Program-made: the position numbers and the translations under genes
Source: a virus
Taxonomy: Duplodnaviria > Caudoviricetes
Direction: 5' to 3' (one strand)
IMG/VR virus record: IMGVR_UViG_3300016667_000348
Location: 1-29,835 of that record
Length of the DNA: 29,835 nt
The notes under the pieces: generated by a model
What the model saw: only the letters and a program-made list of their open reading frames with translations
What the model was told of the DNA's origin: nothing
The model's database searches: none
In this document: positions 1-29,835 of the stretch, piece after piece
Layout: each line of letters starts with the position of its first letter
Numbering within the stretch: position 1 is the stretch's first letter

Positions 1-376
1 CGTAGTTTTCGGGCGTGATGCGCCCGCCATGCCGCCAGTTTTTTACGGCGTGCGGGCTCACGTTCAGCTTGCACCCCAACTGCCAGTTCGACAGGCCAGT
101 GGCCTCGACCAGCGCCGGTACGTCAGCCAGTTGCGCTGCGTTTCGGCCCCCACGGTCATCATCAGTCTCCATCGTCGTCGGCGGGAGCGGCATCTGCGGC
201 GGCTGCGGGCCGTCGAGGTTCCACCTGACCCGCCAGGCGCGGCGAGTCAGTCCCTTCGCCTCCAGCCGCGCGGCCAGTGCCATCGCGGCGCGGAACGCCT
301 CCGGGTCGGCGAAGTGCAACCGGAACGAAGCGTCGCCCGGCAGCGGGCCGGCATGAGGATCAGAATGGGATGTCAT
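1..376 (-). CDS. HTH-domain protein, truncated by the window edge (not in the ORF track)
   Basis: ATG at 376 overlaps the ssb end (DDIPF/MTSHSD). The frame stays open to position 1: MTSHSDPHAGPLPGDASFRLHF...LVEATGLSNWQLGCKLNVSPHAVKNWRHGGRITPENY. The last ~40 aa look like an XRE/Cro-type helix-turn-helix. Confidence 0.65.
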   Translation of the reverse strand, partial: MTSHSDPHAGPLPGDASFRLHFADPEAFRAAMALAARLEAKGLTRRAWRVRWNLDGPQPPQMPLPPTTMETDDDRGGRNAAQLADVPALVEATGLSNWQLGCKLNVSPHAVKNWRHGGRITPENY

Positions 377-782
377 CGTTCAGCTCCTCCCGGTCATCGT
401 CCTCGCCGGGCTCTCTGCTCCGGGCAGATCGCTGGTCTCCGTTCTGTCGAGGCTCCGAGCCCTCACTGCGCTCCGGCTTGCCGCCCAGCAGGTCCATGCT
501 GTGGACTCTGACCTCGGTAATGCTGCGAGTCTCTCCGTCCTTGACGTACTCGCGGATTTGCAATTCGCCAACAATGGCGAGTTGCGATCCCTTGCGGCAA
601 TACTGCGCGACGATGCCGGCGAGCTTGTCCCAGAAAACGAGGCGGACCCACGTGGTCTGCTCCTCGCCGCCCTTGATGCGCTTTCCGACCGCCAGCGTGG
701 CGTTGACGACTGGCGTGCCGCCCTGCGTGGTGCGGGATTCTGGATCTCGGCCAAGTCGGCCGATCAGGTGAACAGTGTTCAT
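360..782 (-). CDS. ssb: single-stranded DNA-binding protein
   Basis: N-terminal MNTVHLIGRLGRDPE, OB-fold motifs (TTWVRLVFWDKLA, KGSQLAIVGEL) and the acidic C-terminal DDIPF tail. Confidence 0.97.
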   Translation of the reverse strand: MNTVHLIGRLGRDPESRTTQGGTPVVNATLAVGKRIKGGEEQTTWVRLVFWDKLAGIVAQYCRKGSQLAIVGELQIREYVKDGETRSITEVRVHSMDLLGGKPERSEGSEPRQNGDQRSARSREPGEDDDREELNDDIPF

Positions 783-949
783 GCGTTTTCCTCGGTTTTT
801 GATTCAATTACTGCATTCCAGCACTTCAACAGCACCTCAAACGAGGCTGTTACGTAATAGATGTCGTCGCGCGTTTGCTCTGGCATCGTCGATGCCAGGG
901 CCTTGATCCTCTCGCAGGCGTCAAGCGTTTTTCGGTCGTGGTCGGTCAT
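779..949 (-). CDS. small hypothetical protein (56 aa, MTDHDRKTLDAC...)
   Basis: ATG at 949 with GAGGA RBS. Its stop overlaps the ssb start (ATGA), so it packs into the operon. Confidence 0.7.
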   Translation of the reverse strand: MTDHDRKTLDACERIKALASTMPEQTRDDIYYVTASFEVLLKCWNAVIESKTEENA

Positions 950-950
950 T

Positions 951-1205
951 TCAATTCCTCTCGTTTTTCGGACATTCGCTGTCCTGAATCCTGACAACAG
1001 TCCCTGCCGGCGCCATCGGCAACGGCGCCCAGTGCGAGACGCCTTCAATCGGCATCGCGTCGAGGTCGCGCCATTCGCCGTCGAACGTGGCAACCCACGC
1101 CTCGCCGTTCAGCGCTACAAGCACCGGATCATCATCCTCCGGCAGCCCGTAGGTCACCGGGGTCCACCGCAGCAACACGTTGGACGGCTCCTCATACCTG
1201 CTCAT
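951..1205 (-). CDS. DUF551/Eaa-like small phage protein
   Basis: ATG at 1205 with GGAGG RBS. Pattern W.PV...LPE...VLV...W...VSHWAPLP matches the 'VTHWMPLP' signature of this family. Confidence 0.75.
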   Translation of the reverse strand: MSRYEEPSNVLLRWTPVTYGLPEDDDPVLVALNGEAWVATFDGEWRDLDAMPIEGVSHWAPLPMAPAGTVVRIQDSECPKNERN

Positions 1206-1830
1206 GGCGCTTCCTCCGCAGCGTGCTCTCGATGTTGCACACCAAATCCAAGAACCCGAACACCTCGCGATCCAGCCTGTCGTAGGCATCCTGCGTCATC
1301 TGGTGCCGCACGATGTGCAGGTCCATGCCGCTGTGGCTCAACCTCGGGTCATAGATCGCGACGTCGCACCAGTCGCGTTCGAGGATCCACATCTGCCATT
1401 CAACCTGCGGAACGTAGTCGCTGATGTCGTCCGTTGCCCAGATGCGGGCGATTCGCGCTTGGTCGAACGGGCACTTGATTTCCAGCAGGCCGTTGTTGCC
1501 AATCAGCCCATCGGGCGACGCGCCGGCCTGCATCGTGTCGTGCAGGGCGAAACCCATCTGGTCGACCAGCACGCCTGTCCGGGCCTCGTACGCTGCCCGG
1601 GCCTCGGGCTCAAGTTCTGAGCCCCGGGACATGGCGACGGTCACCGCCTTGTCAATGGCGCTGCCGTTGACCCGCTCGAAAGCAAGTTCAATCGCGTAGT
1701 CCTGCGCCGCCTTGGCCCATGTCCCGGTGCGCAACTTTGAAAGCGCGTCGGCGGCACGGCTTGCGGTCGCAACGCCGAGGCGGGCCTGCAACCACTCCGA
1801 AGTTCCCTGCTGACAGTCGATGATTCTCAT
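1192..1830 (-). CDS. YqaJ-like (lambda-exonuclease family) 5'-3' exonuclease
   Basis: Motifs QGTSEWLQARLG.ATAS, M.RG.ELEP.AR, GASPDGL, LLEIKCP and Y.PQV.WQM. Confidence 0.93.
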   Translation of the reverse strand: MRIIDCQQGTSEWLQARLGVATASRAADALSKLRTGTWAKAAQDYAIELAFERVNGSAIDKAVTVAMSRGSELEPEARAAYEARTGVLVDQMGFALHDTMQAGASPDGLIGNNGLLEIKCPFDQARIARIWATDDISDYVPQVEWQMWILERDWCDVAIYDPRLSHSGMDLHIVRHQMTQDAYDRLDREVFGFLDLVCNIESTLRRKRHEQV

Positions 1831-2426
1831 TCGGCCATCTCCTGCGCCGCCTGAGAGGCGCTCAGACGCGTTTTCGCTGCATCCTTCTCCTCAGCCAGCG
1901 CCTTGCGGGCCTCGGCGCTCAAATCGCGCCAGACGGCGCCCAGTTCGGACAGGCTGCCAGCGTCGCGCAGGGCCTGTCGGGCGTCGAGGTAGCGCTCGGC
2001 GTCGGCCTTGCGGGTCGCGACCGCCGCGGGCCGGCCGGCGTGCTGGGCGCTGTTGCCGTCGTCGTCCTCCTGAGCGATTCCGGCAATCGCGGCCAGCGCG
2101 TAGCGGCGCAGGTAGGTCGTCGCGGCGCCGATGCCCTGGGCGTCAGTCTTGGCCGGGACGCAGCTGGCGCAGCTGCTGGCCCAGCCACCCTCGCGGTGCG
2201 CGAGGACGGTGCTAACTGAAACGGTCGAGCCGTCGAATGAGGTCGACTGCATGATACTGATGCCGTGCCGCGCGAACACCGGGCGCACGGTGTTTAAAAC
2301 CTCGGCGAGGTCGGCATAGCGCGATTTGAAATGCGGGTTGGCAGCGACCTTGCTGGCGTTCTCAACCTCGGCCTGAGCCGTGGCGAGAGCGCCAAACAGG
2401 GCGGCATTAGCGTTGCTCATGTCCAT
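1827..2426 (-). CDS. erf: ERF-family single-strand annealing protein
   Basis: Motifs NPHFKSRYADL, Q.IG.A.TYLRRYAL.AI.GIA and EDDDGN. Start placed at ATG 2426 behind an AGGAGA RBS. Confidence 0.93.
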   Translation of the reverse strand: MDMSNANAALFGALATAQAEVENASKVAANPHFKSRYADLAEVLNTVRPVFARHGISIMQSTSFDGSTVSVSTVLAHREGGWASSCASCVPAKTDAQGIGAATTYLRRYALAAIAGIAQEDDDGNSAQHAGRPAAVATRKADAERYLDARQALRDAGSLSELGAVWRDLSAEARKALAEEKDAAKTRLSASQAAQEMAE

Positions 2427-2436
2427 TATGTTTCTC

Positions 2437-2718
2437 CTAGTCGTCGATTTCGGGCGCAAGCCCGAACTGGTTGCGCAGGTCTGCCACGATTCCGTCGCAG
2501 GTGTCCATCGCGCGGTACATCCGAATGATGCGAGCCTGCGCCCGAATTTTCTCCTGCGTCGTCTGCGCGTTGTCCCGCATTTCTGCGGTCGCGCGGATTC
2601 GTTTGCTCAGAAGCTCGCGGATGGCAACAGCGCGGTCGAGCAGTGCGCTCTCCGATGCCGAGAGCGCCCATTCCGCGCGGTAAGGGTTGAGGTCCTCGTA
2701 GGATGCGCTGTGCATCAT
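2437..2718 (-). CDS. hypothetical helical protein (93 aa)
   Basis: AGGAGG RBS upstream of ATG 2718. Fills the operon between the upstream micro-ORF and erf. Confidence 0.75.
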   Translation of the reverse strand: MMHSASYEDLNPYRAEWALSASESALLDRAVAIRELLSKRIRATAEMRDNAQTTQEKIRAQARIIRMYRAMDTCDGIVADLRNQFGLAPEIDD

Positions 2719-2864
2719 TGTGATTCCTCCTGTCGGAATGAATTGACCGGGCGGTCAAGCGCCCAGTCGAAGCCGGCGGCCAGAGCCGCCAGCGCGATGG
2801 TGAGGGCCAGCAAGGCCGCGAGCGTTTCGCGGCGGCGCTGGCGGTTGCGGAGGGCGGAGTTCAT
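2715..2864 (-). CDS. 49-aa single-pass membrane peptide, first gene of the leftward operon (not in the ORF track)
   Basis: MNSALRNRQRRRETLAALLALTIALAALAAGFDWALDRPVNSFRQEESQ. GGAGA RBS, ATGA overlap with the next gene, basic N-terminus followed by a hydrophobic stretch. Confidence 0.75.
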   Translation of the reverse strand: MNSALRNRQRRRETLAALLALTIALAALAAGFDWALDRPVNSFRQEESQ

Positions 2865-2911
2865 TGAGGATTCTCCAGTTGATTGAGGCGGAATTGCCTG
2901 CTACGGAACGA

Positions 2912-2940
2912 ATGCTATACCCACGAATCGGGTATTGCAA
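2912..2940 (-). promoter_or_regulatory. leftward early sigma70 promoter with an operator-like palindrome in its spacer
   Basis: Minus strand TTGCAA-17 nt-TAGCAT. The spacer is covered by the inverted repeat ATACCC-acgaatc-GGGTAT (2917-2935). Confidence 0.75.
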
Positions 2941-2972
2941 CACCCCGAAAGAAAATAATTTCCGGATCCGTC

Positions 2973-3000
2973 TTGCGCAGGTTAATCGGCCTGCTAATCT
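2973..3000 (+). promoter_or_regulatory. rightward sigma70 promoter
   Basis: TTGCGC-16 nt-TAATCT with a TGn extended -10. An inverted repeat GCAGG-N8-CCTGC (2977-2994) overlaps it. The predicted +1 (~3006-3007) coincides with the first RNA helix. Confidence 0.6.
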
Positions 3001-3006
3001 ATCCGG

Positions 3007-3240
3007 GCTCCGGTGCGGAACGTCGGTGGTCGGAGCAGGTTTTAACCCCGTTACACGAGCGAGCCAGAGCGGGGGCGGTGGGCTGAGTCTAGCGCCGGGT
3101 GGTAGTCGGGGAACCGATGCAAGGCTGGACAGCGCGATGCGAGGAGGCGGCTCCGGAGAGCAGGCAACCTCGGGCGCAGGCGAAACTGTAGATCTCTCTA
3201 CGGTATAGGCTGCGCTCGGCTCAGAGGCTCACCAAAGAGC
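3007..3240 (+). ncRNA. candidate structured RNA (non-coding RNA or long structured 5' leader) of unknown family
   Basis: About 270 nt with no credible gene in an otherwise gap-free genome. At least seven compatible helices found by hand, including a 13-bp long-range closing stem (3077-3089 with 3218-3233) and a GGAA tetraloop hairpin (3105-3118). Confidence 0.65.
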
Positions 3241-3269
3241 AGGACTAAGACAGGAAATATAGGATCTCC

Positions 3270-3518
3270 ATGAAGTTATCCACAGATAGACGAAAACGGC
3301 CGCCGCTGCCTGAAACGCCTGAGGCTGCCCTGGCCTACTGGCTGGATGTCATTGGCATGCAGCAGAAACAGATCTGCAAAGAGATCGGAATCGCCCCGCA
3401 GAAACTGAACGACATGATGCACGGGCGCCGTCCGTTTGATGACCAGCTGCTAGACTGGCTCGGTTTCGAGCGCGTTACCATTTATCGACGCAAAAAGAGG
3501 CCATCTAATGCCGAATAA
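3270..3518 (+). CDS. Cro/XRE-like HTH transcriptional regulator
   Basis: GMQQKQICKEIGIAPQKLNDMMHGRRP HTH pattern. AGGA RBS. First gene of the rightward arm. Confidence 0.8.
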   Translation: MKLSTDRRKRPPLPETPEAALAYWLDVIGMQQKQICKEIGIAPQKLNDMMHGRRPFDDQLLDWLGFERVTIYRRKKRPSNAE

Positions 3519-3641
3519 AAAAACACCGCTGCGGACAAGGCCCGGAAGGATTCGTTTTGCGCCAGAATGGGCGCAGTGGCAGCGAAGGCTGAAAACGGCG
3601 AACGAGCGAAGGCTTCATTGAGGAGATGGAAATGCCCCTGA
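3508..3641 (+). pseudogene. frameshifted or truncated small basic phage protein ('SFCARM...SLRRWKC' type)
   Basis: Frame 3519-3641 reads [40 protein letters not shown] but has no start codon before the motif. The ATG at 3508 (AGAGG RBS) is out of frame by one base across an A7 run (3517-3523). Confidence 0.55.
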
Positions 3642-3763
3642 AAAAATCGGCGTCTGAGAAGGCGTTCAAGCAAAACATCAAGACCGAAATCAAATCCGGC
3701 AAACCGCCTAAACAGGCCGTTGCCATTGCCTACTCCGTGAAGCGCGAGGCAAAGAAAAAATGA
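3632..3763 (+). CDS. 43-aa Lys-rich phage protein ('KQAVAIA' type; not in the ORF track)
   Basis: [52 protein letters not shown] and ATGA overlap with the next ORF. Confidence 0.85.
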
Positions 3764-3924
3764 AGGCAAAGCCCGGTCTGTACGCGAACATCAACGCTAA
3801 ACGAGAGCGTATCGAGGCCGGCAGCGGCGAGAAAATGCGCAAGCCCGGCAGTCCTGGCGCACCTACGGCTAAGGCGTTCAAGGAATCGGCAAAAACATCG
3901 GCAAAGCCAGCGTCAAAAAAGTGA
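3760..3924 (+). CDS. 54-aa Lys-rich phage protein ('GLYANI.AKR' type; not in the ORF track)
   Basis: [58 protein letters not shown] and GTGA overlaps on the two sides. Confidence 0.85.
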
Positions 3925-4331
3925 CGGAAATCACGCTCGCGTTGCCTTGGCCGCCATCGGCGAACCAGTGCTACCGGCTGATTCGCAGCGGAAAACTGAT
4001 GGGCCGCGTGCTGATGTCTGCCGAAGGGCGGGCCTACCGCAAGGCGGTTGACGCCGTAGTTCGGCAGGCCAAAGGCCGGATGTGCTGGTCAACGCGGTTG
4101 CGGGTCGAAATTCTGGCCTATCCGCCAGACCGGAGAGCGCGAGACATCGACAACCTGTTCAAGGCGGTCCTCGATGCGCTGCAGGCCAGCGGCGTATTTC
4201 TCAACGATTCGCAAATCGACCAGCTAGAAATCATGCGCGGGGAACCTGTAAAGGGCGGCTCGATCGTTGCCCGCGTCGAGCAGCTCCACCGGCCCGTGTC
4301 GTGGCGCAAGGCCTTGGGGGATGACCCGTGA
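3921..4331 (+). CDS. rusA: RusA Holliday junction resolvase
   Basis: LPWPPSAN, PPDRRARDIDNLFKAVLDAL and the (N)DSQI acidic active-site motifs. Confidence 0.95.
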   Translation: MTEITLALPWPPSANQCYRLIRSGKLMGRVLMSAEGRAYRKAVDAVVRQAKGRMCWSTRLRVEILAYPPDRRARDIDNLFKAVLDALQASGVFLNDSQIDQLEIMRGEPVKGGSIVARVEQLHRPVSWRKALGDDP

Positions 4332-4510
4332 AATGCCGGGAAATGCACGACGTGCTGGCGTTTGTGATGGCGCAGCTGCGCACAGAAATCGAGTCGGCCG
4401 ACAAACAGGAGAGCAGAACCGCATGGCTGAACAACTCGCTGTTGCATTTGATCGAGGCCAGGCACGCCCTAGACCGCGCAGGAGCTCAAACGTGGGCTCG
4501 CGAGAGCTAG
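4328..4510 (+). CDS. small hypothetical protein (60 aa)
   Basis: GTGA overlap with the rusA stop. Fills the gap before the Q-like gene. Confidence 0.65.
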   Translation: MKCREMHDVLAFVMAQLRTEIESADKQESRTAWLNNSLLHLIEARHALDRAGAQTWARES

Positions 4511-4857
4511 ACCGTGGCCATGGGCGCCTACGGAACTGGGCCGACTGGGCACTGGCGTACAGCGCGCGCACCGGGTATCCGCAGGCCAGCGCGTTTGCCA
4601 GACTGTACCGGCCAGACGCCGGAGATGTCTGGGACGGCATCGAGCCCGACGAAACCAGAACCGTGGCCGACGAGCCCGATGCGGAACAGGTCGAACGGTT
4701 TGTGCGTCGGTTGCCACTGGCGAACCGGCGGGTCGTCATGTCGTTTTATATCGGCCGGGAGTCGCCTGTGGTAGCGGCCCGGCGGTTCGGGCATTCTCGA
4801 GAGCGATTCTATGCGTTGCTCGATGAGGCCGCAGCTTGGTGCGGCGAACTGGCGTAA
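4492..4857 (+). CDS. Q-like late antiterminator
   Basis: GTG at 4492 with AGGAG RBS. 'RLRNWADW' N-terminal motif and a C-terminal sigma4-like HTH. Lies directly upstream of a promoter-terminator pair and the late genes. Confidence 0.7.
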   Translation: MGSRELDRGHGRLRNWADWALAYSARTGYPQASAFARLYRPDAGDVWDGIEPDETRTVADEPDAEQVERFVRRLPLANRRVVMSFYIGRESPVVAARRFGHSRERFYALLDEAAAWCGELA

Positions 4858-4860
4858 CCG

Positions 4861-4888
4861 TTGCGCTGTTCGTTTTCTCGGTTACAAT
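4861..4888 (+). promoter_or_regulatory. late promoter (pR'-like)
   Basis: TTGCGC-16 nt-TACAAT immediately after the Q-like stop codon. Confidence 0.7.
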
Positions 4889-4918
4889 TCTCTCGGGGCG
4901 AAGCTATGCCCGAAATCT

Positions 4919-4941
4919 GCCGGCCATGTGCCGGTTTTTTT
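4919..4941 (+). terminator. intrinsic terminator (tR'-like)
   Basis: CCGGC-catgt-GCCGG hairpin followed by T7, about 45 nt downstream of the predicted start site. Confidence 0.75.
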
Positions 4942-4995
4942 GTTTCTGTGCCCGGAAACCCGGGCTGGGGGCATTGCAAATAGCAATGAACAGGA

Positions 4996-5247
4996 ATGGC
5001 AGGCAGGAAAGGCTGCGGCAACACCGGAAAAGGGCGCGTCAAGGGCGTGCCAAATAAAAACACGGCGCAGCTGCGGGACATGATCTTGCAGGCGCTCGAC
5101 GAAAAGGGCGGGCCCGCTTACCTCGCGCGGCAAGCCGACGAAAACCCGGCGGCGTTCATGTCGCTGCTGGGCAAAGTGTTGCCGCTGCAGGTCACTGGCA
5201 ACGGCGGCGGGGCAATTGAGGTGACATGGCTGCCGCCGAGCGGATAG
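4996..5247 (+). CDS. terS: terminase small subunit
   Basis: GKGRVKGVPNK..., YL..QA.ENP.AF..LLGKVLP and a C-terminal 'I.V.W'. Overlaps the terL start. Confidence 0.8.
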   Translation: MAGRKGCGNTGKGRVKGVPNKNTAQLRDMILQALDEKGGPAYLARQADENPAAFMSLLGKVLPLQVTGNGGGAIEVTWLPPSG

Positions 5248-6533
5248 TCCTGCAATACAGCCCGCGCCGCGCCTTTCTGCCGCTGCACAACCGCCGCCAG
5301 CGCTGGGCGGTGGTGGTGGCCCATCGGCGAGCCGGCAAGACGGTGGCGTGCATCAATGAACTGATAGCGAAGGCCATCCAAAAGCCGGGTGGCCGTTTTG
5401 CGTATGTCGCGCCGTTTTTTCGCCAGGCTAAGGCCGTGGCATGGGATTACGTCAAGACGTTTTCTCGCCCGCTCCCGGGCCTCAGCATCAATGAGGCGGA
5501 ACTGCGGGTTGATTTCCCAAACGGTGCCCGCATCCAGCTATTCGGCGCTGACAATGCCGACGCGCTCAGAGGCCTTGGTTTCGACGGGCTGGTGGCTGAC
5601 GAGTATGGCGATTGGAAACCCTCGGTTTGGGGTTATGTCATTCGCCCTGCTCTGGCAGACAAAAACGGCTGGGCGATCATTATCGGAACGCCAAAGGGTC
5701 GAAATTCGTTTTTTGAGGCCTACAGGGACGCGCAGGCAAGCCCGGACTGGTTTGTGGCTACCATCAGGGCCAGCGAGTCGCGATTGTTGCCACAGGCCGA
5801 GCTAGACGCCCTGCGGGCCGAGCTGACCGACGACGCATGGCGGCAGGAAATGGAGTGCGACTTTGACGCCGCACTGCCCGGCGCCATTTTCGGCAAGGAG
5901 CTGTACGAGCTCGAGGCCGATGGGCGGCTGCGCGACGGGTTGTATGACCCGGCATTGCCCGTCCATGCGGTCATGGACCTCGGCTATTCCGACGATACCG
6001 CCATTTGGTGGTTTCAGGTCCGCAATGAACTGCGCTTGATTGATTGCTACAGCGCCAGCGGTATGCCGATTGCGCATTACAACGATGTTTTGCAGGCCAA
6101 GCGCTGGAAATATGGCGAGTGGCTCTGGCTGCCGCATGACGCCAGGGCGAAGTCGTTGCAGACGGGCCGCAGCATTGAAGAGCAGTTCCGCGGCCTCGGC
6201 TGGAAACCGCGCATTGTCCCTGAGCTCGGGCTGGTCGACGGCATACAAGCCGCGCGCCTGACGCTGGCCGACGCGCAATTCGACGAGGCATGCCGCGAGG
6301 GGCTGGACGCGTTGAAGCAGTACCAGCGCGAGTTTGACGAAGACAAGAAATGCTTCCGCGACCGCCCCCGACATGACTGGACGTCGCACTACGCCGACGC
6401 GTTCCGTTACGCGTGCCTTGTGTGGCGCGAAGAAATGAAACCGAAACCTGCGCCGGTTGCGCGGTTTCCTGAGCATCGAACGATCAACGAAATGATTCGC
6501 CGGCAAACACGACGTCGGCTTGAGGATGCCTAA
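5226..6533 (+). CDS. terL: terminase large subunit
   Basis: Walker A VAHRRAGKT, Walker B LVADEY, IGTPKG motif, and RNase H-like nuclease (MDLGYSD; HDWTSHYADAFRY). Confidence 0.96.
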   Translation: MAAAERIVLQYSPRRAFLPLHNRRQRWAVVVAHRRAGKTVACINELIAKAIQKPGGRFAYVAPFFRQAKAVAWDYVKTFSRPLPGLSINEAELRVDFPNGARIQLFGADNADALRGLGFDGLVADEYGDWKPSVWGYVIRPALADKNGWAIIIGTPKGRNSFFEAYRDAQASPDWFVATIRASESRLLPQAELDALRAELTDDAWRQEMECDFDAALPGAIFGKELYELEADGRLRDGLYDPALPVHAVMDLGYSDDTAIWWFQVRNELRLIDCYSASGMPIAHYNDVLQAKRWKYGEWLWLPHDARAKSLQTGRSIEEQFRGLGWKPRIVPELGLVDGIQAARLTLADAQFDEACREGLDALKQYQREFDEDKKCFRDRPRHDWTSHYADAFRYACLVWREEMKPKPAPVARFPEHRTINEMIRRQTRRRLEDA

Positions 6534-7304
6534 ATGCCAGCTGGCGTAGATCCGCAAGACATTTACCAGAACGGGCAGTGGTATAGCCGGGGCGGGCTCC
6601 CGATCTCTCGTCAGACGCTGGCGCAGTCTGGCGTGCCGGTGGGGATTGGGTCGTCAGGCACGGTCGGCGCAAACGGCGCGGTGACGCTGACGACCGCGAT
6701 GGCCGTGACATATCCCAGCATCTGGCTGTATTTCCCCGCCGGGGCGTTGTTCGCCGCCAGCGTCGCGGGCTTTTACTACTGCACCATGTCGTCCACGACT
6801 GCCGCGCAGGCGTACAACATTCGGCTGACGTCTGGCAGCCCGTATATTCCGACCGCTGCTGCGTTGGTTGCTGGCGCCATTGTTGATGCGGGTCCGGGCG
6901 CTTACACGCAGACTACCTCAACCATTTTAGACGCCATCACTATTGCAATTCCTGGCGGCACAATGGGGCCAAACGGCGCTTTGGTGCTAACAAACGAGGC
7001 CACCGCCCCGACAAACGTAAACGCCAAGGCTGTTTGGCACTCGTTTGGCGGTTCGTCGCTGGGCAACGTCGTAATTATCAACGCCAGTCAGGTTGCAAGG
7101 TTAAAAAAATACCTGACAAACCGCGGCGCGCAGAACCAGCAATTCTTGAGCTCCTTGAATTCCGACGCGGTTACGGTCGGCGCGCCGTTATTGCTGACCG
7201 TGGACACCTCGGCCGCGCAAAGTATGGTCACGCGCGTCCAGCTGAACGTAGCGACCGACTATCTGGTTGTGGAAAGCCAGTTGCTTGAAGTGTTCCCGGC
7301 GTAA
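6534..7304 (+). CDS. hypothetical beta-rich, probably virion-associated protein
   Basis: Exactly fills the gap from the terL stop to the portal start. Ala/Thr/Gly/Ser-rich with few charged residues. Confidence 0.75.
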   Translation: MPAGVDPQDIYQNGQWYSRGGLPISRQTLAQSGVPVGIGSSGTVGANGAVTLTTAMAVTYPSIWLYFPAGALFAASVAGFYYCTMSSTTAAQAYNIRLTSGSPYIPTAAALVAGAIVDAGPGAYTQTTSTILDAITIAIPGGTMGPNGALVLTNEATAPTNVNAKAVWHSFGGSSLGNVVIINASQVARLKKYLTNRGAQNQQFLSSLNSDAVTVGAPLLLTVDTSAAQSMVTRVQLNVATDYLVVESQLLEVFPA

Positions 7305-9733
7305 TGGAACCCGTCGCCCTCGAAAAAGTAACCGACCTCGGGACGTCGCCGCAGGCGGTGGCTCGCCGCTGGAAACTCGAGCTCAAGCTGGCGGCCAAAC
7401 GCGAGGAATCCTGGCGCAAAAAGGCCCGCGACGTCTGCGCCGCCTATACGCCGGACAACCCGGTTGCAAACTCGTTCAACATCCTCTGGACGAACACCGA
7501 GACCCTGCGTCAGGCGGTCTACAATTCGCTCCCGCAGCCGCAAGTGCGCCGCCGCTACAACGACGAGGATATGGTCGGTCAGGCCGTTGCGCAGGTTCTG
7601 CAGCGCTCGCTGGAGTTCTGTCAGGAGGCCTATGATTTCGATGGCGTGATCAAAGGCGACGTTCTCGCCATGTTGCTCCCGGGCCGCGCTGTTTCGCGCG
7701 TCCGCTATGTGCCCAGCCTGCGCCAGATGCCCGCAGAACAGCCGGAGTCCGAAAGCGAGGACTACGAGGCCGAAGACGAGGACGAAGGCGAGGACGAGGG
7801 CGAGGACAGCGCAGAGGCCACGGTTGAGGATGGCGAGGAAGTCGACTGGGAGCAGGTCATCGTTGAGCGGGTGCAGTGGGATGATTTTCGCTGTTCCGAT
7901 GGCCGGGTTTGGGACGATGTGTGCTGGGTCGCATTTCGCCACAACCTGAGCCGCGACGAGCTGGAGGACAAATTCGGCGACATTGGCATGCGCGTGCCGT
8001 TGAACTCGGTGGCTGACGATGACGTCAAGGCCTATGAGATGGAATCGCTGTTCCGCACCGCTGAGGTTTGGGAAATCTGGGACCGCGACGAACGGCAGGT
8101 CATTTGGATTGCCCAAGGCTATCCGGTCCCGCTGAAGGTTCAGGCCGATCCGCTTGGGCTGCAGGGTTTCTACCCATGCCCGCGTCCGCTCTACGCCATC
8201 GAGCAGCACGACTCGCTCGTGCCTGCAACGCTGTTTTCGCAGTACGAGCAGCAGGCTCGTGAACTGAACCGCATCAGCCGGCGCATCAATAGCCTGGTCG
8301 AGGCGCTGCGCGTTCGCGGCATCTACGACGCGACTTTGACCGAACTCGGCGAACTGATGAAGGCGGGCGACAACGAACTTGTCCCTGCGGCGAACGTGAC
8401 CGCTTTGCTCGAGCGTGGCGGTCTCGACAAGGCCATCTGGATGATGCCGATGCAGGTGGCGGCTGGCGTGCTCCAGCAGTTGTATGCGCAGCGTGAGCAG
8501 TGCAAGGCGGTGATTTACGAGATCACGGGCATTGCGGACATCATGCGTTCGGCTACCAACCCGGCCGAAACATTCGGTGCGCAGCGGCTCAAGACGCAAT
8601 GGGGAACCCAGCGTCTGCAGCGGCTGCAACGCGAAACGCAGCGGTACATCCGGGACATTCTGCGCCTGAAGGCGGAAATCATCGCGGAAAAGTTTCAGCC
8701 GGAAACGCTGAAGGAAATGACGCTGGTCGATTTGCCGACAGACGCCGATGTTCAACGCGAGCTGGCGCAGCAGATGCAGCAGTACCAGATGGCTGCCATG
8801 CAGGCTGCGCAGCAGGGCCAGCCGCCGCCCCCGCCGCCGCAGCCGCCGCAGGTTGTGACGTGGGAGCTCGCGATTGAGACGATGCGCAACGATGCCGCAC
8901 GCACCTACCGCATCGATATCGAGACCGACAGCACGCTAGGCGCCTCGCAGGATGAGGACGTCGCCGGCATTGCGCAGCTGATGGGCGGTGTGTCGCAGTT
9001 GATTCAAGGTCTGGGCCCAGCGGTTGCGTCGGGCGCGATGCCGATTGAAGCGGTTAAAGAAATTGTCATGGCGGCGGTTCGGCGCGCTCGCATGGGCAGT
9101 GCCGTTGAAATGGCGCTGTCGAAAATGCAGCCCCCGGCGCCTCCGCAGGACAACGCCGCGCAGGCAGAGCAGCAGAAACTGCAGATGCAGGCCGAGCAGC
9201 ATGCAGCCGAGCTGCAGCAACAGGCGCAGCTAGAGCAGATGAAGGCGCAGTTATCGATTGAGGCCGAGCGAGCCAAACAGCAGGCGCAGGCCGAGCAGGC
9301 TGCGCAGGAAAACGAGCTGCAGGCCGCGCGCGAACTGCAAAAACAGCAGCTGCAGGCCGAACTGGACCAGCGCAAGGCCGAACTCGACGCGCTGGCTACT
9401 CAGCAACGCATGGAGTTTGAGCGATGGAAATCGGAGCTGGAGGCGTCTACGCGCATCGTTATTGCCGAGATTGGCGCGGGCTCGCGCGGCGATGGGACGA
9501 CGGAGCCGATGCGTCCGACGACCAGTTATCTGGGCTCGATGGTCGGCGACGCCGTGAAGGCTGCCAATGCCGAGGTTGTCGGTGCGCTGGGCCAGCAGAT
9601 GGCGCTGCAGGCGCAGCAGAACGCCGCCAGCGTCGCCGCGATGATTGACGGCCTGAGCAGGCTTGTCGAAGGAATGAACCGCCCGAAACGTATTGTGCGC
9701 GGCCCTGACGGGCGAGCGCTCGGAGTTGAGTAA
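7304..9733 (+). CDS. portal protein (P22-like, long Gln-rich C-terminal extension)
   Basis: Position after terminase and large size. Motifs FNILW.N.ETL, GFYPCPRPL, IYEITGIADIMR and YRIDIETDST. Coiled-coil tail. Confidence 0.9.
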   Translation: MEPVALEKVTDLGTSPQAVARRWKLELKLAAKREESWRKKARDVCAAYTPDNPVANSFNILWTNTETLRQAVYNSLPQPQVRRRYNDEDMVGQAVAQVLQRSLEFCQEAYDFDGVIKGDVLAMLLPGRAVSRVRYVPSLRQMPAEQPESESEDYEAEDEDEGEDEGEDSAEATVEDGEEVDWEQVIVERVQWDDFRCSDGRVWDDVCWVAFRHNLSRDELEDKFGDIGMRVPLNSVADDDVKAYEMESLFRTAEVWEIWDRDERQVIWIAQGYPVPLKVQADPLGLQGFYPCPRPLYAIEQHDSLVPATLFSQYEQQARELNRISRRINSLVEALRVRGIYDATLTELGELMKAGDNELVPAANVTALLERGGLDKAIWMMPMQVAAGVLQQLYAQREQCKAVIYEITGIADIMRSATNPAETFGAQRLKTQWGTQRLQRLQRETQRYIRDILRLKAEIIAEKFQPETLKEMTLVDLPTDADVQRELAQQMQQYQMAAMQAAQQGQPPPPPPQPPQVVTWELAIETMRNDAARTYRIDIETDSTLGASQDEDVAGIAQLMGGVSQLIQGLGPAVASGAMPIEAVKEIVMAAVRRARMGSAVEMALSKMQPPAPPQDNAAQAEQQKLQMQAEQHAAELQQQAQLEQMKAQLSIEAERAKQQAQAEQAAQENELQAARELQKQQLQAELDQRKAELDALATQQRMEFERWKSELEASTRIVIAEIGAGSRGDGTTEPMRPTTSYLGSMVGDAVKAANAEVVGALGQQMALQAQQNAASVAAMIDGLSRLVEGMNRPKRIVRGPDGRALGVE

Positions 9734-10275
9734 TGGCGGATAACGTAGGGTATACGCCAGGGTCAGGCGCAATCGTCGCGGCTGACGATATTGGCGGGGT
9801 GCTGCACCAACGCGTCAAGCTAGCGCTCGGCGCAGACGGCACCAACGACGGCGACCTGTCGGCCACCAACCCGATGCCTGTAACGGGCAGCGTTGCGGTG
9901 ACGACCGCAGCGCCGCTTGAGGTCACTGCCAGCACGCCGCTTGATGTCGATGTCACTAACGTGGTCGAGGCGACGATTCCAAATGGCGAATTGATCGAGG
10001 CCCTCGAGGCCATGCGCATGGCGGTGCATTCGCTAACGCGCTCCATTGGCCAGACGATGCCCGACGTAGCCGGCAGAATGCGCGTCGCGCTCGACGCCAT
10101 TTCCGCCTCCTTAACGCTGGCCACAGTAACGACGGTTGGCACGGTAACGACCGTTACAACGTGCTCGACTCTGACCAACCAGACGCAGCTGGGCGGCAAT
10201 CCGGCATTTGAACAAATCCCGGCGCTGATGCGCCTCGGCGCGGACAGTCTGCGCCGAAACATAGTGGTGAGCTGA
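9733..10275 (+). CDS. hypothetical structural protein (Val/Thr-rich)
   Basis: Stop/start overlaps on both sides. Contains TVTTVGTVTTVTT repeats. Confidence 0.8.
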   Translation: MADNVGYTPGSGAIVAADDIGGVLHQRVKLALGADGTNDGDLSATNPMPVTGSVAVTTAAPLEVTASTPLDVDVTNVVEATIPNGELIEALEAMRMAVHSLTRSIGQTMPDVAGRMRVALDAISASLTLATVTTVGTVTTVTTCSTLTNQTQLGGNPAFEQIPALMRLGADSLRRNIVVS

Positions 10276-11717
10276 TGGCAACGACAAACGGCAATCGCGC
10301 GATTCTGGACCTCAAGCGTTGGGAGTTCTGTTCGCCAGCTCCGATCGCGACCGCCGCAGGCTCTTTTATCGCCAGCAGCCGACACTATCGCCAGCGCCAG
10401 TTGTACGTCGCCAACGCCACCACCCATTACATTTACGACCCAGCCGAGGACGGATGGGCACAAATTCCGTCTGGCGCTCTGGCCGGCACGTTTGCGGCAG
10501 GCGCGTGTGGCACAGCGATCGCAATCGGCCCGTCCGGCACAGCAACGGCAGGGACGACCAGCACAATCACCACCAACCTGACGCTGGCGCAGGATTTGCG
10601 CGGGTATTCGATCCACATCACCGGCGGTCCAAACGCTGGCCTGACGACGCTAATCCTGTCCAACACGACGGGCACCAATTCGGTGATTACCGTTGCGACG
10701 CAGGCGTCCGCGTTTACGGCAGCCACGACCTACCGCCTGCTCACGCCGCGTTGGTACATCCTTAACGCCATAACAGCAGCCGGCACGACGACGGCTAACG
10801 TCTTCAAGTACTACGATTTGGCCACCAACACATGGTCGGCTGCGGAGACCGGCGCAACGGACGGCATTGCCCCGGCGGCTGTTATTGGGACGGATAGCAA
10901 ATTGATTGCGACGCCGTCGTGGCAGGGTTCCGACTACAAGTCATTCGCAACCGGCACCGCGACCGCTGGCGGCGCTTCCACGCTGACCAATTCCGCGAAA
11001 ACGTGGACCGTTAACCAGTGGACAAATTATCAGGTCCGCATTGTCAGCGGCACTGGCGCGGGCCAGATTCGCACCATTGCGTCCAACACGGCAACCGTGC
11101 TCACAACCTCCGCTGCGTGGACGACAAACCCGGACGCCACCTCGGTCTACAGCATCGAGGGTAATGACGATTTCATTTATTACATGGGCAGCAACGCTGT
11201 AACGCTGTACCGCTACAGCATTTCAGCCGGCACATGGACGACGCTGAGCCCTGCCGTTGCGCGCGCTGCTGCGCCCGGCGCCGGCATGTCTGGTCATTGG
11301 ATTTGGGAAACGACCGACGCCGCATGGAACAACGAATCGGCCATTTTGTCGGGACGTTACATCTATTCGTTTCGCGGCGCTGCCGGCGCGGTTCTCGACC
11401 GTTACGACATTGCAGGCAACACATGGACCAACGCGCTTACTTATGCGCCTGCGACCGAGACTTTCACGACCGGCACCAAGTGGACATACCGTGAGGACGC
11501 CCTTTACGCGCAAAAAGACGCGACCGGACGATGGATTAAATACAACATCGTTACCGGCGAGCAGGGCGGTTGGTCTGTGATGACCTACACGCAGGGCGCG
11601 GCCATTGCTGGCGACACGTCGTTTGACGTGCACTACGCGGACGGAGCCACCGAGATTGACTACGTTTACATGGTCCTGAACACCAGCACCGTCATGCTGC
11701 GCTGTATGGTGATTTGA
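10275..11717 (+). CDS. Kelch-like beta-propeller protein with two inserted Thr/Gly-rich domains; probable virion appendage
   Basis: Repeated blade ends (YIYDPAEDGW, KYYDLATNTW, YRYSISAGTW, DRYDIAGNTW, KYNIVTG). Duplicated 'GTATAG...I..G..AG..I.SNT' module. Confidence 0.75.
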   Translation: MATTNGNRAILDLKRWEFCSPAPIATAAGSFIASSRHYRQRQLYVANATTHYIYDPAEDGWAQIPSGALAGTFAAGACGTAIAIGPSGTATAGTTSTITTNLTLAQDLRGYSIHITGGPNAGLTTLILSNTTGTNSVITVATQASAFTAATTYRLLTPRWYILNAITAAGTTTANVFKYYDLATNTWSAAETGATDGIAPAAVIGTDSKLIATPSWQGSDYKSFATGTATAGGASTLTNSAKTWTVNQWTNYQVRIVSGTGAGQIRTIASNTATVLTTSAAWTTNPDATSVYSIEGNDDFIYYMGSNAVTLYRYSISAGTWTTLSPAVARAAAPGAGMSGHWIWETTDAAWNNESAILSGRYIYSFRGAAGAVLDRYDIAGNTWTNALTYAPATETFTTGTKWTYREDALYAQKDATGRWIKYNIVTGEQGGWSVMTYTQGAAIAGDTSFDVHYADGATEIDYVYMVLNTSTVMLRCMVI

Positions 11718-11881
11718 TGAACGCCACCGATTTGATCGAGCAGGCGCAGCGGTGGCTGGCGCGGCAAACCCAGCTGAGAGCCGAGGCTGAGCGATTGGGC
11801 GATGCTCAGTCTATTGCTGCGATCGATACCGAAATTGCGGAGACCGAGTCCACGATTGCGCAGCTGCAAACGCTGGAATAA
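11717..11881 (+). CDS. 54-aa coiled-coil protein (not in the ORF track)
   Basis: TGATG overlap. MNATDLIEQAQRWLARQTQLRAEAERLGDAQSIAAIDTEIAETESTIAQLQTLE. Confidence 0.75.
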   Translation: MNATDLIEQAQRWLARQTQLRAEAERLGDAQSIAAIDTEIAETESTIAQLQTLE

Positions 11882-11884
11882 CCC

Positions 11885-12217
11885 ATGCTGTTGACGCTGC
11901 TCCAGAGCGTAACGACTCCGGTGCCGCCGGTCGTTGTCCCGACCAAAGTCGGTGGTGACGATGTTCCGCGAATCGAAATATGGGAAACCAGACAGGCCAG
12001 GCGTAAGGCGCGCGAGGTTCGGCGCTCGATTGAGGTTCTGCGCGAGGAGTTGCCGCAGGACGTTGAGGTTGAGGCGCTTCCGCCGATTCCGATTCGGGTC
12101 GATAGCCCGGACTGGTCGGCCTACCTGCGCCAGCTGAGCGACATCGAGCAGCAGCTGCGCATCGTGCGCGAGCGACTGGCGGAACAGGACGACGAAGAGG
12201 TTTTGTTGCTGTTATGA
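11885..12217 (+). CDS. hypothetical protein with an acidic 'DDEEVLLLL' C-terminus
   Basis: Tight packing with both neighbours and an ATGA overlap downstream. Confidence 0.75.
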   Translation: MLLTLLQSVTTPVPPVVVPTKVGGDDVPRIEIWETRQARRKAREVRRSIEVLREELPQDVEVEALPPIPIRVDSPDWSAYLRQLSDIEQQLRIVRERLAEQDDEEVLLLL

Positions 12218-12552
12218 GAACGCGATACATCCAGCACCCCGAGACTGGCGAACTCATCCTCGCCGAGGATTACCGCCCGCCGCACCGCCCGACGCATTAC
12301 GTCATGCCCGACCTGCCCGATTACGAGAGCCCAATTGATGGCCGAGTAGTGCATGGCCGTGCCGGCCGCCGCGAGGATCTACGTCGCAGCGGCTGTCGGC
12401 CGTACGAGGGGCGCGAGGTCGAGGCGAGAGAGGCGGCTCGGGTTCGCAGGAACCACGAGCAGGCGCAAGACCGCGCGATTGAGCGCACCGCCCAATCTGT
12501 TTGGGCAAACATGTCCCCGGAAAAACGGCGCGCCGCGTTGCGCGCGATGTGA
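12214..12552 (+). CDS. conserved-looking small head-module protein
   Basis: MPDLPDYESPIDG.V..GR..RREDLRRSGC motif. Typical position between portal and scaffold in such podoviruses. Confidence 0.8.
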   Translation: MRTRYIQHPETGELILAEDYRPPHRPTHYVMPDLPDYESPIDGRVVHGRAGRREDLRRSGCRPYEGREVEAREAARVRRNHEQAQDRAIERTAQSVWANMSPEKRRAALRAM

Positions 12553-12559
12553 GGTAACC

Positions 12560-12778
12560 ATGGCATTTACTGAAGCGCAGTTGATCGCGCAGGCGGACCC
12601 TGGCGGGACCGCCCGCACGGTAGTGTTCGACAGTTTCATCCCGGTTGGCACCACGCTGACCGATGTTTATGCAGTCGGCGTCGTTGCGCCGTATGCAGGC
12701 CGCAGTCGCTGGGTACAGCTGTCGCAGACGCGGACTCCGGCGCAGGCATGGAGCGATGTTCAGGCCGCGTTGGCCTAA
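12560..12778 (+). CDS. hypothetical protein (72 aa, MAFTEAQLIAQ...)
   Basis: GAGGT RBS before ATG 12560. The longer ORF start at 12353 overlaps the preceding gene. Confidence 0.75.
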   Translation: MAFTEAQLIAQADPGGTARTVVFDSFIPVGTTLTDVYAVGVVAPYAGRSRWVQLSQTRTPAQAWSDVQAALA

Positions 12779-12787
12779 GGAGATTTC

Positions 12788-13801
12788 ATGCTCGGGAACG
12801 AAGGCGCAACCGCCGAAGTTGAGAACGCATCCGAGGCCGAAGCGCCCCGGACAATGGAAGACACGATTCGCGAAACACTCGCAAGCATCCGCGATCGCGG
12901 AGATGGCGAGGAGCCAGAGGTCGAGTCCGATACCGAAAGCGCTGATGACGGCGCCGAGATTGATGACGGCGAGACCGAGGAGGCGGATGACGCTGGCGAG
13001 CCAGAAACCGAAGACGCCCCGCAGGAACGCCGCGCACCGAACACGTGGCGGAAGGAGGTCGCTGCCAAATGGGCAACGCTTCCGCCAGACGTGCAGGCCG
13101 AGGTAGAACGGCGCGAGGCTGATTTTCACAGGGGCATCGAAAAATATAAGTCGGCCGCAGCGTTTCAGGACGAGGTGCAAAAAGCCGTCGCCCCGTATGT
13201 GCCGACGTTTCGCTCTCTGGGTATTTCCCCGGCGCAGGCGATTCAAGGCCTGATGAGCACCGATTCCGTTTTGCGCCATGGCACGCCGCACGAGAAACTC
13301 GCTACGTTTCAATCGCTGGCGCAGCAATATGGGATCGACCTCGGCGAGGCGCAGAATTTTCAGGGCGCAGATCCGCAAGTTTCTGCGCTCCAGCAACAGA
13401 TTCAGCAGCTGCAGAGTTATCTGCAGCAGCAGGAGACTAGGGGTCAGCAGGCTGAGCAGGCGGCGGTAAACACCGAGATCGCCAGGTTCGCCTCTAACCC
13501 GAAAAATAGGCACTTTGAGCAGGTTCGAGAGCATATGGCAGCGCTTCTACAAGCGGGCCTTGCCACCGATCTGCAGGATGCCTATTCGCAGGCTGTCTAT
13601 GCCAACCCACAAACGCGGGCCGCTGTTCAACAGCAGCGAGCCAAGGCGTCGAAGGGCAGCGCGGCTCAGGCGGCCAAGGCGGCAAAACAGGCGGCGAGCG
13701 TTAATGTGCGCAGTCGGCCTGCAATGGCGCCTGAGATGGCCGCCGGCCAAACCATTGACGACACAATCCGCGCAACCCTGAGACGACTCAGGGGCGCATA
13801 A
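12788..13801 (+). CDS. capsid scaffolding protein
   Basis: Very acidic N-terminus, 'APNTW.KE..AKWA.LP..VQ.EV.RRE' motif, helical Gln/Ala-rich body. Directly upstream of the capsid gene, AGGAG RBS. Confidence 0.85.
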   Translation: MLGNEGATAEVENASEAEAPRTMEDTIRETLASIRDRGDGEEPEVESDTESADDGAEIDDGETEEADDAGEPETEDAPQERRAPNTWRKEVAAKWATLPPDVQAEVERREADFHRGIEKYKSAAAFQDEVQKAVAPYVPTFRSLGISPAQAIQGLMSTDSVLRHGTPHEKLATFQSLAQQYGIDLGEAQNFQGADPQVSALQQQIQQLQSYLQQQETRGQQAEQAAVNTEIARFASNPKNRHFEQVREHMAALLQAGLATDLQDAYSQAVYANPQTRAAVQQQRAKASKGSAAQAAKAAKQAASVNVRSRPAMAPEMAAGQTIDDTIRATLRRLRGA

Positions 13802-13819
13802 CCAATTTAGGAGTTCACC

Positions 13820-14815
13820 ATGGCATCACCCGGACAGGGCTACGCTGCTGGTGCGTTCAACGTGTTCAGCGAACTGGTCGCCACGACCTACCGCCTGCAT
13901 GCGAAAGACGTTGCCGACAACGTGTCCAAACACAACGCGCTTTTCCGTCGCTTGACCGAGGCCGGCAAAATCCGCCTCGAGGATGGCGGTCTCTCCATCG
14001 TGCAGCCGCTCGAGTATGCGGCCAACAGCACCTACACCCGTTACAGCGGTTTCGACGTTCTGGCGATTAACGCCGTGGACGTGCTCAGCGCCGCCGAATA
14101 TCCGTGGCGTCAGGTTGCCGTAAACGTCGCGATTTCCGGCTTGGAAATGCGCACGAACAGCGGCGAAGCGCGAATCATTAACTTCGTGAAAGCGAAGATC
14201 AAGAACGCGCAGAACTCGCTGGCCAATGGCCTGTCGGTCGACCTGTACAGCGATGGTACTGCTGCCAACCAGATGAACGGCCTGCAGGCACTGATTGCCG
14301 ATGCTGGCACCGGCACTGTCGGTGGCATCAATAGCAGCACCTACAGCTTCTGGCAGAACGTGGTGCAGTCTGCGGCGACTCCGCTGCAGGGCGGCTCTGC
14401 GATTACTCCGAGCGCGAGCACGATTGAGTCGCTGATGCTTCCCCTGTGGATTCGCACGACCCGTGGCAACGACACGCCGGACCTGATCGTCATGTCCGAC
14501 GATTACTTCACGTTCTTCGAGCAGAGTCAGACCAGCCTCAAGCGGTACACCGCTGACGAGGACGGCCGTGGCGGTATGCTGAGCATGAAGTACAAGACGG
14601 CTGACGTCTTTTTCGACAGCTCGGGCGGTATTCCCGCGGCGCACGCCTACTTCATCAACACCGACTATCTGGATCTCGTTGTCCATCAGGACGCGAACAT
14701 GGCGATGCTTCCGGAGGTCGAATCTATCAATCAGGACGCGATGGTTCGGACGATTATTTTCCAGGGCAACCTTGCCTTGTCGAATCGTTCGCTCCAGGGC
14801 GTGATGAAGGCCTAA
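13820..14815 (+). CDS. major capsid protein (HK97 fold)
   Basis: 331 aa following the scaffold gene, strong AGGAG RBS. Motifs ADNVSKHNAL, GG..IVQPLEYA.N, LYSDGT...GL, GTVGGIN and SNRSLQGV. Confidence 0.9.
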   Translation: MASPGQGYAAGAFNVFSELVATTYRLHAKDVADNVSKHNALFRRLTEAGKIRLEDGGLSIVQPLEYAANSTYTRYSGFDVLAINAVDVLSAAEYPWRQVAVNVAISGLEMRTNSGEARIINFVKAKIKNAQNSLANGLSVDLYSDGTAANQMNGLQALIADAGTGTVGGINSSTYSFWQNVVQSAATPLQGGSAITPSASTIESLMLPLWIRTTRGNDTPDLIVMSDDYFTFFEQSQTSLKRYTADEDGRGGMLSMKYKTADVFFDSSGGIPAAHAYFINTDYLDLVVHQDANMAMLPEVESINQDAMVRTIIFQGNLALSNRSLQGVMKA

Positions 14816-14827
14816 GGAGCAAACATC

Positions 14828-15568
14828 ATGACTACCGCTGCATCCATGTTTTCCGTTGCCGGCTTTCAGGCCGTAGGCAACTGGAACACTCCCGACACCG
14901 TCCAGCGCCACCCGCTGGGCACCGTGATCAACGTGGTGGATCCGTACTGGGGCGGGCAGGAACTGATTTATTTGCAGTTCTCGTTCACCACCGGCACGCC
15001 GCTTCGCACTGGCGCGGTTCTCGCGTTCGATACCGCTACGTCGTTTGTCGCGACGCTGGTGGCGAACACCGCGAACCTCGGCAAATCGCTGGCCTTCAAC
15101 CTGAACGCCATTCCGTCTGCAAACGCGACCGGCACCTACTATCTGTGGGCTGTCGTCAGCGGTTCTTGCCCGGTTTGGAGTTCTGCCTCCGTGGCTGCTG
15201 ATACCGGCATTGGTATCGTTGCTGCCGGTCAGGCGGGCGCTCAGGCTGCTGGCAAGCAGATCTTGAACTGCCGCAATACCAAGGCCGCGACGGCCACGGT
15301 TGCGAAGGCGAACACCGTTACTCAGAACGGCTCTCCCGTGCTGAAGGTTTCCAATACCGACGGTTGGTTCGTTGGCGGTTCCGTTTCTGGAACCGGCATC
15401 ACTACCTCGCTGATCACCGCCATCGACCCGGATAACCGGACGGTGACGCTGGCCAGCAATTCGACCGCCACCGGCTCGGTGACGGCCACCCAGACGAACA
15501 ACGACGCGACGAATTTCTACAATACCGTCACCTGCGATCGTCCGTTTGCTCAGGGCGCCATCACCTAA
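14828..15568 (+). CDS. capsid decoration/auxiliary protein
   Basis: Co-transcribed after the capsid gene, before a strong terminator. 'HPLGT.....DPYWGG.ELIYL' N-terminus, Ala/Thr/Gly-rich. Confidence 0.75.
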   Translation: MTTAASMFSVAGFQAVGNWNTPDTVQRHPLGTVINVVDPYWGGQELIYLQFSFTTGTPLRTGAVLAFDTATSFVATLVANTANLGKSLAFNLNAIPSANATGTYYLWAVVSGSCPVWSSASVAADTGIGIVAAGQAGAQAAGKQILNCRNTKAATATVAKANTVTQNGSPVLKVSNTDGWFVGGSVSGTGITTSLITAIDPDNRTVTLASNSTATGSVTATQTNNDATNFYNTVTCDRPFAQGAIT

Positions 15569-15586
15569 AACCGCCGCGTGGTGGTT

Positions 15587-15617
15587 GCAGCGGGGGCTTC
15601 GGCCCCCGTTGTTTTTT
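15587..15617 (+). terminator. intrinsic terminator after the capsid genes
   Basis: CGGGGGC-TTCG-GCCCCCG stem with a cUUCGg tetraloop, followed by a T-tract. Confidence 0.9.
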
Positions 15618-15645
15618 CAATCCAAAGCGCAACCGCAGAGGGATT

Positions 15646-16248
15646 ATGGACGCACGCATTCCGTATTTTGATTTTGTCCAGAGAGAACACGGCATCGATG
15701 TTGAGCAGTCTGAAGAGGCTGGCTATGAGGTGCCAAAAATCATGACCTTCATCCGGATCACGCCGCACGGGCACAAGGGCGATCCGATGGAGTTTTTCGC
15801 CGATGAGTTCATTGAGCGCAAGGGCATTGAGGCCCGCGCAGGCCGTTATGAGCATTCGTGGGTGGCCCGATTCAAGGATGGGCTGGCTGAGTTCCGCGAG
15901 GGGCGCGAATTGCCGCGCGAAGGCACGCCGTTGCTGACTTGGGAACGCATTCTGAAAAGCCGGCGCGAGCAGTTGGCCGCGCGGTTTCCGACGGTTGAGG
16001 ATCTGGCTGCGTGCCCGGACTCCAACCTGGGCGAGATTGGACTTGATGGTCGCGTGCTGCGCGATATGGCGCGGGCCGAGATTCAGGCCAAGAAGGATTT
16101 AGAGCCAGTTGTGCGAGAGCTCGCGCTGGCAAAGGAAGAAAACCGCCAGTTGCGCGAGCAGCTGCAGCGGCTTGAGGCGCGTTTTGACGCTTACGACGAT
16201 GAAAAACCCCGGCGCGGTCGACCGCGCATGACTGACGAGGCTGCGTAA
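15646..16248 (+). CDS. conserved-looking hypothetical protein (TVEDLA motif, coiled coil, C-terminal RRGRPR)
   Basis: GAGGGA RBS and TAATG overlap with the next gene. Confidence 0.8.
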   Translation: MDARIPYFDFVQREHGIDVEQSEEAGYEVPKIMTFIRITPHGHKGDPMEFFADEFIERKGIEARAGRYEHSWVARFKDGLAEFREGRELPREGTPLLTWERILKSRREQLAARFPTVEDLAACPDSNLGEIGLDGRVLRDMARAEIQAKKDLEPVVRELALAKEENRQLREQLQRLEARFDAYDDEKPRRGRPRMTDEAA

Positions 16249-16955
16249 TGGCACTGAATTGTCTGCAGATCATCCAGAGCGCTTGCCGCCGCATCGGGAT
16301 TTTGAGCCCGAACACAACGGTAACCAGCACAGATCCGCAGATAATTCAGCTTGTCGAGATGTGCAACGAAGAAGGCCGTGAGCAGGCCTCTCGTTATGCG
16401 TGGTCTGGCCTGCAGCGCGAGGCCACGTTCCCGACAGTTGGCGTCGAGATTCAGATTCCAATTGCCGCCATCACGCAGGGCTTTGAGTACATCGTCAATA
16501 ACACCATTTGGAACCGGGACCTTCGCCGCCCTGTTTATGGCCCTGATTCTGAGCAGGACTGGCAGCAGGCCAAGGCGATGCAGATTAACGGCCCGTTTAA
16601 TCGGTTCCGAATCATTGCCGGAAATATCCATTTCTATCCAATCCCTGCGGTCGGCCAGGACTGTTATTTTGAATACCTCTCCAATTTCTGGGCCGCTGAC
16701 GTCAATGGCGTAGGCTCTGCGGTTTTCGAGAACGATACCGATGTGACGGTGCTTGATGATCAGCTGATCATCCTTGGCACTGTCTGGCGATGGAAGGCCG
16801 CAAAAGGGCTTTCGTATGCCGAGGATTTCCGCAAGTACGAGGCTCGCCTGCTCGATGTTCAGAATCGCGATGGCGGCAAACCCACACTAACGATGACCGG
16901 CGCGAAATACGACATCAACCCGGTTGTTATCGTGCCCGCAGGCAGCTGGATCTGA
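16248..16955 (+). CDS. head-tail adaptor (tail tubular protein A / P22 gp4-like)
   Basis: L.IIQ.ACRRIG N-terminus, FYPIP, and LG..WRWK.AKGL.YAEDF..YE. Position fits. Confidence 0.8.
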   Translation: MALNCLQIIQSACRRIGILSPNTTVTSTDPQIIQLVEMCNEEGREQASRYAWSGLQREATFPTVGVEIQIPIAAITQGFEYIVNNTIWNRDLRRPVYGPDSEQDWQQAKAMQINGPFNRFRIIAGNIHFYPIPAVGQDCYFEYLSNFWAADVNGVGSAVFENDTDVTVLDDQLIILGTVWRWKAAKGLSYAEDFRKYEARLLDVQNRDGGKPTLTMTGAKYDINPVVIVPAGSWI

Positions 16956-16956
16956 C

Positions 16957-18741
16957 ATGAGACGAGCAGCCATCGGCCGGCAGGTTTCGCGCACGCTGTC
17001 GGTGCCGGCGCCAGTCGGCGGCTGGAACACGCGCGACATGCTCGCAGAGATGAAGCCCAACGAGGCCGTCATTCTCGACAACATGTTCTGCTTGCCAAGC
17101 TCCGTTCGCGTCAGGCCCGGCAGCGAAACCCACGTGACCGATGTCCCGGCAACGGTCCACACGTTAATGGCGTACCGTGGCGTCAGCGGCACATCGCAGT
17201 TGTTCGCTGCGGCAAGCACGGAGATTTACGACGTTTCGACCGCAGGCGTCTGCGGCGCTGCCGTACTCGCCGGCCTGTCGAATGACGATTGGCAGCACAC
17301 CATTTTCGGAACGTCTGGCGGCAATTTCCTGCTGGCCGTAAACGGTGCCCACCTCCCAATCATTTACAACGGCTCGGCGTGGGGCAACATCTTCGACGCC
17401 GCGTTCAGCACGGCAATTTCTGGCGGCGGTCTCACAAGCGTAGGGACGCTGTGCACGTGCGTGATGTTCAATCCGCACAACATGCACACAGGCATGAGCA
17501 TTACCGTTTCTGGGGCCTCTCAGGCGGCCTACAACGGCACGTTCGTCATCACCGTTACAAACGCCACCACATTCACGTATGTGGCCGCCAGCGTGCCCAC
17601 AGCAAGCCCCGCAACTGGCAGCCCGTCGGCTGCTCCAACTGTCAACTTTTCCATTACAGTTGCCAACCCGCTTAATTTCAGCGCGGTTACTCAGCATAAA
17701 AACCGGCTGTGGTTTGCAGAGAAAAACACGCTCAAGGCGTGGTACATGCCGACCAATTCCATCGGCGGGGCTGCAGCAGCGTTTGACATGTCGGCGCTGT
17801 TTTCGCGCGGCGGTTATCTGGTTGCGCTTGGCACATGGACGCTGGACGGCGGCGCCGGCCTCGATGACCTGCTGGTTTTCGTGACGAGTCAGGGACAGGT
17901 AGCGGTTTACCGTGGCACAGATCCGGCCGTCGCGGCTAACTGGTCGCTGGTCGGCGTTTACATGGTAGCGCAGCCGCTGGGCGTCAATTGCCTGCAGAAA
18001 TTTGGCGGCGACCTGCTGCTGCTCAGTCGCGAAGGGCTCATGCCGCTGAGCAAGGTTCTTATTTCTGCCGACGTTACCGACCGCATGACGGTTTCCGACA
18101 AAATCGCGCAGACGATGTCTGATTACGCGACGGCCTATGAAGCGAACGACGGGTGGCAAACGGTCGTTTTTGCCGAAGAGAATGCGCTGCTGGTCAATGT
18201 GCCGGTCAGCACAAATATCAGCTACCAACTGGCGATGAACACAACGACCGGCGCATGGTCCAGGTTCCTCGGCTGGAACGCTAGATGCTGGGAGCGATTT
18301 GACAACGGCATTTATTTTGCGGCCGGCACGACCATCTACAATGCGTGGATCGGAAACACGGATTCCGGGGCGCGGATTGATTTCGAGGGTTTGCAAGCAT
18401 TCGTTTATGCCAACGCGCCAACCCAGTTGAAGCAGGTCAAGATGGTCCGGCCGATCATCCAAACGGAAAGCCAGCCCAATATTTTGTTGGGCGTCAATGC
18501 GGATTTCGACACCGCGACGCCTACCGGGATTCCTTCATTCGTTCCAACAACCGCAGGCCTATGGGACACAGCGCTCTGGGATACAGCGTATTGGGGCGGC
18601 GATGTGGTTATTCGGCGCGAATGGCAGACCGCATTTGCGATGGGCTATTCGTTCGCGGCCCACATGGTCGGAAACATCAGCGCAAGCTCGCTGAGCTGGA
18701 TTTCTACTGATTACGTCATCGAGGGCGGGGGCGTGATATGA
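16957..18741 (+). CDS. tail hub/nozzle (tail tubular protein B / P22 gp10-like)
   Basis: PAPVGGWNTRD start, beta-propeller-like content (HKNRLWF, FVTSQGQVAVYRGTDP, KFGGDLLLL) and a WD...WD...W C-terminal motif. Start placed at ATG 16957. Confidence 0.85.
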   Translation: MRRAAIGRQVSRTLSVPAPVGGWNTRDMLAEMKPNEAVILDNMFCLPSSVRVRPGSETHVTDVPATVHTLMAYRGVSGTSQLFAAASTEIYDVSTAGVCGAAVLAGLSNDDWQHTIFGTSGGNFLLAVNGAHLPIIYNGSAWGNIFDAAFSTAISGGGLTSVGTLCTCVMFNPHNMHTGMSITVSGASQAAYNGTFVITVTNATTFTYVAASVPTASPATGSPSAAPTVNFSITVANPLNFSAVTQHKNRLWFAEKNTLKAWYMPTNSIGGAAAAFDMSALFSRGGYLVALGTWTLDGGAGLDDLLVFVTSQGQVAVYRGTDPAVAANWSLVGVYMVAQPLGVNCLQKFGGDLLLLSREGLMPLSKVLISADVTDRMTVSDKIAQTMSDYATAYEANDGWQTVVFAEENALLVNVPVSTNISYQLAMNTTTGAWSRFLGWNARCWERFDNGIYFAAGTTIYNAWIGNTDSGARIDFEGLQAFVYANAPTQLKQVKMVRPIIQTESQPNILLGVNADFDTATPTGIPSFVPTTAGLWDTALWDTAYWGGDVVIRREWQTAFAMGYSFAAHMVGNISASSLSWISTDYVIEGGGVI

Positions 18742-19088
18742 CCGACCAGAAACTGCGCGAGCTACTAAGCCTCGCGATTGCCCGTAGCCTCGGCGTTGTT
18801 TCTGTGGATGACGTTATCGAGCGAATCGACCAGAACCGGCTAACGCTCTGGAAGGCCGACAACAGCGTGGCTGTTAGCGAGGTCTCCCGGATGCCGCAAA
18901 AAACGGTCGTAAATGTCGTTCTGGCGGCTGGCGAGCTTGGCGAGTTGCGCGAAGTCGCTGCCCGCATCGAGGATTACGCAAAATCGATTGGCGCGGACAT
19001 GGTCACGATTGTTGGCCGCCGAGGCTGGGGCCGCGTGCTCGGGTACAATGAAACTGCAGCGTTGATGTCTAAACGCTTGGGAGATTGA
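18738..19088 (+). CDS. GNAT-like virion assembly protein (position of P22 gp14 / T7 gp13)
   Basis: LAAGELGEL...YAKSIGA.......GRRGW.RVL motif, between the nozzle and ejection genes. Confidence 0.7.
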   Translation: MTDQKLRELLSLAIARSLGVVSVDDVIERIDQNRLTLWKADNSVAVSEVSRMPQKTVVNVVLAAGELGELREVAARIEDYAKSIGADMVTIVGRRGWGRVLGYNETAALMSKRLGD

Positions 19089-19089
19089 G

Positions 19090-20130
19090 ATGAGCGATTT
19101 GTTCGAGAGCATTTTTGGCGGTGGCCCTGATATGCCGGAGGCGCCGGATTACAACGCGCTGGCTCGGCAAACCGCCGAACTCAATCGTCAGGCCGCAGAG
19201 CAGACGACGCTAGCGAACCGCCCTGGGCAAGTCACACCGTTTGGCGCCGTCAACTGGACTCGCGACGCCAAGGGCAACTGGACGCAGACCACGACGCTGT
19301 CGCCAGAGCAGAAGCGTTTGCTGGATGCGCAAAACAAGGCAAGCCTGCAAATGGCGCAGAACCTTGGGTTTTTTGGCGGCAAAATCAATCAGGCTTTCAA
19401 AAACCCGATTCGCGCTAAGGACCTCCCCGCCTCGATGGTCAACGCTGGCGAAACTGGCCAGCAGGCAATCATGCGTCGCCTGCAACCTCAGATCACGCAG
19501 GACCGCGCAGCGTTGCAGCAGCAGTTGGCGAATCAGGGGATTCCGCTGGGCAGCGAGGCCTACAACAACGCAATGCGGGTTCAGGCACAGCAGGAAAACG
19601 ACCTGTTGAGTCAGGCTGCGCAGGCTGGCATCAAGATCGGGCAGGAGGCGCAGAACCAGCAGCTGCTACTGAAAAACGCGCTCATGATGCAGCCGTTCAA
19701 TATGGCCGACACTGCGTTCGGCCTTTACTCGAAAGCTCGCGGCGCCGCTGCGCCTACCATGCCGAGCTTTCCCAATTTCGCCACGCAGGCCCAGACCGCC
19801 GGGCCGGATGCGCTCACTGCAGGAACGAATGCCTACAACTCGGCGATGGCTCAATACAATGCGCAGGTCGCGCAGCAGAACCAGAATGCGAACAATCAGG
19901 CAAACATGGCGTTAGCACTAATGGGCATGTCTGATGCCAGAACAAAAACTGACGTTGTGCGCCTTGGTGAAATGCCGAATGGCCTGCCTGTTTATCAGTA
20001 CCGTTACCTCTGGGACGAACCCGGCACAGAGCGCGTCGGCGTTATGGCGCAGGACGTGGCCGACGTTATTCCTGACGCCGTTTTGGTCAACGATGACGGC
20101 ATCATGATGGTCGATTACGCGAGGCTCTGA
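19090..20130 (+). CDS. DNA ejection/pilot protein with a C-terminal peptidase S74-like chaperone domain
   Basis: P.APDY, NRP.QVTPFG and LANQGI..GSEAY motifs, Gln/Ala/Asn-rich. C-terminal SDARTK...GVMAQDV...PDAV...VDYARL. Confidence 0.8.
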   Translation: MSDLFESIFGGGPDMPEAPDYNALARQTAELNRQAAEQTTLANRPGQVTPFGAVNWTRDAKGNWTQTTTLSPEQKRLLDAQNKASLQMAQNLGFFGGKINQAFKNPIRAKDLPASMVNAGETGQQAIMRRLQPQITQDRAALQQQLANQGIPLGSEAYNNAMRVQAQQENDLLSQAAQAGIKIGQEAQNQQLLLKNALMMQPFNMADTAFGLYSKARGAAAPTMPSFPNFATQAQTAGPDALTAGTNAYNSAMAQYNAQVAQQNQNANNQANMALALMGMSDARTKTDVVRLGEMPNGLPVYQYRYLWDEPGTERVGVMAQDVADVIPDAVLVNDDGIMMVDYARL

Positions 20131-20131
20131 A

Positions 20132-21616
20132 ATGGCAAATCCGTTTATTGATGCTGCGATCAACCCGATGCAGTTTTTCGCGCCTGACGTTGCGGCAGAT
20201 GCAACGCAGCTAGCTCGCAGGCAGGCCATGGTCGATGCGCTCAGAGCCCGCGCAACGGCCGAAGATCCGACGCAGGTTGTTTCCGGGATTGCAATCAAAC
20301 AATCGCCGCTCGGCCGCATTGCAAGTTCTCTCGTTGCCGATTACCAGCAGCGCCAGATTGACGAACAGCAGGCAGAGATGGCGCGTCGTTATGCTCAGGC
20401 TCTCGGCGGAGGTGGCGGAGCTGGCGGCGCCGGCTTGGGTGGGGTCATCGACGGCGACACGCTACGGCAGGCCGCCATGCTCGATACCGTATCGCCCGGT
20501 GCTGGGAAGGCGCTGATCCAGTCTCGCATTGAGCAAAACAAGCCGGTTGATGTCGTCCGCACCGCGCAGCAGCTGTTCCCCAACGACCCCGCAGGTCAGC
20601 AGCAATATCTGCAGGCGTACGCGCGCAAACAAACCGAGATGACGCGCACGCCAGGGTCCTACGTCGTCGGCATGGACGGCCAGATGATCGAAACTCCGAT
20701 GTCTGCCGAGGGCAAGCGCCGGCTTGAATTGCAGGAACGCTCAGTGGCGGCGCAGGAGAGCAGAGCGCAGACCGCCGCTCGTTCGGCCCAGCAGGCTGCT
20801 GGCACTGGGGGCGGGTTCGCCGGGAAGAGCATGGACGCGGAGGCCTACAACATTCGAAACAGACTGACGCTTGCAGCTATGGAACGACCGCTCACCGCTG
20901 AAGAACAACTGCTGTTGCAAAGTGCCGAGCGGCATTTAAGGCGCCCTCAGGTTTTCATGAACGAAGGCGGGGTTTCGGTCATAGCGGATACGCGCCCCCT
21001 GCCAACCCTGCAGGCCCCGGCCCCCGCTGCGGACCAAACTGGCGCGCCCGCGCAAATGCCAGCCGGGATGCCCGCCCCGACCACCGCGCCAAGCACCCCC
21101 GCCGCCGCGACCGTGGTCTCTCCGTCTATGCCTCCGCCGCAACAGATCACTCCACCTCAGCCCAAGACAAAGCAGCAAATTTTGGATAAGGCTCAGGCCG
21201 AAGCCGAGCTTGCGCTGCCAGATATTGAGGACGCGGTAACGAAGGCGATTTCTGAGCTCGAAAGGCTGCTGAACGATCCCAACCTTGGATCATTGATTGG
21301 CAACCCCGCCGGGAAGTTGACTAAGAATATTCCCGGACAGCCAGCTGCCGACATTGATTCCGCATTGCGCCAAGTCAAAGGCGGCGCATTTTTAGCAGCC
21401 ATTGAAAAACTGAAGGGATCTGGCGCGGTCAGCGGACCCGAAGGCGATAAGGCAGGGGCAGCCATTACGAGCCTGTCCGAGATGCAATCTGTTCCGGCAT
21501 TTAAGAAAGAGGGACAGATCTATATTGACATCCTCAGAAAAGGGCTTCAGCGCGCTAGAGAAAAAGCCGGGAAGCAGGCGCCGACCAACACGGAATGGGG
21601 AATCAGGAAAAAATAA
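20132..21616 (+). CDS. DNA ejection (internal virion) protein
   Basis: Gln/Ala/Gly-rich with a Pro-rich linker and a C-terminal 'AFL.AIEKLKGSGAVS..EG.K' motif. Second gene of the ejection block. Confidence 0.75.
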   Translation: MANPFIDAAINPMQFFAPDVAADATQLARRQAMVDALRARATAEDPTQVVSGIAIKQSPLGRIASSLVADYQQRQIDEQQAEMARRYAQALGGGGGAGGAGLGGVIDGDTLRQAAMLDTVSPGAGKALIQSRIEQNKPVDVVRTAQQLFPNDPAGQQQYLQAYARKQTEMTRTPGSYVVGMDGQMIETPMSAEGKRRLELQERSVAAQESRAQTAARSAQQAAGTGGGFAGKSMDAEAYNIRNRLTLAAMERPLTAEEQLLLQSAERHLRRPQVFMNEGGVSVIADTRPLPTLQAPAPAADQTGAPAQMPAGMPAPTTAPSTPAAATVVSPSMPPPQQITPPQPKTKQQILDKAQAEAELALPDIEDAVTKAISELERLLNDPNLGSLIGNPAGKLTKNIPGQPAADIDSALRQVKGGAFLAAIEKLKGSGAVSGPEGDKAGAAITSLSEMQSVPAFKKEGQIYIDILRKGLQRAREKAGKQAPTNTEWGIRKK

Positions 21617-23436
21617 TGGCTACTTACGAAATCACAGCGCCAGACGGTCGGGTTTTCGAGGTTGATGCTCCAGCAGGCGCTACCGAAAGCCAGATTCTCG
21701 ATTTTGCAAAATCGCAGATTGCAAAAATGCCGGCAGTTCAGCCGGAGTTCCCGTCGCCAGTTGAAGGGATGTCGTTCGGCGAACGGCTGTTGGCTGGCGC
21801 CGGCAAGGCGTTTGTGGACATCGGGCGCGGTACCCAGCAGCTGCTGAGCGACAGCCCGGAACTGCAGGCGCAGATTGATGAGCAGGCTCGCCTCGATAAG
21901 CCGCTGATGGCAACCGGCGCAGGGTTGACCGGGAACATTCTTGGCGGCGCCGCTGCGCTTGCTCCGACGTTTGCAATCCCCGGGGCTGGAACCGTAGTGG
22001 GATCAACGCTGCTGGGAGGCATCAGCGGCGCATTGCAACCAGTGACCTCAGAGCAGAACCGGCTGACCAATGTCGCGACCGGCGGCCTGTTCGGTGGTGC
22101 TGGGCAGGTTTTGGGCAATTTGGCGCCACGCGCATTGTCTGCTGTAACCGCGCCGTTTCGTGAGGGCGGCAGAGCGCGGATCATCGGCGAGACGTTGCAG
22201 GAATTTGCAGCAGATCCAGCCGCAATCCGGCGGGCCGCCACCAGCCGCGTGCCGGGCGTCGAAATGACGACCGCAGAGGCAACGCGAGATCCTGGCCTTG
22301 CTATCCTGCAGCGCGTCGCCCAGTCGCAAAACCCGGCGTTTGGCTCGGAGCTGGCGGCGCAGGAGCTGCGGAACATAGCCTCATCCGCCAACGTCGTCCG
22401 GGACATTGCGCAGACACCACGGGCAATGGCCGAAGCAGTTGCCGCGCGAGAGGCCGCCGCCGCGCCGTTTTATCAACAGGCGTTCAACACGACCGTCCGT
22501 GCAGATGAGGAACTGGCCCGGCTGATGCGCCGGCCAGAAATCGCATCGGCCTTCCGCCAGGCGCAGGAAAACGCCGCGAACGCCGGCCTTCCGGTTCCGG
22601 GCAATTTTTACCAGCCTGCCCGCCGCGTTCCGCAGGGCCTGTCAGGCATGAGGGAGGTGCCAGAGCAATTCGGGGAGGTCAGCGGAGAGACCCTGCATCA
22701 AATCAAAATGGCTCTGGATGCGTCGCTTGCGTCAGGGCCGCAGCGCGGGATTGCCGGGGCAAATGCCAGAGCAATCAGATCCGCCCGGAATGATTTTCTG
22801 TCGTGGCTTGAGGACAGAATCCCCGCCTACCAGACCGCCCGCGAAACATTTGCCGAGGCCAGCCGCCCCATCAACCAGATGGAAACCGGCAACGAATTAA
22901 TCCGGCGCATGATTGGCAGTGCGCAGGAGGTGGCTGGATATGATCCGACGCTAGTTAAAACCGAAGCGTTTGCAACGGGCCTGCGCAATCTGGACGACGT
23001 CGTTCGTCGCGCAACTGGCCGCAGCGAATTGTCGGCCGATGTGCTGACGCCCGCGCAACGGCAATCGTTGCTTGACGTCAACGACTACCTCTCCAACCGC
23101 CAGTTTGTGCAGAACGTCGCCAAGCCCCCGGGCAGCAACACAGCGCAAAACCTCGCAGGCCAAAACTTTATGCGTTCGATTGCTGGGCCGCTTGGTCTGC
23201 CGTCAGGCTTTCTTGAATCGCAAGTCTCTCGGTTGCTTTCCGCAGGGTTCGCGCCAAGATTCGCGCCCTACGAACAAAACCTGCAGACAGAATTGGCCGC
23301 GGCGCTGCTGAACCCTCAGACGGCCTCAGGCGCGTTAGAAGCCGGCGTCCCCACTGGCGCATCGCCAGCGCTGTTGGATGCCTACTCTAGAGCGCTTGGC
23401 GCCCTGTCAGTTGGGGCCGGCACGGCGGGTCAGTAG
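21616..23436 (+). CDS. large DNA ejection (internal virion) protein, position of P22 gp16
   Basis: MATYEITAPDGR.FEV.AP.GA N-terminus, a Gly/Ala-rich hydrophobic segment and a GS.TAQNL motif. TAATG overlap at 21616. Confidence 0.8.
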   Translation: MATYEITAPDGRVFEVDAPAGATESQILDFAKSQIAKMPAVQPEFPSPVEGMSFGERLLAGAGKAFVDIGRGTQQLLSDSPELQAQIDEQARLDKPLMATGAGLTGNILGGAAALAPTFAIPGAGTVVGSTLLGGISGALQPVTSEQNRLTNVATGGLFGGAGQVLGNLAPRALSAVTAPFREGGRARIIGETLQEFAADPAAIRRAATSRVPGVEMTTAEATRDPGLAILQRVAQSQNPAFGSELAAQELRNIASSANVVRDIAQTPRAMAEAVAAREAAAAPFYQQAFNTTVRADEELARLMRRPEIASAFRQAQENAANAGLPVPGNFYQPARRVPQGLSGMREVPEQFGEVSGETLHQIKMALDASLASGPQRGIAGANARAIRSARNDFLSWLEDRIPAYQTARETFAEASRPINQMETGNELIRRMIGSAQEVAGYDPTLVKTEAFATGLRNLDDVVRRATGRSELSADVLTPAQRQSLLDVNDYLSNRQFVQNVAKPPGSNTAQNLAGQNFMRSIAGPLGLPSGFLESQVSRLLSAGFAPRFAPYEQNLQTELAAALLNPQTASGALEAGVPTGASPALLDAYSRALGALSVGAGTAGQ

Positions 23437-23559
23437 TCGTTTGATTCGACCATCCGGGATTAGCGGCAAAATGACAAACCGGGACAGCACGCTGGCGACG
23501 AAAAACAGGACCAGCGCGACAAACGGTTTGATCAGCAACGACAACAGAAACGGCGACAT
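23407..23559 (-). CDS. 50-aa antisense membrane protein, superinfection-exclusion candidate (not in the ORF track)
   Basis: MSPFLLSLLIKPFVALVLFFVASVLSRFVILPLIPDGRIKRLLTRRAGPN with a GGAG RBS. Occupies the otherwise empty 23437-23609 gap. Confidence 0.7.
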   Translation of the reverse strand: MSPFLLSLLIKPFVALVLFFVASVLSRFVILPLIPDGRIKRLLTRRAGPN

Positions 23560-23609
23560 AAACGCTCCAGCGATTGGCACGATCGCGCTAATTTACAGGA
23601 AACATTGAA

Positions 23610-24797
23610 ATGCCACGCAACGGATCTGGTACTTATCAACTGCCAGCAGGCCAGCCGGTCGTTACCGGCACCGTTATCAGCTCGTCGACGTTCAACACGC
23701 TGACCAATGATCTTGCCAATGCGCTGACGCAGAGCCTATCCAAGGACGGGCAGACGCCAGCCACCGCTAACCTGCCCATGGGCGGATTCAAACTGACGGG
23801 CCTAGCCAACGGGAGCGCCAGCACCGACAGCATCACTTATGGGCAGGTGCAAGGCCTGATTTCTGCCGACCGGAAAAGCCGCAACAGAATCATCAACGGC
23901 GGCATGAATATCGACCAGCGCAACGGGGGGCTCGCGCAGACCATTACCGCAGGCGCGGCCTTGGCCTATACCGTCGACCGTTGGTATGGCTATTCGACCG
24001 GCGCTAACGTCTCTGGCCAGCAGGGCGGTGCTGCTGGTCCGTGTTTGGGAAGTTATGTTTTCACCGGCGCTGCATCAGTCACCGGCATTGGGTTCGGGCA
24101 GCGCATCGAACGCGCGGAGTCGTTTGACCTCGCCAGTAGCAACGTGACCATCAGCGCCTACATGTACAACACGCTGTTAACCTCGGTGAACTGGGCACTG
24201 TACTATGCAAACACGAACGACACCTTCGGCACATTGGCATCGCCGACCAGAACGCTGATTTCAAACGGTACGTTTACGGTGACCGGGTCGCTGGCTCGTT
24301 ACAGCACGACGGTATCAGTCCCGGCAGGCGCAACGACAGGCCTCGAGCTGGTTTTTTCCGTCGGGGCGCAAACGTCCGGGACATGGCTCGTTACCGGGGT
24401 GCAGATCGAAAATGCTACGGCCGTGTCTGATTGGGAACAGCTGTCGATTGAATCAATCGGCAGTCGGTGCCAGCGCTATTTCCAGTCTACGCGGTCAGCT
24501 GGTCTTTCCCGTATGTATCCAATCGCGCAGGCCCTGACGACGAATCGCGTTATGTCGTCCATCCAGTTCCCGGTTTCGATGCGCGCGGCGCCAACCGTCA
24601 CCATTTATGCCGGGACGACCGCGACGACCGGGAAACTGGCGGACTACAACAACTCTGGTGTTGCCATTGCCGGAACTTCTGGGTTTGCGCCAGTAGGAGC
24701 ATATACCGGCGGTTATACATACATGGACGGCGCAGGCGGTGCACTGACCATTGGAAACTGGTATGTCTGGTCGCACGAGGCGTCTGCCGAGTTGTAA
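23610..24797 (+). CDS. tail fibre / receptor-binding protein
   Basis: MPRNGSGTY.LPAG.PV anchor domain, then RNRIING...QR, YTVDRW, GVQIE, RCQRYF and FPV.MRAAPTVT motifs typical of fibre carbohydrate-binding-like modules. Confidence 0.85.
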   Translation: MPRNGSGTYQLPAGQPVVTGTVISSSTFNTLTNDLANALTQSLSKDGQTPATANLPMGGFKLTGLANGSASTDSITYGQVQGLISADRKSRNRIINGGMNIDQRNGGLAQTITAGAALAYTVDRWYGYSTGANVSGQQGGAAGPCLGSYVFTGAASVTGIGFGQRIERAESFDLASSNVTISAYMYNTLLTSVNWALYYANTNDTFGTLASPTRTLISNGTFTVTGSLARYSTTVSVPAGATTGLELVFSVGAQTSGTWLVTGVQIENATAVSDWEQLSIESIGSRCQRYFQSTRSAGLSRMYPIAQALTTNRVMSSIQFPVSMRAAPTVTIYAGTTATTGKLADYNNSGVAIAGTSGFAPVGAYTGGYTYMDGAGGALTIGNWYVWSHEASAEL

Positions 24798-24838
24798 AGG
24801 ATTTTTTCCTGCATCATTGAGCGTAAGGATTGCATAAA

Positions 24839-25087
24839 ATGGATGTCGTGATTGATTTTCAAGCCATCGTTAACGCAATCCTAGGCGCACTCGTCACCGT
24901 CATCGCGTGGCTTGCCCGCGAGTTGTGGGGCGCTGTCAAGGAGCTGAAAGCCGATCTCGGTAAGCTGCGCGAAGACCTCCCGCGCACCTACGTCCTCAAA
25001 GAGGATTACAGGCGCGACATTTACGACATGAAAGACATGCTTGCAAAAATCTGGGACAAACTCGATAACAAGGCGGACAAACCATGA
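24839..25087 (+). CDS. single-TM, coiled-coil lysis-cassette protein (holin/antiholin-like)
   Basis: N-terminal TM helix, then LP..YV.KEDY..D. TAAGGA RBS and ATGA overlap with the endolysin. Confidence 0.7.
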   Translation: MDVVIDFQAIVNAILGALVTVIAWLARELWGAVKELKADLGKLREDLPRTYVLKEDYRRDIYDMKDMLAKIWDKLDNKADKP

Positions 25088-25428
25088 CGCTCGGGGAGAA
25101 GCAACGACTTTTCACTCGGCTGGTCGGCAAGCTTATCGAGTACGCATACGCCAGCGGCTACGAACTCACATTCGGCGACGCCTACCGCAGCCCTGAGCAG
25201 GCCAAATTGAACGCTCAGGCCGGTAAGGGAATCATCAATTCGCTCCATTGCGAACGCCTCGCGATCGACCTGAATCTATTCGTCAACGGCGTTTACCAAA
25301 CCGACAGCGCGGCATACAAGGCCCTGGGCGAGTATTGGGAAACGCTTGGTCCTGATTGCAAATGGGGCGGCCGATTCAGCCGGCCTGACGGCAATCATTT
25401 CAGCATCGCGCACGCAGGCCGCGCATGA
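25084..25428 (+). CDS. endolysin, peptidase M15 family (L-Ala-D-Glu type)
   Basis: YRS..Q, SLH..RLAIDL, WGG.F and DGNHFS zinc-binding motifs. Confidence 0.92.
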   Translation: MTLGEKQRLFTRLVGKLIEYAYASGYELTFGDAYRSPEQAKLNAQAGKGIINSLHCERLAIDLNLFVNGVYQTDSAAYKALGEYWETLGPDCKWGGRFSRPDGNHFSIAHAGRA

Positions 25429-25835
25429 TCGGGGATCTCGTCGCGGGTCTGCTCGGCAAGGTTCTTGACCGCGCATGGCCCGACCCAGCCGCGAAAGCCG
25501 CAGCGGCGCAAGCCATTGCCGAGCTGCAACAGGCCGGCGAGTTCAAGCGCCTCGATGTCGAACTTGCGCAGCTGCAGATGCAAGCCGACATCAACAAGGC
25601 CGAGGCGGCCAGTGGCGACCCGTTCGCGAGTCGCTGGCGCCCGTTCATCGGTTGGGTTTGCGGTGTCGGGTTTGCGTGGAATTTTATCGGGCTGCCAGTT
25701 GCTCGCCTGTTATGTGACATCGCCGGCCAACCAATCTCTATAACGCCGGCCGACATGACCGAAATGATGCCCGTACTGCTCGGCCTGCTTGGGCTTGGCG
25801 GCCTGCGCACCTACGAAAAAATCGCCCGCAAATGA
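25425..25835 (+). CDS. holin (GTA-type 3TM holin family)
   Basis: INKAEA.S...F.SRWRPFIGWVCG and LLG.LGLGGLRTYEK signature. Confidence 0.88.
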   Translation: MIGDLVAGLLGKVLDRAWPDPAAKAAAAQAIAELQQAGEFKRLDVELAQLQMQADINKAEAASGDPFASRWRPFIGWVCGVGFAWNFIGLPVARLLCDIAGQPISITPADMTEMMPVLLGLLGLGGLRTYEKIARK

Positions 25836-26305
25836 TTCTGGCAGTAGCCCTGCTATGCGCGATTGCCGACCGGATGCGCGGCGGATTCCCGGAGCACCGT
25901 TTTTGGGGCCGAGATATCGTGCGCATGGGCGCGTGGTACGGCGGCGGGGCGCTGGTGGCGCTGCTCATCGAGCCCAGCTGGTGGTGCCTGCTGGCCGGCG
26001 TGCTGTATGCGCAAGGCGACCGCCAGGACATGAGCGTGATGGCAGAACTTATCCGCCCAGATGGCAAGCGACTGAAGGGCTGGCTCGGGCAGCTGCGCAT
26101 CGGAGCCGTGTTCTCGGCCTGCACAGCGCCGTTGCTGGCCGTAGAAGTGGCGTATTGGCCGATGGTAGCGGCGGCGCTCCTAGCGCCCTCTACGGGCGCT
26201 CTGATGGCGTTTCCGTGGCCCGGCAACCGCTGGGCATGGATGGAGCTGGGTCGCGGGTTTTCGTTTGCAGCATTAACCGGAGCATTACATGCAGCGCAGA
26301 TTTGA
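25832..26305 (+). CDS. multi-pass membrane protein of unknown function
   Basis: ATGA overlap. Several hydrophobic segments, DRMRGG motif, Trp-rich. Confidence 0.75.
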   Translation: MILAVALLCAIADRMRGGFPEHRFWGRDIVRMGAWYGGGALVALLIEPSWWCLLAGVLYAQGDRQDMSVMAELIRPDGKRLKGWLGQLRIGAVFSACTAPLLAVEVAYWPMVAAALLAPSTGALMAFPWPGNRWAWMELGRGFSFAALTGALHAAQI

Positions 26306-26705
26306 TTCAGCCCAGTTAGCGCAGGCGCTGGGCAACTACGGCAGGCCTCCGCTGGCTCAATCTATGGGGCCGCAGAAACCCGCGAGCATGCAGCCACAGG
26401 CCGATCAGATGATGCCCGCGCCAGTATCATTTGAGGCTGCGCTCAGCGCTCTGGGACCGTCGATGGATAACGGTCAGATCTACACGAACCCGCAAGCGTT
26501 TCAGGGCTACCAGAGCGCCGCAAGAGCCGTGGGGGCCATGTACGGAATGCAGCCTCGCGGATATTTCACGCGGGCCACGCCGCAGGCTTTCATGCCGGTT
26601 TCCGGGATGCAGATGCAGCAGCGCCCATTCGATGCGCAGTTCCGGGCTCAATTCCCGGGCTCGCAGCCAAGCAGGCCATTACCGACGGGATTGCAGCGCG
26701 GATAA
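26289..26705 (+). CDS. Gln/Pro/Met-rich low-complexity protein
   Basis: GGAG RBS. Fills the interval between the neighbouring genes. Confidence 0.65.
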   Translation: MQRRFDSAQLAQALGNYGRPPLAQSMGPQKPASMQPQADQMMPAPVSFEAALSALGPSMDNGQIYTNPQAFQGYQSAARAVGAMYGMQPRGYFTRATPQAFMPVSGMQMQQRPFDAQFRAQFPGSQPSRPLPTGLQRG

Positions 26706-26710
26706 CGCGA

Positions 26711-27859
26711 ATGCCAACAAAATCGCTTACCCGCGAGGAATGCGAACATACCGCAAACGTAGTGCGAGACTGCCTGCGCGAAGGCTGGTTGTTGGGCCGT
26801 CAGCCGGCCGCGATTCCGGAGGCTGCGCGACGATTAGGGATTCCAGCAAAGCGCGTTGAACATCGCCTAAAACTCGCATCCAAGCGTTTTGGCATCGACA
26901 TCGAAACGCCGACAAGTGCGGCATCGTTGCAGGTGTCGAACACTCGACGCCATTTGGATTCTGTCGAAGCGCGGCGCCAGCCGACGCTGCCTGATTTCCC
27001 GGATGACGACATCCCGGTGAGCGAAATCATTGACATCATGTGCCGGCGTTATGAGCGGCGGGCCGAGCACAAATCGAGTAAGGCGTGGTTTCGGATCTCG
27101 ATGCCGGACGATGGCCCATTTGCCGTCATGTGGTGGGGAGACCCACATCTTGACTCAAACGGGACCAATTTCCCGCTGATCCGCGAACACGCCGTTTTGG
27201 CGCAAACGCCGCACGTCTACTCGGTGAACATTGGCGACACGCTCGACAACTGGCCGCACGGCTCGCGGCTGATCAAACTCTACGCGGACAGCGACCAGTC
27301 GGTGGGCACCGCGCAGAAGTTGGCCCGCTGGTTCATTCAGTCCGCCGGCATTCGTTGGTTAGTCTGGTTGCAGGGCAATCACGATTCATGGGGCGGCCAC
27401 ACGACGACCGAGTTCCTGCGCGAGTTGGTCGGCAATCGCGTTGTCCTTGAGGACTGGGGCGCGCGGTTTGTCCTGGCATCTCCGAATGGTCATGAATACC
27501 GCATCTGGGCCTCGCACAATTTCCCCGGCCACTCGCAGTGGAACAGCCTCCACGGGCCTCAAAAGGCGGCATCTATGCGTGAGGAGGCCGACATTTACGT
27601 TTGCGGCCACACGCACAACTGGGCCATACACAAGGAGGAAAGCGCGCAGCGCGGGTTCACCTATTCGCTGATCCGCGCGAGAGGCTACAAATATCTCGAC
27701 TCATACGGCGAGAAACTGGGCTATCCGCCGCAGCAGCACGGCGCGTCGATCGTGACGGTTTTTGTGCCAGAGCGCGGCAGGCATTATTCGTTTGAGCATG
27801 TTGAGGACGGCCTAGAGTTTCTTCGCAGCCTGAGAGAGATCTATGAGCGAAATCATTGA
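26711..27859 (+). CDS. calcineurin-like metallophosphoesterase with an N-terminal HTH
   Basis: All five motifs present: GDPH, IGDTLD, QGNHD, ASH and CGHTH. N-terminal IPEAARRLGIPAKRVEHRL. Confidence 0.88.
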   Translation: MPTKSLTREECEHTANVVRDCLREGWLLGRQPAAIPEAARRLGIPAKRVEHRLKLASKRFGIDIETPTSAASLQVSNTRRHLDSVEARRQPTLPDFPDDDIPVSEIIDIMCRRYERRAEHKSSKAWFRISMPDDGPFAVMWWGDPHLDSNGTNFPLIREHAVLAQTPHVYSVNIGDTLDNWPHGSRLIKLYADSDQSVGTAQKLARWFIQSAGIRWLVWLQGNHDSWGGHTTTEFLRELVGNRVVLEDWGARFVLASPNGHEYRIWASHNFPGHSQWNSLHGPQKAASMREEADIYVCGHTHNWAIHKEESAQRGFTYSLIRARGYKYLDSYGEKLGYPPQQHGASIVTVFVPERGRHYSFEHVEDGLEFLRSLREIYERNH

Positions 27860-28031
27860 CCTCGATGCGCACCGTGCCAAGCCACCCGACCGCTGCATTC
27901 TGTCCTGCGCCTGCGGTTGCGGTATGTTCCGAATGTTCGACGATGGCGCCGTTGAATGCCTAAACTGCGGCGGCATAGCGCAGAACCTGCGAGGCATTTT
28001 CAGCGAGGACGACGTTTCCCCGGCATCCTGA
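27843..28031 (+). CDS. small zinc-ribbon protein
   Basis: MSEIIDLDAHR start, CACGC...F...ECLNCG. Overlaps the end of the phosphoesterase gene. Confidence 0.7.
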   Translation: MSEIIDLDAHRAKPPDRCILSCACGCGMFRMFDDGAVECLNCGGIAQNLRGIFSEDDVSPAS

Positions 28032-28212
28032 GCTCGAGCGCGACTGGCGCCGTCTCCGCGGCCTCTACGGCCTCGAGCGGGCCGAATGCCTCGACGAGCT
28101 GGCGCACCAGTCGGGCAAACTCCGGGTCTGTCCGCAGCAGCGTTGCCACCGCCGGCATCCGTTTGATGCTCTCCCACGTCGCGCGGTCAGCGGATTGATT
28201 TGTGGGTTGCAT
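28000..28212 (-). CDS. small hypothetical protein (70 aa)
   Basis: ATG at 28212 overlaps the end of the upstream gene. Last gene of the leftward arm, convergent with the late operon. Confidence 0.6.
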   Translation of the reverse strand: MQPTNQSADRATWESIKRMPAVATLLRTDPEFARLVRQLVEAFGPLEAVEAAETAPVALELRMPGKRRPR

Positions 28213-28576
28213 AGTTTTGCGCCAGAAAAACTGTGTTCCAGTGGACCCCAAGGCGGCGCGCGATGCCGGCCTGCGTTAACTCTCGATATTGAGCCAGCAG
28301 CGCGGTCTTCTCTGCGTCCAGCACCTGCAGCTGCTGCGCAATCGTCGCGTGGCGCATCGCCAGTTTGTATTGGCCGACCCGCGCCCGCCATATCGTTGAG
28401 GTTCCGCAATGCAGGCGCTTGCCTAGCGCCTCATCGCTGTATTCGTCGCGCAGTCGGCAGCGGATGCGCTCTCGCTGGTCGACCATCTCGCGGATTCGGC
28501 GCACGGTGTCAGCATCCAGCTTCGTGTTGCCTGGACGTTTCGGTTTGCGTCGACTATTGTTTGCTGAGACAATCAT
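28187..28576 (-). CDS. protein with two HTH-like motifs
   Basis: AGGAGG RBS. GNTKLDADTVRRIRE motif, then SDEALGKRLHCGTSTIWR and TQAGIARRLGVHWNTV. Confidence 0.75.
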   Translation of the reverse strand: MIVSANNSRRKPKRPGNTKLDADTVRRIREMVDQRERIRCRLRDEYSDEALGKRLHCGTSTIWRARVGQYKLAMRHATIAQQLQVLDAEKTALLAQYRELTQAGIARRLGVHWNTVFLAQNYATHKSIR

Positions 28577-28599
28577 TGCGTTCCTCCTGTCCTCTCCCT

Positions 28600-28626
28600 C
28601 GCCCGGGCCGTCCCGGGCGTTTTTTT
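28600..28626 (+). terminator. intrinsic terminator for rightward transcription
   Basis: CGCCCGGG-ccgt-CCCGGGCG followed by T7 on the + strand only. Confidence 0.8.
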
Positions 28627-29296
28627 ATCTGATTCGCGGCAGCGGGTCGCGGCGTTTCGCAAACCATTCTTCATCTGATTCTCGCTCCCCGCCCAGCGGG
28701 GTCCATTTAAGCGGCGAGGTTGATGGCGCATCCCTGATGATCTGTTTGGCCACCCGCGCCGACCATTGAGGCCAAGACTCGCCCTCGAGCCTCGGGTAAC
28801 GGTCGCGCATGAACTGCGGGCGCCATTTCATTATCGTCAGGTCGGTTGAGCGTTTGACCGACTCCTTCCACTCGGCGATATGGCAATCCCGGCACTGCGG
28901 TTTACCGAACCCATCAATCCCGATTGCATCCTGCCCGCATTTGCAGACTGCGGATGCGGCTGCCTCCTGCCGTTTCAGGTCTCCGCTGCCCTCGCGGACC
29001 TCGGCCTCGAACCGAAACTGATTGAGATAGGTCGACACCATCGGGAGGGGCGGCACGAACTTGTTAGGAACGCGCCGCGCGTTGCGGCGGTTGTTTGCGT
29101 GCAGCGCGTAGCCGTGCCGAACGGTCTGCGCGAACTTGGCCTCATCCTCGGCAATGCCCTCCTCCCTGCACCATTTGCGGCACGCCTTCTGCCACGCCTC
29201 AAACGCCTTGCGCTTGCTGCCCTTGGCGGTTACGTCCATGCGCTCGTCTTGACCATAGAGCGACCAGAAATCATCGAATGCCGGAGAGTAATTCAT
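28625..29296 (-). CDS. replication-initiator-like protein (C-terminal-type domain only) with a putative Zn ribbon
   Basis: Starts directly with FDDFWSLY...KGSKRKAFEAWQK and later P...STYLNQ.RFE, motifs of phage replisome-organiser C-terminal domains. Then CKCG...CRDC. GGAGG RBS. Confidence 0.7.
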   Translation of the reverse strand: MNYSPAFDDFWSLYGQDERMDVTAKGSKRKAFEAWQKACRKWCREEGIAEDEAKFAQTVRHGYALHANNRRNARRVPNKFVPPLPMVSTYLNQFRFEAEVREGSGDLKRQEAAASAVCKCGQDAIGIDGFGKPQCRDCHIAEWKESVKRSTDLTIMKWRPQFMRDRYPRLEGESWPQWSARVAKQIIRDAPSTSPLKWTPLGGERESDEEWFAKRRDPLPRIR

Positions 29297-29478
29297 TTGT
29301 TTCCCTCCATCGTAGTTTCGCTACGATTTGCCGCATTTTTGGGAGAATTAGCCGGGTGCAGGAGCCACCGCTCGCCCAGCCAGTCCAGCGCCGCGCGGCG
29401 CTTGTCGTCGAGGTCTGGCGCCTCGGTCGTAATCGGGGCGCGGCCTAGCAGCGCCTCGATGAACTCGTTATCGGTCAT
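29293..29478 (-). CDS. small hypothetical protein ('WLGERWLLHPAN' motif)
   Basis: GGAGG RBS before ATG 29478 and ATGA overlap with the rep-like gene. Confidence 0.75.
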   Translation of the reverse strand: MTDNEFIEALLGRAPITTEAPDLDDKRRAALDWLGERWLLHPANSPKNAANRSETTMEGNK

Positions 29479-29818
29479 AGAGTGCCTCCAGTAGTTTTTT
29501 GCTTGGGAACAGTAACACCACGCGCTGGTCTCCGGGCACTGCGCGAGTTTCTGCCCAGCCGTTAGCACGTAGGTAATCCATAATTTTGCGCGCCGTCTCC
29601 TCGGCGATCCCGGCATCGATGTAATAATGCTTGGTCATCGCGCGGCGGTCGTCGCGGCAAAGGAGCCAGGCAATCGCGCACACCGCAAACGGTAATGATG
29701 CCGGCGGCTCAATGAGGTCAAACAGCCGCCGGAGCTGCGGCCACGTCGGCACGGTGCTTGGCACGCACTGGCACAGCTCGGCTGGCGCGCCGCAATGGCC
29801 GCAGACGTCGCGGTTCAT
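29468..29818 (-). CDS. winged-helix (MarR-like) protein with a Cys-rich N-terminus
   Basis: ETARKIMDYLRANGWAETRAVPGDQRVVLL resembles a MarR helix plus wing (DxR). N-terminal CGHC...CQC. Confidence 0.6.
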   Translation of the reverse strand: MNRDVCGHCGAPAELCQCVPSTVPTWPQLRRLFDLIEPPASLPFAVCAIAWLLCRDDRRAMTKHYYIDAGIAEETARKIMDYLRANGWAETRAVPGDQRVVLLFPSKKLLEALYDR

Positions 29819-29835
29819 TCCTGCCCCCTTGCGCG

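Follow-up and report, generated by a model that had tools for sequence, protein, structure and literature searches.

Two accounts of ColE1 replication (PMC4412123, PMC5043065), in the parts that concern us, describe how RNA II forms a hybrid with the template, its rG stretch pairing with a dC stretch there, and how this persistent hybrid primes replication; the trigger of persistent hybrid formation is described there as still speculative (PMC5043065). The R-loop origins oriF and oriG of phage T4 are presented as a promoter plus an unwinding element, with no structured guide in that section of the account (PMC4412123). The phage element considered here shares features with both. Like RNA II as portrayed in those passages, it would give a non-coding transcript that folds and whose upstream stretch matches a downstream one and so can pair with the template, and it would depend on host polymerases; like the T4 origins, it has a phage promoter (here a predicted one) followed, by prediction, by a persistent RNA-DNA hybrid. 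The differences from RNA II are several. The element is about 235 nt long (RNA II, 550 nt) and belongs to phages, not a plasmid, and in place of an rG/dC stretch it has a copy of about 20 nt, in two blocks and of free sequence. ColE1-type replicons have an antisense RNA I over the 5' end, whereas the family has no Rfam RNAI match and no antisense promoter signal; and the ColE1 type has no element-encoded initiator, whereas 24 of 40 carriers of the family have a phrog_270 initiator.

The window, that is the whole 29,835-nt stretch that was analysed, is an IMG/VR phage record (IMGVR_UViG_3300016667_000348, 82% complete). The original prediction proposed a structured RNA in what it called the sole long gene-free stretch of this DNA, and 2865-3269 is indeed the longest gap between likely genes; the segments that it cited all lie where it put them. 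Two ORFs span the gap (2864-3208 and 2883-3086). Neither has a Pfam or PHROG match, and indels of 1, 2 and 4 nt cross them in relatives; on this comparison they are chance ORFs. Genes diverge at the element: ERF, YqaJ and SSB lie on the minus strand, with an initiator-like gene at the record's other end, and a small HTH gene, RusA, terminase, portal and capsid lie on the plus-strand side. The HTH gene is absent from the neighbours common to the family. A DUF6321-like gene (window 3508-3641) is missing about 130 nt that are present in two relatives (L001 and L002), and its conserved 3' half is out of the start frame. Further along, at 4861-4945, a promoter-like site and then a terminator stand immediately before the terminase genes, which resembles lambdoid late control; the ORF upstream of this site (4510-4857) has no Pfam match over cut-off.

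Two predicted promoters, one in each direction, lie ahead of the element (Table 1). The leftward one scores under the promoter-scan threshold, and both of its boxes are invariant in two of two close relatives. The rightward one, from which the RNA had been proposed to start, is likewise under the threshold, but the positions of its TG-n-TA and its TTG -35 box are kept in three relatives (L001, L002 and L203). We infer that transcription would begin at about 3007.

Is the element peculiar to this phage? Three relatives reached via the HTH gene, the ERF gene and one pattern have an element that is better preserved than its flanks, with compensatory changes present, and two pattern scans place 3007-3243 in a family of about 310 IMG/VR stretches. 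Scanning with a 5'-loop pattern gave 120 loci of the approximately 310 estimated (113 passed a spacing filter and 7 were set aside), and scanning with an independent middle-region pattern gave 120 loci, again of about 310. These two locus sets overlap heavily: 84 of the 120 loci from the second scan matched the 5'-loop pattern too, and among the other 36 all the distinct sequences shown have the same 5' domain with loop variants. Combined, the scans yield 126 distinct elements; mean identity across 61 representatives is 0.60. A covariance model was built and run on whole carrier and ERF-related records. It found a single copy per record in 10 of 10 carriers, a second match in G022 being that record's terminal repeat, and no element in 34 ERF-related records. 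A pattern scan of metagenomes returned 22 loci, of which three are real and all from the window's clade, and a GTDB scan returned 82, of which three are real and lie on short MAG contigs from which the host is not identifiable; an earlier pattern scan gave chance matches only and no true members.

No known RNA family had been recognised in the element, and this was borne out: at the gathering cut-off Rfam 15 gave no match in the window (best E 3.1 within 2700-3700), only two tRNAs, elsewhere, in 20 member loci, and nothing on the element in 20 further loci. BLAST of the element or of three member/leader queries against INPHARED, and of one query against PLSDB, found no family member. A published description of the family was not found in the titles and abstract openings searched, subscription journals lying outside their scope. 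The candidate viral RNAs of Fremin 2023 comprise 8,495 short DNA-virus models of 29-151 nt (PMC10690425). The readable supplementary tables of that work gave 0 matches to the element; given the length of the models, a fragment of the family may be among them. As far as sequence comparison goes, the family is real, conserved and uncatalogued.

The element always stands at the head of a same-strand gene block. The commonest neighbours at 88 loci are initiator (29), ERF (28) and terminase (21) genes, and portal-region and capsid genes are also found. The window's element had been tied to an early control region; this does not extend to its relatives, whose elements precede initiator, terminase, portal or capsid genes.

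Helices were tested in 48 family members by comparing both-side changes with slid controls, and against a tree-aware null of our own in 73 anchored representatives (106 of the 126 elements were parsed, then thinned to <95% identity). P1, P2, P3, P4, P5 and P7 have both-side changes far over the slid controls in the 48 sequences, and in the 73 representatives ten Watson-Crick pairs beat the null maximum: four in P1, three in P4, two in P3 and one in P2. P1, which encloses a conserved 16-nt loop, P2 and the GNRA hairpin P5 of the original drawing thus hold up (Table 1). The multi-branch fold as a whole does not; it is replaced by a pseudoknot in which the crossing helices P3 and P4, plus a 3-bp pairing, take over. 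Both-side changes at P3 occur in 21 and 18 of 48 members (14 and 9 same-branch changes), and the P4 pairs that beat the null have 15-17 same-branch changes. The 3-bp pairing joins P2-loop bases 3063-3065 to 3098-3100 and is 100% paired in the 48 members; it changes on both sides once, from CG to UA in four of the 48, which amounts to two tree events and is not significant. Among the helices drawn earlier, TGAGTC/GGCTCA is paired in 46% of cells in the 48 members, and GCT/AGC and GCTC/GAGC are paired in 56% and 70% of cells with zero both-side changes. The proposed closing stem keeps an invariant GTGG/YCAC core, a candidate pairing, and loses the rest, its first G pairing in P3 instead. The stem of the long arm is supported, whereas its cap (1/6 to 3/8 pairs) aligns poorly. 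A candidate pairing of loop L1 with the 3' CACC fails, with an A-C mismatch in 11 of 73 and no compensation, and the potential pairings L1 TCG/CGA and L2 GAGC/GCTC are nearly invariant.

The GNRA-capped hairpin is optional, being present in 13 of the 48 members tested (its insert is found in 21 of 73 representatives), and its loops are mostly GNRA. A preference for GNRA loops is a trait of RNA, and these loops therefore favour RNA over single-stranded DNA. Folding of the plus strand gives -105.2 kcal/mol (z -2.13; 6 of 200 shuffles equally good) and folding of the minus strand z -1.13, so that by this check the plus strand is modestly unusual. Covariation and the GNRA loops support the claim of a conserved, structured plus-strand RNA, and we describe the element as a pseudoknot family with a predicted plus-strand RNA.

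Table 1. Features of the element and its surroundings in the window
Feature	Position	Strand	Basis and remarks
Leftward promoter, predicted (TTGCAA-17-TAGCAT), for ERF/YqaJ/SSB/initiator operon	2912..2940	-	Sequence; relatives
Rightward promoter, predicted (TTGCGC; TG-C-TAATCT), start near 3007	2973..3000	+	Weak consensus
P1	3007..3036 (3007-3013/3030-3036)	+	6/6 pairs with both-side changes; 4 beat null maximum
P2 with conserved loop	3046..3074 (3046-3052/3068-3074)	+	6/7 pairs covary
P3, crosses P4 to form pseudoknot	3076..3097 (3076-3078/3095-3097)	+	100% paired
P4, overlooked in the original prediction	3087..3130 (3087-3093/3124-3130)	+	Covariation
P5, optional GNRA-capped hairpin	3105..3118	+	5/5 pairs covary; compensatory change in public contig
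Copy 1, predicted guide	3144..3164	+	X1 3144-3148, GGCTCC 3149-3154, Y1 3155-3164
Long arm P7/P8, between the two copies	3171..3218	+	P7 4/7 pairs covary, with alignment slips
Copy 2, predicted target (template strand)	3224..3243	+	X2 3224-3228, TCACC 3229-3233, Y2 3234-3243
Small HTH gene	3270..3518	+	phrog_1468, E 5e-6; adjoins element only in window's clade
Replication-initiator-like protein, starts at C-terminal domain; possible partner	28625..29296	-	phrog_270 profile

The original prediction overlooked a co-varying direct repeat. In each member, the bases flanking an internal GGCTCC recur around the terminal YCACC. The window's two copies have an 8-mer in common (3157-3164 and 3236-3243) that occurs at no other plus-strand site and at one minus-strand site, 5646. 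For 48 of 53 representatives the longest stretch common to both copies reaches 6 nt or more, which 8% of cross pairs achieve; a member's own copies match over 7.6 nt, against 4.6 nt with the nearest neighbour member. In permutations the observed value of 402 compares with 204 +/- 9, and that of the X part alone, 169, with 122 +/- 5. Two identity pairs between the copies beat the tree-aware null maximum, and the Y columns have same-branch changes 9-15 times at six positions. There are 55 different Y2 8-mers among 73 members, Y2 being 80% purine, and in L543 both repeat cores are altered together. The spacing of the copies varies from 60 to 79 nt without three-nt periodicity, which excludes a mini-ORF between them and makes DNA-looping operators unlikely. 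Short variants (L444, L458, L321, L438, L454 and L462) keep P1-P4 and the arm and have the repeat core replaced; they still have a direct repeat, with 12/13 identical in L458, in a search that allowed one wobble direction only.

Mismatches between the copies run largely one way. In the X2-5 and Y2-8 cells, with one bulge allowed (used in 13 of 73), the copies are identical in 701; copy 1 has G where copy 2 has A, or T where copy 2 has C, in 49, while 3 cells are of the reversed kind and 50 are transversions; counted as gains on the tree, the figures are 24 G/A or T/C against 3 reversed. The tree also has 34 transversion gains, which indicate loose pairing at X5 and in some few members that are divergent or mis-registered. 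At the edges, X1 is G/A in 53 and Y1 in 55 of 73 members, and a public contig has one further change of the G/A or T/C type. With copy 1 paired to the complement of copy 2, G/A and T/C differences would become wobbles, and the reverse pairing would tolerate the reverse; the one-way mismatches are thus what pairing of the internal copy with the 3'-end template DNA should leave. Of 43 loci, 4 contain the reverse complement of Y, and they have no common place for it (fetched flanks of 0.6-8 kb, and the whole window). Antisense promoter-like sites were found at 1 of 60 loci upstream and 3 of 60 downstream, against 27 of 60 with sense sites upstream; for the minus strand inside the element the promoter scan covered the window only. 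No match to the reverse transcriptase family RVT_1 was found in 41 records, a set in which 22 have a completeness of 90% or more. With no shared complement, antisense promoter signal or reverse transcriptase, the template DNA strand is the simplest partner, and we infer that copy 1 would pair with the complement of copy 2 in the form of template DNA, not of antisense RNA.

Most members have, about 190 nt upstream of the element, a structured leader (for example L213 1310-1490) that is absent from the window. It consists of a strong promoter, a short hairpin, a long hairpin and a U-tract, exists in at least two sequence types and has no Rfam match; such a U-tract leader precedes the element in 66 of 71 members. 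Complementarity of at least 7 nt in the leader was seen in 13 of 66 members against 9% of cross pairs, which is a weak test. Three members (L274, L285 and L320) have an extra hairpin-rich insert of about 90 nt between leader and element. The same promoter/leader type follows a short initiator gene in L556 20370-20790 (MW202484.1 33473-33893), where it precedes a different folded stretch, whose last hairpin is bracketed by an 8-nt direct repeat; leader plus stretch fold with z -3.34 (0 of 100 shuffles). The stretch is perhaps an analogous RNA.

What might the RNA do? The reading that we favour, tentatively and as a possibility short of a probability, is that the predicted RNA pairs its internal copy with its own 3'-end template DNA and acts as an R-loop or primer RNA in the manner of ColE1 RNA II. 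The RNA would be transcribed from about 3007, copy 1 would pair with the template strand of copy 2 and hold an R-loop open, and the R-loop might serve as a replication origin or primer. More speculatively, the invariant TGG at 3079-3081 may keep copy 2 of the RNA itself out of the way, the hybrid may be processed by RNase H and Pol I of the host, and the short initiator may load helicase onto the displaced strand. This model gives no role to loops L1 and L2, which are highly conserved. Comparative sequence points to an upstream RNA able to pair with the 3'-end template, as in the ColE1 type, in a form that differs from rG/dC; the family is not a member of the ColE1 family but may work like one, via a sequence-free guide. 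A primer or origin role was one of four offered originally and has gained support, of an indirect kind. Another, put-like antitermination, is weakened because many members precede a new promoter or occupy very different places; the element does resemble the HK022 put RNA as a leader RNA heading a phage operon, but it is three times longer, pseudoknotted and position-independent, with a self-copy.

The two copies could instead act during transcription. Copy 1 would invade the polymerase hybrid at copy 2 and cause a pause, termination or release, by which the RNA would control the genes behind it or set its own 3' end. Copy identity and mismatch direction would be explained equally well, and since the hybrid in RNA polymerase is 8-9 bp, Y is about as long as that hybrid. 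The place of the element, heading a same-strand gene block and mostly after a U-tract leader, fits too, as do the carriers with full-length initiators described below. We nevertheless think it unlikely: the short initiators would be left unexplained, a further promoter-like site lies directly downstream of the element in 14 of 60 members, and no U-tract follows copy 2. Antisense control from elsewhere is more improbable again. The c4 RNA of P1 and the CI RNA of P4 are antisense RNAs with paired, two-block targets, and both copies here might be targets of such a trans-acting RNA; like the P1/P7 c4 and P4 CI loci, this one has a structured phage RNA beside repeated short targets, the two-block repeats are similar to c4 targets, a ribosome-binding site is often overlapped by copy 2 and most members are preceded by a hairpin leader. 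The window, however, has no leader, no co-varying complement (flanks of 0.6-8 kb) or antisense promoter signal was found in the loci, and there was no C4-family Rfam match; moreover a common partner alone would not yield one-way mismatches, which point to one copy as the guide.

A guide that cuts, joins or recombines at copy 2, whether catalytic or protein-assisted (a self-targeting ribozyme, a packaging or a mobility signal), would make sense of the compact pseudoknot core, in which many unpaired bases are invariant, of the fixed mismatch core between two guide blocks and of the many unrelated positions at which the element is found. IS110 bridge RNA and TIGR-Tas likewise have short guide blocks identical to the DNA top strand, but the target in the family is the RNA's own gene end. 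This reading is improbable in view of the lack of a common partner gene (the top neighbour is present at 29 of 88 loci, and no recombinase, Tas or nuclease was found among the 35 largest neighbour clusters scanned), of any joined form in one public contig set and of an Rfam ribozyme match, and a single copy per record speaks against a selfish element. Very improbable is a reverse-transcription template on which synthesis would leave copy 2 and resume at copy 1. A cDNA of copy 2 that annealed to copy 1 would leave mismatches of the direction seen, and the repeated template end recalls DRT2 and telomerase templates; retron, DRT and DGR ncRNAs have a linked reverse transcriptase, whereas none of the 41 family records has RVT_1, though a distant or host enzyme might act instead.

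The R-loop reading gives a part to the phage initiator. The window's initiator-like protein matches phrog_270 profile positions 175-272 from its residue 3 and has E 1.5e-24 to our own short-initiator profile, which contains the same protein. Among the 40 carrier records, 24 have a phrog_270 match, of which 16 are short, C-terminal-only proteins and 8 full-length, and 16 have none; the window and G033 likewise encode a short, C-terminal-only initiator. ERF-related non-carriers have a match in 11 of 34 records, and all 11 match the N-terminal part. The N-terminal DNA-binding part, which from lambdoid initiators we take to be the origin-binding domain, is therefore missing from 16 of 24 carrier initiators and 0 of 11 in non-carriers, counts that are not independent, since roughly two phage clades supply the short initiators. 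That every carrier has a short initiator was rejected once whole records showed the 8 full-length ones, of which seven are DUF1376-type (Pfam-confirmed for two) and one is of another type. Iteron-like repeats are kept in the initiator gene of at least 4 of these 8, and those carriers may thus have an ordinary origin. The full-length initiators, and the 16 carriers with no phrog_270 match, count against the R-loop reading. In G016 the repeat words of the initiator gene recur around the RNA, at 170-190 nt before the model start and about 300 nt beyond it; such flanking iteron words are not general in the 11 records compared.

MW202484.1, reached through its protein, has a short initiator and lacks the family RNA, which also counts against that reading; a weak model match in it (E 0.12) was discarded, since the site falls within a plausible ORF and shuffles fold equally well. 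Short proteins of this initiator-like kind are widespread (783 clusters of 66-212 aa at E 1e-10), and the predicted fold of the short initiator has no Foldseek or sequence match in the PDB. T4 encodes its own polymerase; PolA was found in 0 of 41 carrier records and integrase in 2 of 41. GC3 skew is uninformative here, being weak as well as confounded with the direction of the genes (19/23).

Taken further, these observations suggest, as a rather doubtful proposal, a class of self-guided RNA origins in which a compact pseudoknotted RNA with a freely rewritable 20-nt guide opens duplex DNA at the end of its own gene; in whole phage clades such an RNA would have taken over from the initiator's DNA-binding half. 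If true, this would explain origin choice by phages that have a short initiator and no polymerase. To our knowledge, RNAs that read DNA through base pairs normally depend on a dedicated protein (Cas, TnpB, IS110 or Tas), and among the systems compared we found no apparent counterpart to a sequence-free guide of this kind. Here, across hundreds of phage sequences with no common partner gene, the comparative signal points to an RNA that pairs with its own DNA. At 235 nt, and with 55 guide variants supplied by nature, the system lends itself to simple swap-and-rescue designs, and if the RNA acts in trans it would be a protein-free, RNA-guided device for opening DNA.
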